From NCBI GenBank assembly GCA_016196125.1, contig JACPYG010000006.1, positions 1 to 52,510 of the forward strand: DNA of 52,510 nucleotides. Direction: 5' to 3'. Origin of the DNA: Candidatus Staskawiczbacteria bacterium. GTDB lineage: Bacteria; Patescibacteriota; Minisyncoccia; Minisyncoccales; Staskawiczbacteraceae. Under the pieces are notes generated by a model. The model was not told the DNA's origin. It made no database searches and was given only the letters and a program-made list of their open reading frames with translations. Positions 1-52,510 of the stretch are shown piece by piece (within the stretch, counting starts at the first letter, position 1; each line of letters begins with the position of its first letter). A program made the position numbers and the translations under genes.

Positions 1-3000
1 ACCCTCTATTGTAGCAATATCCTGCGAATCTGCAAATATGTGCTTTGTAATTTTTGGAGTCGCGGCGGCGCTGTCTGCATTATAGAATTTGGTCGGATAA
101 AAAGTGGTTGTGGCGCCGTTGGAATATTTTATTCTCTGGCCTGAAGGATCATAGCCATAAGTAATTATGGCTGAACCAGCAGGAATGGCAGTATTATAAA
201 TAGAACTTTTAACTAAGCGATTATTATAATCAAAAGTATGGCTTTTTTTATAATCTCGCTGTGAACCTACCGAGTAAATTTCTGTTGTCATATTGCCATT
301 GTTGTCGTAAGTAAAATTTGTTGTACTGGCGCCATTGCTAATACTGGTAAGCGCATGAGGATTTGCATAATTATTTCCAGTATTGCCGGCATATGAATAT
401 GCATAAACTATTGTTGGGTTCGCGCCAATGGTTTCATTTTTAGTTAATATGTTGCCAATGGCGTCATAACTGAAAGTTTGGGAATAAGCGCTTTGACCTG
501 CGGCAACATTGGTTATATTGGCAGAAATTAAACGATAAAGGTCATCGTAAACATATTGAGAAGTTTTGGAGGCGATGTTGTCTGACGCATCAACTATTTT
601 GACAATGTTTCCAATAGCATCGTAGATATAGCTTAAATTCTGGCCATTTATTCCGCCTGCAACAGCAGTAATTTTATTGTTTAGTCTGTAAAGTTTTGCG
701 GCGTCATAATTATTTGAAGTGACAACTCCGTTGGCATAAGAAATAACAGTTGCCTCCGCAGTCGGCGAATAGTCAATGTTATTTACCACATCAATAAAAT
801 TGACATCTGCCCTTTCTTTTCTTTGAATTTTATCAATCAGCCCTGCGGAATTATAAATATTTTTGACCTGTGAATTATCGGGATTGGCGATGGTAATTTG
901 ATTGCCCTGCCTATCATAATCGTAAGCGGTTAAATAACCTCCAACTACAGCGCTCATAATCTTTGACTCGGTTTTAAGAAATCCCAAAGCGTTATAGGTG
1001 TTATTTTGAATCAGATTTGAAGATGAAAAACCGGTAAGACGGCCTTTGCCGTCTGCTCCTCTATCATAAGTATTTACGACATCAATACCAATGCTTCCGG
1101 TATAATCTTCGGTCAATTGCCGGTTTATATTGTCGTAGGTATAATTAACAGTTTGATTATTTGGACTAATTTTTTGAGTCAGATTTCCGGCATCATCGTA
1201 GCCATATTTCCAAACGCCAAAAGTTGCATCAAATGGAGCATGCAGGTCTTCTGCGGTTAATCTTTGGCCAAGTCCGTCATAAGTAAAACTGCGGATATTG
1301 CCCAAAGCATCTGTAATCTTTGTGATGTTTCCCAAATAATTATAATTATAAAAAGTGGAATATATATTACCCGAATTGTGCTCGTCAACCTGAATAAGAT
1401 TTCCATAAGCGTCTTTATATAAGTATTTAATTTTGTTATTTACGTCGTAAATTATAAGCTTCCAATCTTGGTAATAATTAGTGACAGCGCCAACCGAATT
1501 AGTAGACTTATATATACGACCTATAGGATCATAAATATAATTTGTGTAAAGATTGTAGTCACCGGTTGGCGAAGTTCTGATTTGACCTGTGGAAAAATAA
1601 GGCAAAGATTCTTTTTCTAAAAGCCCGAGACTATTATAAACATAATCTTTTACTGTAAAATTTGAATCTTCAGCCTCCGCCCTTTCCTGGATTTTTCTGC
1701 CCAAAAAGTCAAAGTAAACATAACTGTCAACAATATTTGAGCCGTCTAAATAATCTGATTTTTTAACGCTTACGGCGTTTGGAGTATCTGTGTAAACATA
1801 AGTTGTTTTGGCGACTAAAGTTGACGGCGTTATTAAATCCGGCTGTTTTTCTTCTGTTAATCTGCCTAAACCATCGTAAACATATTGAAATACCCTTGTG
1901 TTGGGGTCGATTTTTTGGGTAATTTGCCCGGATGAATAATCATACTTATATTGGGAAACATGGTTTAAAGCATTGGTTACTGCGGCTGGATAAAGATTAT
2001 AAGCGTCATAGGAATATTGAGTAATTTTACCCCGAGGATCAGTTGATGACTGCATCAAGCCATAGCTGTTATAAGTTTTTTGGTTATTAATATAGGTGGC
2101 GCCGCTTTTCCAATCCTCTTGCTTGGTAAGGTTTCCCTTAGACAAAATTCCGAGCGGCAAAGAATCATAATGATATAATCTTTCTTTAACTTTGTTTCCG
2201 TTTTGATCAAATGTAGCGGCGCCTGATACTTGATACTTAATGCTAAATGCTTCGTTTGCATAAGTGTAATTTGTGGTAAATTTATCTTGTCCGATATCTG
2301 AAAAAGTTCCATTGTCTTGCCCAGCCACTTCGCCCCATTGGATTTTTTGAGTCAAGTTTCCATTACTATTATCATATATATAACTTTCAGCTGTATCTCT
2401 GTGAGTAGCATTGCCGTCAAAAGTATAATTTACCGATTGAACCAACTTTACAAATTTACTGCCAGAGGCCAAATCATAACTATCCCATTTATTTACAACT
2501 GCTTGGTAGAGATTGCCGGCGCTGTCATATTTTTCAATTCTGTAGGGCTTGCCTATTTTAAAATAATTATCCTGGAATTCTCCGCGGGCAGAATCGCTTT
2601 CGTTGGCCGTATGATAATAAGTTTTAGTAATATTACCGGCCAGATCAGTTTCTGCGACCAAATCATAACCGGCAAATTTTCTGTCTGTCGGATTATTATA
2701 ATAATAATGTCCGCCTGTATATTGATAAGACGAGCTTATATCATTTTCCAATCCGTCATTGGTAATAATTTTGTTTACGGTGAATATTAAATAAGGAGAT
2801 TTATTAGCCGGATTTCCAAGTCCATCTGTATATTGAGCCGTTGTTTTGTAATTAACAGTCGTATTGCCGCCCTGCGGATAAGTTATTTGGCTTAATAAAT
2901 CTTGCTTTGACCCGGTATTTATATATTCAAAATCCTTATTCACAGCATGGCTGGTTTTTCTTATTTCTACGAGATCCTCTAACCCATCGCCATTAAAATC

Positions 3001-5370
3001 TGTAAATTGTGGCATCGAATTAATGCTTTGCATAGTGTTCCAGGAGACTAATACCCATTTGTCGTTTGTATATCCAAAAAAGATATACGGTAAATTCCAG
3101 CCATTGCCATTATTAATATAACCGATGCGTTGATTGGTATTGTTTAAATAAAAATTTTCAACCAAATCGGGAAATCCGTCATTATTAAAGTCTACAATCT
3201 GGCTTTTTAATATGGAACTATCCTGGGGTTTTGGAAAATTCCACTCAGAGCCGGCCTGCGTCCAGCCAGAACCATTGTTGATATAAATATCGCTATTCTC
3301 GCCCCCTGGATACTCCGGGCCATTTGGAAGAATATCGCCCTTGTGAGAAATAACCATATCGGCAAGACCGTCTCCATTTAAATCGGGAAATTTTAAATCT
3401 ATAACAGTTGAATTTCCGGCATGCCAATTATTTAACCAAAAATTCATTGGCTTAAGATTCCATGAAGAATTAGCCTCTGTCCATCCAGAACCGTTATTTA
3501 TATATACAAATTCTTTAAATTCAAAATATGGAGAAGAATTATCCGGCTCGGCGTCAACTTTGATGATTTGTATAAAATCAGACAAGCCATCACCGTTAAG
3601 GTCTACAAAGTATTTTTGCCATGACCAAGGATTTATGGGATACAATCCTGATGGTATATCTGGCAGTTTCCACGAAGGATTTGCTTGGCTCCACCCATGC
3701 CCGTTATTAATATAAATATGATTAGTAAAAGTATTGTTTAAATCATCGGGCGGATATCCATCAACGCCGACTCTTTCAACTAAATCTGGCAAACCGTCTG
3801 CATTAAGGTCTGGAAAATATACTTCTCCCAAGCCGCAATCACAAACACCAAACTCATCAAAAAAATAACTAGGCAGACCCCACGAAGAACTGCCGGGTAA
3901 TTTCCATTCGTTTAATTGTGGAGTCCAGCCATGGCCGGTATTTAAAAATTCCGCATCTCTTTTATACTGATAAATATCACCCTCTACCCTGAATCTTGCA
4001 ATAAGCGTAACTAGATCTGGCAAGCCATCGGCGTTGAGGTCTGGTGAATATGATTCCAAATTGTTTCCGGCGCTGACCTGAAAATCGCTTGCTGGATTTG
4101 GAAAATTCCAATAAGTATCTGCTGGTATCCAATTAGTAACAGATGAAGATTGATAATCAAAACTTGTCTCGGGTAAAGAAATAATATTTCCGATATTATT
4201 CTTGCCAGACATTGTTATTGATTTTAACAAAGACCTGTTTGTGTCTTGGCTTTTTTCGTAGGATAAAATATATTTTCTCACCCAATCGTTATTTGCCCTT
4301 ACATTAATTTCATTGATTAAATAGTTGGAATTTACGGCAAATCCTGTAGCGTGTGAAACAGCATTATCTGTTCTTGCGATTCTTTGAAAGCTGACTTTAA
4401 AAATACCCTCTGCAGCGCCATTATTTGTGTATTTTATGGATAAAGGATAAATTTGGCCTGCATCTTTAAAATATAAATAAGAGATATAATTGCCGTTAGT
4501 GTCTCTTACTTCCTGCAACATCCACTTATATGTGTCGCTCGGACTTGCCGAGTTATTTTGCTGAGAGGAAGTATTGTAACCAAATTTATATTCTGCGCCG
4601 TCTTTTGTGGTAACAAGCCACTTATTTTCAGAAAATACGTATTTATTAAAGCTTCCATTTTCGATTTTTGGAACATAAGAAGAACCGGAATAATTTACTA
4701 ATTCCCCATCAAGAGACGAATAAAAGTAATTTGGAAAAGATGGATCATATAACTTATCAGAACCGGACTTATTCAATCTTTGTATATACGGGATATTTAA
4801 AGTCCAGCCATAGCCAAAAACACTTCCTTGAACTGAATCCTGGCTGTTGTACTGTAATTTTAAATCTGGCTGCATTCCATTGCGGCCAGGAGGAACAGTA
4901 ATGGAATAATTATATACTAAAGCTCCGGTTGCGGGATCGAGTTCCGGAATAAGCTGTTTTTGAGAGGTTAATGAATTTGATAAAGAAGATGTGTCGGAAG
5001 GCGATTCACCTATTGCATTAGTTTCGCCTTCCGGAGAAATCTCATTATCTTCTTCATTGATAATATCGGTCAAAATATCTTCTTTAAATTCATCGACGGC
5101 GCTGACCGCATCGTCGGGATTTGATTCTGGAGAAATATCAGGTTCAACATCGGAAAACACTTCATCTTGGCTGTAATTATCAGCGATATCTGATTGCTCA
5201 ACAATATCTGTATCTAAAGAATCTGTAAAAATAGGGTCGCTATCTGAAAAATCGTCAAAGGCAAAAACCGGGGCCAAAGGAGCCGCAAAAAACACAAACA
5301 TCAAAAACACCGCAACTAACTTCAATAGTTGTTCTTTATCTCTTTTATAAGTATTTAATAGTTTCTCCAT
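1..5370 (-). CDS. Large secreted SpvB/TcdB-like + FG-GAP + RHS/YD-repeat protein (3' end outside window)
   Basis: Read by hand; same frame is open at every position spot-checked. ATG at 5370 gives MEKLLNTYKRDKEQLLKLVAVFLMFVFFAAPLAPVFA (signal-like), then an acidic linker, SpvB-like PELDPATGALVYNYSITVPPGRNGMQPDLKLQYNS..FGYGW, DxNxDGxxD repeats (~2970-4050) and YD repeats. It ends ..KITKHIFADSQDIATIEG at the edge. Confidence 0.9.
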   Translation of the reverse strand, partial: MEKLLNTYKRDKEQLLKLVAVFLMFVFFAAPLAPVFAFDDFSDSDPIFTDSLDTDIVEQSDIADNYSQDEVFSDVEPDISPESNPDDAVSAVDEFKEDILTDIINEEDNEISPEGETNAIGESPSDTSSLSNSLTSQKQLIPELDPATGALVYNYSITVPPGRNGMQPDLKLQYNSQDSVQGSVFGYGWTLNIPYIQRLNKSGSDKLYDPSFPNYFYSSLDGELVNYSGSSYVPKIENGSFNKYVFSENKWLVTTKDGAEYKFGYNTSSQQNNSASPSDTYKWMLQEVRDTNGNYISYLYFKDAGQIYPLSIKYTNNGAAEGIFKVSFQRIARTDNAVSHATGFAVNSNYLINEINVRANNDWVRKYILSYEKSQDTNRSLLKSITMSGKNNIGNIISLPETSFDYQSSSVTNWIPADTYWNFPNPASDFQVSAGNNLESYSPDLNADGLPDLVTLIARFRVEGDIYQYKRDAEFLNTGHGWTPQLNEWKLPGSSSWGLPSYFFDEFGVCDCGLGEVYFPDLNADGLPDLVERVGVDGYPPDDLNNTFTNHIYINNGHGWSQANPSWKLPDIPSGLYPINPWSWQKYFVDLNGDGLSDFIQIIKVDAEPDNSSPYFEFKEFVYINNGSGWTEANSSWNLKPMNFWLNNWHAGNSTVIDLKFPDLNGDGLADMVISHKGDILPNGPEYPGGENSDIYINNGSGWTQAGSEWNFPKPQDSSILKSQIVDFNNDGFPDLVENFYLNNTNQRIGYINNGNGWNLPYIFFGYTNDKWVLVSWNTMQSINSMPQFTDFNGDGLEDLVEIRKTSHAVNKDFEYINTGSKQDLLSQITYPQGGNTTVNYKTTAQYTDGLGNPANKSPYLIFTVNKIITNDGLENDISSSYQYTGGHYYYNNPTDRKFAGYDLVAETDLAGNITKTYYHTANESDSARGEFQDNYFKIGKPYRIEKYDSAGNLYQAVVNKWDSYDLASGSKFVKLVQSVNYTFDGNATHRDTAESYIYDNSNGNLTQKIQWGEVAGQDNGTFSDIGQDKFTTNYTYANEAFSIKYQVSGAATFDQNGNKVKERLYHYDSLPLGILSKGNLTKQEDWKSGATYINNQKTYNSYGLMQSSTDPRGKITQYSYDAYNLYPAAVTNALNHVSQYKYDYSSGQITQKIDPNTRVFQYVYDGLGRLTEEKQPDLITPSTLVAKTTYVYTDTPNAVSVKKSDYLDGSNIVDSYVYFDFLGRKIQERAEAEDSNFTVKDYVYNSLGLLEKESLPYFSTGQIRTSPTGDYNLYTNYIYDPIGRIYKSTNSVGAVTNYYQDWKLIIYDVNNKIKYLYKDAYGNLIQVDEHNSGNIYSTFYNYNYLGNITKITDALGNIRSFTYDGLGQRLTAEDLHAPFDATFGVWKYGYDDAGNLTQKISPNNQTVNYTYDNINRQLTEDYTGSIGIDVVNTYDRGADGKGRLTGFSSSNLIQNNTYNALGFLKTESKIMSAVVGGYLTAYDYDRQGNQITIANPDNSQVKNIYNSAGLIDKIQRKERADVNFIDVVNNIDYSPTAEATVISYANGVVTSNNYDAAKLYRLNNKITAVAGGINGQNLSYIYDAIGNIVKIVDASDNIASKTSQYVYDDLYRLISANITNVAAGQSAYSQTFSYDAIGNILTKNETIGANPTIVYAYSYAGNTGNNYANPHALTSISNGASTTNFTYDNNGNMTTEIYSVGSQRDYKKSHTFDYNNRLVKSSIYNTAIPAGSAIITYGYDPSGQRIKYSNGATTTFYPTKFYNADSAAATPKITKHIFADSQDIATIEG

Positions 5371-5597
5371 AATCTAATCTAATTTAATTAGTTTTATCCT
5401 ATTCAAGCTAAAATCTGTTGTCAATAGTTAACAACTAATAAGACTGTTGAAAATCCTAAAAATAGACTTATTTTAGAGTAATTTGTAGTACTGTAATTTT
5501 AATAGTGTTGTTATATATTAACAATATAATAAAAATTATGTCGGTACGTATCAACCAATAATTTGCTTGTTAAACAATTTAGAATTTGGCTTAAGCG

Positions 5598-5636
5598 AAA
5601 AAAAGCCCCGCCCGATGTTTTACCACCGAGAGGGGC
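5598..5636 (-). terminator. Rho-independent terminator
   Basis: Minus strand GCCCCTCTCGGTG-GTAAAA-CATCGGGCGGGGC-TTTTTTT, downstream of the 5659-5745 ORF. Confidence 0.7.
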
Positions 5637-5658
5637 CGCGGCCGATCAAGATTGCGCT

Positions 5659-5745
5659 TTATCGGCAAATTCTGCCGAGAAAAACTCGCTGGCGATCGTA
5701 GAAAATCCAGATCGCCAGAAACACACCCAGATAGACAAGAAACAT
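5659..5745 (-). CDS. 28-aa single-TM microprotein MFLVYLGVFLAIWIFYDRQRVFLGRICR
   Basis: SD GGGAAGGAG 5 nt upstream, promoter-like TTGATG-16-TATGAT, terminator downstream; not in ORF track. Confidence 0.55.
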   Translation of the reverse strand: MFLVYLGVFLAIWIFYDRQRVFLGRICR

Positions 5746-5994
5746 GTCAGCTCCTTCCCATAATTAGAATCTTCTCCAAAGAACAAAACCTCACAAATTC
5801 CATCATACAACAATAAAATATATCATCAACAGCTGACTTTAATAATATATTATGCCTTTCACGCAGGTCTCTCTCTTATTTTCTCTACTAGCTTGTTAAT
5901 TATCTCCTTACAACTTACTATACTTTTTAATTATCTAATGGTACACTTAACTAAAGGTCGTCTTGATAATAATAGCGCTAAAATAAATTACAAT

Positions 5995-6081
5995 ATGGCT
6001 GAAGAAAACAAATGTCCGGCTTGCGGACACGAGCATAAAGAAGAAGACGGAAGTTGCAGCTGTGGTTGTCCAAAGCAATAA
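5995..6081 (+). CDS. 28-aa Cys-rich metal-binding microprotein MAEENKCPACGHEHKEEDGSCSCGCPKQ
   Basis: CPxCG + CxCGC motifs, followed by a terminator; ATG 5995 is a more plausible start than the 5893 call. Confidence 0.65.
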   Translation: MAEENKCPACGHEHKEEDGSCSCGCPKQ

Positions 6082-6102
6082 TAAACTTGTCTCATTTTCT
6101 CT

Positions 6103-6131
6103 AAAATCCGCTCCCATGAGGGGCGGATTTT
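6103..6131 (+). terminator. Rho-independent terminator
   Basis: AAAATCCGCTC-CCATGAG-GGGCGGATTTT. Confidence 0.7.
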
Positions 6132-6170
6132 TATTTTGGCCCATTGCTATATGCTTTTAGAATAATTACA

Positions 6171-6199
6171 AAACCGCCCACTTATTGGATGGGCGGTTT
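6171..6199 (-). terminator. Terminator hairpin
   Basis: AAACCGCCCA..TGGGCGGTTT downstream of 6221-6751. Confidence 0.65.
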
Positions 6200-6220
6200 G
6201 GAATAGACAATATTGGTTAT

Positions 6221-6751
6221 TTAATTATTTGTAAATAATTTTACAAACCAACCGAATAGGCTGAATTTACTCTCATTGGCTTTCAAAAAATCGTTAATTT
6301 TTTGCTGTTCCTGCTTTAATGCTTCAATTTGCGCCTGAAGGATTGTTTTAGTGTCTGTATTCGTCGTTTTATCTAATAATCTATTCAACTGGTTGATTTG
6401 GTTTTCAGTTTTTACCATCTCGCTTCGCAACCGGCCAACATTCTTATAATCCGTTCCGATTAGAAATGTTTTAATGCTATTTCTACTCTGAATTTTATCT
6501 ATTGCATTGGCCACATTGTCTTTACCGTCATTTTGCTCATTAGCAATTACTTTTATTTGTTCGCCTATTTCCCACTTTTCTTTATTAGCCGCATCCAAAA
6601 GGCTTTGAACAAATGTTGCTACGGCACTTTTATGTTCTGCACCGTTGGCTTTTCCGCTGTTTTGAGCTTTGGCAAATGCGACTGAAGAACAAAAGGCAAC
6701 TACAAATACCAAAGAAACCGCAAGCAATTGGCTATTTTTAATTATTTTCAT
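6221..6751 (-). CDS. Secreted coiled-coil hypothetical protein
   Basis: Signal peptide (..VAFA), heptad-rich body, C-terminal FSLFGWFVKLF. Confidence 0.8.
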   Translation of the reverse strand: MKIIKNSQLLAVSLVFVVAFCSSVAFAKAQNSGKANGAEHKSAVATFVQSLLDAANKEKWEIGEQIKVIANEQNDGKDNVANAIDKIQSRNSIKTFLIGTDYKNVGRLRSEMVKTENQINQLNRLLDKTTNTDTKTILQAQIEALKQEQQKINDFLKANESKFSLFGWFVKLFTNN

Positions 6752-6849
6752 ATTTTTATAAGTATGTTATTTTTTATACTCGTCCAGGCCGAAGTTACTT
6801 TAAGCAAATGATTAATATTTATCATAATAATAAATGTTTAATAATAAAT

Positions 6850-8004
6850 TTAATTAATCGCCTTTCCGTCTTGGAAAACCGTCATTCCTTTTTTCTTCAA
6901 TTCTTTGAAAAATTCATCTACAGGAATCGCTTTATCCGGCGTAAAACTTCCCCTTGCCTTAATACGGCCATCTAGAATCATCTGGGCGATGATTGATGCG
7001 GGCAAGCCGGTATCAATATTACACCCCGAATCAGTCCAACCGGGCAGAGTCACAACAATGCACTCCATACGCATTATTCTAATAGACGCCTTTTTATCTT
7101 TTCCCGAAATTTCAACCCAAAGATTTTCTTTTTCGCTATAATTTTCCGGTCTTGGCAGTTTGGTTAAAATTCTCGAAATTGCGTCTACCGGCCTTATTTC
7201 TGTTTTTTCAAAAGTTAATAATTCTTTCTTGCCAAAACCTAACGCAATAATTGTTTTTAAAATATCAAGAGAGTGATCTGGAAAACCGGCATAAAACCTG
7301 ATATTTTTAGGGTGATAATCTTTATAATCTTCACTGAAAGTATAAGTTTCAGGATGTCGCACCAAATAACATTTTTGCGTTCCAATTTCCCTGAATTCCC
7401 TGATTACTTCCGTTTTTTGCGGATTTTTTTCCATCCAAACTCCATTTTCAAGCACTGGCGCCGGATCGGTCAGTTCTTCAATAATGCTTTCAACGGAAAA
7501 TGGAACAGCGAACTTTTTCACATTAGAATCCCAAGCAAATCCAATTTCAATGGTATCGATTTCGCCAAAGAACTTTGACGCATGCATCATCATTATATTA
7601 TTAACTCCAGGAGTTGAACCGCAACCGGTTATGGCTAACAATCCCGCTTTTTTAAAATCCGAATCCATGGAAAGTTGAGCCCTGGTCATTGGTATATCGC
7701 TTCCAAGGTCAATGACATGCCTGCCTTCTTCAAGACAAATTCTATAAACATCGTGATTCCAATCGCCTTCGGCGCAATTAATCACTATTTTAGCCGGGAT
7801 TTTTCGGATAAAATTTTTTACATCTTCATATTTTCTTAGGTCAATAAACTCAAACTGCGTACCGGGATATTGCGCTAAATTTTTTTCCGAATTATCGCGA
7901 TACAAGTCAGCACAATATACTTTATATCCACAATCAAGCAAATCGCGCACAACAATCTGGCCCTGCATGCCGCTTGAACCTATTACCAAAAAATCGTATT
8001 TCAT
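6850..8004 (-). CDS. Saccharopine dehydrogenase-family NAD(P)-dependent oxidoreductase
   Basis: Rossmann GSSGMQG, VIDLG, GCGSTPG, HPE motifs. Confidence 0.8.
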   Translation of the reverse strand: MKYDFLVIGSSGMQGQIVVRDLLDCGYKVYCADLYRDNSEKNLAQYPGTQFEFIDLRKYEDVKNFIRKIPAKIVINCAEGDWNHDVYRICLEEGRHVIDLGSDIPMTRAQLSMDSDFKKAGLLAITGCGSTPGVNNIMMMHASKFFGEIDTIEIGFAWDSNVKKFAVPFSVESIIEELTDPAPVLENGVWMEKNPQKTEVIREFREIGTQKCYLVRHPETYTFSEDYKDYHPKNIRFYAGFPDHSLDILKTIIALGFGKKELLTFEKTEIRPVDAISRILTKLPRPENYSEKENLWVEISGKDKKASIRIMRMECIVVTLPGWTDSGCNIDTGLPASIIAQMILDGRIKARGSFTPDKAIPVDEFFKELKKKGMTVFQDGKAIN

Positions 8005-8191
8005 TTTTAAATTTTATTTTTATTTTTTATTACTATATTATTATCATAATATATTCCAACCATTATGCAAAATAAAAAAGCTCATTTTAGAGCCATTTTA
8101 TTTTCGCATCCGATGATTCAACATTAGAACTTGGTTTATCAACGAGTTTCCGAATGTGTAAACTATTATCTTTTAATAAAAAACAGTGTAA

Positions 8192-8569
8192 TTATTTTAT
8201 ATTTAATCTTTCTTTAACTTTTTTAACGATATCATCAATATCCCAATCAGACTTAACGAGATAATCAACATCCCCATACGAAGCTTCTAATGCATCTGCT
8301 ATATGCTGCATATCACTTAAATTGGTTAAAAATATCATCATCGTACCGAGATTTAATTTTTTTATTTCTTTTGCCATGACTATTCCATCAACTTTTGGCA
8401 ATAAAATATCGATGAGAATTAAGTCAGGCTTTTCTTTTCCTGTTATTGCTAATCCTTCCTCGCCGTCCGAAGCTACAAAAACGTCAAAACCCTCGTTATC
8501 AAATTTATCCTTAAGGGCCGATTGGAGTTGTTGATCGTCTTCTACAATAAGAATTTTTTTGGAATTCAT
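8192..8569 (-). CDS. Single-domain response regulator (CheY-like receiver)
   Basis: IVEDD, DILLP phosphoacceptor, LT, VK motifs. Confidence 0.9.
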   Translation of the reverse strand: MNSKKILIVEDDQQLQSALKDKFDNEGFDVFVASDGEEGLAITGKEKPDLILIDILLPKVDGIVMAKEIKKLNLGTMMIFLTNLSDMQHIADALEASYGDVDYLVKSDWDIDDIVKKVKERLNIK

Positions 8570-8623
8570 ATGTGTTAATATTTTTAATAATATACCTACA
8601 ATGATTATACTATATCTTAAAAA

Positions 8624-11065
8624 TTAATTCCTTACGGGTAATTCCAAGTAAAAAGTAGTCCCTTTATTAAGTTCACTTTTAAACCAAATTTTACCGCCCA
8701 AAATACTAGTCATCTCTTTGACTATATAAAGGCCAAGTCCAGTGCCTTCTCTGTTGCTTTTCTCTTTATTTTGATCCATTGAATTGGCGGCTCTGAATAG
8801 TTTTTCGAAAACTCTTCCTTGATCCTTTTGCGGAATACCTATTCCATTATCAAAAATTTCAAATAAAATTTTATAATTATCGCTCTTTATATTACAAATA
8901 ATTTCGCCTCCTTTTAATGTGTATTTTACCGAATTAGAAATGATATTTTGCAGAATCATAGAAAGCAATGATGGGTCAGTAATCATTTTTAATGACTCTT
9001 CTGATTGATTAACATTTATTTTTTGATTTTTTCGATTAATTTCCATGCGCTGTTCTTGTATGACACTCTCTAATAATTTTCTTACATCAACCAATTGCTT
9101 GTTTATTTTTAACTTTCCCATTTCAATACGAGCCGTGCTCAATAAATTATTGATGAGTTTTATCATTCTCTCGTTGCCATAGTAAATTTCGGCAATATAC
9201 TTTTCCTGTTTTTCGTTGAGAGCACCTGTTTTTTTATTGGCGAGCATGTTTGAATACCACTTAATAGCGGTTGCAGGTGTGCGAAGCTGATGGCTTGATA
9301 AATAGACAAATTCCGTTTTGGCATTATCTACTTGAATGATTAATCTGCTGATGAGCATTGCAATAAAAAGAACAAAAGAACCCAATAAAGCGCTAAGTAT
9401 GATCGTTATAAAAAGCAAGATATTTTTTATGTATCTTGAACCTTCGCCTAAAGTCGAAGAAAAACTATTTTCTAGAATAGTTAACTGGCTATCGATTTCG
9501 CCGGATTCTTTAATTAGAGAAGCTGTTTGCAATGATCGCTGACGTTGCTCTTCCGGGTTATTGATATCGTGGGGAGCAACAATAATTTCATGCATTTTTT
9601 CTCCAATATCCAATAAATTTTCTATTTGAGAATCACCCTTTGTCCAAATTTGTATTGCTTTATCCATATAACTTAGGTGTCGAAACCACCGATAAAGAAA
9701 AATTAAATCATCGACATCGTTAGGATTATTACCGCCCTGAATAAACCCTTTACTGACAATGGCAAAATTGGGATTTTTTTTGTTTAATTCAAGACGAGCT
9801 TGTTTGTCGCCCATGTTTACCTGCAAGAAAGTTAAAAATTTATTATAATCATCCTCGTTAAAAGAAATAGAATAGGCAACAAGACTATTAGTCGCCTCTT
9901 TTTGGGCTTTTGACCATAACCCTTCCCCTCCCACATAGGAGCGGATACTCGACATCATCTTCATGCCAAACCAAAAATTTACCACACCAGACAATAAAGT
10001 AAGTATAATAAGAATGATGATAATGGAAAGCTTTTTATTAACCGAAAGTTCTCGCAACCATTCCATTATAATATTTTTTTTACTTACTTTATAAAATGTT
10101 TCTTTCTTAAGTTTTTCGGATTTATTCTGCAAAGAAACATTGGATTCACGCGCCAATAATTCAGCTTTTTTCCGTTCTGCGATAACAGAAGCTAAAACAA
10201 GCATAGTCAAAGAAAGCGCTCCCATAAAAAGCTGGAGCTGCAAAAGAGTTTGACTAGTTGTTCCATCGACAAATAGACCAAAACCAGAAATGGTACCTAA
10301 AATGGCAATAACTGAAACAATAAGTATAAGTGAGACAATAACCTTGGGATTAAACCTAATGGCTATCCAAATGAATAAGGGAAATATTAAATATATTAAA
10401 CTTGGGTAATTAATATTTTTACTAAAACTGCTAAAAACAAATATGCTAATTATAATAATTAACATAGATATAGCAATAAGTTCCCAAATCCTTCTTATAT
10501 TTATTTTTTTCCAAGATTTACTTAGCCACACGAATAAAAATGGAGCAACAATTAAGTCTCCTAGGATATCCCCGATCCACCATGCGGTCCAAGTTTTTAA
10601 ATAAGAAGACAAAGATACTATATGCGTAAAAAATAAAGCCGTGACTCCAATAGTTGCGCTAATTGCAGTGCTAAATAAAGATGCAAAAATGATAAGTAAT
10701 AATACATCTTTGAGTCTTTCTAATTCCTTTTGGAATCCAAAATGTTTTAAAAGGCAAACACCAATTACTGCTTCCATGGTGTTGCCTATACCAATACCTA
10801 CAGCTCCTATAAGCGGCGCCCCAGTTATACTATTAACTAAAAAAGCGCCCACAAATATGGCAGGCCACAAATCAATGCCAAAAACGAATAAAGCCACTAA
10901 TGCAATACCCGTTGGCGGCCAAACGAGGGTGGCAAAACCGCTCACCGGACTAATCATTAATCCAAATCTTGCTGAAACAAAATATACTATAAAAAGAATT
11001 ATTAATTTTACGGGATATGAGTAATAACGTAAAAAATAAGTTTTGAGTTTAACTTTATTATTCAT
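8624..11065 (-). CDS. MASE1-domain sensor histidine kinase
   Basis: MASE1 (WPPTG, WWIGD), extracytoplasmic YVGGEGLWSKAQK region, SHQLRTP H-box, NSVKY/DNGIG/GTGLGL. Confidence 0.9.
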   Translation of the reverse strand: MNNKVKLKTYFLRYYSYPVKLIILFIVYFVSARFGLMISPVSGFATLVWPPTGIALVALFVFGIDLWPAIFVGAFLVNSITGAPLIGAVGIGIGNTMEAVIGVCLLKHFGFQKELERLKDVLLLIIFASLFSTAISATIGVTALFFTHIVSLSSYLKTWTAWWIGDILGDLIVAPFLFVWLSKSWKKINIRRIWELIAISMLIIIISIFVFSSFSKNINYPSLIYLIFPLFIWIAIRFNPKVIVSLILIVSVIAILGTISGFGLFVDGTTSQTLLQLQLFMGALSLTMLVLASVIAERKKAELLARESNVSLQNKSEKLKKETFYKVSKKNIIMEWLRELSVNKKLSIIIILIILTLLSGVVNFWFGMKMMSSIRSYVGGEGLWSKAQKEATNSLVAYSISFNEDDYNKFLTFLQVNMGDKQARLELNKKNPNFAIVSKGFIQGGNNPNDVDDLIFLYRWFRHLSYMDKAIQIWTKGDSQIENLLDIGEKMHEIIVAPHDINNPEEQRQRSLQTASLIKESGEIDSQLTILENSFSSTLGEGSRYIKNILLFITIILSALLGSFVLFIAMLISRLIIQVDNAKTEFVYLSSHQLRTPATAIKWYSNMLANKKTGALNEKQEKYIAEIYYGNERMIKLINNLLSTARIEMGKLKINKQLVDVRKLLESVIQEQRMEINRKNQKINVNQSEESLKMITDPSLLSMILQNIISNSVKYTLKGGEIICNIKSDNYKILFEIFDNGIGIPQKDQGRVFEKLFRAANSMDQNKEKSNREGTGLGLYIVKEMTSILGGKIWFKSELNKGTTFYLELPVRN

Positions 11066-11493
11066 CGTCTTTATTTTACCATAAAAAAACCCGATAATAA
11101 ATTTCGGGAATTTTGCGCGAGGTCGTGAACAACGTTAGAACCATAATGCAGGAGCAAAAAGAGTATATTTACATTCCCGGATTTAGGGCTAAAAGTTGAA
11201 GTCTAATATTCGCCCCTACCCACCCCTTAACTCACTATTGTTTTGTAAAATAAAATCCAGTTTTTACAAGAACTGGCAAACTCGTTTTGCGCTCCTTAAT
11301 ACCCGTGGGTAATGGCCGTGAAAATAAATTTCACGAGGTAGGCGACCGCCCCGACAGGCATAGCGTCATCATGATGATCGTGAACCAATCATCAACTGGA
11401 TCTGTCAGCGGATCAATCTCAGGCTTCTTACTCTCGTGGTCTCCAATGTTGCGCTGTAACACGGTTAGCTCCTTTCTTGGTGAATTGACAAGG

Positions 11494-11754
11494 TTAAAAA
11501 ACCCAAAGCGCCATCCACAAAGTAAAGATAACGCCATATATCAATCTAATTCCCCACGTGTGGGTGAGGAATCTTCTCCATCCTGTTGGTTTTACTAATT
11601 CCGGTTCGCCCAAGCGACTGAATTGCCCACCAATTAATCCAATTTTGAATTCTAACTCTTTGCCTCTCCGCATCATTGCACGGAATAAGTTAATATTCCG
11701 CTGTTCAATGACAAAAATTGCAAACATAATCACAAGACCAACAAATTTAAACAA
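11494..11754 (-). pseudogene. Probable 5'-truncated two-TM protein fragment
   Basis: Protein-like hydrophobic pattern; TTG start abuts the palindrome TTAAGCAAGAA-CCG-TTCTTGCTTAA; no RBS. Confidence 0.4.
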
Positions 11755-11852
11755 GTTTAAGCAAGAACCGTTCTTGCTTAACCTAATTTACGCCTTTTTC
11801 AACAAAATTTCTATCCGTAAAACAAAACATCCAAATGGGTGTTTTATTTTTG

Positions 11853-11928
11853 CGCGGGCGACGGGATTTGAACCCGTGATCTTTCCCGTGACAGGGGAAT
11901 ATTCTAAACCAGGCTGAACTACGCCCGC
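11853..11928 (-). tRNA. tRNA-Asp(GTC)
   Basis: Cloverleaf GCGGGCG..TTCCC-CTGTCAC-GGGAA..GGTTCAAATCC..CGCCCGC-G; CCA not encoded. Confidence 0.95.
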
Positions 11929-11955
11929 ATGCTTGCACTGAACTACAGTGAAGTG

Positions 11956-12028
11956 TGCCGGCGACAGGGATCGAACCTGTGACCTTACGCTTATGAAACG
12001 TATGCTACTGCCACTGAGCTACGCCGGC
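11956..12028 (-). tRNA. tRNA with CAT anticodon (elongator Met or Ile2)
   Basis: GCCGGCG..TACGT-TTCATAA-GCGTA..GGTTCGATCC..CGCCGGC-A. Confidence 0.9.
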
Positions 12029-12050
12029 GGATTTTTGACTTAGTCAAAAA

Positions 12051-12081
12051 TAGTTTTTAGTTATAAGTTATTGGTTGTTAG
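12051..12081. repeat. Degenerate 7-bp tandem repeats (left flank)
   Basis: TAGTTTT TAGTTAT AAGTTAT TGGTTGT TAG. Confidence 0.6.
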
Positions 12082-12421
12082 ATTTTATGCTTTTTAATAA
12101 ACCATGTAAAATCTTATTTACCAAATCACACTGTAATAATTCTTCTTTACAATTTATATTAAATAAATTTTCTATTAATTTAAATATGGCAATTGTTTCA
12201 TATAAAGACCTGATTGAAATTTCCAAGAATGAAACAAATATTTTAGAACTGCCGGCTCCACTGCCCTCTGTAATATTTAAAGAAACAGAAGTTACAGCGC
12301 GTTTTAATTGATCAATAAGTGCAAACTTTTCTTCCTTAGGCAACTTCTGGCTTAAAACATAAGATATCTTGGCTAACTTCATCGCCTCTTGCCAGGCCTT
12401 AGGTTTCTCAAAATTATACAT
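12068..12421 (-). CDS. Four-helix-bundle protein (23S rRNA intervening-sequence protein/bAvd-like family)
   Basis: FEK..AWQ, LPKEEKFALIDQLKRAVTSVSLNITEG signature. Confidence 0.85.
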   Translation of the reverse strand: MYNFEKPKAWQEAMKLAKISYVLSQKLPKEEKFALIDQLKRAVTSVSLNITEGSGAGSSKIFVSFLEISIRSLYETIAIFKLIENLFNINCKEELLQCDLVNKILHGLLKSIKSNNQ

Positions 12422-12447
12422 AATATATTTGAGTTAATAGTTTTTAT

Positions 12448-12482
12448 CTAATGACTAAAGACTGACAACTATCAACAACAAA
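12448..12482. repeat. Degenerate 7-bp tandem repeats (right flank, inverted relative to left)
   Basis: CTAATGA CTAAAGA CTGACAA CTATCAA CAACAAA. Confidence 0.65.
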
Positions 12483-12501
12483 TTTTATTTCATAAAATTT
12501 G

Positions 12502-12572
12502 TTGCGCCTCCCCGAATTGCACGGGGGCCTGCAGCTTATGAGACTGCCGAGGTACTACTCCTCCAAGGCGCT
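12502..12572 (-). tRNA. tRNA-Met(CAT), initiator-like, atypical
   Basis: 71-nt cloverleaf, A1xA72 mismatch, A11-U24, loop CTCATAA, T-loop TGCAATT. Confidence 0.85.
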
Positions 12573-12622
12573 ATGTGTACTTTGTTATTCTAACATAAAA
12601 ATATATAAAATCAATAATTAGT

Positions 12623-14179
12623 TTACATATTTAAAAGCCTTAATTTTTTAAGACGCGAGATAATTGACCCTCTCGTTCTATTAAATGCAGTGGTAATCTT
12701 AGCAATGCTTAAACCTTTCGTAAAAAGTTCTTGTAATTCAATATCTTGCGCTTTATCCCAAGGGAAATAAGCATTTGAATGTTTTTGGCGTATTTTTTCA
12801 AAACCCAATTTACCTGAAATTAATTTACCTCCACACGAAAGAATAAATTGACTGCTATTTTTTTCAATATCGTGACTTGTCATTTCATTTATCATACTCA
12901 TCGCATCAGCCGATTGTTTTTGAAATTCACCATCCTTTTTTAATACTTCCGGATGCACTTTAAATGCGTGCTCATTAAAACCCAAAAGATGCAAGCCGGA
13001 AAGTCGCCTGACACGCGACATGGCAACATACCCTTGTCCAAATTCAAACACATTACTTAAATCAATTACTGCTTCATCTAAACTTATTCCCTGGCTTTTG
13101 TGCACGGTGATTGCCCATGCAAGACGAAGCGGCAGTTGGGTAATTCGTGCGAGAACTTTGCCATTTTCTTCTATTGTCCAATTCATTGTTTGAACTTTAA
13201 TTTTTTTGCCATCCCTTGTTTTTACAATAGGTTCTTGCGTATTCTCTGCAAAGGCTTCGACTGTTCCTAGAGTGCCATTTACAAATCCTTCTTTTGAATT
13301 ATTTTTTGTAAACATTACCGAAGCGCCGATTTTAAGATAAAGATCATTAGGTGAAAGACAGCCTTTTTTAAGCACCGCAACAATTGGTTCTACGCCTTGC
13401 GACAACATCGTAAACACCTTTGATTCTCCGCTAAGATTATCAAGAATTTCATTATTAACGCGATCCACATCTGCATTATATGAAAATAACTTCGGCGCTG
13501 TTTTTGGGGCAGCATCATAAGTAATTTTTCTATCACTGATATAGCGTAAGTGACTATCATTAAAATCATTTCGTCGAATTGCTGATAGTAAAGCAATAAA
13601 ATTGCTGTCATCTTGCCTGTGTTGTTCATCAAGATAACAAGTGACTAATTTTGCCCGTTGCCACACGGAAGAATCACAAGCGAAACGCCCGAAAGATTTT
13701 TCAATCAACGTTATTTGCAGATCATCTTTTTCTTCTTTTTTTACTACGGGAGGCAGTTGAAAAAAATCTCCAACTACCACAATTTGCATTCCGCCAAAAG
13801 GCTTATCTTTATCTTTTATTTCTCTGACAACCGCGTCAATCATTGAAAAAGTTTCCGGAGAAAGCATTGAGATTTCATCTATGATAAGAACTTTTGCGCG
13901 CCTAACTCGTTTAATTATATAATTTGTTGATGCTATCTTTTTGAGGTCATGCTTATCTAATATATGTTTAATCCCTATTCCGCTCCAAGAGTGAATGGTA
14001 AAACCGCCAATATGAGTCGCAGAGATGCCGGTTGAAGCAGTGATTGCCGGTTCAATATCATGACTGCGTAAATATGCCACATATTCATTGATAGTATGTG
14101 TTTTACCGCTTCCCGGAGAACCGGTTAAAAAAACATTATACCCCATTTTTAAAATGTCTAGCGCTTCTTTTTGAATCAC
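12623..14179 (-). CDS. PIF1-like SF1B DNA helicase with C-terminal HTH
   Basis: GSPGSGKT, IDEISM, GDFFQLPPV, AWAITVHKSQG, GYVAMSR. Confidence 0.9.
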   Translation of the reverse strand: MIQKEALDILKMGYNVFLTGSPGSGKTHTINEYVAYLRSHDIEPAITASTGISATHIGGFTIHSWSGIGIKHILDKHDLKKIASTNYIIKRVRRAKVLIIDEISMLSPETFSMIDAVVREIKDKDKPFGGMQIVVVGDFFQLPPVVKKEEKDDLQITLIEKSFGRFACDSSVWQRAKLVTCYLDEQHRQDDSNFIALLSAIRRNDFNDSHLRYISDRKITYDAAPKTAPKLFSYNADVDRVNNEILDNLSGESKVFTMLSQGVEPIVAVLKKGCLSPNDLYLKIGASVMFTKNNSKEGFVNGTLGTVEAFAENTQEPIVKTRDGKKIKVQTMNWTIEENGKVLARITQLPLRLAWAITVHKSQGISLDEAVIDLSNVFEFGQGYVAMSRVRRLSGLHLLGFNEHAFKVHPEVLKKDGEFQKQSADAMSMINEMTSHDIEKNSSQFILSCGGKLISGKLGFEKIRQKHSNAYFPWDKAQDIELQELFTKGLSIAKITTAFNRTRGSIISRLKKLRLLNM

Positions 14180-14191
14180 AATTTTTACTTT

Positions 14192-15994
14192 CTACTGATT
14201 TTTGAATATCTCTAAAAATGCTTTTGTTGGAACTTGCACAGTGCCTTTTCCTTTCATCAATTTTTTTCCTTTTTTTTGTTTTTCCAAAAGTTTTCTTTTT
14301 CTAGTAATGTCGCCTCCATACAAATATCCGGTAACATCTTTTCTGCGGGCTTTAATTGTTTCACGAGCAACCACTTTTCCGGAAACAACGGCTTGCAGGG
14401 GAACAGAAAATTGTTCGGGATCCAAAACTTCTTTTAATTTTTCAACAACAAACTTCCCTTCTCTATATGCCTCATTTTCAGAAACAATTTTTGACAAAGC
14501 TTCTTCTTTCTGGCCTGCAATCCAAATTTCCATTTTTACTAATTTGGCGGGCTTTAACCCGGATATTTTATAATTCATTGACGCATAGCCCTGGCTGGCG
14601 CTTTTTATTTTATCGTAAAGGCCGGTTATAACGCCTCTTAAAGGAACATCATAAATTATAATTGCCCTTTGGCTGGAAAGGTACTGCGTGTCTGCATAAA
14701 TGCCATTAAGATTTTTTAAAATTTCCATCAATTTGCCCAAATATATTAATGGAGTTATTATTTCCAATAAAACCCACGGCTCTTGAGTTTCTTTGATTTG
14801 AGACGTATCCGGCCAATCCGAAGCTGAATAGATAAACTTTTCTTCTCCTTTGATATTAATAATTTTAAAAACAACAGACGGCGTTGAGATTACCAAATTT
14901 AAATTAAATTCCCGGCGCAATCTTTCTGCAACAATCTCAACATGCAATGTTCCCAAAAATCCAACCATAAATCCCCTGCCCAGAGCTTCTTTTGTTTCCG
15001 ATTCAAAAGTTAAAGCCGGATCGTTAAGTTTTAACTTTGATAAAGCGTCTTTTAACAGATCAAAATCATCCGGATTTTCCGGGTAAAAACTGGCAAAAAC
15101 CATCGGCTTTGGTTCTTGATACCCTGGCAATGGTTCAATATTAATGGCTGGAAACTGAATCTTTACAATCGTGTCTCCCGCCATAACTTTTCCCGGCTCT
15201 TTAATGCCAGTGGCAATATATCCTATTTCTCCGGCATAAAGCTTGTTTTGAGGCGAACGCCCCGGATTAAAATAACCTAATTCTTTTATTTCTGCCGCGG
15301 CATTGGCCGCAAAAAGTTTAATTTTTTGGTTATTTTCAACTTCTCCGTCCACTATTCTGATAAAAGCAATCACTCCCTTGAAAGAATCATAATCTGAATC
15401 AAAAATTAAGGCCCTGAATGGTTTTTCCAGATTTTCTTTTTTTGGAGCAGGAATTTTTTCAATTACGGCTTTTAAAATTTGCTCAACATTTTCCCCTGTT
15501 TTGGCAGAAACTTTTAAAATTTCACTTTCATTGATTTTTAAAAGATTGACTAATTCTTCAACGACTTCCTGCACCTTTGCCTGAGGCAAATCAATTTTAT
15601 TTATAACGGGAATAATTATTAAGTTTTGCTTTTTTGCCAATTCTAAATTTGCCAAAGTCTGAGCCTGTATCCCTTGCCCGGCATCTACCAATAACACGGT
15701 TCCCTCCACAGCGGCTAAAGACCTGGATACTTCATAGGTAAAATCAACGTGGCCAGGGGTATCAACCAAATTTAAAATAAAATCTTTGCCCAAATAATTA
15801 TAATTCATTCTGATTGATTTCAATTTTATTGTAATTCCTTTTTCTCTTTCTAATTCCATAGAATCCAAAAATTGGGGTTTCATTTTTTTAGACTCAATCG
15901 TATGAGTCAACTCCAAAAGCCGGTCCGCTAAAGTGGACTTTCCATGGTCAATGTGGGCTATGATTGAAAAATTTCTAATGTTTTCCTGGCTCAT
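14192..15994 (-). CDS. lepA: Elongation factor 4
   Basis: MSQENIRNFSIIAHIDHGKSTL, DTPGHVDF, YGGDITRKRKLLEKQK; start trimmed to ATG 15994. Confidence 0.97.
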   Translation of the reverse strand: MSQENIRNFSIIAHIDHGKSTLADRLLELTHTIESKKMKPQFLDSMELEREKGITIKLKSIRMNYNYLGKDFILNLVDTPGHVDFTYEVSRSLAAVEGTVLLVDAGQGIQAQTLANLELAKKQNLIIIPVINKIDLPQAKVQEVVEELVNLLKINESEILKVSAKTGENVEQILKAVIEKIPAPKKENLEKPFRALIFDSDYDSFKGVIAFIRIVDGEVENNQKIKLFAANAAAEIKELGYFNPGRSPQNKLYAGEIGYIATGIKEPGKVMAGDTIVKIQFPAINIEPLPGYQEPKPMVFASFYPENPDDFDLLKDALSKLKLNDPALTFESETKEALGRGFMVGFLGTLHVEIVAERLRREFNLNLVISTPSVVFKIINIKGEEKFIYSASDWPDTSQIKETQEPWVLLEIITPLIYLGKLMEILKNLNGIYADTQYLSSQRAIIIYDVPLRGVITGLYDKIKSASQGYASMNYKISGLKPAKLVKMEIWIAGQKEEALSKIVSENEAYREGKFVVEKLKEVLDPEQFSVPLQAVVSGKVVARETIKARRKDVTGYLYGGDITRKRKLLEKQKKGKKLMKGKGTVQVPTKAFLEIFKNQ

Positions 15995-15996
15995 AA

Positions 15997-17646
15997 TTAA
16001 TTTTTCTTGAAAAATTTTGGGAAAAAAGAGTTTTTTATCATTTCGAGCTCGGGCGATTGCAAAATAAATGATATTCCAATATAACAAATAATTCCAGCCG
16101 ATGTTGCAAATGCCAACTGAAAAAATACCCCTAAAAATGTCTGCAAATTAACCAAGTTATAGCTTATGACAATCTGCCTTGCCAAAAATGTGACGGCGGC
16201 GGTTAAAACCGAAGATAAAGCAATTTTATAAAGAGAAACTGCCAAGTGCTTCAATCTGAATACTCTGAATTTTTTATAAAGGAAAAATAAAAGCAATAAT
16301 GATTCAGCTATTCCGGCAATTGAAAACGCCAGCGGCAATCCCAATACGGAAATATTATCTATGCCTTGCAGTTTCAATACAAATTGGAAGAATGAAAAAA
16401 ATAATCCATGCAATTCCAAAAGCCATACAAAGAAAAAACTCATTGCAATATTAAGGGCAACGGTAATAAACGAAATTAAAGCTGGAATCTTTGTATTATG
16501 GGCGGCGTAAAATGTTTTTGACAAGATAAAAATTAATCCTTGGGCGCACAATCCAATGCTAAAAACGCCAAGGCTGGCAGCGGCCAATCTTGTATCTATC
16601 CAGTCAAATTTTCCAGAACCCCATACAATTCTTGCCACTTGAGCCCTTAAAATAAAAAGTAAGATACTTACAGGAACAGTAAAAAATATAATCTGCAAAA
16701 ATGCTGAAGAAAACTTTTTTTCAAATTCTTTTTTATTTTTCTTTGAATATGCAAGGGCCATGGCGGGGAAAATGGCGGTTGAAAGCGAAACCGCAAAGGC
16801 GTTTACCATAATAGAAGACAAATTATTTGCCAAGCTAAACACCGTTATGCTGCCTGTGATTAATGTTGAAGCTATGGCAGTGGTTGCAATGGTATTTAAT
16901 TGTCCGGCTCCCAATCCCAAAGACCTTGGCACCATTAATTTTAATGTTTTTATTACGCCAGCATGCTTGAAATCAAACAGGGGTTTATAAACAAATCCCG
17001 AATTAAAAAATACGGGAATCTGTATTAAAAGATGCAAAACACCGCCAAAAACCACGCCTAAAGCAAGCCCCACAAGTCCGAATTTAGGCACAAAAAATAA
17101 AATTCCTATGATAATGCCCAAGTTATAAAGCAACGGAGCCAAGGCAGTTACCAAAAACCGTTTAAAAACCTGCAATATGCCGCTTATAATATTGCTTATG
17201 CCCAAAATAATCGGGCTTAAAAACATAATGCGCATTAAAAGCGCAGTTATTTCTCTTTTCTCAGGTGAAAATCCCGGCGCAATCAACGAAACAAAAAAGG
17301 GAGCCAATATGATAAATAATAGGCAAACCGCTATTAAAAAAACGAGAAAAATATTCAAAAGGTTTAATGCATATCTCCAGGCCTCATCTTCTGAATTGGC
17401 TAAATATGAACTGAATATGGGAATAATTGCTGAGGATATGGCGCCAAACACTAAAATTAGGGCAATAAAATCAGGTACGGTGAAAGCGGCATAATAAACA
17501 TCTAATTCATTTCCAGCGCCGAACTTTCCCGCCAGAAGATGGTCGCGGAATAAACCCAGTAAGGCAGAAAAAAAATAAGACGCCGCTAAAATTAAAGAGG
17601 CAAAACTAATGCTTTTTGTTTGCGTGTTAAGTAATTTTTTTATCAT
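15997..17646 (-). CDS. murJ: Lipid II flippase
   Basis: LGLFRD..LA.KFGA, AAF..PD, multi-TM, FYA..NTKIP. Confidence 0.92.
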   Translation of the reverse strand: MIKKLLNTQTKSISFASLILAASYFFSALLGLFRDHLLAGKFGAGNELDVYYAAFTVPDFIALILVFGAISSAIIPIFSSYLANSEDEAWRYALNLLNIFLVFLIAVCLLFIILAPFFVSLIAPGFSPEKREITALLMRIMFLSPIILGISNIISGILQVFKRFLVTALAPLLYNLGIIIGILFFVPKFGLVGLALGVVFGGVLHLLIQIPVFFNSGFVYKPLFDFKHAGVIKTLKLMVPRSLGLGAGQLNTIATTAIASTLITGSITVFSLANNLSSIMVNAFAVSLSTAIFPAMALAYSKKNKKEFEKKFSSAFLQIIFFTVPVSILLFILRAQVARIVWGSGKFDWIDTRLAAASLGVFSIGLCAQGLIFILSKTFYAAHNTKIPALISFITVALNIAMSFFFVWLLELHGLFFSFFQFVLKLQGIDNISVLGLPLAFSIAGIAESLLLLFFLYKKFRVFRLKHLAVSLYKIALSSVLTAAVTFLARQIVISYNLVNLQTFLGVFFQLAFATSAGIICYIGISFILQSPELEMIKNSFFPKFFKKN

Positions 17647-18074
17647 ATCTCCAACTCAAAACAGTCGTATTTATGGTTTTTATAATATCCATGATCATCC
17701 ATAATCTTAAAACCTTTTTTTAAATAAAAGTCGCTTGCCCGGTATTCGCTAAAAGAATAGGCGTGCAATATGTTAAACCCTTTTTCCTTGGCAAATTGCT
17801 TGGCAAATTCTATAAATCTGCTGCCAAGTCCTTTGAGTTGGAATTCTTTTCTAACCGCCAATGTTTCTATGCTTACTTTATTTCTCCGAGAGCGTAAACT
17901 CATAACTCCTGCCAGCCTCCCCCCGTCTTCTATGACAAAATATTCTTTATTTTGAATTTGCTTTTGCACAAATTCCTCTTTATCCCAAACAAAATCAGGA
18001 ATATCCAAAGATAATTCATTTACAATAACTAAAACCTCTTTTTTATCTTTTAGTTCAGCTTGCCTTAATATCAT
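17643..18074 (-). CDS. GNAT acetyltransferase
   Basis: LAVRKEFQLKGLG, FYLKKGF. Confidence 0.85.
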   Translation of the reverse strand: MILRQAELKDKKEVLVIVNELSLDIPDFVWDKEEFVQKQIQNKEYFVIEDGGRLAGVMSLRSRRNKVSIETLAVRKEFQLKGLGSRFIEFAKQFAKEKGFNILHAYSFSEYRASDFYLKKGFKIMDDHGYYKNHKYDCFELEI

Positions 18075-18080
18075 TATTTT

Positions 18081-18776
18081 TTAGAAAATTTCCCTTATAA
18101 TTCCGATTGGAGTTTGCTCATCAGACTGCCCCAAGGGATTATCTTTAATAATTTTGGCGACTAATTTTTTATCAATGCCGCGGCTGGCTCCCAAAATATT
18201 TACTCCGAAATCATTTGCGTCAACAACAGCAACAGGAGTTTTTAATTCTTCTGAAACTTTTTCTGCCACTTTATTTGCTCTTATCGGGCCTTTTGAAACA
18301 TATGTATTATAGGGAGGTATGGCATATTCAACCGCTCCGTCAATAGACCTGGCTTTACTTCCTGCGATAATATAAAAAACCCCCCTGATATTAAAAATTT
18401 TAAAAAAAGCCCCCAAAAAAGCAGCTAATAAAATTCTTGGCATACCTACTTCTTCAATGGCCAACTGCATTGTTTCCGGCGACCCCAACCCTATGCCGAT
18501 TGGAGTTTTTGTCACAAAACTTGATAAAAAATTCGCCATTTTTGAGGCAATTATTTCTGATTTGGGATAAGACCTGCCTTGAGTCACCGAAACAGCTTTT
18601 TCGCTTATAAAAATAATGTCTTTTGGTTTGAGGTGCAAAGCCGCATATTCTTTGACAATTTGTGATATATTTTTATCCTCTGGCGTTATTAATTTTGTTC
18701 TAACAGGATATCTGGCAAATTTTTTACCATTAACTTCAATGATTAAATTTTTGCCTGGATTTGGAGCTAATTCCAT
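18081..18776 (-). CDS. F420-0:gamma-glutamyl ligase (CofE)-like protein
   Basis: SEKAVSVTQGR, SIDG, VVDAND, DNPLGQSDEQTP; start MELAP. Confidence 0.75.
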   Translation of the reverse strand: MELAPNPGKNLIIEVNGKKFARYPVRTKLITPEDKNISQIVKEYAALHLKPKDIIFISEKAVSVTQGRSYPKSEIIASKMANFLSSFVTKTPIGIGLGSPETMQLAIEEVGMPRILLAAFLGAFFKIFNIRGVFYIIAGSKARSIDGAVEYAIPPYNTYVSKGPIRANKVAEKVSEELKTPVAVVDANDFGVNILGASRGIDKKLVAKIIKDNPLGQSDEQTPIGIIREIF

Positions 18777-18829
18777 ATTTTTTAAATTATCTGTTATGAT
18801 AATCTTTTTTTGATGTTTTTGAAAGAGTC

Positions 18830-18858
18830 TTGACAACTACCTAATCATTTGGTAATGT
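18830..18858 (+). promoter_or_regulatory. sigma70-type promoter of rnpB
   Basis: TTGACA-17-TAATGT, with TG just upstream of the -10. Confidence 0.65.
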
Positions 18859-18866
18859 CAAGCTAT

Positions 18867-19286
18867 CTCAGCAAGATGAGTGATTGCTCCTTACGAAAGG
18901 AGAGGAAAGTCCGAACACCATCCCGCCATACATTTAATTTTATATGAAGGGCGGGATAAAATAATAGTGGCTAACAGCCACCCATAGCAATATGCGAGGT
19001 GCGAACAGTGACGTACAAAATCGAAAGATTTTGTATTCCCAGTTTTGGGAAAATTCTGCAGTAATGCAGAAGTGAAACGGCTAAATCCTTATTGGGTGCA
19101 AGAACAAAGTCCCGCCATTCATTTAAGGTTAACAGGAAAAACCTGAAAAATTTCATGTTTGAATATGAAATTTTTATCTCAAAAGATGGAGGGCGGGATT
19201 AAAAGTAGTTCGCTTGACCCCGATGGCAACATTGAGGGCAGATAGATAATCACATAAAACAGAATTCGGCTTATAGTCTTGCTGGG
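18867..19286 (+). ncRNA. rnpB: RNase P RNA
   Basis: P1 CTCAGCAAGA/TCTTGCTGGG, GAGGAAAGTCC, GTGAAACGG, ACAGAATTCGGCTTA. Confidence 0.93.
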
Positions 19287-19333
19287 GTAACAAAAAACTC
19301 GATGTTAAATCGAGTTTTTTGTTTGTATGATTT

Positions 19334-19777
19334 TTAGAACAATTTTTGGCTTCCTGCATTAGCGTCTAAAGTTTCGTTTACCATTCTATCGGCTTCTTTA
19401 TTATTTTCTCTGGAAATTGCCTTAAATTTTACTTTTTCAAAATCCATTTTTAAGTTCCAAATTTCTATAAAAAACTTTTGAATCTTTTCATCTAAAATTT
19501 TATATTTACCGTTCATCTGATTTACCAGTAATTCGGAATCAGACCTTACTTCAACTTCGCTAATTTCCGCTATGGACTTGCCAAATAATGATTTAAACTT
19601 TTTTAAAGCATAAATTACAGCCGAGTATTCTGCCTCGTTATTGGTTAAATTATCGCCTAAATATTCTCCGTATTTTTTTATAACCTGCTCTTTCTCATTG
19701 CAAAAAACAACCCCAAGCGCCGCTCTGCCAGGATTGCCCCTTGACCCGCCGTCTGTATAAATAATTATTTTTTTCAT
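19334..19777 (-). CDS. rnhA: Ribonuclease HI family protein
   Basis: TDGGSRGNPG, TNNEAEY, DSEL, N.EAD. Confidence 0.9.
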   Translation of the reverse strand: MKKIIIYTDGGSRGNPGRAALGVVFCNEKEQVIKKYGEYLGDNLTNNEAEYSAVIYALKKFKSLFGKSIAEISEVEVRSDSELLVNQMNGKYKILDEKIQKFFIEIWNLKMDFEKVKFKAISRENNKEADRMVNETLDANAGSQKLF

Positions 19778-19826
19778 AAAAACTTTTTATTACACTGCTC
19801 TTAACTTTTTTGTTGGCCAATTGATT

Positions 19827-20342
19827 TTAATAGTCAAACTTTTTTAGTAAAAATAAATAATTTCTAGTAACATCAAAGCCCATATAATTTAACTTATCGC
19901 GAATTTCTTTAAGAATCCTCTCGAAACTTATGGCCTCAATATTTTTTTGCTTTAATGCATTGTAATATTGAGATTCTTCGTTAAGTTTTGGCGAAAAAAG
20001 TTTGGGTGAATAAACAAACTGCTTATGAAAAGATTTATGACCAAAACGTTTAATGAGGTATTTTTCTTTTTCGTCGGCGAACTTAGTAAGAGCATTGTTA
20101 ATACTCTCCTTAAGTCTCGTGCTTTTACTTGATAATCTAGGATTTGGAGAAACAGAAACCTCAATCCAATAATATTTTTGCCCATTAGTTGAAATAATAT
20201 CAATCTCTTTGCCCCTCCCTCCCCCTACTTTTCTACCTTTAATCTCGCGTGTTAATTTAGGCACAACAATATTGCTCATCGTAAAATGATTACAAACTTC
20301 TTGAAGCCAGATATTTACAATATCTTCAGCTGGATTAACCAT
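19827..20342 (-). CDS. PD-(D/E)XK-like nuclease-fold protein
   Basis: AE helix, EIDII..WIEV pattern; the catalytic K position is S. Confidence 0.55.
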   Translation of the reverse strand: MVNPAEDIVNIWLQEVCNHFTMSNIVVPKLTREIKGRKVGGGRGKEIDIISTNGQKYYWIEVSVSPNPRLSSKSTRLKESINNALTKFADEKEKYLIKRFGHKSFHKQFVYSPKLFSPKLNEESQYYNALKQKNIEAISFERILKEIRDKLNYMGFDVTRNYLFLLKKFDY

Positions 20343-20498
20343 AAAAATAAATTGCTTTCATTAATTTTTTTATTGACAAATCACACTTTCGTCCTAACAA
20401 GTTTTATAATAAACTCTAAAAGTATAAATTTTTTACTTTGAATAAAACATGAAAACTTGACAGAGGTATATGGTTTTGATAGTATTAATCTACCATTA

Positions 20499-20531
20499 GA
20501 AAGGACCGCGCTTCGCGGTCTTTTCCTTTTT
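20499..20531. terminator. GC hairpin at NYN stop
   Basis: GAAAGGACCGCG-CTT-CGCGGTCTTTTC. Confidence 0.7.
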
Positions 20532-21132
20532 ATTTTTTCTCTATTTTAATTTTTAGATTATTAATCTCAATAAAATTTACTTCTTTTGGATATTCACTTA
20601 AAACTTTACGTAATTTGGTAGATAATCGTGAAGTAAAATATCTATGACCAGAATTTATCTTTTTAGCGCTTGATACTAAAACAACTTTAATGCCTTTTGA
20701 TATTGCATTTTTAATTAAAAAATCGAAATCACCATCTCCGGTGAATAAGTAAAATTCTGAATTTAATCTTGATAATTCCATAGCATCAACCGTTAAATCA
20801 ACATCGCAATTTGATTTTTTATTATATCCCATATCAATCCTTTCAATAAATTTATTACCACAAGATGGACAATTTATACTAATTTCTTTATCTTTATTTT
20901 TGTAAGCAAAAACTGTTTTTGCTCTGACAATACATCCTTTTTCTGTTAAATTATTAATCATTGCCACGGTGTCTAAGTCGCCATCATCTACTCCAATATA
21001 AAAGAAAACCTGTTCGCATTTCCACTGATTAACTAAAAATTCATATAGTTTTATCCAATCAATGCCAAAACCGTGAAGTTTTTTGGTCGTACCATCAGTA
21101 TTATGAAAATCAATGAAAGCAAATTTCTTCAT
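20530..21132 (-). CDS. NYN/LabA-DUF88 PIN-like nuclease
   Basis: FIDFHN, K.NCDVDL..D, TGDGDF; CPSCG insert. Confidence 0.85.
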   Translation of the reverse strand: MKKFAFIDFHNTDGTTKKLHGFGIDWIKLYEFLVNQWKCEQVFFYIGVDDGDLDTVAMINNLTEKGCIVRAKTVFAYKNKDKEISINCPSCGNKFIERIDMGYNKKSNCDVDLTVDAMELSRLNSEFYLFTGDGDFDFLIKNAISKGIKVVLVSSAKKINSGHRYFTSRLSTKLRKVLSEYPKEVNFIEINNLKIKIEKK

Positions 21133-21141
21133 AAATTACTT

Positions 21142-22293
21142 TTACTTTTTAAAATACTCTTCCAAATATTTTTCAAATTTTTCCAAATTTTCATTTTTTA
21201 ACCTGAATCCCGACGCTTTGGCATGGCCGCCATAAGTTATCAAAAAATCTTCGCAAGTTTTCATCGCATCAACAGAATTATAGCCTTCTTTAAGGCTTCT
21301 TACGGAACCGCAAGATTCCGTGTCTCCTTTTTTAAAAATAAAAGTTGGCTTTTCGTATCTCTGGGCAATTATTGAAGCAACGGAACCCGCCAATGTTAAT
21401 TTCCAAGCCTGATCTCCCTGGAAAATAATCGGCGATTGTGATTTTTGGGTAATTCTTCTTTCCACTTCCTGCGTAATTTCTTTGATTTTTTGTTGTTTAT
21501 AATTGGTTTTATCAATTAAATCCTGTACTATTTCTCTGCACTTATCGATTGATGGAGAGGTTAGAAGCAAGTAAGAGTCGTTCTTGTAATTTATGCTTTC
21601 TGCCGCGTTTAAAGCCGAAATAATCTTTTGCAGAGCTCCCTGAAAAACATAGCCTTCTCCTAAAATATCTAAAAAGGCCCTTAATGCCGGGCGGAATGTG
21701 TTTTTTAAAGACCTTAATCCTTCTTCGATAATTTTTTGATTTTCATCTGTTTGAGGAACCATATCAGAAATCGTACCAAGCGCAGCCAATTCCAAAAGGC
21801 TGTTTCTTAAGTTTTCTGAAATTTTGTCACCCAATATTTCTTCACAAAGGCGGAATGTAACTCCAACATTTGCCAAACCCTTAAAAGAATAATTATCATC
21901 TTTTTGTTTTGGATCAATTATAAGAGGGGTGTCTGGAATCCCGTTTAGAGTTTCGTGGTGGTCAATAATTATTACTTCAAATCCCAATTTTTTGGCAATT
22001 TCCACTTCTTTAACATTTCCAATGCCAAGGTCTAATGTAATAAAAAGAGCCGGGGCCTTGTCTTTTAAAATATCCAAAGCTTTTGCGTTAACGCCGTAGC
22101 CATCAACTTCCCTGTCTGGAAAAAATACGGCAGAAATCTCCCCTCCTAAATTTTTGATAGTTTCTTCTAAGATAACAACAGACGATATGCCGTCTAAATC
22201 AGAATCTCCATACAAAATAATACGTTCTTTATTTAAGACCGCTTTTTTAATCCTTTCTGCAACCTTTTCCAAATTTTTAATCTTGTTTTCCAT
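21142..22293 (-). CDS. recJ: RecJ-like DHH/DHHA1 exonuclease (short form)
   Basis: GDSDLDG, DHH, GTISD, GSVRS, YGGH; ends after DHHA1. Confidence 0.8.
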   Translation of the reverse strand: MENKIKNLEKVAERIKKAVLNKERIILYGDSDLDGISSVVILEETIKNLGGEISAVFFPDREVDGYGVNAKALDILKDKAPALFITLDLGIGNVKEVEIAKKLGFEVIIIDHHETLNGIPDTPLIIDPKQKDDNYSFKGLANVGVTFRLCEEILGDKISENLRNSLLELAALGTISDMVPQTDENQKIIEEGLRSLKNTFRPALRAFLDILGEGYVFQGALQKIISALNAAESINYKNDSYLLLTSPSIDKCREIVQDLIDKTNYKQQKIKEITQEVERRITQKSQSPIIFQGDQAWKLTLAGSVASIIAQRYEKPTFIFKKGDTESCGSVRSLKEGYNSVDAMKTCEDFLITYGGHAKASGFRLKNENLEKFEKYLEEYFKK

Positions 22294-22295
22294 AA

Positions 22296-23336
22296 TTATT
22301 CCAAAGCTTTTAATCCAGGTAAAATGCTTCCTGCGAGGTAATTTAACATTGCGCCGCCTCCGGTGGAAACATGGCTGAATTTTGAAATTATACCCTCTTT
22401 CCTTAAAAATTCAATTGTCTCTCCCCCTCCAACCACAGAATATGCTTTGCTCTCAATAATGGCTTTGGCTATTTCCAAGGTGCCTTTTTTATAATTTTTA
22501 TCTTCAAACTTTCCAAAAGGCCCGTTCCATAAAACTGTTTTTGCTTTTGCAATTTCTTTTTTAAATAATTCAATAGTTTTTTCATCAATATCCAAAGCAG
22601 TCAAATTACCATAAGGGCTTATTATTTTATCTTCATTTTTGAATTTTATTTTTTTATCTATTATCGCTTTTTTAACCAGACCGCTTATAATAACTTTTGC
22701 TTTTTCAGAAAAACTTTCAATTAGTTTTAATTTAGCTTCCTCCACTTTAACTCCGCCTATAATTACCACCAATGGCTCTTTGGGATTTTGCATCACACTG
22801 TCTAAAACCTCTATTTCTTTTTGTAATGTCAAACCAGCTGCCGATGGCAGATATTTGCAAATGCCTGTTATTGAAATGTGATTTCTATGAGAATCTGCAA
22901 ATGCGTCATTTACATAAATATCTCCCAGCAAAGAAAGCTTTTTTGCGAATTTTAAATCGTATTCTGTTTCCTCTTTATGGAATCTCAAATTTTCAAGAAG
23001 CATTACTTTGCCAGGTTCCAAAGAATTGCTCTGATTTTCAACTTCTTTGCCAATACAGTCATCTGTTTTAACCACCGAAATTCCTAAGTATTCAGATAAC
23101 TTATTTTTTACTTTATCTAACCTTAAAGATTCAACAACTTTGCCGTCTGGGCGCCCCATGTGGCCCATTAAAACAACTTTTGCCTTATTTTCTATTAAAT
23201 ATTTTATTGTAGGCAGTCCTTGATTTATTCTAAAATCGTCCACTATATTGCCGTTATTATCCACTGGAACATCAAAATCACACCTGACCAAAACTCTTTT
23301 TTCTTCAACATTAAAATCTCTTATGGATTTAAACAT
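22296..23336 (-). CDS. pgk: Phosphoglycerate kinase
   Basis: LLENLRF, VNDAF, WNGP, HVSTGGGA. Confidence 0.95.
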   Translation of the reverse strand: MFKSIRDFNVEEKRVLVRCDFDVPVDNNGNIVDDFRINQGLPTIKYLIENKAKVVLMGHMGRPDGKVVESLRLDKVKNKLSEYLGISVVKTDDCIGKEVENQSNSLEPGKVMLLENLRFHKEETEYDLKFAKKLSLLGDIYVNDAFADSHRNHISITGICKYLPSAAGLTLQKEIEVLDSVMQNPKEPLVVIIGGVKVEEAKLKLIESFSEKAKVIISGLVKKAIIDKKIKFKNEDKIISPYGNLTALDIDEKTIELFKKEIAKAKTVLWNGPFGKFEDKNYKKGTLEIAKAIIESKAYSVVGGGETIEFLRKEGIISKFSHVSTGGGAMLNYLAGSILPGLKALE

Positions 23337-23347
23337 AAAAATAAAAC

Positions 23348-25243
23348 TCAAAATTTTATTGTCTGTCCCGGCTTAATTATTCCTGTTTTTTGTTGGTTTA
23401 ATTCATCTCCTGGCTTGTCCTGAGCCAAGTCGAAGGGTTCTTTGTTTTCTATTTTTTTTGGCGCTTCTATTGGCTCGGGCAGGTTTTTCTCTTCGAGCCC
23501 CGTTAGAGGCTTATTATTATTTTTACTAATTTCTTTTTCAGAATCATTAGTCCCTAACGGGGCAAGCGACTCTTCTAAAGCTTTTTTAAGTTCCGACAAA
23601 TTTATTTCTTTTCGTTTTACCTGCCTGTCGGCAGGCAGGGGTTTTTCTTCTGTCTTTGTTTGTGGCAACTTTTTAGGATTATGAAAAGGAATTGTTTCTA
23701 CTTTTTTATTAAATTGCTCTTTATTATTTTGCTCTTGCTTCTGAGGAACTTGTTCCTTATCGCTTGACTTTATTTTTTTTAAGCAGGATTTGCAATAGAT
23801 TGGCCTTCCCGGTTCCGGCTGGAAAATAACCTTAGTTGGTTTTTGGCACATAGAACAAATGGCATCGTAAAGTGTTGTCTGGGTTGCGGCCGATGATTCT
23901 GTCTCTTTTTTAGTATCCTGTTGAGGCGGAACAAGAGGCTTTACTGCCTGCACGTGCAAAGTATCGTCTAAAAAACTTGCCCAACGTGAAATTTTTTCCT
24001 GCACTATTTCGCTTTTAACTCCGTATTTTTCTTGAGACGCCCTAATAATTTTATCTTTATTTGACGCATCAATTAAAACTGGCGGCGGAAGAGTTTCTGC
24101 CGAAAAAGGGTGGCCGGCTATTCCATCAATCATTAATTTTAAATATATGTTATATTTTGGCAAATTGCATAAATCGGTAGCCGTAAATTCGGGAGTAAAT
24201 TCTTTTTCCAGAAATTCTGCATCTTCGGCTCCGACGCGAAAAACAACCAATGTGCCGACATTTCCAAAAACAGCGTCTCGGACGGTTTCTTCCATTTGGG
24301 TGATATATTGATGCCCCAAAATAAGGTTTAGCCTGTACTTTCTGGCTTCGGATAATATATTGGTAAAAGATTCTGTGGCAAAATTTTGGAATTCATCAAC
24401 ATAAAGATAAAAATCTTTTCTGTCTTCTTCTGGAATATCAACTCGAGACATTGCGGCCAATTGCAGTTTGGTAATCAGCAAGGCTCCTAAAAGTTTTGAG
24501 TTGTCTTCTCCTATTTTTCCTTTTGACAGATTCATAATCAATATTTTTTGATCATCCATTATCTCTCTCATATTAATTGTTGATTTTGTCTGGCCAATAA
24601 TATTTCTGACCAAAGGGTTTGAAATAAACTGCCCGACTTTGTTTTGAATAGCGGCAGTGGCCTCTATTTCGTATCTTTGAGTGTATCTGGCATATTCGGT
24701 AACCCAAAATGATTTAACTATGGGGTCTGTGATTTTATCAACCACTCTTTTCCTGTATTCTATATCGGCAAACATTCTGTTGACTCCCAAAAGAGTTGCA
24801 TCGGGGTATTCCAAAAGAGCCAGAATGGAATTATTTAAAATATACTCCATTCGCGCCGACCAAACATCGGGCCATACTTTTTTGAATACTCCCATTAATC
24901 CGGATGCCACCAAGTGCCTATACCTAAAATCAACCTTTTCCACAACATTAAAGGCAATTGGGTAATCTATATCCGAAGGATTGATATAAATCACATCATT
25001 GATTCTATCAGCTGGCACAAAATCAAGAATCTTTTCGGCTCCTTCGCCATGAGGGTCAATATAGGCTACTCCGCGGCCTGCCTGTATATCCTGGATTGCC
25101 ATCTGCTCCATCAAATTTGATTTGCCCATGCCGGTTTTACCAATGACATAAAAGTGCCGGCGCCTGTCGTCAATTTTTATGCCAAATTTTTTTCTTGCAT
25201 TGCGAAAACTGGTTAATCCAAAAAATACTATATTATTATCCAT
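23348..25243 (-). CDS. VirD4/TraG/HerA-like ATPase with CxxC-x17-CxxC domain
   Basis: GKTGMGKS, IDPHG, YVDEFQ, EARKY, CSMC..CKSC; low-complexity tail. Confidence 0.85.
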   Translation of the reverse strand: MDNNIVFFGLTSFRNARKKFGIKIDDRRRHFYVIGKTGMGKSNLMEQMAIQDIQAGRGVAYIDPHGEGAEKILDFVPADRINDVIYINPSDIDYPIAFNVVEKVDFRYRHLVASGLMGVFKKVWPDVWSARMEYILNNSILALLEYPDATLLGVNRMFADIEYRKRVVDKITDPIVKSFWVTEYARYTQRYEIEATAAIQNKVGQFISNPLVRNIIGQTKSTINMREIMDDQKILIMNLSKGKIGEDNSKLLGALLITKLQLAAMSRVDIPEEDRKDFYLYVDEFQNFATESFTNILSEARKYRLNLILGHQYITQMEETVRDAVFGNVGTLVVFRVGAEDAEFLEKEFTPEFTATDLCNLPKYNIYLKLMIDGIAGHPFSAETLPPPVLIDASNKDKIIRASQEKYGVKSEIVQEKISRWASFLDDTLHVQAVKPLVPPQQDTKKETESSAATQTTLYDAICSMCQKPTKVIFQPEPGRPIYCKSCLKKIKSSDKEQVPQKQEQNNKEQFNKKVETIPFHNPKKLPQTKTEEKPLPADRQVKRKEINLSELKKALEESLAPLGTNDSEKEISKNNNKPLTGLEEKNLPEPIEAPKKIENKEPFDLAQDKPGDELNQQKTGIIKPGQTIKF

Positions 25244-25254
25244 AATTTTTACTA

Positions 25255-26649
25255 TTATTCAATCGGCAAGTTAGGAGGCGGTCCTCCTTTTTTAGACTCA
25301 ACCCTTGCCATGGTTGGAGCAACCAATCCTGTGATTTTCACCGGAAAGTGGAATAATGTTGCCATTTCTTCTGTGTTTAAAATGGCTGAAATACTTTTTC
25401 TGTCAGGAAAAAGCGGAGGAAATCTTAAAACAGAATTTTTGAACATTTTCCTTGCCCTTAAAAATGCCCTTCTTTTTCTCCATATATAATGGATTTTAGG
25501 CCTTGTCTTGCCGCTAAAACCCATTCTGTTTAAATTTTGGGTTGAAAAATGAGCAAAATATGACCTGGTAAGTATTCTGTTGGCAGATTTCCAATTTTCT
25601 CTTTTAGCCACATAAACGCCTCTGATATGCGTCCTATAAACCGGTTTTTTAATTTTATTTTCAATTTCAGTGACAATTTCTCTTTCTCCGGGAGTTAGCA
25701 CCATTTCTCTTTCGCCTTCTTCTGATTTTTTAGGGTCAGCCCACTTATAACTTGCCTTTTCGCCAGACCCCTCTTTTTCTGGCCCCAGGGCCACTTGTTT
25801 TGCCACATACATTAAATCTTCCAAAAGAGTTGTCTCTTTTTTTTCCGGCCTTTTAGCTATTTTTGTAATTATTTTTTCTGCCTCTTTTTTCCATTCTGGT
25901 TCATCGCGGTCTGATACTGGAACCGTAATAAACTGAACCCAATAGTGCTCCCCCGGCCCTAACTTTGATAATAATTCCAACAAAGAGGCCATCGGATCTA
26001 TTCTTTTTTCTTCCGCCGAAATCCTTTCGCCTTGCGGCTCAAAGAATTTCTCGTATGTTTTTATCGGGTAAGCAGCTGGCTGCGACAATATCCAATCTTC
26101 GCCATAAAAATCCCATTCTTCATTAGGAACATTTTGGGGAACTAACTTTGTATAATCTGAAACTTCTTTTATTTCTATTTCTGGATAATGGCCATAAAGG
26201 GCAGTCTCAACATGAGTTTTATGACTTGCATTAACTCTGATATAAAAATGTATTTGGCCTTCAATACTGGCTATTTCCCATGACATCCAAAAAGGAGAAT
26301 TATCCAATTCGCCTTCGCACCATCTTTCTCTCCAGTTAGCCGTATCATAAATAGGCCATACAACTGTGAATACATCTTCCATCGCCTTTAAAGGAGTTAA
26401 AACTTCCTTTGGAGGTATTATTTCTAACATTTTCCACTTTATTTTTGAATAAGAAAAATCCCAGTCCAGCCACCACAAATAAAGCTCTTTTAACTGCATA
26501 GATAAAAGCAATGGGAAAAATAGCCACCACCAAACCCTTAAAAATGGCACCCATAAAACAAACAACATAAAAAACACCCACCAAAAAGGGTCCCATAGTA
26601 TTTTTTTAACCCATTCTAACCAAAATAATTGAGGGGGCAGATTAGCCAT
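25255..26649 (-). CDS. Conserved membrane-anchored partner of the ATPase
   Basis: Trp-rich TM N-terminus, YPIKTY, EEMATLFHFP. Confidence 0.8.
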   Translation of the reverse strand: MANLPPQLFWLEWVKKILWDPFWWVFFMLFVLWVPFLRVWWWLFFPLLLSMQLKELYLWWLDWDFSYSKIKWKMLEIIPPKEVLTPLKAMEDVFTVVWPIYDTANWRERWCEGELDNSPFWMSWEIASIEGQIHFYIRVNASHKTHVETALYGHYPEIEIKEVSDYTKLVPQNVPNEEWDFYGEDWILSQPAAYPIKTYEKFFEPQGERISAEEKRIDPMASLLELLSKLGPGEHYWVQFITVPVSDRDEPEWKKEAEKIITKIAKRPEKKETTLLEDLMYVAKQVALGPEKEGSGEKASYKWADPKKSEEGEREMVLTPGEREIVTEIENKIKKPVYRTHIRGVYVAKRENWKSANRILTRSYFAHFSTQNLNRMGFSGKTRPKIHYIWRKRRAFLRARKMFKNSVLRFPPLFPDRKSISAILNTEEMATLFHFPVKITGLVAPTMARVESKKGGPPPNLPIE

Positions 26650-26871
26650 TTAAGTTAATGTTTTAAATATTTTAGGCGCATACTCAAGCAAGATTGAAAT
26701 TATGGAAACAATTAAAAATCCCGCTAAAAAGAATTCAAAAGTATAAAGAAGCGGCACGGCCACAAAAGTAGTTTTTTTCTCGTGCCAGTAATAGACTAAA
26801 GAAAAGAATACTATATAAAAAATCAAAGTGGCTATAAATAATATATTGATTCCTATAAAAAAGTATGACAT
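26650..26871 (-). CDS. Small two-TM protein
   Basis: Hydrophobic, directly abuts the next gene. Confidence 0.7.
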   Translation of the reverse strand: MSYFFIGINILFIATLIFYIVFFSLVYYWHEKKTTFVAVPLLYTFEFFLAGFLIVSIISILLEYAPKIFKTLT

Positions 26872-26979
26872 ATTGCTTCATTATATCCCAATAATAATCC
26901 GCAATCAACAAAAATTTATGAAATAAAAAGACACGACCGAAATCGTGTCCTAAATGACAAAGAAATTATCTTTGTTCTG

Positions 26980-27213
26980 TCACTTAGCAGTGACTTTTTT
27001 TCGTTTCAGAAGCTTCATCGCTTCTTCAACGTTTTCTTCGCTCATCGCCAATTCCAGGGCTTGACCAATGGTCTTGCCTGGTTTGAGATTCCTCCTGGCT
27101 TCCAGGAGAAGAGCTACCGTGTAGAGTTCGGGGTCTTCTGCGAAGTGTTCCTCCGCTTCCAGTTTTTGAGCAATCTGCTCAACAATGGGATAGAGAACAT
27201 CGTTCAGTTTCAT
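26980..27213 (-). CDS. Orphan 77-aa helical protein
   Basis: SD AAGGAG, own promoter TTGACT-17-TAGGGT, terminator GACACGA/TCGTGTC at ~26930-26949. Confidence 0.7.
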   Translation of the reverse strand: MKLNDVLYPIVEQIAQKLEAEEHFAEDPELYTVALLLEARRNLKPGKTIGQALELAMSEENVEEAMKLLKRKKVTAK

Positions 27214-27380
27214 AGCAGGTCTCCTTTTGGGTTCTCATTTGGCAAAGAACTGGTTTTTCGGAACTACTTAAACCCTAATGTATTTTGTGTGATAAGTCAA
27301 ATAAATTCAACAAAAAAAACAACCCTTTTGAAGATGGGTTGTTTTCACTTGTTTTTTTGGTTTTGCCGTAAGTTATGGGA

Positions 27381-28409
27381 TCAGGCAGTTTGGGTTTTTC
27401 TTAAAAAATATTTTCCGGCCTCGTCTTTTTGGAAATATTCTTTATTGTTTAAGTTCATCAATACCGTATTTTTGGCAACTAATCTTTGGGAAAGAACTTC
27501 TTTGACAATTTCTTCTTTATCCAAGGCCATATTCTTTTTTTCCAGAACTTTAACAATCACATCTTTAATTGTGCCCGGACTGTATCCCCATTCTTGCAAA
27601 GCGTATGTGCCTCTGCCCACTAAAACAAACCTTAAATCTTTGATAAGTTCGTTATGAACTGTTTGAGGATAGGTTTTTTTATTTGGCAGATTATATCCAA
27701 ATTTATCAATCATTTCCGCCACTTTAGTAAAATGAAGAGGTTTTTGATGTTTTTTAAATACTAAAAATGCCCTGTCTCTTACCCCTCTCGGCTTTATTTC
27801 AGGCCATTCAATCAAACCGATTTTACCCTCTCCGTTTTCTTGTATTTTTTTTGAAACCTGAAGGTAAGACAATAAAGCCTCTTTTGACAGTTTGCTTTTT
27901 TGGGCAAAGCTGTCAGAAAAATCTTTTTTAAACAAAGGGCTTCCTTGCGTTTTGAAGTCCCTAATCAAATTAGCCAAAATTTCTTTAACTTTTATTTCCG
28001 GGTTTTGTATTGTTGACCAAAAAGAATAAAAATCCTTTTTTTCACAAACCCTGGAAAATTGTTCTCCCAATGTTAATAAAAATAAAATATAGGGTTTTGC
28101 ATTTTCCCCGCCAATTTCGTTAATGGCAACATCTTCTTTTTTAAATCCGCCCTTGTCTTCAAAATAAGAAACAAAATCTCCAAATATTTTATCCAAGGCA
28201 TCTTTGTTTTGATTTTTAACAAAAGTAAAACCGGCCTCCTCTATTTGGCGGACCCTTTCTCTGGTAATACCCATAGATTTGCCAATAGATTCCAGTGTTT
28301 CTTGTTTTGCTGTTTTCACGCCAAACCTGCGATCAAAAATGTCTTTGGTTTTTTGGGAGAGACCTTTGGTAAGTTTTTGGTATAATTGCGAGTAATTGAC
28401 TTTGTTCAT
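27381..28409 (-). CDS. Sigma70 region-4 HTH + winged-helix (HARE-HTH-like) protein
   Basis: TLESIG..MGITRERVRQIE; TVHNELIKD.RFVLVGRG.YAL.EWG. Confidence 0.8.
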   Translation of the reverse strand: MNKVNYSQLYQKLTKGLSQKTKDIFDRRFGVKTAKQETLESIGKSMGITRERVRQIEEAGFTFVKNQNKDALDKIFGDFVSYFEDKGGFKKEDVAINEIGGENAKPYILFLLTLGEQFSRVCEKKDFYSFWSTIQNPEIKVKEILANLIRDFKTQGSPLFKKDFSDSFAQKSKLSKEALLSYLQVSKKIQENGEGKIGLIEWPEIKPRGVRDRAFLVFKKHQKPLHFTKVAEMIDKFGYNLPNKKTYPQTVHNELIKDLRFVLVGRGTYALQEWGYSPGTIKDVIVKVLEKKNMALDKEEIVKEVLSQRLVAKNTVLMNLNNKEYFQKDEAGKYFLRKTQTA

Positions 28410-28485
28410 AATCTTATATAATTTAGCTGTTCTTTGACCCTACCATATTTAATAAACCATGTCAAGACTTCACTTAACCCCATTT

Positions 28486-29385
28486 CTACACAGACTTTTT
28501 CTCGTCAAATTTATACCAGCTGACCAACAATGGGCTGGCGATAAAAATTGAAGAGTAAACCCCCGATGCTATGCCTATTATCAGGGCCAACGAAAAGTAT
28601 TTAAGGGTTTGTCCGCCAAAAAAGAATATTGAAAAAAGAACTAATAATGTGGTAAATACCGTGCTTATTGACCTGCCAAGCGTTTGATTCAAGCTCCAAT
28701 TTACTGTTTCTTCAAACCGGCCCATTCCCCTTCTTAAAATATTTTCTCTTATTCTGTCAAAAATAACTATTGTGTCGTGGACAGAAAAACCCAAAATAGT
28801 CAAAAGGGCTGCAATAATTGGAATTGTTATTTCTACATTATAAAATCTGCCCAAAACGGCAAAAACTCCCAGGGGAATTAAAATATCGTGGAAAAGAGCT
28901 ATCAGGGAAGCAATGCCGTATTTCCAGGAAGCAATTGGCCTGGAAACTTTTCTAAAGGCAAAAGCAATATAAAGAGTAATCGCAAGCAAAGCCAAAAATA
29001 TGGAAAGTATTGTTTTTTGCTTTAATTCCTGGCCGATGGAGGGACCTATATATTCAAAGCTTTTTTCCTCAACCTTTGATAATTCCGAAAGTTTTAAAAT
29101 AATCTGCTGATGCGCAGCTTCGTCAATTCCTTTAAATTTCAAAATTGCCCCTTTTTCTCCGGTAGGCTGAACTATAATTTCGCCCAAATTAAAGCTTAAA
29201 AGGGATTTTATAATTTCTTCGTTAGCAGGCCTTTTTTCCAAAAAATTAATTTCCATATTACTGCCTCCCGTAAATTCAATTCCAAATTTCAAACCAAAAA
29301 TCAAAAGGGCCAAAACAGACCCTATGATTAAAACGGCAAACAAAATGTAATAAATTATTGAATACTTTGTAAAATTAAAATTCAT
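28486..29385 (-). CDS. secF: Protein translocase subunit SecF
   Basis: GIEFTGG, GPSIG, DTIVIFDRIRE. Confidence 0.95.
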   Translation of the reverse strand: MNFNFTKYSIIYYILFAVLIIGSVLALLIFGLKFGIEFTGGSNMEINFLEKRPANEEIIKSLLSFNLGEIIVQPTGEKGAILKFKGIDEAAHQQIILKLSELSKVEEKSFEYIGPSIGQELKQKTILSIFLALLAITLYIAFAFRKVSRPIASWKYGIASLIALFHDILIPLGVFAVLGRFYNVEITIPIIAALLTILGFSVHDTIVIFDRIRENILRRGMGRFEETVNWSLNQTLGRSISTVFTTLLVLFSIFFFGGQTLKYFSLALIIGIASGVYSSIFIASPLLVSWYKFDEKKSV

Positions 29386-29389
29386 ATAA

Positions 29390-30811
29390 TTAGAGCAGCC
29401 ATTTAAATTTTTCTAATTTTGGCCCGACAAAAATTAGCAAAAGAATCCTTGTTATAAATATTGCCGAAAACATCGAAACCAAAATACCTACAGATAAAGT
29501 CAATGCGAATCCCTTGATAAAAGAAGTTGAAAAAATAAATAAAATAGCGCAAACAATCAGAGAATTAAAATTGCTGTCGCGAATCGACGGCCATGCCCTT
29601 TTAAAACCTTCCTCTGTGGCCAAAGAAAGCCCTTTGCCTTGTTTTATTTCTTCTTTCATTCTGGCAAAAATCAAAATATTTGCATCAACTGCCATGCCTA
29701 TGGACAAAATAAATCCTCCAATTCCAGCCAGGCTTAAGGTAACTGGAATAAATTTAAACAAAGAAAGAGTTACTGCAACATAAATTACCAAGGCAATAGA
29801 AGCCAAAACTCCCGGCAACCTATAAATTAATATCATAAATAAAACCACCGCTAAAAGGCCGTAAATGCCGGCTAAAAGCGACTTTTGCAAAGAAACTGTT
29901 CCCAAAGTTGGCCCTACCGTTTGCTGTGAAATCGGATTTCCTATTTTCACCGGCAGGGCTCCTGAATTAAGTCTTCTCGTAATTTCATTGGCTTTTTGAG
30001 TGCTCATATCTCCTGTAATTACTGCCCTACCGCCAGTTATCTTGTCTTGAACTATAGGAGCATACAGGTCTTGTGCATCAATTTTCCCGTCGCCAGAAGT
30101 ATCAACAATAGAAGCGCCATCTAAAAATATAGCTAATGGTTTTTGAATATTTTTTTCTGTAATTTGCTCAAATAATTTTTCTCCTTCTTTATTAAAAATA
30201 ATTTCAATTTGTGGCTTATAAGTTGTTTGGTCAAAAACAACATTTACTTTTGACAAATACTTTCCGGTTAATTCAGTAGGTTTAAAATAAGGATTTTGCA
30301 AAACCAACTGCCAATCTGTCACTTTTGATATGTCTTCATTTTTTTCCTGAACTTCTTGCACTTCTCTTATTTTATCTATAATCTGCTGGGTTTCCGCTTC
30401 CGTTCTTTGCTCTAAAAATTCAAGATAAGGCGTTTCTCCTATCATTCTTATTGCGTCTTGCACATTTGTTATCCCAGGCAACTCAACAATTAATCTATCT
30501 TGTCCCTGAATCTGTACCACTGGCTCTGTAACTCCAAAAAGATTAACTCTTCTTTCAATTACATCTCGCAATCCCTGCATAGCTCCCGACTTATCTGTAA
30601 CATTATTTAAATCTGCCTGATAAGCAAGATTAACGCCTCCCTGCAAATCCAAACCAAAAATAAATGATTTTGTCCAAAAATGAGGAATGCTTAAATTGAA
30701 TTTCTGGTTCAAAAAATCAGCCCCTTTATTAAAATAATCCGGGTAAGCAAAATTTCCTGCCAAAACAGCTAAAACAACAACTCCGATAAAAATTAAATAT
30801 TTTTGTTGCAT
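29390..30811 (-). CDS. secD: Protein translocase subunit SecD
   Basis: GLDLQGG, SGALP, GPTLG, GMAVDAN. Confidence 0.95.
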   Translation of the reverse strand: MQQKYLIFIGVVVLAVLAGNFAYPDYFNKGADFLNQKFNLSIPHFWTKSFIFGLDLQGGVNLAYQADLNNVTDKSGAMQGLRDVIERRVNLFGVTEPVVQIQGQDRLIVELPGITNVQDAIRMIGETPYLEFLEQRTEAETQQIIDKIREVQEVQEKNEDISKVTDWQLVLQNPYFKPTELTGKYLSKVNVVFDQTTYKPQIEIIFNKEGEKLFEQITEKNIQKPLAIFLDGASIVDTSGDGKIDAQDLYAPIVQDKITGGRAVITGDMSTQKANEITRRLNSGALPVKIGNPISQQTVGPTLGTVSLQKSLLAGIYGLLAVVLFMILIYRLPGVLASIALVIYVAVTLSLFKFIPVTLSLAGIGGFILSIGMAVDANILIFARMKEEIKQGKGLSLATEEGFKRAWPSIRDSNFNSLIVCAILFIFSTSFIKGFALTLSVGILVSMFSAIFITRILLLIFVGPKLEKFKWLL

Positions 30812-30926
30812 ATAGGATTAAAATTATCTCTCATTATATCTAATTATTATAAATAATCAAGATGTGGAAATGTGTAAAAAAAGAGGAGAGAAACATATCT
30901 CTCCTTTGAATAATGTTACTATGCTA

Positions 30927-31154
30927 TTATTTTACGTTTTTTTCTTGTTTCATTTTCTGAAACCTTTCTCTGTAGTAAGCAACTGGACCTCCTACAAACT
31001 GCGCAGAGGCAAGAATCATTGCTATAATAGCTGCGCAAACCACAAGGTATTCTTTTTGCACAAAATAGTACACAGTAGACATTATCATTGCCAGAAATAG
31101 AAATGAGCAAATCGTGACTTCAGTAATCAATTCTTTTTTTTCTTCTTTGTTCAT
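30927..31154 (-). CDS. Small two-TM orphan protein
   Basis: SD AAAGGAG; terminator AAAGGAGAGA/TCTCTCCTTT at ~30880-30907. Confidence 0.7.
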   Translation of the reverse strand: MNKEEKKELITEVTICSFLFLAMIMSTVYYFVQKEYLVVCAAIIAMILASAQFVGGPVAYYRERFQKMKQEKNVK

Positions 31155-31166
31155 GGCTTTCTCCTT

Positions 31167-31877
31167 TCAAGAGAAATAAGGACCAACTGATTTATCATTG
31201 TGCAATGACTTCTGAAAATTACCTAAAGCTTCTCCGCCGACGAACTCAACAAGATATACTATCGGAAAAATAACTTCATTCCAATTGTTTGGAAATGAAA
31301 TTATGATGATGAATAATGCAAGAGATATGCCAGCATAAATAGTAAAAATTTTAAAGTGCCACCTATCGTAATTCTGAAGAAAATTCATCAAGCAAGAAAC
31401 AAATTTTGGATAATCGGAGTAAAAAGTTTGATATAGTTTTTCTGTAATTTTCATTGCTCTTTTACGATATGTGCTTTCATAGATAAAAGACGCAAGAAAC
31501 TGGAGAAGTATCATGCTAAATACAAACTTATCTAAAGAAATTACTTTAGGGTTGATGAAAAATACCATAATACACTCAGTTATGCCCATTAAAAAGGGTG
31601 CAAAGGTATCACTCCAAGATATTATCCAAAGATATTGAACTTCATTGACATACCTATGCCAAACAACAAGAATCATAGCAAGAGCAACTGCCGAACACAA
31701 AGCCCACGCCAAACTAAATTCTTCTTTGGTTATGTAATCTCTTGCTTCATTTATCCAAAAAGCAAAAGCAATGCATTGGATGATGTTAAGTACTGTAACA
31801 TAAACACTCGCCTGATAAGGCAAAATCGTTTCCATTAGTTTAGTCAAAGGAATTTCTTCTCTTTTTTCGTCAACCAC
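31167..31877 (-). CDS. Multi-TM orphan protein
   Basis: About six TM segments, GTG start with GAAAGGGA. Confidence 0.75.
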   Translation of the reverse strand: MVDEKREEIPLTKLMETILPYQASVYVTVLNIIQCIAFAFWINEARDYITKEEFSLAWALCSAVALAMILVVWHRYVNEVQYLWIISWSDTFAPFLMGITECIMVFFINPKVISLDKFVFSMILLQFLASFIYESTYRKRAMKITEKLYQTFYSDYPKFVSCLMNFLQNYDRWHFKIFTIYAGISLALFIIIISFPNNWNEVIFPIVYLVEFVGGEALGNFQKSLHNDKSVGPYFS

Positions 31878-31970
31878 TTTTGTCCCTTTCTGGAAGTTAA
31901 AGTTTCAAAGAATTGACTTTATTATGTCATTTTATATAATTTAGTCAAGCTAAAATTTTTACATTATATT

Positions 31971-32462
31971 TCATAACTGCTCTAAAATTTTGAGTTCTAA
32001 TTTATCGGTTTCTGTGTCATAAACGGCAAAAGTCGGCTTAAAACGCTGGCCTGCAACTTCGCCGGGATTAACGAGCAAGCATTCTTTTATTTTTTCCTCA
32101 CCACCTTCGCTAAAGCTTCGGCGGTCAAGCCATGGCCTGTGTGTGTGGCCGTAAAAAACTATGTCATATTTTCCTGATTCAGCCATTTCTTTTGCTATTT
32201 TCGGATAATGAACAAATGCTATTTTTTTAACACCTGATTTAATTTCCATTTTTTCCGGAATATCATTCAAATCAAAATCTCCGTTTCCCCTGACAAATTT
32301 TATTTCTCCTTTGAAATTTTTCAGGGCTTCATTTATAGTTTCTTGGTTGCAAATATCTCCGCAATGCAAAATAACTTTTATTTTTTCGTGATTTAACCAA
32401 TTAATTACTTTTTTAAAATTGGCTAAATTATCGTGAGTATCTGATACAATTGCAAATTTCAT
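31971..32462 (-). CDS. YfcE-like metallophosphoesterase
   Basis: SDTHD, HCGD, GNGD, GHTH, NPG. Confidence 0.9.
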   Translation of the reverse strand: MKFAIVSDTHDNLANFKKVINWLNHEKIKVILHCGDICNQETINEALKNFKGEIKFVRGNGDFDLNDIPEKMEIKSGVKKIAFVHYPKIAKEMAESGKYDIVFYGHTHRPWLDRRSFSEGGEEKIKECLLVNPGEVAGQRFKPTFAVYDTETDKLELKILEQL

Positions 32463-32505
32463 TTTTTTTATTTAGCTATAGCGGAAACATCCTTTCCGCA
32501 TAAAC

Positions 32506-33252
32506 TTATCCGCCCTTTTTCCATTTATCCGAATTTATCAAAGGAGCGTAAATATCCTGATTTTTGCCTATTATTAAAGGGTCGGAACTCAATTTATTAA
32601 ATTGGCCAAATTTCACTAAATTTATATCTTCCACAATTGCAATTGGAGTTTGCTCTTTGCCTTCTCCCATAGCCAAAACTGCAGCCGCAGCAACAGAATC
32701 GGCTATATTAGTCTGTGATATTTTCATCTTCCTGCCAAATATGTCTTTTTTGCCGCGATAATCTCTTAAAGGATAAAAACCATAATAGCCAATGGCAATT
32801 CCCATAACTCCGTTTTTTAATGGGGTGCAATGGCTGTCAGAAATAATTATTCCAAATTTTCTTAATTTATAAGTTTTTTTTACAAATTGATATATTTGTT
32901 TTGCGGCAAAATTTGGATTATCAGGCCATAAAATATAGTGCCCTTTGGCATTGCTTTCATCAATACCAGATGTTGGAATTAAAATATTATTTTTGAGAGT
33001 CAGTATCACATAACCTTGCGGCACTTTATCTCTGTCAATATAAAAATCTGCTTCTTTTTTTATAAGGTCGTCTTTTCTTTTAACCGAATCCATTCTCACG
33101 CATCTGCCTTGCCAGATAGCCACTATTTTTGAAGTTATAACTATTATTGATTTATCTTTTAATTTTAAACCGTAAAAACTTTCTTTTATTAGAGAAAATA
33201 AATCATCTTTTGGAGGTAAAAATACTCTGCTTTTTATTGATTTTACTTTCAT
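32506..33252 (-). CDS. CofE-like gamma-glutamyl ligase (second paralog)
   Basis: TSKIV..QGR, GIDESN, DS...PL, D.FGR, MGEG.EQTP. Confidence 0.8.
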   Translation of the reverse strand: MKVKSIKSRVFLPPKDDLFSLIKESFYGLKLKDKSIIVITSKIVAIWQGRCVRMDSVKRKDDLIKKEADFYIDRDKVPQGYVILTLKNNILIPTSGIDESNAKGHYILWPDNPNFAAKQIYQFVKKTYKLRKFGIIISDSHCTPLKNGVMGIAIGYYGFYPLRDYRGKKDIFGRKMKISQTNIADSVAAAAVLAMGEGKEQTPIAIVEDINLVKFGQFNKLSSDPLIIGKNQDIYAPLINSDKWKKGG

Positions 33253-33254
33253 AG

Positions 33255-34154
33255 TCACTTTCCTGCTGCGCACTGGTTAAAAAAATTAACCTGATTATTG
33301 TATTGCGTAATAAGCAACCTGGATTCATCTGCAATCAATTGGTACTGCCTGACCAGCTCATTGTACTGGTCTGCTAAATTATTATATTGTTCGCCGCGAT
33401 GCTTTGTATTATTAAGTTCGTTGCGTTTTTCGTTAATTTGAAAAATCAAATTATTTAACTGGCTTTTATAAGAATCAATTTGGTTTTTTAAGCTATTCAT
33501 AGGTTTTGGGCAGGCAGAAAGCGGCAAACCAAATTCTTGCACTCCTATCCAAACTGTATTTCCTTCGTAGCTTCCTTTAATAATGGCAACTCCAATTTCG
33601 GTGTAACGACCATTTAAAATATTGGCCCTATGACCCGGGCTGTCCATCCACAATTGCACTAATTCTTTCTCATTTTCAAAATTGCCCAATATTAAATTTT
33701 CACCGGTAACTATATAGTCATATCCATAGCTTGAAACCAATTCGGCAGGGCTCATTCCAGAAGGAGAAACATGCTCAAAGTATTGTTTGAGAAACATATC
33801 CTCGGCTTTGGCCTTTGCCGCCGCATTTAGAGCGACGTTCTCAATAAGCGGAAGCAATCCGCCATTATCAAACCTTTGGATATTACTTTCTGCAATTATT
33901 TTTACTTTTGTTAAAACCGCCTGGTTCGCCTTGCCGCCTGCATTTAATGGAGGAGGAGTGAAAACTTCTTTACTTATTTCTGTTATTAAATTACCAATTT
34001 CTGTTTTTTGGAAATTCTGGAAATTATTATTAAAATTATCATAGATTTTTAAAATACTTGTCCTGAGAAAATTAGAAGGATTGTCTTTAAACCAAAATCC
34101 GGTTATAAGAACCAATAATATTACCGCTAAAATTATTATTTTAGATTTTGCCAT
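33255..34154 (-). CDS. CAP/SCP-domain protein with C-terminal coiled coil
   Basis: YFEH, GENL, WMDSPGHRANIL; start MAKSK. Confidence 0.88.
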   Translation of the reverse strand: MAKSKIIILAVILLVLITGFWFKDNPSNFLRTSILKIYDNFNNNFQNFQKTEIGNLITEISKEVFTPPPLNAGGKANQAVLTKVKIIAESNIQRFDNGGLLPLIENVALNAAAKAKAEDMFLKQYFEHVSPSGMSPAELVSSYGYDYIVTGENLILGNFENEKELVQLWMDSPGHRANILNGRYTEIGVAIIKGSYEGNTVWIGVQEFGLPLSACPKPMNSLKNQIDSYKSQLNNLIFQINEKRNELNNTKHRGEQYNNLADQYNELVRQYQLIADESRLLITQYNNQVNFFNQCAAGK

Positions 34155-36630
34155 GGCACTTTTTATATTTTTTGCCTGAACCGCAAGGACATGGGTCGTT
34201 TCTGCCAGCCTTCTCCTGCTGGCTTTGGATTGGCAAGCTAACTTCGTTTGGAATCTGATGATTTTGAGGCTGTAAACTGGCCTTAAAAACAGAATTGGCA
34301 ATACTCATATCAATGTCTTCCAGCAACCTCTGAAACATTTTACGGCCTTCGTTTTTATATTCAATTAACGGATCGTATCCTCCAAAAGCCCTTAATCTTA
34401 CCGAGTCTCTTAAGTGGTCCATATTTGAAAGATGGTCTTGCCAAAGAGTGTCTTGAACCTTCAAACTTACTGCTTTTTCCAACTGAAACATATTGTCCCT
34501 GCCAAGTTCTTCTTCTCTTTTATTATAATTCTCTTTTGTATAGCCTGCTAACTCCGCCATTTTTATGATTTGTAATTTTAGGTCTTCCGGTTGTATCTCT
34601 AATATTTCTTTCCTTTTTTTGTAAATAATTTCTCTGTGCTTATTCATTACATCGTCGTATTCTAAAAGATGGTGCCTGGCATCAAAATTGAATCCTTCAA
34701 TTTTTGATTGGGCAGATTCAATGGCTCCAGAAAGCATACGGGCTTCTATCGGCTCATCTTCCGGCACTTTTAAAACGGTCATCAAAGATTTCACTCTGTC
34801 TCCGCCAAAAATCCTCATTAAGTCATCTTCCAAAGAAACAAAAAACTGCGAAGAACCATGGTCTCCCTGCCTGCCAGCCCTTCCTCTCAATTGGTCGTCA
34901 ATTCTCCTTGCCTCGTGGCGCTCCGTTCCTAAAACATGGAGTCCGCCAAGTTTTTTAACTGCCTCTGCTTCTTTGATGCTCGATGGATTTCCGCCCAAAA
35001 TTATATCAACTCCGCGGCCTGCCATATTTGTGGCAATAGTAACAGAACCTCTTTTTCCTGCCTGCGCAATAATTTCTCCTTCTCTCTCATGATTTTTAGC
35101 ATTTAAAATTTGATGTGGAATGCCCTGCGTTTCCAGCATTTTTCCCAATAATTCATTTTTCTCAACAGACCTTGTTCCCACTAAAACCGGCTGTCCTTTT
35201 TTGTTCAACTCTTTTATTTCATTTACTGCCGCAATAAGCTTGCCATTTTCTGTTTTAAAAACCTTATCTGGATAATCCCGCCTTACCATGGGTTTATGGG
35301 TGGGAATTACGGCAACATCTAATTTATAAACCTTGTCTAATTCTTCTGCCGAAGTCAAAGCGGTTCCCGTCATACCGGATATTTTTTTATAAAGTCTGAA
35401 ATAATTTTGAAAAGTAATCGTGGCAAATGTAATGGATTCCGGCTGGATTTTGACTCCTTCCTTTGCCTCTATTGCCTGATGAAGCCCGGAAGACCAACGT
35501 CGTCCAGGCATAAGTCTGCCTGTAAATTCATCAATAATTATAATTTCACCGCTCTTTACCCCGTTAGAGGTTCGTTTTTCTTGTATATTCCCAGAGTTTC
35601 CCTGACCTCTAACGGGGCTTACCACATAATCCCTGTCTTTTAAAAACAAAACCTTGGCCCTCAAAGCTGATTCTAATTGATGCGTAACGGCAATATCGTT
35701 TTCCTGCCAGGGATCCTGGCCCAAACTTTTTACAACTTTATTCTGGCCCTCTTCCGTAAAAGTTGCTGTTTTCATTTTTTCATCTAAAATATAATCGTCT
35801 TTTTTATTTAGCGGAAGCACAACTTTGGCAAATTGATAATATTTCTCTGTTGCCTCTTCTCCGGCTCCTGAAATAATAAGAGGAACGCGCGCTTCATCAA
35901 TTAAAATTGAATCTACTTCGTCAACGATGGCAAAATTATACCCCCGCTGGACTTGATATTGCAAATCGTAAACCATATTGTCTCTTAAATAATCAAAGCC
36001 AAATTCATTGTTAGTGCCATAAGTGATGTCGGCATCGTATGCCTCTTTTTTTGTCGCAGGCCTTAAAAAATCTTGCACAACCTTAAAAGAACCAACTAAA
36101 TCCCGCTGTTGGTCTTTTTCAGTATTTATATATGAAGCGTCGTAAATGTATCCTGATTCATTTGTAATGCATCCGGTAGATAGCCCCAAAGCGCCATAAA
36201 TCTGGCCCATCCAAACCATATCTCTTTTGGCTAAATAATCGTTTACCGTAACAATATGGACCCCCTTTCCTTCTAAGGCGTTTAGATATGCCGGCAAAGT
36301 GGCAGATAAAGTCTTACCCTCGCCGGTTCTCATTTCGGCAATTTTGCCTTGATGTAAAACAATTCCTCCGATTAATTGCGAATCGAAATGGCGCTGGTTT
36401 AGAGTTCTTCTTGCCGCCTCTCTAACCAAAGCAAAAGCCTCGGGCAGAATATTGTCCAAACTTTCTTTTAGCGCCAATCTATTTTTAAAATCTTTTGTTT
36501 TTTCTTTTAACTGTTCAGCCGAAAGTTTTTCCAGTTTCGGCTCAAAAGAATTTATTTTTTCGATTATAGGCGCTAAACTTTTTATATATTTTTCATTAGG
36601 GTCTCCAAATATTTTAGTAAAAATTGACAT
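34141..36630 (-). CDS. secA: Preprotein translocase ATPase SecA
   Basis: MRTGEGKT, DEVDSILIDEAR, ATNMAGRG, GRNDPCPCGSGKKYKKC. Confidence 0.98.
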   Translation of the reverse strand: MSIFTKIFGDPNEKYIKSLAPIIEKINSFEPKLEKLSAEQLKEKTKDFKNRLALKESLDNILPEAFALVREAARRTLNQRHFDSQLIGGIVLHQGKIAEMRTGEGKTLSATLPAYLNALEGKGVHIVTVNDYLAKRDMVWMGQIYGALGLSTGCITNESGYIYDASYINTEKDQQRDLVGSFKVVQDFLRPATKKEAYDADITYGTNNEFGFDYLRDNMVYDLQYQVQRGYNFAIVDEVDSILIDEARVPLIISGAGEEATEKYYQFAKVVLPLNKKDDYILDEKMKTATFTEEGQNKVVKSLGQDPWQENDIAVTHQLESALRAKVLFLKDRDYVVSPVRGQGNSGNIQEKRTSNGVKSGEIIIIDEFTGRLMPGRRWSSGLHQAIEAKEGVKIQPESITFATITFQNYFRLYKKISGMTGTALTSAEELDKVYKLDVAVIPTHKPMVRRDYPDKVFKTENGKLIAAVNEIKELNKKGQPVLVGTRSVEKNELLGKMLETQGIPHQILNAKNHEREGEIIAQAGKRGSVTIATNMAGRGVDIILGGNPSSIKEAEAVKKLGGLHVLGTERHEARRIDDQLRGRAGRQGDHGSSQFFVSLEDDLMRIFGGDRVKSLMTVLKVPEDEPIEARMLSGAIESAQSKIEGFNFDARHHLLEYDDVMNKHREIIYKKRKEILEIQPEDLKLQIIKMAELAGYTKENYNKREEELGRDNMFQLEKAVSLKVQDTLWQDHLSNMDHLRDSVRLRAFGGYDPLIEYKNEGRKMFQRLLEDIDMSIANSVFKASLQPQNHQIPNEVSLPIQSQQEKAGRNDPCPCGSGKKYKKCHGKI
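35559..35617. repeat. Miniature inverted-repeat element inside secA
   Basis: 13-bp perfect IR CCCCGTTAGAGGT/ACCTCTAACGGGG. Confidence 0.85.
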
Positions 36631-36631
36631 A

Positions 36632-37006
36632 TTAATTTGATGCGACTTTTCTTTGCTTTCTTATCATTAACTCTGTTTTTTTAAGTTTGTATTTTTTAAT
36701 CTCCTGCTGCAATTCATTTTTAACTTGAACTATGGCCTGTTTTAAATCATTTTTTTCCGAAATTGCCACTAATGTTTTACCCGGCAAATGAACTCTTGCC
36801 TCCGCGCGAAATATATTTCCCTTTTTATGATGGTTTGTTTCCTTTCCAATTTCCACAAAAAAGTCTCTTGAGTCTTTTCCTTTTTTAAAACCATCTTTTC
36901 CTTGAAGAACCTGCGCAAACCTTTTGAGGCCTCCTATTTTTACCTCAACAAATTTTTGAATATTTTCTGTTAGTTCTAAATTTTTTGTTTTAATTATTAT
37001 TTTCAT
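36632..37006 (-). CDS. hpf: Ribosome hibernation factor HPF/RaiA
   Basis: S30AE-like pattern; upstream of secA. Confidence 0.85.
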   Translation of the reverse strand: MKIIIKTKNLELTENIQKFVEVKIGGLKRFAQVLQGKDGFKKGKDSRDFFVEIGKETNHHKKGNIFRAEARVHLPGKTLVAISEKNDLKQAIVQVKNELQQEIKKYKLKKTELMIRKQRKVASN

Positions 37007-37016
37007 ATTATTTATA

Positions 37017-37985
37017 TTAAAAACCTACAAATTGCACTTCCTGTTCTAATGCAATTCCGTATTTTTTTCTTACTCTTTGTTTTACCAAATCAATCAATTT
37101 TAAAACATCTCGAGAACTGGCTCCGCCTAAATTTATAATATAATTTGAGTGTTTTTCTGAAATCTGCGCCTTGCCTATTTTTTTGCCCACCAAACCAGCT
37201 CCAATAACAAACCAAGCGGAAGGCACAATCGGGAAAGGATCTTTTTTTACTTTATCTAAAAAAATTTTTTGGAATTTTAAGGGAATTTCTTTAAAATCCA
37301 CATTCTTGAATATACTGCCTGCATTTGGATATTCTAAAGGATGTCTTTCTCTTCTGTAATTGATATGAGATTTGGAAATTTCTTGAATTTTTTTCTTTTC
37401 CCCTTTTTTAAGTTTTATTGATGCAGATAAAACAACCCAATTTTGCTTCTTAAAAACTGAAGACCTATAAGAAAACTTGCACTGCGCATTAGATAATTTT
37501 CTTACATTCAAATTATTATCCAATGCTCTTACATTTAGAACAGAATCCTTGACTTCTCCGCCAAATGCGCCGGCGTTTCCCCTAACGGCGCCCCCAAAGG
37601 TTCCAGGCAATCCTCCTGCCCATTCAAGCCCTTGTAAAGATTTTTCAATTGAAAAATCAACTAATTTTCCAAAAACTATTCCGCCAGGAGCTTTAATAAT
37701 GTTATTTTTCATTAAAACCATAGGTTCTTTTATATTATTTTTGACAACTAATCCCTTAATTAACTTATCTGAAACCAATAAATTACTGCCCCCGCCCATA
37801 ACGAAAATTGGAATTTTCAATCTTTTGGCAATTTTTATTGCCCGTATAATTTCTTTTTCCTTGGTAGTTATTAAAAAATATTCGGCAGGACCGCCGATTT
37901 TAAAAGTAGTGTATTCACTAAGTAAAATATCTTTCTTTATATCAGGCAATTCTTTCTTTAATTTATCAAAAATACCTTCTCTCAT
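37017..37985 (-). CDS. murB: UDP-N-acetylenolpyruvoylglucosamine reductase
   Basis: GGGSNLL, PGT.GGA..GNAGA, FSYRSS, AGSIFKN. Confidence 0.95.
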   Translation of the reverse strand: MREGIFDKLKKELPDIKKDILLSEYTTFKIGGPAEYFLITTKEKEIIRAIKIAKRLKIPIFVMGGGSNLLVSDKLIKGLVVKNNIKEPMVLMKNNIIKAPGGIVFGKLVDFSIEKSLQGLEWAGGLPGTFGGAVRGNAGAFGGEVKDSVLNVRALDNNLNVRKLSNAQCKFSYRSSVFKKQNWVVLSASIKLKKGEKKKIQEISKSHINYRRERHPLEYPNAGSIFKNVDFKEIPLKFQKIFLDKVKKDPFPIVPSAWFVIGAGLVGKKIGKAQISEKHSNYIINLGGASSRDVLKLIDLVKQRVRKKYGIALEQEVQFVGF

Positions 37986-38001
37986 TTAAATTTTAGAACT
38001 T

Positions 38002-39693
38002 CTAATTAAGAATTTGGTTTATTTTAATTCTTGTGGAGAAACCAACGAAACCGGTGCCTTTTTTCAACCCCAAAGGAGTCAAGACTTCAGAGGCATACTT
38101 TTCTTGAAAACGTATCACGGCCAATCTGGTTAAATTACCAAAATTACCAGTTACAAAACCTTCAGGATAAATGCCCTGCCCCTGTGATTTTAAAAATTCC
38201 TGCAGGCATCTTACTTCATTATTGTTCGCCATGCCAAAATAAAGATTATTATTTAATTTTTGGCATATGCCATTATTTTGGCCGTCCCCTTGGTTTTGAG
38301 CTAAAATTTTGGCAATTTCTTTTTTTAAGTAATCAATCTGATCTAAAAATTTCTGGATGGTTGCCTGCTCGTCTGGCGATATTATTCCTGTAATTAAAAC
38401 GGTAAACGTAAAAGGATAAGTGAATTCCAATCCGTCGAATCCAGAAATTTTTGTTTGTAAAGACGGAATAATAATCAAAGATTTTTGGTCGCTTCCAAAA
38501 TTTTTAATATTAATTTCACCTTTTTCGTCTTCGTTAAGTTTTAAAAATTCCAAATAATAGTTATTCTCCTTATCATAAACTATATATGGAACAGTAAAAT
38601 CAAGGCCTGTTAAACTTGAAAAATTCAATTTTAAGTCGCCATTGCCTCCAATAATCTTTTGCCAATTTCCAGACCAATTTTTTGTGACATTTGTTACGGA
38701 TAAAGAACTGTCACCGGTCAAAGGTAAAAAATTAAGAGTTGGATTTAATCTGAAATTTTTGAGGTTTTTGTTTAAATAACAGTATTTTGAATCTAATAAA
38801 CAGTCGTTAATTGTTATTGCTATGGTCCAATTTGTAAAAATTTGAGAAAAGTCTTCTTTATAACTATTTTTTTGCAAAGCATAGTTTATGCTTTCAATGC
38901 CGGTTAATTCTGATTTTAAGGAATCAATCAAAATATTTATGCCGTAATGGTCTGTTAAATAATATATAAATAGGATTGCGACCCCATAGTCGTATTTTGA
39001 TTCCTGCCACTCGGTTAAAGAATCTGACGGTTTCTCTAAAAATGCCTGTACTCTTCTTTGTAAATTACTTCCCTGATATTGGTCATCATAACCCAAAATA
39101 TTTGCAGAATAATCTGCCCTTGCTTCATTGAGCCATATTTCTTCTTTTGCATCAAATATCCTGTTTTTTTGATTAAAAGTAATTAAATGGACAAATTCAT
39201 GGGCTAAAAAAATTTTAAGCTGGGGATTGTCAATTTGCGAAATGGGCAGATAAAGCATTTCTCTTTCATTTGAATCTGGCAACTGAAGTTTTAAGTATTC
39301 GTCCGATTCCCTAAAATATCCGCCTGCTCCTTCTCGAAGGGATTGAAATAAAATTGTTATTCTTCCATCACCATCAACTCCGGGATTCCATTCAGAGCCG
39401 AAAACAGAAGTTAAATTCGGATAAATCTTATTTTCAAATTCTTGCGACAATATATCCAAATTATTCAAAACTTCGGTTTGTTTTGCCTGTGCTTGCAAAT
39501 CCCACCAATTTTTTTCTATATAAAAATAAAGCTTTGGAGTAGTTTTAATTAACACAGCTGTTGTTTGAGGCCTGTCTAAAGCATCGAAATCTTTATCTAT
39601 ATTAAAGTTTACCGTATCGCCAAAGCTAACGGCAATAGCCCCTTGAGCCGCAAATAAAACACAAAAAGCAATAATTATAAAAATTCTTCTCAT
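38002..39693 (-). CDS. Secreted zinc metallopeptidase (M30/M6-like) with C-terminal peptidoglycan-binding domain
   Basis: Signal peptide, AHEFVH..WLNE, LQEFL..TG.FG..TR.AVIRFQ. Confidence 0.75.
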   Translation of the reverse strand: MRRIFIIIAFCVLFAAQGAIAVSFGDTVNFNIDKDFDALDRPQTTAVLIKTTPKLYFYIEKNWWDLQAQAKQTEVLNNLDILSQEFENKIYPNLTSVFGSEWNPGVDGDGRITILFQSLREGAGGYFRESDEYLKLQLPDSNEREMLYLPISQIDNPQLKIFLAHEFVHLITFNQKNRIFDAKEEIWLNEARADYSANILGYDDQYQGSNLQRRVQAFLEKPSDSLTEWQESKYDYGVAILFIYYLTDHYGINILIDSLKSELTGIESINYALQKNSYKEDFSQIFTNWTIAITINDCLLDSKYCYLNKNLKNFRLNPTLNFLPLTGDSSLSVTNVTKNWSGNWQKIIGGNGDLKLNFSSLTGLDFTVPYIVYDKENNYYLEFLKLNEDEKGEINIKNFGSDQKSLIIIPSLQTKISGFDGLEFTYPFTFTVLITGIISPDEQATIQKFLDQIDYLKKEIAKILAQNQGDGQNNGICQKLNNNLYFGMANNNEVRCLQEFLKSQGQGIYPEGFVTGNFGNLTRLAVIRFQEKYASEVLTPLGLKKGTGFVGFSTRIKINQILN

Positions 39694-39736
39694 TTTCTGA
39701 TTCTAACACAAAAATATAACATAAAAAAATACTATC

Positions 39737-41593
39737 TTATTTTTGGCTATAATGCAAAATAATGTCCTTTAAATCCTTTGTTATTTTCGTTTTATCTTGA
39801 TTATTTATTAAATTTTTAATATTTTCTAATTTTCTTTTTAAATTTTCCGGCTCTATTGCAGAAAGCTTAGCCACAAAAATTTTTTGGTTTTGTGTGGCGA
39901 TAGTTCCTTCTTCTGCTGTTAAAATTTCTTCAAATAATTTTTCCCCTTGTCTCATTCCGGTAAAAACTATGGCTATATCTTTATCTGGTTCGAATCCGGA
40001 TAATTTTATCATTTCTTTCGCCAAATCCCATATTTTAATCGGTTTTCCCATATCGAGCACAAACACTTCTCCTCCCTGGCCCATAGCGCCTGATTGCATA
40101 ACCAATAAACAGGCTTCGGAGGTTAACATAAAATATCTTTTCATATCACGATGAGTGACTTGCACCGGTCCGCCTCTTTTAATTTGCTCGCGAAATATAG
40201 GAATCACACTTCCCCTGCTGTTTAAAACATTGCCAAATCTTACGGAAATAAATTTTGTCTGGTTTTTTTGATTATATGACTGACAAATCATTTCACTCAC
40301 CCTTTTAGTGGTTCCCATGACAGAAGTTGGATTGACTGCTTTGTCTGTGGAAATAAAAATAAATTTTTCCACACCATTATTTAAGCTGATATTTGCCAAA
40401 TTCTCTGTGCCAAAAATATTATTTTTTACGGCTTCATCCGGGTTTTCTTCCATCAAGGTAACGTGTTTGTAAGCAGCTGCATGAAAAACAATTTTTGGCT
40501 GGAACTTTCTGAATATTTCGTTTATTTTTTCTTTATCCCTGATGTCTGCAATTATCGGCTGAATTTTTAAATTAGAAAAATCATCTTCCAATTCTTTTGA
40601 AATATTAAAGATTCCTGTTTCATCTTGGTCTAACAATAAAAGCAAGCTTGGATTAAATTTTGCCGTCTGTCTTGATAATTCAGAACCTATGGAACCGGCG
40701 GCTCCAGTAACTAAAATAATTTTATCTTTGATAAAATTTTTAATTTGTTTTGTGTCTAAATTAACCTCTTCTCTGCCCAGTAAATCTTCTACATCAATGT
40801 CCTTAAGATTTTTAAAAGAAACTTTACCGCTTATAACTTCACTTAATGCGGGCGCAATTTTAATTTTTTTAAGACCGGCTTTTCCTCCAAGTTCAACCAC
40901 TTTTTTAATTGTTGACTTTCCGGCTGAAGGAAGCGCCACTATCAACTCTTTCACTTCATAGCTTTTTATAATTTCAGGAATATCTGTAATTTTTCCCAAA
41001 ACTTTATATCCATGAATACTCACCCCCTGCTTGATGGAACTATCATCAATTAGGCCAATGGGATAATATGGACTGACTTTGGAAGAAATGATACTTCTTA
41101 AAATCTGTTCTCCTGCGTCACCTGCTCCGATAATCAAAGTTTTTTCTTTTTTTGATATGCGAGTAGAACCGACAACGTGCAAATAAACCCTTTTGGAGAT
41201 GCGAATCCCTCCGCAAAAAATAAACACCAATAAATAACTTATAAAAAGAATAGACCTTGGAAAATTTTTAAAAGAAGGGAAATATTTTGATATAAAAATA
41301 GTAATGCCTAAAAATAAAAAAGAGATTGTAGTCGCCTTTAATAAAGATATTGCCTCGCTGGTTGAGACATAAGACCAAGAGAAAGAATAAAGGCCCTGGA
41401 AATAAAATATGGGAATTGTGAAAATAATGGCCAAAATAATTATTCTTGAAATAAAAGGGAAATACTGCAATGGAATCTGGCCGTCAAATCTTATCAAAAA
41501 AGCAGACAAAACAGAAATGGCTATTAAAAGAATATCTGCCGAAACAAAAAATATCGTTTTGTTTATAGCCGTTTTATTAAATAAATTAAACAT
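39737..41593 (-). CDS. UDP-GlcNAc 4,6-dehydratase (PglF/CapD/WbpM family)
   Basis: 4 TM, TGAAGSIGSE, HAAAYKHV, STDKAV. Confidence 0.92.
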   Translation of the reverse strand: MFNLFNKTAINKTIFFVSADILLIAISVLSAFLIRFDGQIPLQYFPFISRIIILAIIFTIPIFYFQGLYSFSWSYVSTSEAISLLKATTISFLFLGITIFISKYFPSFKNFPRSILFISYLLVFIFCGGIRISKRVYLHVVGSTRISKKEKTLIIGAGDAGEQILRSIISSKVSPYYPIGLIDDSSIKQGVSIHGYKVLGKITDIPEIIKSYEVKELIVALPSAGKSTIKKVVELGGKAGLKKIKIAPALSEVISGKVSFKNLKDIDVEDLLGREEVNLDTKQIKNFIKDKIILVTGAAGSIGSELSRQTAKFNPSLLLLLDQDETGIFNISKELEDDFSNLKIQPIIADIRDKEKINEIFRKFQPKIVFHAAAYKHVTLMEENPDEAVKNNIFGTENLANISLNNGVEKFIFISTDKAVNPTSVMGTTKRVSEMICQSYNQKNQTKFISVRFGNVLNSRGSVIPIFREQIKRGGPVQVTHRDMKRYFMLTSEACLLVMQSGAMGQGGEVFVLDMGKPIKIWDLAKEMIKLSGFEPDKDIAIVFTGMRQGEKLFEEILTAEEGTIATQNQKIFVAKLSAIEPENLKRKLENIKNLINNQDKTKITKDLKDIILHYSQK

Positions 41594-42728
41594 TTGATAT
41601 TACTTCCTGATTGCGCAGGCAGGCTTTTAAATTCTTCACTACAAAATCTATATCTTTTTCCATTAAATTATTATAAAAAGGCAGAGCTAATGTTCTTTTG
41701 CTTATATTTTCCGCAATGGGAAAATCGCCTTCTTTATAAAAAAACATTTCTCTATAAAAAGGCTGTAAATGTATTGTTTGAAAATAATTACTGCAATGTA
41801 TCCCTCTGTCTGCCATTTTTTTTATAATCTTATTTCTTTTTTCACCGGCAAAATTTTCAGACAATTTTACCACATAAACAAACCAGCTGATTTTGTTTTC
41901 CTTGCTGATATAAGGCAACTCTACGCCCTTGATGCTTTCTAATTTTTTATTATACAATAGAGCGACTTTCTCCCTCTTTTTTAAAATCTCTTTTATCCTC
42001 TTCATTTGAGATATGCCCAAAGCGCAGCTCATTTCATCTAATCTGTAATTATATCCCAATCTTATGTGTTCTAACCATTTTCCTGATTTTAAATCTCTGC
42101 CCTGATTAGCCATGCTCTTGCATAAGGCAGCTATTTTTTGATTATTAGTTAATATCACGCCACCCTCTCCTGTTGTAATTTGTTTGTTTGGATAAAAAGC
42201 AAAAACACCGGCATCTCCAAAACTGCCGCACTTTTTCCCTTTATAAGCGGACCCCAAAGCTTCGGCAGAATCTTCAATCAAAAAAAGGTTATGTTTTTTC
42301 GCTATTTTTTGCAATTCCTCCCAATCAGCTGGCTGAGAAAAAATATCTACCGCCAAAATAGCTTTGGTTTTATTTGTAATTTTTTCTTCGATTTTAGAAA
42401 CGTCGATATTAAAGGTATCGCTTTTAATATCAACAAAAACCGGTTTTGCCCCTTGGAATAAAATGCAATTTGCGGAAGAAATAAAAGAAAATGGGGTTGT
42501 AATAACTTCATCTCCTTTGCCAATGCCTAACGCTCTTATGATAAGATGCAAACCGCTTGTTCCGCTATTTACCGCCACCGCATAATTTACTCCCGTAAAA
42601 TCAGCTATCTTTTTTTCAAATTCTAAATATTTTTTACCCAAAGACAAGTCATTAGTTTTTAATACTTCTAAAACAGCTTTTCTGTCTGAATCGGCTATAT
42701 CCGGTTTTGAAAGGGTAATTTTATACAT
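41586..42728 (-). CDS. DegT/DnrJ/EryC1/StrS aminotransferase
   Basis: EDSAEA, FYPNKQITTGEGG (PLP Lys). Confidence 0.92.
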   Translation of the reverse strand: MYKITLSKPDIADSDRKAVLEVLKTNDLSLGKKYLEFEKKIADFTGVNYAVAVNSGTSGLHLIIRALGIGKGDEVITTPFSFISSANCILFQGAKPVFVDIKSDTFNIDVSKIEEKITNKTKAILAVDIFSQPADWEELQKIAKKHNLFLIEDSAEALGSAYKGKKCGSFGDAGVFAFYPNKQITTGEGGVILTNNQKIAALCKSMANQGRDLKSGKWLEHIRLGYNYRLDEMSCALGISQMKRIKEILKKREKVALLYNKKLESIKGVELPYISKENKISWFVYVVKLSENFAGEKRNKIIKKMADRGIHCSNYFQTIHLQPFYREMFFYKEGDFPIAENISKRTLALPFYNNLMEKDIDFVVKNLKACLRNQEVISNV

Positions 42729-43128
42729 TATCTATTTTTTTAATAACTTTGGCTGGCACTCCATAAGCTAAAACATTGTCTGGTATGTCTTTTGTCACAA
42801 AACTCAAGGCCCCAACAATAGAGTTTTCTCCAATTGTTACTCCGGGCATAATAACAGAATTAGCCCCAATTTTACAATTCTTTTTTAAAACTATTTTTCC
42901 TTTTTTATTGTCTATGGTGGAAATAGAATAAATTTTCACTCCTCCTCCTATCTGAACATTATTTTCTATCACCACGCCAGCTGTGGCATTTATATAGCAA
43001 AAGGCGCCTATATCGGTATCTTTACCGAGTTCCAAACTTTCAACACCCCGCACCAACCAATTCCATTTGGTCGGCTTGCCGTCTTTTATCAACGGTTTTT
43101 TCCATTTTTTAAATCTTATTTCTTTCAT
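42721..43128 (-). CDS. Hexapeptide-repeat acyltransferase
   Basis: IGANSVIMPGVTIG..GVPAK; start probably MKEIR. Confidence 0.85.
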   Translation of the reverse strand: MKEIRFKKWKKPLIKDGKPTKWNWLVRGVESLELGKDTDIGAFCYINATAGVVIENNVQIGGGVKIYSISTIDNKKGKIVLKKNCKIGANSVIMPGVTIGENSIVGALSFVTKDIPDNVLAYGVPAKVIKKIDNV

Positions 43129-43150
43129 AATTTTTTCGCCGGCTGGCGGA

Positions 43151-43759
43151 TTATTTAAAGGGGTCATTCATGCCGCTTTTTCCGTAAACTCCCTCTTGTT
43201 TAATAAAAATTAAATAAAAAGTTTTAAATATAATCTTGGCATCCAGCCATAAAGACCAATGCTCAACATACCAAATGTCATATTCTATTCTTTCTTTCCA
43301 GCTTAAAGAATTTCTTCCGTGGATAAGGGCCCAACCGGCTAAACCAGGCAAAACCAAAAGTCTTTTTTTTTCAAAATCATTATAGCTCTCAACCTGATAC
43401 CGTAAAGTCGGGCGTGGCCCAACCAGACTCATTTCTCCTTTTAAAACATTTATCAATTGCGGGAATTCATCAATTCCCCATTTTCTTAAAAACATTCCTA
43501 ATTTTGTTATTCTTTCATCATTATCGGCAACAGTATATCCTAAACCTTTATTTATCGCCCCTTGAACCATTGTTCTGAATTTAAATGGATAAAATGGTTT
43601 TCCATTTTTTCCAATTCTTTCATACTTAAAAAAAACAGGGCCCCGAGAATCTGCTTTAATCAATATGGCAATTATTAAAAAAAACGGTAAAAGTAAAATT
43701 AAAGCTATGAATGCAAATAAAAAATCACAGATTCTTTTAAATATAAGCATTATTTTCAT
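43151..43759 (-). CDS. Phosphoglycosyl transferase (PglC-like)
   Basis: KR..D, KFRTM, DEFPQL.NV.KGEMSLVGPRP. Confidence 0.92.
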   Translation of the reverse strand: MKIMLIFKRICDFLFAFIALILLLPFFLIIAILIKADSRGPVFFKYERIGKNGKPFYPFKFRTMVQGAINKGLGYTVADNDERITKLGMFLRKWGIDEFPQLINVLKGEMSLVGPRPTLRYQVESYNDFEKKRLLVLPGLAGWALIHGRNSLSWKERIEYDIWYVEHWSLWLDAKIIFKTFYLIFIKQEGVYGKSGMNDPFK

Positions 43760-44985
43760 TTTATTCTCCTCTTAATAAGTTCTTTCAGCTCCTTTTCCAT
43801 TCTACCAAAAAATAATCTTTCATCAAATTCTTTTTCAGCCTTTTTTCTGCCCGACTCGCCCATTAGTTTTGCTTTATCTGGATTTAAAATAAGATAAATA
43901 ATAGCTTCTGCCAATTTTTTATAATTTTTGGGCGGCACCAAAAGACCGGTAATATTCGGCTCCACTGCTCCCCGGCATCCTCTAATATCTGTGGCTATTA
44001 CAGGCCTTGCCATCGCCATAGCCTCCATAATGCTATGGGAAAAACCCTCTCTATAAGAAGGCAAGACAAAAATATCCATTAAAGAATAAATCTCATCGAC
44101 ATCTGTTCTTTCTCCTAAAAATAAAATATTTTTTTCTATGCCGAAATTTCTAACTATATTAAGATTAATATTATCTTTTTTGGATGGATCGGCCGAACCA
44201 ACTGCCAAAAGCAAAGAATCAGGGAATTTTATAACAACACTTTCAAATGCTCCAAAAAGTTCTATATATCCTTTTTCCGACACTAATCTTGCCACTATTC
44301 CAATAATCGTTTTTTTTGGATCAATCCCCATCTTTTCTTTCTTTTCTTTAATAAAATCCGAAGTAAACCTTTTGGGATTAAAATGCAAAATATCAATTCC
44401 ATCTCCTATGTGCTCTGCCATACTGTTTCTGATAATTTTCTCTTTCTTTGCCGTCTCGAAATCTTCTTTGTTCCTAAAAAATACGAAGTCAGAGCATTTA
44501 GCCGCAATTTTTTCAATAAAAATAAAAAATCTTCTTTTAAAATAAGGCGTCCCTTCGTGAAAATAAAAACCGAAAATAGTATTTAAAATAATAGGCGCCC
44601 CGGCCGCTTTGGCTGCCAGTTGGCCCAATAATCCCGGTTTTGGAGTAAAGGTGAATACAGCACCAAAATTTTCTTTCTTAAAATAAAAAAATAATCTAAA
44701 AAGAGAAATTAAATCTGAAAACGGGCTGAATGCTTTTCTTTTTATTTTTATAGTTTTTACTTTAACCCCCTCTTTTTTAATGCTTTCAACCCATTTTCCG
44801 GGAGAACAAACAGCATAAACATCATATCCTTGCATTATTAAAAATTTAAGATTTGAAAGCAATAAAAATTTTAAGGTAATATCAACACTTGCCACAAAGC
44901 AAATTTTAATTTTTTCCTGCCTGCCGGCAGGCAGGCCTGATCTGTCGGCAGACAGGGATTTACCTTGTATCAATGCTTTATTCAT
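43756..44985 (-). CDS. GT4 glycosyltransferase (PglA/CapM-like)
   Basis: PSYREG....MEAMA; start MNKAL. Confidence 0.88.
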   Translation of the reverse strand: MNKALIQGKSLSADRSGLPAGRQEKIKICFVASVDITLKFLLLSNLKFLIMQGYDVYAVCSPGKWVESIKKEGVKVKTIKIKRKAFSPFSDLISLFRLFFYFKKENFGAVFTFTPKPGLLGQLAAKAAGAPIILNTIFGFYFHEGTPYFKRRFFIFIEKIAAKCSDFVFFRNKEDFETAKKEKIIRNSMAEHIGDGIDILHFNPKRFTSDFIKEKKEKMGIDPKKTIIGIVARLVSEKGYIELFGAFESVVIKFPDSLLLAVGSADPSKKDNINLNIVRNFGIEKNILFLGERTDVDEIYSLMDIFVLPSYREGFSHSIMEAMAMARPVIATDIRGCRGAVEPNITGLLVPPKNYKKLAEAIIYLILNPDKAKLMGESGRKKAEKEFDERLFFGRMEKELKELIKRRIK

Positions 44986-45901
44986 GTTTTTGAAACCATT
45001 CAATTGTTTTATCCAAACCTTCTTTAATGCCAACCTTGGGTTGCCAGCCAAAATCTTTTTTAATTTTTTTAATGCCCAATAAGCTTCTTTTAGTTTCTTG
45101 TTCTTTTAAATTTTTGTGTATTGGAACTATTTTAGTATTTAAAAAATTTTTTGTTATTCTAAAAATTTCATTAATTCTTATTTCTTTGCCGCTGCCAACG
45201 TTATAGATTCCCCTTTTTTCTATTTCTGCGGCTAAAATAAGAGCATTAACCGCATCGTCAATATATATAAAATCTCTTGTTTGTATTCCATCTCCATAAA
45301 TAATCGGTTTTTCTTTTTTTAGAATTTTTATAATTATTGATGGAATAATCCCGCTTTTCCACTGCCTTGGCCCATAGACATTGCTCAAGCGCAAAATAAT
45401 AAAATTTAAATTATTTTCCTTATGGTATAGTTCTATATACCTTTCTATCATTAAATTTGCCAAGCCGTACAAAGACACAGGGTGAACTGAATAATCCTCG
45501 GCTGTGGGGACTATTTTGGCATTTTCGTAGATTGCTCCGCCGCTGGAGATAAAAATTATTTTTTTAACATTATTTTCTAAGCAAGCATCTAAAATTATCT
45601 TAGTTCTGGCTAAAATATTTAAATCTTTTGCGAAAAGAGAGTCTGTAATTTGACGCCTTAAATTTATAGCTCCGGCAAGATGATAAACAAAATCAGGCTT
45701 TTCTTTCTTAAAAATATCTTTAACTCTGTTAAGATTATCAATATCTGTTTTATAAACTTTAATCTTGGAATTAATTTTTCCGAAATTAATACTGGTGGAA
45801 AAATCATCTATAATAACCACGCTATGCCCCAATTTTAAAAGTGTTTCTGAAAGATGAAATCCAATGAAACCTCCCCCGCCTATGATTAAAAATTTTTTCA
45901 T
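44978..45901 (-). CDS. NAD-dependent epimerase/dehydratase (GalE-like)
   Basis: GGGGFIG, SSGGAIY, NVYGP; YxxxK reads YGLAN. Confidence 0.85.
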   Translation of the reverse strand: MKKFLIIGGGGFIGFHLSETLLKLGHSVVIIDDFSTSINFGKINSKIKVYKTDIDNLNRVKDIFKKEKPDFVYHLAGAINLRRQITDSLFAKDLNILARTKIILDACLENNVKKIIFISSGGAIYENAKIVPTAEDYSVHPVSLYGLANLMIERYIELYHKENNLNFIILRLSNVYGPRQWKSGIIPSIIIKILKKEKPIIYGDGIQTRDFIYIDDAVNALILAAEIEKRGIYNVGSGKEIRINEIFRITKNFLNTKIVPIHKNLKEQETKRSLLGIKKIKKDFGWQPKVGIKEGLDKTIEWFQKHE

Positions 45902-47228
45902 GTATTTTTTTATAATAATTTTCTATATCATCATTAAAACTTATAAACATTATTGAAAGAAGACAAATAAAAACCGGGATACGAATTCTCGCAATAATTC
46001 CATAATTATTTATAAAAAGAGAAAGAGCTCCGAGTGCCAAAACACTAAAAATTAACAAGGGAAGACTAAACCGATAAAACTTAAAAAACTCTAAAATACC
46101 TCTTTTTTTAATAAACCTAATAAAACCATAAAAAGAAATAATTATTAAAAGGTACCATGGGATAGTTTCCGCCAAACTCACAATTTGTCTTTGATACCTA
46201 AATTGCCATGGAAATGGTCCTGATAAACTATAAAAAAAAGATTGTAAAGAATTTTTAGAAAATTGAAGGATTCCTTCATCAAGTCCAGTTTCTAATTCAA
46301 AATTTGATCCTCCTCCATTAAGGTCTTGAATAGCAGGTTCTTGTTTAGACAAGGTTGGTTGAGGAATAGTTGGTTGAGGAATAGTTGGTTGAGGAATAGT
46401 TGGTTGAGGAATAGTTGGTTGAGGAATAGTTGGTTCAATAGTGACTGCTTGAGGAGTGACTGGCGGATTATTATACAAAACCTCCCTATAATATGTTATT
46501 TTTTCTGGATTAAGAAGATCTTTAAAGCTATCGGATGCATAATACCCATTACCTGCAATTTGAGGAGAAAATCCTAAAAGAAAAATAATTGTTAGCCAAT
46601 ATGTTATTTTCTCATTAAGGTTAAATTCAGATAAAAGAGGCCAAGACATAATAAAAGCAAACATTAACGCATAACCAATATAAAAACGCAAATTAATTAA
46701 GCAGGTTAAAACAGCGAAAAATAATAAGAATTTAAGCCATGAAAAATTCTTTATCATTTTCAAAATTAGTAAAATACCTGCCAAAGCAAATGGTATAACT
46801 AGAGTGTCTTTTAGCAAAACACTGCCAAAATACAAATAACTTGGATAAAAACTAACAATAATACCAGCCAAAAAAGCTATTTTTTTTGCGCCTCCTATTT
46901 CTAATACTATTAGATAAGTCAATAAAATAGAAATTGCGGCAAGTAAAACAGTAAACAGTTGACCAATAATCATATTAGGCAATGTAAGCATATATAAAAT
47001 CCCGATTAAAATAGGGAAAAAGTGCTCTGTGTACAATCCAGACAATGAAAAGTTTCCTGCTTTGAACCTTATAGATATTTCTTTGGCTACAGCATGATAA
47101 AGATCGTAATCAGCGCCGCCCCCAAATGGCTTGAAATTAAAATAATAAATAAATAAAACAGCGCCAAGATGAACTAATAACCCTATTAAAAAAATTGCCC
47201 ACATTGTTTTATCTTTTAAAATACTCAT
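45822..47228 (-). CDS. Polytopic membrane protein (Wzy or GT-C-like)
   Basis: Many TMs, D..LY loop, LLKD, RIR motif. Confidence 0.65.
   Translation of the reverse strand: MSILKDKTMWAIFLIGLLVHLGAVLFIYYFNFKPFGGGADYDLYHAVAKEISIRFKAGNFSLSGLYTEHFFPILIGILYMLTLPNMIIGQLFTVLLAAISILLTYLIVLEIGGAKKIAFLAGIIVSFYPSYLYFGSVLLKDTLVIPFALAGILLILKMIKNFSWLKFLLFFAVLTCLINLRFYIGYALMFAFIMSWPLLSEFNLNEKITYWLTIIFLLGFSPQIAGNGYYASDSFKDLLNPEKITYYREVLYNNPPVTPQAVTIEPTIPQPTIPQPTIPQPTIPQPTIPQPTLSKQEPAIQDLNGGGSNFELETGLDEGILQFSKNSLQSFFYSLSGPFPWQFRYQRQIVSLAETIPWYLLIIISFYGFIRFIKKRGILEFFKFYRFSLPLLIFSVLALGALSLFINNYGIIARIRIPVFICLLSIMFISFNDDIENYYKKIHEKIFNHRRGRFHWISSFRNTFKIGA
46354..46435. repeat. 15-bp perfect tandem repeat, ~5.5 copies (PTIPQ)n
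   Basis: GTTGGTTGAGGAATA repeated. Confidence 0.95.
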
Positions 47229-47233
47229 AATTT

Positions 47234-48376
47234 TTAATTCATTAGCATTTGAAAAGTTTTTTCGTATTCATTTACGCTTCTTTTGATAGAAAAAAACTCG
47301 GCTCTTTTTTGGCCTTCCATTGAAAACTTTTTTGCTAAATTTTGATCATTGAGAATTTTTAAAATTGCATCTGCTAACTTTTGGGGGTCATCAACTGAAA
47401 CCAAAATTCCGTTTTTGCCATTTTCAATTATTTCGCCTGGACCAGTGGGACAATTAGTAGAAACAACCGGAGCGCCGCACGCCATTGCTTCAACGATGAC
47501 ATTTCCAAATCCTTCTTGCAAAGAAGATAAAACAAATACCGAAGCTCTCTTCATGAATTTATATGGATTTTTCTGAAAGCCTAAAAAAGCAATATTTTTA
47601 GATAAATCCATCTTTTGAGCAATATCTACCAGTTTTTTCATCTTTGGACCTGCCCCCAAAATAACCAAATGGGCAGGATGACTTTTTAACACTAAATTAA
47701 AGGCTTCAAAAAGATGTGGGTAGTTTTTACATTTTACCAAACGTCCTACTGCAATAATAATCGGAATTTTTAAATCAGAAAACCATGGATGACTAATTGG
47801 TTCTTTTGCCAATTGATATATGTTGTCCGTAACCACAGGATTGTATATTATCTCAATTTTTAAAGATCGGTTTACGGTTTTTAATATATCATCCGCAATT
47901 CCTTTTGAAACACAGATAATCGCATCAGCTTTTTGATACACATAATTGCATATGCTTGGCATAAAAAAACGGGCAAACATTCCTCTCCAAAATGTTTTAG
48001 CGATAATCGGCAATAAAGAAAATACCGAATGCTCGGTAATGATAATTTTTGTTTTTGACCTTGAAAAAATCTTTGCAACAATGCAAATAACGTTAACTCG
48101 CGGGAAGGCCGAAATAAAAATATCCGGTTGGTTTTTTTTAAAATAAGCTATTAATTTAAAAAATGTGGCAATACTGCGCCGAGTATGCAAACTAATAATA
48201 GGAATATCGTTGTTAATATCTTTTACAAAATCTCCTTCGGCCATGCCTAATACAAGCGATACCGCATATTTTTCTCTATCAATCTTATTGACTAGGTTTA
48301 CCACATTTCTCTCTGTTCCTCCTGACTCTAAAGAGGGAAGGAAAAAAGCTATGGTAATTTTTTCGGATTTTGGCAT
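47234..48376 (-). CDS. GT4 glycosyltransferase
   Basis: GGTER, EGFGNVIVEAMACG. Confidence 0.9.
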   Translation of the reverse strand: MPKSEKITIAFFLPSLESGGTERNVVNLVNKIDREKYAVSLVLGMAEGDFVKDINNDIPIISLHTRRSIATFFKLIAYFKKNQPDIFISAFPRVNVICIVAKIFSRSKTKIIITEHSVFSLLPIIAKTFWRGMFARFFMPSICNYVYQKADAIICVSKGIADDILKTVNRSLKIEIIYNPVVTDNIYQLAKEPISHPWFSDLKIPIIIAVGRLVKCKNYPHLFEAFNLVLKSHPAHLVILGAGPKMKKLVDIAQKMDLSKNIAFLGFQKNPYKFMKRASVFVLSSLQEGFGNVIVEAMACGAPVVSTNCPTGPGEIIENGKNGILVSVDDPQKLADAILKILNDQNLAKKFSMEGQKRAEFFSIKRSVNEYEKTFQMLMN

Positions 48377-48471
48377 AAAAACCTTGTAATTAAGATGAAT
48401 TTATTATACTATTATCCTATAATTTACATAAAAAATCAAGTTTCTTTTTTTAAAAAATAAACGGCGATAGT

Positions 48472-49419
48472 ATGAAAAAAGTTTTAATTACGGGAGGGGC
48501 GGGGTTTGTAGGAGCTAATTTTGTTTATACATTTGTTGATTTAAAATATAATGTTCACATAATAGAAAAATCCGGAACTGATTTATGGAGAATAAATAAA
48601 ATAAAAAATAAAGTAAAAATCCATTATATTGATTTGAAAGAATATAAAAACGTTGAAGCCTGCGTCTTAAAAATTAAACCTCACATTATTTTGCATTTTG
48701 CTGCTTACGGAGCTTATCAGGGCAAACAACAAGATATAGAAAACACCATTACAACCAACCTGCTGGGAACCATAAATTTGGCTAATGCCTGCGCTAAAAC
48801 AAAATTTACATGCTTTATTAATACCGGCACAAGTTCAGAATACGGATTAAAAGACACTGTAATGAAAGAAACTGACATACTTGAGCCAAATAATCTTTAC
48901 GGCATTACCAAGTCAGCGGCAACTATGTACTGTTTTTATATGGCAAAATATAAAAATTTGCCCATTGCAACAGTAAGGCCGTTTTCGGCGTATGGCTATT
49001 TTGAAGAAAAAGGAAGATTAGTCCCGACCATTATAAAAGCTTGCCTAGAAAATTCGCCATTGAAATTATATTCCCCAAACTCTGTAAGGGATTTTATTTT
49101 TATAGAAGATTTAATAAACGCCTACATGCTCATAATAAAAAACATAAAAAAAATTAAGGGGGAAGTTTTTAATATCGGCAGCGGAAAGCAAAACACCGTT
49201 GAAGAAGTTTTTAAAATTACCAAAAAAATTACCGGTTCAAAAATACAACCAATATATGATCAAGTCAAACAAAACCAATACGAACCTAAAAAATGGGTGG
49301 CCGATATTTCCAAGGCAAAAAAAATGTTGCATTGGAAACCAAAACATGATTTAGGGCAGGGATTGCAAAAAAATACCGCGTGGTTTAAAAAAAATCTTTC
49401 TTTATATGGCTCATATTGA
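48472..49419 (+). CDS. NDP-sugar epimerase/reductase (SDR)
   Basis: TGGAGFVG, YGITK. Confidence 0.88.
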   Translation: MKKVLITGGAGFVGANFVYTFVDLKYNVHIIEKSGTDLWRINKIKNKVKIHYIDLKEYKNVEACVLKIKPHIILHFAAYGAYQGKQQDIENTITTNLLGTINLANACAKTKFTCFINTGTSSEYGLKDTVMKETDILEPNNLYGITKSAATMYCFYMAKYKNLPIATVRPFSAYGYFEEKGRLVPTIIKACLENSPLKLYSPNSVRDFIFIEDLINAYMLIIKNIKKIKGEVFNIGSGKQNTVEEVFKITKKITGSKIQPIYDQVKQNQYEPKKWVADISKAKKMLHWKPKHDLGQGLQKNTAWFKKNLSLYGSY

Positions 49420-50236
49420 ATACCAGAACATAGCGACTCAAATACGAAAAAAGATTTTAAACATGAAGCTAATGTCACAAAGTTCCCATATCGGGTCGGA
49501 TTTTTCTTGCGTTGATATTTTAACGGTTCTCTATTTTAAAATTTTAAAACTAAACATTAAAAACTCAAAAGAAGAAAACCGGGACCGTTTTATTTTGAGC
49601 AAAGGGCATGCTGCCAGTGCCCTGTATGCAACCTTAGCCCGACGAGGATTTTTTTCAGAAGACATATTAAAAACTTACTGCCAAAATGGAAGCGCATTGG
49701 CAGGGCACACCATAAAAGATTGTGTACCAGGCGTTGAGGTCTCCACCGGCTCTTTAGGCCATGGCCTGCCTATTGGAATCGGTATGGCTTTATCGGCAAA
49801 AAAGGATAAAAAAAATCGTCGGATTTTTGTGTTAATTTCAGATGGCGAGTGCGATGAAGGCTCAAATTGGGAAGCAGCGTTATTTGCAGGCCATCACAAA
49901 TTAGAAAACCTTGTTGCTATTATTGATTACAATAAAATTCAATCTTTCGGCATGACAAATAAAGTGTTAAATTTAGAACCATTAAAACAAAAATGGGAGT
50001 CTTTTGGCTGGCAAGTTAAAGAAGCAGACGGACATAATTTCAAAGAACTTGAAAAAACCCTGCTTGGCCTGCCTTTTAAAAAAAATTACCCGAGTATTAT
50101 TATCGCTCATACAAAAAAAGGCGCTGGTGTTTCTTTTATGGAAAATGAACTTTCATGGCACTACAAATCCCCTACCCAAGAACAATATGATATTGCAATT
50201 AAAGAATTAGACAATTATGCGAAAAGAATTTATTGA
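49406..50236 (+). CDS. Transketolase-like N-terminal subunit
   Basis: SKGH, TGSLGHG, DGECDEG..WE. Confidence 0.9.
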   Translation: MAHIEYQNIATQIRKKILNMKLMSQSSHIGSDFSCVDILTVLYFKILKLNIKNSKEENRDRFILSKGHAASALYATLARRGFFSEDILKTYCQNGSALAGHTIKDCVPGVEVSTGSLGHGLPIGIGMALSAKKDKKNRRIFVLISDGECDEGSNWEAALFAGHHKLENLVAIIDYNKIQSFGMTNKVLNLEPLKQKWESFGWQVKEADGHNFKELEKTLLGLPFKKNYPSIIIAHTKKGAGVSFMENELSWHYKSPTQEQYDIAIKELDNYAKRIY

Positions 50237-51140
50237 AACACTCATAACATTAGCAGAAAAAGATAAAAACATTTATCTTCTAAATGGAGATTTAGGTTTT
50301 TCTTTTTTGGAAGAATTCGAAAAAAGATTTCCCGAAAGATATGTAAATTGCGGCATAGCCGAACAAAATATGATGGGCGTGGCTGCGGGAATGGCCATGG
50401 AAGGCAAAAAAGTATATGTCTATTCTATTATTCCTTTCGCGGTTTTTCGCTGTTTCGAACAAATAAGAAATGACATTGCTTACCATAATTTAGATGTAAC
50501 AATAGTGGGGGCAGGGGTTGGTTTTGCCTATGGAACCCATGGAGCCACTCATTTTGCAGTTGAAGATATCGCGGTATTGCGAGTTCTGCCAAACCTGACT
50601 ATTATTTCGCCGGCCGACCCCATAGAAATGGCACAACTGACTTTACAGTCTGGCCAAACAAAAAACCCAACCTATATACGACTTGATAAAAATACTAAAA
50701 AATTACATCAACCCGATGATAAAATCGTTATGGGAAAACCCTCTATTTTAAAAAATGGCAAAGACGGAGTTATTATTACTATCGGCTCATACTTAGATAT
50801 TATGATTAATGTGCAAAAAAGGTTAGCGGAAAAAAATCATCATTTAAAGTTATTGCATTTGCACACCATAAAACCCATAGATGAAGAGGCGCTGCTTAAA
50901 GAGATTAATGGCCAAAAAATCGTGTTTACCGCAGAAGAACATAAATTAATTGGCGGAGTTGGCACTATTATCGGTGAAATTTTACTAAGAAATAATATTA
51001 ATAATATTACCCTAAAAAGCATCGGTGTATCAGAAGGATACCCCCCTGTTATCGGCCAACAAGATTATATGAGAAAATATTATAACATAGATGAAGACAG
51101 CGTATATAAAAAAATATTAACCGAGTTAGAAAAATTATGA
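50217..51140 (+). CDS. Transketolase-like C-terminal subunit
   Basis: GIAEQNM, G.TH...ED, EEH. Confidence 0.9.
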   Translation: MRKEFIETLITLAEKDKNIYLLNGDLGFSFLEEFEKRFPERYVNCGIAEQNMMGVAAGMAMEGKKVYVYSIIPFAVFRCFEQIRNDIAYHNLDVTIVGAGVGFAYGTHGATHFAVEDIAVLRVLPNLTIISPADPIEMAQLTLQSGQTKNPTYIRLDKNTKKLHQPDDKIVMGKPSILKNGKDGVIITIGSYLDIMINVQKRLAEKNHHLKLLHLHTIKPIDEEALLKEINGQKIVFTAEEHKLIGGVGTIIGEILLRNNINNITLKSIGVSEGYPPVIGQQDYMRKYYNIDEDSVYKKILTELEKL

Positions 51141-52363
51141 AAAAAAATCAAATGCAACCTATGCGCGTGCCGTATGCATTTTCAATGCACGGGAAAGAAG
51201 AAATAAATGCCGTAATAAGGGTACTTAAGGGAAATACCGCATTGGGAAACCACACTAAAGAATTTGAAGAAAAAATTTCTAAAATGTTTGGTAAAAAATA
51301 TGGCATTATGGTAAACTCCGGCTCATCTGCTAATTTATTGGCATTTGAATTATTGAATCTGCCCAAGGGAAGCGAGGTTATAACTCCATTATTAACCTTT
51401 GCGACAACTGTCGCTCCTATTTTACAAAAAGGATTGATGCCGGTATTTGTTGATGTAGACCCGGATACCTACTTGGCAAATATTGATCAGGTTAAAAAAG
51501 CCATCACTGAAAAAACCCGCGCGATTATGATTCCATCTTTACTGGGCAACATACCAAACCTTGAGCATTTGTCAAAAATTGCCAAAAAATATAAACTCTT
51601 TTTAATAGAAGACTCATGTGATACGCTGGGGGGCAGTTTTAAAAACCGTCCAAGCGGAGCATATAGCGATATTTCTACCACCAGCTTTTACGGATCCCAT
51701 ATTATCAATGGAGCAGGCGGCGGCGGCATGATTTGCGTAAACAATAAAGCATGGGCAGAGCGCCTAATGGTACTGCGAGGTTGGGGCAGAAGATCGTCGT
51801 TATTCGGAGAAAAAGCAAACAGCGAACAGCTGAAAAACCGCTTCCGCAATCAATTAGCAGGTGTTCCTTATGATGAAAAATTTACGTTCAGTGAAGTTGG
51901 CTATAATTTCCTGCCTCTTGAACTATCGGCCGCTTTTGCTCTTAAACAACTAAAAAGATTTCCTCTGTTTAAAAAAATGCGCCAAAAAAACTTTACCAGA
52001 CTGCATAAATTTTTTTCTAAATACCGATCATATTTTATTCTGCCCCGTCAAACACCCCATACTAAAACCGCCTGGCTGGCTTTTCCGGTTATTATCAAAA
52101 AAGGCTCGCCGTTTGACCGATTTACTATTGTAAGGTATCTTGAGAATCATAATATACAAACAAGGCCGGTATTTACCGGAGATATCACGTTGCAACCCGG
52201 TTTTAAAAACATTAATTATCATAAACCCTTTAAAGAATACCCCCATACCAAACATATTATGAGGAGCGCTTTTGTGGTGGGGTGCCACCAGGGCCTTACC
52301 CTTGCACAATTGTCGTACTTGGAAGAAACCATAGAAAACTTTCTTTATCTGTATGCGAAGTAA
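51137..52363 (+). CDS. NDP-4-keto-6-deoxyhexose 3-dehydratase-like (RfbH/DdhC/ColD family)
   Basis: NSGSSANL, EDSCD, SFYGSH with His at the PLP-Lys position. Confidence 0.75.
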   Translation: MKKNQMQPMRVPYAFSMHGKEEINAVIRVLKGNTALGNHTKEFEEKISKMFGKKYGIMVNSGSSANLLAFELLNLPKGSEVITPLLTFATTVAPILQKGLMPVFVDVDPDTYLANIDQVKKAITEKTRAIMIPSLLGNIPNLEHLSKIAKKYKLFLIEDSCDTLGGSFKNRPSGAYSDISTTSFYGSHIINGAGGGGMICVNNKAWAERLMVLRGWGRRSSLFGEKANSEQLKNRFRNQLAGVPYDEKFTFSEVGYNFLPLELSAAFALKQLKRFPLFKKMRQKNFTRLHKFFSKYRSYFILPRQTPHTKTAWLAFPVIIKKGSPFDRFTIVRYLENHNIQTRPVFTGDITLQPGFKNINYHKPFKEYPHTKHIMRSAFVVGCHQGLTLAQLSYLEETIENFLYLYAK

Positions 52364-52372
52364 CATTTTAAG

Positions 52373-52510
52373 ATGTATATTGGATTTTACAATTATCACA
52401 AAACACAAAATAATAACAAAATGTTCACCGATTCGAGCTCTCTTATCGGTGACGACTTGAATTATTCATTTGTTTTATTGGCCGGGCGGCTTAAAAAAAT
52501 GGGCCACCAA
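52373..52510 (+). CDS. Partial CDS, possibly a GT10-like glycosyltransferase N-terminus
   Basis: MYIGFYNYHKTQNNNKMFTDSSSLIGDDLNYSFVLLAGRLKKMGHQ, open to the edge; family is a weak recollection. Confidence 0.5.
   Translation, partial: MYIGFYNYHKTQNNNKMFTDSSSLIGDDLNYSFVLLAGRLKKMGHQ

Follow-up and report, generated by a model that had tools for sequence, protein, structure and literature searches.

Rickettsia palindromic elements are small, palindromic, non-coding sequences that are often found in frame in unrelated housekeeping genes of a reduced genome (PMC10969869, PMC3733652), and their size is given as approximately 150 bp (PMC10969869). Bacterial MITEs (such as Correia/NEMIS, RUP, ERIC, and Nezha) possess terminal inverted repeats and a target duplication, occur in many copies without a transposase gene, and are presumed to be mobilized in trans; they are described as 70 to 300 bp long with repeats of 15 to 30 bp, mostly intergenic, and confined to a genus or family (PMC10969869, PMC3733652). 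REPs carry a defining GTAG or CGTC tag and are associated with Y1 transposases (RAYT) (PMC3733652); in the case of REP-tagged proteins, they are situated within the genes of enzymes for DNA repair and tRNA modification, of ligase, and of helicases (Di Nocera et al. 2013, PMC3733652).

The palindrome analyzed here lies in secA, the gene of the essential protein-export motor, in an uncultured bacterium, and is probably a copy of a non-autonomous, MITE-like transposon family that is adapted to in-frame insertion. As with the Rickettsia elements, a palindrome is inserted in frame in a functional ORF, where it would add a peptide without loss of the protein. Compared by host and size only, the two differ in that the present host belongs to the Patescibacteria rather than Rickettsia and the element measures 59 bp rather than approximately 150 bp; it also differs in having a 12-nt terminus that is found across phyla, a clear 4-nt duplication, and a length rule (2 mod 3). 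Thus, the originally predicted parallel with these elements holds as an analogy, based on the marks of transposition and on in-frame insertion in many housekeeping proteins, and not as membership. Several features of MITEs were found: small size, no transposase gene of its own, terminal inverted repeats, a duplication of fixed length, dispersed copies, and filled and empty sites. Unlike known MITEs, the copies are shorter, extend across phyla, and show adaptation to coding DNA (the length rule, stop codons in one frame, and stop codon depletion). The list of host genes resembles that of the REP-tagged genes (LigA, UvrD, RecD2, TsaD, and TsaC); in contrast to REP/RAYT systems, there is no GTAG or CGTC tag, a 4-nt duplication is present, and no Y1 domain was found. 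A full-text search of the literature yielded no paper describing the family, and the 9-mer matches obtained were, as judged by listing, primers and unrelated sequence.

The secA gene and its insert

The secA ORF is intact, as judged by the ORF list and its translation, and its product matched solved SecA structures with E values down to 4e-219. The following features were mapped at this locus of the window (the whole stretch of DNA that was analyzed, 52,510 nt).

34141..36630, minus strand: secA, 829 aa, host gene of the element; Pfam SecA_DEAD, SecA_PP_bind (residues 260-388), P-loop_SecA, SecA_SW, and SEC-C
35555..35558, plus strand: TTTA (coding-strand TAAA), flanking the element on its 3' side within the gene; unchanged copy of the 4-nt target duplication
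35559..35617, no strand assigned: palindromic element, 59 bp, with a 33-nt loop between terminal inverted repeats of 13 bp
35559..35571, plus strand: one arm of the terminal inverted repeat, CCCCGTTAGAGGT (repeat search)
35605..35617, plus strand: other arm of the terminal inverted repeat, ACCTCTAACGGGG (repeat search)
35618..35621, plus strand: CTTA (coding-strand TAAG), flanking the element on its 5' side within the gene; second copy of the 4-nt target duplication, carrying one change
35559..35621, minus strand: 63 bp (21 codons) extra relative to insert-free SecA, peptide SPVRGQGNSGNIQEKRTSNGV (translation, alignment, and BLASTP)

The perfect 13-bp terminal inverted repeats of the original prediction were confirmed; the two 13-nt arms, 33 nt apart, are 100% complementary (13/13 bases pair). 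The ends read CCCCGTTAG... on both sides and are symmetric. The loop is purine-rich on the coding (minus) strand, with a purine fraction of 0.71 in its inner part. The element lies wholly inside the secA frame, and its 59 bp leave no room for a gene. A perfect 13-nt inverted repeat with a G+C content of at least 7/13 and a loop of up to 80 nt occurs nowhere else in the window, and none arose in 200 first-order Markov randomizations; the 13-mer itself, with up to two mismatches, occurs three times in the window versus 0.38 expected. A 75-nt stretch of secA folded at −28 kcal/mol as RNA (z = −4.9) and at −13.5 kcal/mol as DNA (z = −6.2), and in each case none of 200 shuffles folded as well.

The GTAA repeat that had been noted 63 bp apart exists (TTAC at 35556-35559 and 35619-35622), but a better register, taken from the family, is that of the 4 nt directly abutting the CCCC...GGGG ends. 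In this register, the target duplication of the secA copy itself is imperfect (3/4 bases match, TAAG versus TAAA). The changed base in 35618..35621 makes the first inserted residue a Ser, where the other insert-bearing proteins (P0021, P0023, and P0107) have Asn. Because of the flanking repeat, the boundaries of the 35559..35621 insertion can be slid by up to 4 nt. A GTA codon both precedes and ends the insert, and the 63 nt form an open frame.

At the protein level, the insert is located within the preprotein cross-linking domain, inside Pfam PF01043; in a sequence alignment with Thermotoga maritima SecA (4ys0_A), the gap falls just before N355 (our own count). When the query and the 120 homologues that matched it best were aligned with MAFFT, 117 of these, including the 11 closest, were without the insert, so that the empty site anticipated in close relatives was found at the protein level. 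The gap is exactly 21 columns wide and lies between DYV(V) and VK(S/G/N), and BLASTP against the nearest relative (P0003) gave an identical 21-residue gap; the addition to the DYVV-K motif, originally put at about 21 residues, is therefore exactly 21. P0021, P0023, and P0107, which are independently deposited proteins, carry an insert at the same site. All four inserts are identical in site, 21-aa length, orientation, and end peptides, and their middles have diverged (NSGNIQEKR, VIEGPQTKQ, and DFEGVQKKQ are among the versions). In a FastTree phylogeny with local SH-like support, the four carriers fell at three places, each nested among insert-free branches, with support of at least 95 for the branches around them. 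At least three changes are needed on this tree, and a single gain needs many more independent exact losses. The turn also holds other small insertions in three further homologues (P0013, P0081, and P0104), suggesting that it tolerates extra length. A protein search with SecA residues 326-368, a stretch too short for the database, gave 19 candidates, none of them at an E value of ≤10.

A dispersed family with marks of transposition

The window contains two family copies in 52.5 kb. The second has the following features.

23498..23562, no strand assigned: second, older family copy, 65 bp, termini CCCCGTTAGAGGC and GTCCCTAACGGGG, flanks CGAG and CAAG
23348..25243, minus strand: host gene of the second copy, an ATPase resembling type IV secretion coupling proteins that carries a zinc finger and, at its C terminus, a low-complexity tail

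Pfam matches in this host were TrwB_AAD_bind, DUF87, and zf_Tbcl_2. Two orthologues (P0122 and P0124) carry decayed versions of the element at the same place, and seven of the nine closest aligned tails are without it. Once inserted, copies would decay neutrally, as this second copy (23498-23562) appears to do.

Neither of the two outcomes named as refuting the original prediction was obtained: most SecA relatives lack the insert, and the termini are also found elsewhere. A pattern of CCCCGTTAGAGG, a gap of 20 to 50 nt, and CTAACGGGG was searched in 596 Gb, with perfect termini required and one genome per species, and matched at least 117 loci, where approximately 8 chance matches are expected (our own arithmetic, assuming uniform base composition). 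Since perfect termini were demanded, the sample favors young copies. The matches listed supplied a set of 118 copies (the search admitted any length from 41 to 71) and at least 96 isolate labels (genomes) from several phyla; among them are Saccharimonadota and many other Patescibacteria, Omnitrophota (at least 12 loci), Planctomycetota (at least 12), Nitrospirota (at least 5), and others. The 118 listed copies have a 12-nt terminus in common, in several phyla. Element sizes among the matches listed range from 41 to 71 bp, and a few copies measure 28 to 31 bp. In the flanks of the fetched loci (approximately 243 kb), some 6 to 8 further separate copies were present, and randomized sequences had 0. 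Solo termini at 1 to 1.4 kb from the seed (L005, L015, L033, and L039) turned out to be small decayed copies rather than the ends of a long element. Phage sequences contained no BLASTN match to a 50-nt copy, and plasmids had one 27-nt match to a 65-nt copy, at chance level (E = 0.2).

The family is characterized by terminal inverted repeats starting with CCCCGTTAGAGG and by a variable inner part (about 17 to 47 nt). In the secA subfamily, this inner part is a purine-rich loop without structure; other subfamilies have one or two hairpins there (a Y shape). The closest relatives of the secA copy among the fetched copies, L078 and L082, are 59 nt long and have the same GGTCAGGG...CGAAC inner ends; L078 places the secA subfamily in another gene, holA, and L082 lies in another Staskawiczbacteria genome with a TAAA/TAAA duplication. 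In the Y-shaped subfamily, the inner hairpin shows compensatory changes at columns 15/35 (A-U 10, G-C 9) and 19/28 (G-C 12, A-U 7). Such changes are superfluous for a plain DDE-type MITE and may reflect a step that depends on structure.

The 4-nt flanking repeat is exact in 69 of the 118 listed copies, versus 1, 3, 5, and 1 of 118 in offset controls. Few of the same matches had exact repeats of another length (5 nt in 3/118 and 3 nt in 7/118), and 49 of the 118 listed copies lacked an exact duplication. The duplicated 4-mers vary, with 21 different exact ones among the matches listed, and the target fits G|TNNA|C (G in 33, T in 58, A in 53, and C in 39 of the 69 listed copies with exact duplications). 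Nesting was observed in L016, L110, and L093, in which an outer copy with its own duplication contains a different inner copy (29, 68, and 59 nt, respectively), always at the same inner position. Of the predicted non-autonomous mobile element, mobility is thus borne out by the duplications, the palindromic target preference, and the nesting, while the term non-autonomous follows from its small size and absent coding capacity.

In tsaC, the element occurs at one site in three Nomurabacteria; the elements are 48/50 identical, and the flanks are only approximately 80% identical (by eye from the alignment). Occurrence at the same site in SecA (three lineages) and in tsaC, which limits the transposon reading, would require either a strong site preference or conservation in place. 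Concerted changes of the duplication (TCTA in L045 and TCAA in L066) were considered as proof of independent insertion, an argument weakened by L032 (TCGA and TGGA); the variable base in these three duplications is a synonymous Val position.

Fit of the elements to coding frames

The length was 2 mod 3 in 93 of the 118 listed copies, which, together with the 4-nt duplication, adds a whole number of codons. At this length, the TAG and TAA of the two terminal repeats share one single frame per strand, and the remaining two frames read through as x-PVRG...SNGV or T/A-PLE...PLTG. Both frames are represented in the window, as the copy at 23498-23562, read in the other permitted frame, gives the peptide APLGTNDSEKEISKNNNKPLTG. 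Across the matches listed, 302 of 372 permitted reading modes were free of stop codons, compared with 271.8 ± 7.9 (maximum, 292) in 300 shuffles.

For 45 of the 118 listed copies, a frame free of stop codons runs through the element and 40 or more codons on either side; the length is 2 mod 3 in 41 of these 45 genic copies. Pfam families were assigned to 34 of 44 host ORFs among the matches listed, including PGK, LigA, TsaD, class II aldolase, MurG, Mur ligase, RecD2, UvrD, TatD, FolD, and Alr. In 17 of the listed host ORFs with a Pfam assignment, the insert is inside or splits a single domain match (our own reading).

The purine-rich strand was the coding strand in 10 of 10 listed genic copies with a strand-skewed inner part (p = 0.002), and the same rule holds for both window copies. 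This strand bias is counted as support for selection at the level of the peptide. Hydropathy of the used versus the unused orientation was not significantly different (21/34, p = 0.23). The symmetric 50-nt subfamily is found in genes in both orientations (...REGSQRPSA... and ...RGSLRALAA...), both in phase 2.

Competing explanations, mobilization, and meaning

The four SecA inserts, which agree in site, length, orientation, and end peptides while their middles have diverged, could descend vertically from one ancient secA insertion in a Staskawiczbacteria-like ancestor, with precise, frame-restoring loss in most descendants. Slippage readily produces precise deletions of a hairpin that has a 4-nt repeat on either side, and a piggyBac-like enzyme, which excises without a scar, would also allow loss to be exact. 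The carriers, however, occupy three places in the tree among insert-free branches (support, ≥95), and many exact losses would be required. The end peptides are fully conserved and the middle is not, whereas the ends of the second window copy do decay in its orthologues. In addition, the tsaC elements are more alike than their flanks, which is better fitted by recent independent arrival. A single ancient insertion is on balance rather unlikely. Conservation of the termini across phyla, and the persistence of perfect termini at orthologous sites in diverged flanks, could instead reflect a selected host structure acting in cis (for translation pausing, mRNA processing, or recombination or uptake) rather than selfish DNA, and the strong fold and the compensatory changes in the Y-shaped subfamily agree with this. 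Against this, the 4-nt duplications vary, copies are nested, and they are scattered among unrelated genes and intergenic DNA, all of which are marks of transposition, and the use of both orientations in genes by the 50-nt subfamily indicates that no fixed RNA polarity is kept. No Rfam 15 family matched (18 loci at E ≤ 1, the window at the gathering score, and 35300-35900 at E ≤ 10), no terminator-like site was found, and the older copy decays in orthologues. Integron attC sites are imperfect palindromes with the inverse core site 5' and the core site 3', and they lie in a cassette array next to an integrase; the boxes here have the opposite order by inspection (GTTAGAG type 5' and CTCTAAC type 3'), and the window contains neither an array nor an integrase. 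We therefore consider a cis-acting host structure improbable.

The hairpin shape, and a structure conserved beyond sequence in the Y-shaped subfamily, would also suit single-stranded mobilization by an HUH/Y1 enzyme, as an IS200/IS605-derived palindrome-associated element or a REP/RAYT-type repeat. IS200/IS605- and REP/RAYT-type systems insert beside a fixed short target and are not known to duplicate it. Here, the flanking 4-mer is duplicated and variable (21 different exact 4-mers among the matches listed) and the ends are symmetric, unlike the fixed tetra- or pentanucleotide, asymmetric ends, and missing duplication of the IS200/IS605-derived elements. Neither a GTAG nor a CGTC tag is present at either end, and no Y1 transposase domain was detected in the window or in 177 neighboring ORFs. 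Although REPs do occur inside coding sequences in some species (PMC3733652), the HUH/Y1 transposase suggested in the original prediction is thus opposed by the variable target duplication, and we regard such mobilization as quite improbable. Another reading holds that the insert is absent from the protein and SecA is normal, either because the ribosome hops from GTA to GTA or because the RNA is cut and its ends are joined again; identical GTA codons border the insert, and a hairpin of −28 kcal/mol directly follows the first. Matched take-off and landing codons are known from phage T4 gene 60 and from the yeast mitochondrial byps; the byps and the mitochondrial GC clusters are short G+C-rich hairpins that enter the coding regions of a compact genome rich in A+T and that, where bypassed, need not keep the frame. 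The present insert resembles these in its matched border codons and hairpin, but its matched codons follow trivially from the target duplication, and the would-be take-off codon is not followed by a stop codon, nor does the insert contain a stop or a frame shift. Bypassed or spliced inserts need neither a frame-keeping length nor freedom from stop codons, whereas the family shows both among the matches listed (93/118, and 302/372 versus 272), and its orientation bias yields hydrophilic peptides in 10 of 10 listed cases. Since the frame is kept and stops are avoided, read-through is likelier, and a bypass is very improbable. A chance palindrome or an assembly artifact has a negligible probability; the window, judging by its relatives, is probably from a metagenome assembly, and chimeric reads can yield palindromes, but the randomizations (0/200), the same-site inserts in three independently deposited proteins, and the 118 listed copies elsewhere with target duplications refute it for practical purposes.

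For the favored MITE-like reading, the element would have inserted into a TAAA spanning the Val-Lys codons, in the turn between DYVV and K-GE-IIIIDEFTGR, two conserved segments in the preprotein cross-linking domain of SecA. Insertion would have duplicated the TAAA and added 21 residues, and one duplicated base would later have changed, converting Asn to Ser. The frame and stop codon statistics suggest translation of the insert, which may be tolerated as a loop on the protein surface.

The mobilizing enzyme was sought in the window and around the family loci. None of the 45 window ORFs scanned contained a transposase domain. The 3-kb neighborhoods of L001 to L080 contain 203 ORFs with 170 codons or more; 177 were scanned as neighbors, and the other 26 are host ORFs that were scanned separately. 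At E ≤ 1e-20, the 177 neighbors yielded one DDE_3 fragment (L060), with no family termini beside it; a transposase with such ends, for which a scan had originally been proposed, was found neither there nor in the window. Likewise, no autonomous element with family ends was present in the window or in the 3-kb neighborhoods of the 80 loci. We infer mobilization in trans by a transposase making 4-bp staggered cuts, for which a DDE enzyme is the likeliest type. The ISfinder family table lists the IS1380 family with duplications of 4 nt and with C residues at the start of its ends; the present family shares the 4-nt duplication and C-rich ends, and scarless excision of the IS1380/piggyBac kind would fit its patchy presence. 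piggyBac pairs with IS1380-like prokaryotic elements (PMC5718144). The target here is TNNA with variable middle bases and not one fixed tetranucleotide, and mobilization of the IS1380/piggyBac type is only a lead.

A wider proposal, which we make tentatively and consider rather doubtful, is that these copies represent an undescribed cross-phylum superfamily of ultra-short (approximately 30 to 70 bp) hairpin or Y-shaped transposons. These would have evolved to be harmless in coding DNA, through a 2 mod 3 length combined with the 4-nt duplication, stop codons in one frame, and turn-forming end peptides. They would strike the same permissive sites in essential proteins more than once (three lineages for SecA and three genomes for TsaC), as well as one slot in their own relatives (three genomes). 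If site re-use and conserved inner structure reflect the mechanism, the enzyme would be guided by structure or context, with scarless excision, which would be a new kind of mobilization. If the proposal is true, such insertions would be a general means for proteins of the streamlined Patescibacteria and Omnitrophota to acquire and shed loops on their surface.

Selfish DNA inserted in frame in proteins has for the most part been regarded as peculiar to Rickettsia and is here encountered in the largest uncultured bacterial radiation and in several other phyla. Its single recognizable terminus makes the family easy to find. For annotation, it would explain unexplained 15- to 25-aa insertions ending in PVRG...SNGV or PLE...PLTG in proteins of metagenome-assembled genomes, and for phylogenetics, it would mean that a common insertion at one site is not necessarily due to common ancestry. 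SecA with a 21-residue loop in its preprotein cross-linking domain offers a directly testable case for function. In terms of protein evolution, the family would be a source of new loops in essential, slowly evolving machines (such as SecA, DNA ligase, and PGK); in terms of mobile DNA, it is a family seemingly selected for frame neutrality, with transfer across phyla.

The palindromic insertion in SecA

The window is A+T-rich (34.8% G+C) and carries a complete secA gene; its best protein matches assign it to a Candidatus Staskawiczbacteria-like member of the Patescibacteria. The 13-bp perfect terminal inverted repeats that the original prediction placed within this gene were confirmed.

34141..36630, minus strand: secA, encoding an intact 829-aa SecA with the full set of usual domains
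35559-35571: inverted-repeat arm CCCCGTTAGAGGT, 13 nt, perfect
35605-35617: inverted-repeat arm ACCTCTAACGGGG, 13 nt, perfect; 33 nt separates the two arms

This palindrome is the sole G+C-rich perfect inverted repeat of such size in the window, and a comparable inverted repeat occurred in none of 200 randomized windows. The element stretch folded far better than shuffled sequences, as RNA and DNA alike.

SecA was aligned with its 120 best homologues (70 to 85% identity by BLASTP). The extra peptide, predicted at about 21 aa, proved to be exactly 21 residues, SPVRGQGNSGNIQEKRTSNGV, and is absent from 117 of the 120 homologues, in which DYV(V/T) runs directly into VK-x-GE. The 11 closest SecAs are among these, so that the empty site sought in close relatives was found, as seen in the proteins; BLASTP leaves a clean 21-residue gap in P0003, the query's nearest neighbor on the tree. 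The insert site falls within the Pfam preprotein cross-linking domain, which spans query residues 260 to 388 versus residues 260 to 367 in the insert-free homologue P0002. By alignment count, the site is the gap just before N355 in the solved structure of Thermotoga maritima SecA (4ys0_A). Short insertions of other kinds follow VK next to the element site in homologues P0013 (for example, PSAVSGQD), P0081, and P0104, taking up 8, 3, and 3 columns, respectively. These three relatives indicate that the turn tolerates added length, and the turn of the cross-linking domain varies in length within this SecA clade. The SecA of P0003 has two insertions of its own that are absent from the window SecA, near residues ~170 and 277, of 14 aa (VPMAKPSRILDEIG) and 6 aa (LPLQAG) by BLASTP; LPLQAG resembles, at the protein level, the would-be product of the CCTGCC...GGCAGG palindrome family.

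Family members and other small palindromes

The element termini were sought elsewhere and were found both in the window and far beyond it.

23498-23562: tail copy, the second family member in the window, bounded by the termini CCCCGTTAGAGGC and GTCCCTAACGGGG and 65 bp long

A type IV coupling-protein-like ATPase carries the tail copy in its C-terminal tail, where a frame other than the one used by the secA copy yields the peptide APLGTNDSEKEISKNNNKPLTG. A terminus scan of one genome per species, which favors copies with perfect termini, recovered at least 117 further loci under at least 96 isolate labels. With taxa as labeled in the records, the carriers among the matches listed include many lineages of Patescibacteria (Saccharimonadota; Nomura-, Nealson-, Kaiser-, Kerfeld-, and Yanofskybacteria; and one Staskawiczbacteria), Ratteibacteria, Chloroflexota, Thermodesulfobacteriota, and a few bins labeled Pseudomonadota or Actinomycetota. 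Omnitrophota and Planctomycetota each contribute at least 12 loci and Nitrospirota at least 5. Some genomes are rich in copies, among them those of L062/L068/L090/L102 and of L019/L055/L065. Relaxed searches of ~243 kb of fetched flanks gave about 6 to 8 additional separate copies (randomized sequence gave none), a density like that of the window, with 2 copies per 52.5 kb.

Subfamilies share the termini and differ in their inner parts, and their length classes are spaced by multiples of three. The subfamily of the secA copy is 59 nt long and has a purine-rich, mostly unpaired loop; nearest to this copy among the listed matches that were fetched are the holA copy of an unclassified bacterium (L078) and a copy in another Staskawiczbacteria genome with a TAAA/TAAA duplication (L082). 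Among the same matches, Saccharibacteria, Nomurabacteria, and other Patescibacteria commonly carry a 50-nt subfamily, and a 62/65/68-nt subfamily is common in Omnitrophota and also found in Patescibacteria. The last folds into a Y shape that contains a pair of 7-bp inner hairpins; in an alignment of 20 copies, the first of these hairpins shows many two-sided changes (for example, A-U in 10 copies with G-C in 9 at one pair, and G-C in 12 with A-U in 7 at another). Such a structure is more than an ordinary DDE-mobilized MITE needs. No Rfam family was matched by any copy tested.

Tiny G+C-rich palindromes of another family, and several other features, are also present in the window.

23620-23639 and 44916-44935: tiny palindromes CCTGCCTGTCGGCAGGCAGG and CCTGCCTGCCGGCAGGCAGG
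1-5370, minus strand: partial ORF of at least 1,789 aa, cut off by the window end; SpvB, FG-GAP, and RHS-repeat domains
12068-12421, minus strand: ORF for a "23S rRNA-intervening sequence protein" (PF05635), adjoining tRNAs at 11853-11928 and 11956-12028
18868-19289, plus strand: bacterial class A RNase P RNA, Rfam score 101.3 versus a gathering threshold of 100

The tiny palindromes also occur at loci L015, L028, L041 (two), L045, L080, and L116, and their core pattern was counted 9 times over 303 kb of sequence made up of the window and the loci and representing several phyla. Locus L045 has an 18-nt tiny palindrome where the orthologous L066 has an 18-column gap, and the tiny palindrome is therefore another small in-frame insertion. 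The palindrome at 23620 encodes ...LPADRQV... and shares its protein tail with the tail copy. In that tail, positions 23412 to 23437 hold a G+C-rich stretch, GGCTTGTCCTGAGCCAAGTCGAAGGG, encoding ...FDLAQDKPG...; it is absent from all 9 closest homologues aligned, and L078 has a loose match with 6 mismatches. The coupling-protein-like tail seems to have gathered three different small insertions. The 5370-nt ORF encodes a protein of the RHS/YD-repeat type that is very large, in a bacterium with a small genome. No rRNA gene was found in the window. The RNase P RNA spans 422 nt versus a model of 367 positions and thus probably contains insertions.

Target sites, reading frames, and predicted translation

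A GTAA direct repeat with a spacing of 63 bp, originally noted with the secA element, is present in the window; comparison across the family places the informative register instead at the 4 nt abutting the CCCC...GGGG ends. Read on the coding strand, the secA copy is preceded by TAAG and followed by TAAA, and the order at the 3' junction (GGGG, TAAA, G) fits the family target pattern. The 5' duplication copy is one base off the 3' copy, and because of this change the first insert residue is Ser in the window SecA and Asn in three other insert-bearing SecAs. Among the matches listed, an exact 4-nt direct repeat flanks 69 of 118 copies, whereas offset controls (4 to 20 nt) gave one in only 1 to 5 of 118; an exact 5-nt repeat flanks 3 of 118. 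The 69 exact duplications show a palindromic target preference, G|TNNA|C (G in 33, T in 58, A in 53, and C in 39), and the most frequent duplicated 4-mers in this set of matches are TCAA, TTGA, TTTA, and TAAA.

Copies are also found within copies, and this nesting, like the target duplication and preference, is a sign of transposition. At each of three loci, the outer copy is of the 65-nt type, bears its own duplication (TTTA or TCAA), and contains an inner copy.

L016, nested pair at 1459-1556: 29-nt inner copy flanked by an exact 4-nt repeat
L110, nested pair at 256-395: 68-nt inner copy flanked by CTCG and CAAG
L093, nested pair at about 256-386: 59-nt inner copy flanked by an exact 4-nt repeat

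All three inner copies interrupt the outer copy at the same place, a 4-nt loop closed by a short CGCG...CGCG hairpin, which looks like a hot spot set by context and not by the 4-mer. Two loci of one Nitrospirota bin (L026 and L053) carry the same element in similar flanks, with duplications CTCG and TTTG, respectively.

The scan accepted every length from 41 to 71 nt. Among the matches listed, the length is 2 mod 3 in 93 of 118 copies (41, 44, 47, 50, 53, 56, 59, 62, 65, 68, or 71 nt); together with the 4-nt duplication, such a length makes the insertion a whole number of codons. At these lengths, TAG of one terminus and TAA of the other share one frame, and thus two of three frames read through on either strand. 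The two open frames encode x-PVRG...SNGV and T/A-PLE...PLTG, and both peptides were seen. Inner parts are depleted of stops: over the four permitted reading modes, 302 of 372 were open among the matches listed, versus 271.8 ± 7.9 (maximum, 292) in 300 shuffles.

Among the matches listed, 45 of 118 copies are genic, with a stop-free frame that extends for 40 codons or more on both sides; 41 of the 45 obey the length rule. The PVRG phase is used by 30 of the 45 and the PLE phase by the other 15. A Pfam name could be given to 34 of 44 host ORFs, and in 17 of the named hosts the insert lies inside or splits one domain match (coordinates read by eye), again among the matches listed. Hosts include phosphoglycerate kinase, class II aldolase, MurG, a Mur ligase, FolD, alanine racemase, NAD-dependent DNA ligase, RecD2, UvrD, TatD, ComEC, DNA polymerase III delta subunit, ScpB, TsaD, YchF, ribosomal protein L22, and a phage capsid-protease. 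The length rule is also kept in 44 of 58 listed copies in short or uncertain frames, which makes it a property of the family and not merely a filter acting after insertion.

In genic copies with an inner purine skew of at least 0.1, the purine-rich strand was the coding strand in 10 of 10 among the matches listed (P = 0.002), and both window copies obey the same rule (purine fractions of 0.71 and 0.68). The orientation used yields loops rich in Lys, Glu, Gln, Arg, and Asn rather than in Phe, Leu, Ser, and Cys. A broader hydropathy comparison of orientations was not significant (21 of 34 among the matches listed), and the symmetric 50-nt subfamily occurs in genes in both orientations. Taken as sequence evidence, the purine-strand bias, the frame rule, and the stop rule argue that the inserts would be translated by read-through, and they disfavor bypass or removal at the RNA level.

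Mobilization, history, and relationship to known elements

A transposase domain was found in none of the 45 window ORFs scanned, and 177 neighboring ORFs from 80 loci yielded one DDE_3 fragment only at E ≤ 1e-20. This fragment (L060, 2-514) is the C-terminal part of an IS630-type transposase ~1 kb from a family copy in an Omnitrophota bin; no family termini lie beside it. Since the duplicated 4-mer is variable and the target palindromic, the data point to a predicted transposase making 4-bp staggered cuts. HUH/Y1 enzymes, which mobilize IS200/IS605 and REP elements, are not known to leave a target duplication, and the variable 4-nt duplication speaks against the HUH/Y1 type of mover that had been named as one possibility. 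In the ISfinder family table, IS1380 has a 4- to 5-bp duplication and ends that begin with CC; excision by piggyBac is scarless. A review pairs IS1380-like elements with eukaryotic piggyBac (PMC5718144). An IS1380/piggyBac-like mover is a lead for this family, not a result.

The two window copies differ in their histories. The two closest orthologues of the tail-copy host (P0122 and P0124) have decayed versions in the same place (VPLKT...KSLMK and TPLEV...KFLAD), and seven other close homologues are without it. The tail copy is old, and after insertion a family copy would decay where it sits, as neutral sequence does. In secA the termini of the copy are perfect, and the closest SecA relatives are insert-free. 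The 21-aa insert recurs in homologues P0021/P0023 and P0107 at an identical site, in the same orientation, and with identical end peptides. On a tree computed minus the insert columns, carriers fall at three places, requiring at least three changes, and every carrier placement is nested in insert-free branches with support of at least 95 (local SH-like, FastTree).

These carriers could reflect repeated insertion at the few sites that both fit the target and tolerate a loop, or copies held intact in place over long periods. A parallel case is tsaC (Sua5/YciO/YrdC family), in which three Nomurabacteria (L032, L045, and L066) share one element site; the elements of L045 and L066 are identical at 48 of 50 bases, and the flanks are only ~80% identical (by eye from the alignment). 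We prefer repeated insertion, which we regard as somewhat more likely than not; long retention, against which the decayed tail-copy orthologues may be set, seems less likely.

In its action, the secA element comes nearest to the palindromic elements of Rickettsia, described as ~150-bp repeats that occur as in-frame insertions in many genes of that genus (PMC10969869; PMC3733652); REPs found inside coding sequences also resemble the secA element (PMC3733652). The proposed Rickettsia analogy holds for in-frame action and not for membership: host and size differ. REPs carry a GTAG or CGTC tag that the family lacks, and the family makes a target duplication; on these grounds the element belongs to neither group. 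Structurally, the element qualifies as a MITE, apart from the lack of a known parent element. No description of the family was found in full-text literature searched by terminus, end peptides, and MITE or palindromic terms with phylum names (subscription journals and supplements lie outside this search).

At locus L071, in a Pirellulales bin, 59-nt copies at 1501-1559 and 1618-1676, 59 nt apart, lie within a single long ORF that fuses Peptidase_S49 and phage capsid domains; the family is therefore also present in prophage or phage genes. Its range across phyla, very small size, and frame-neutral design look new, and the family looks adapted to coding DNA. Phage or prophage genes may have served as a vehicle for its passage between phyla.
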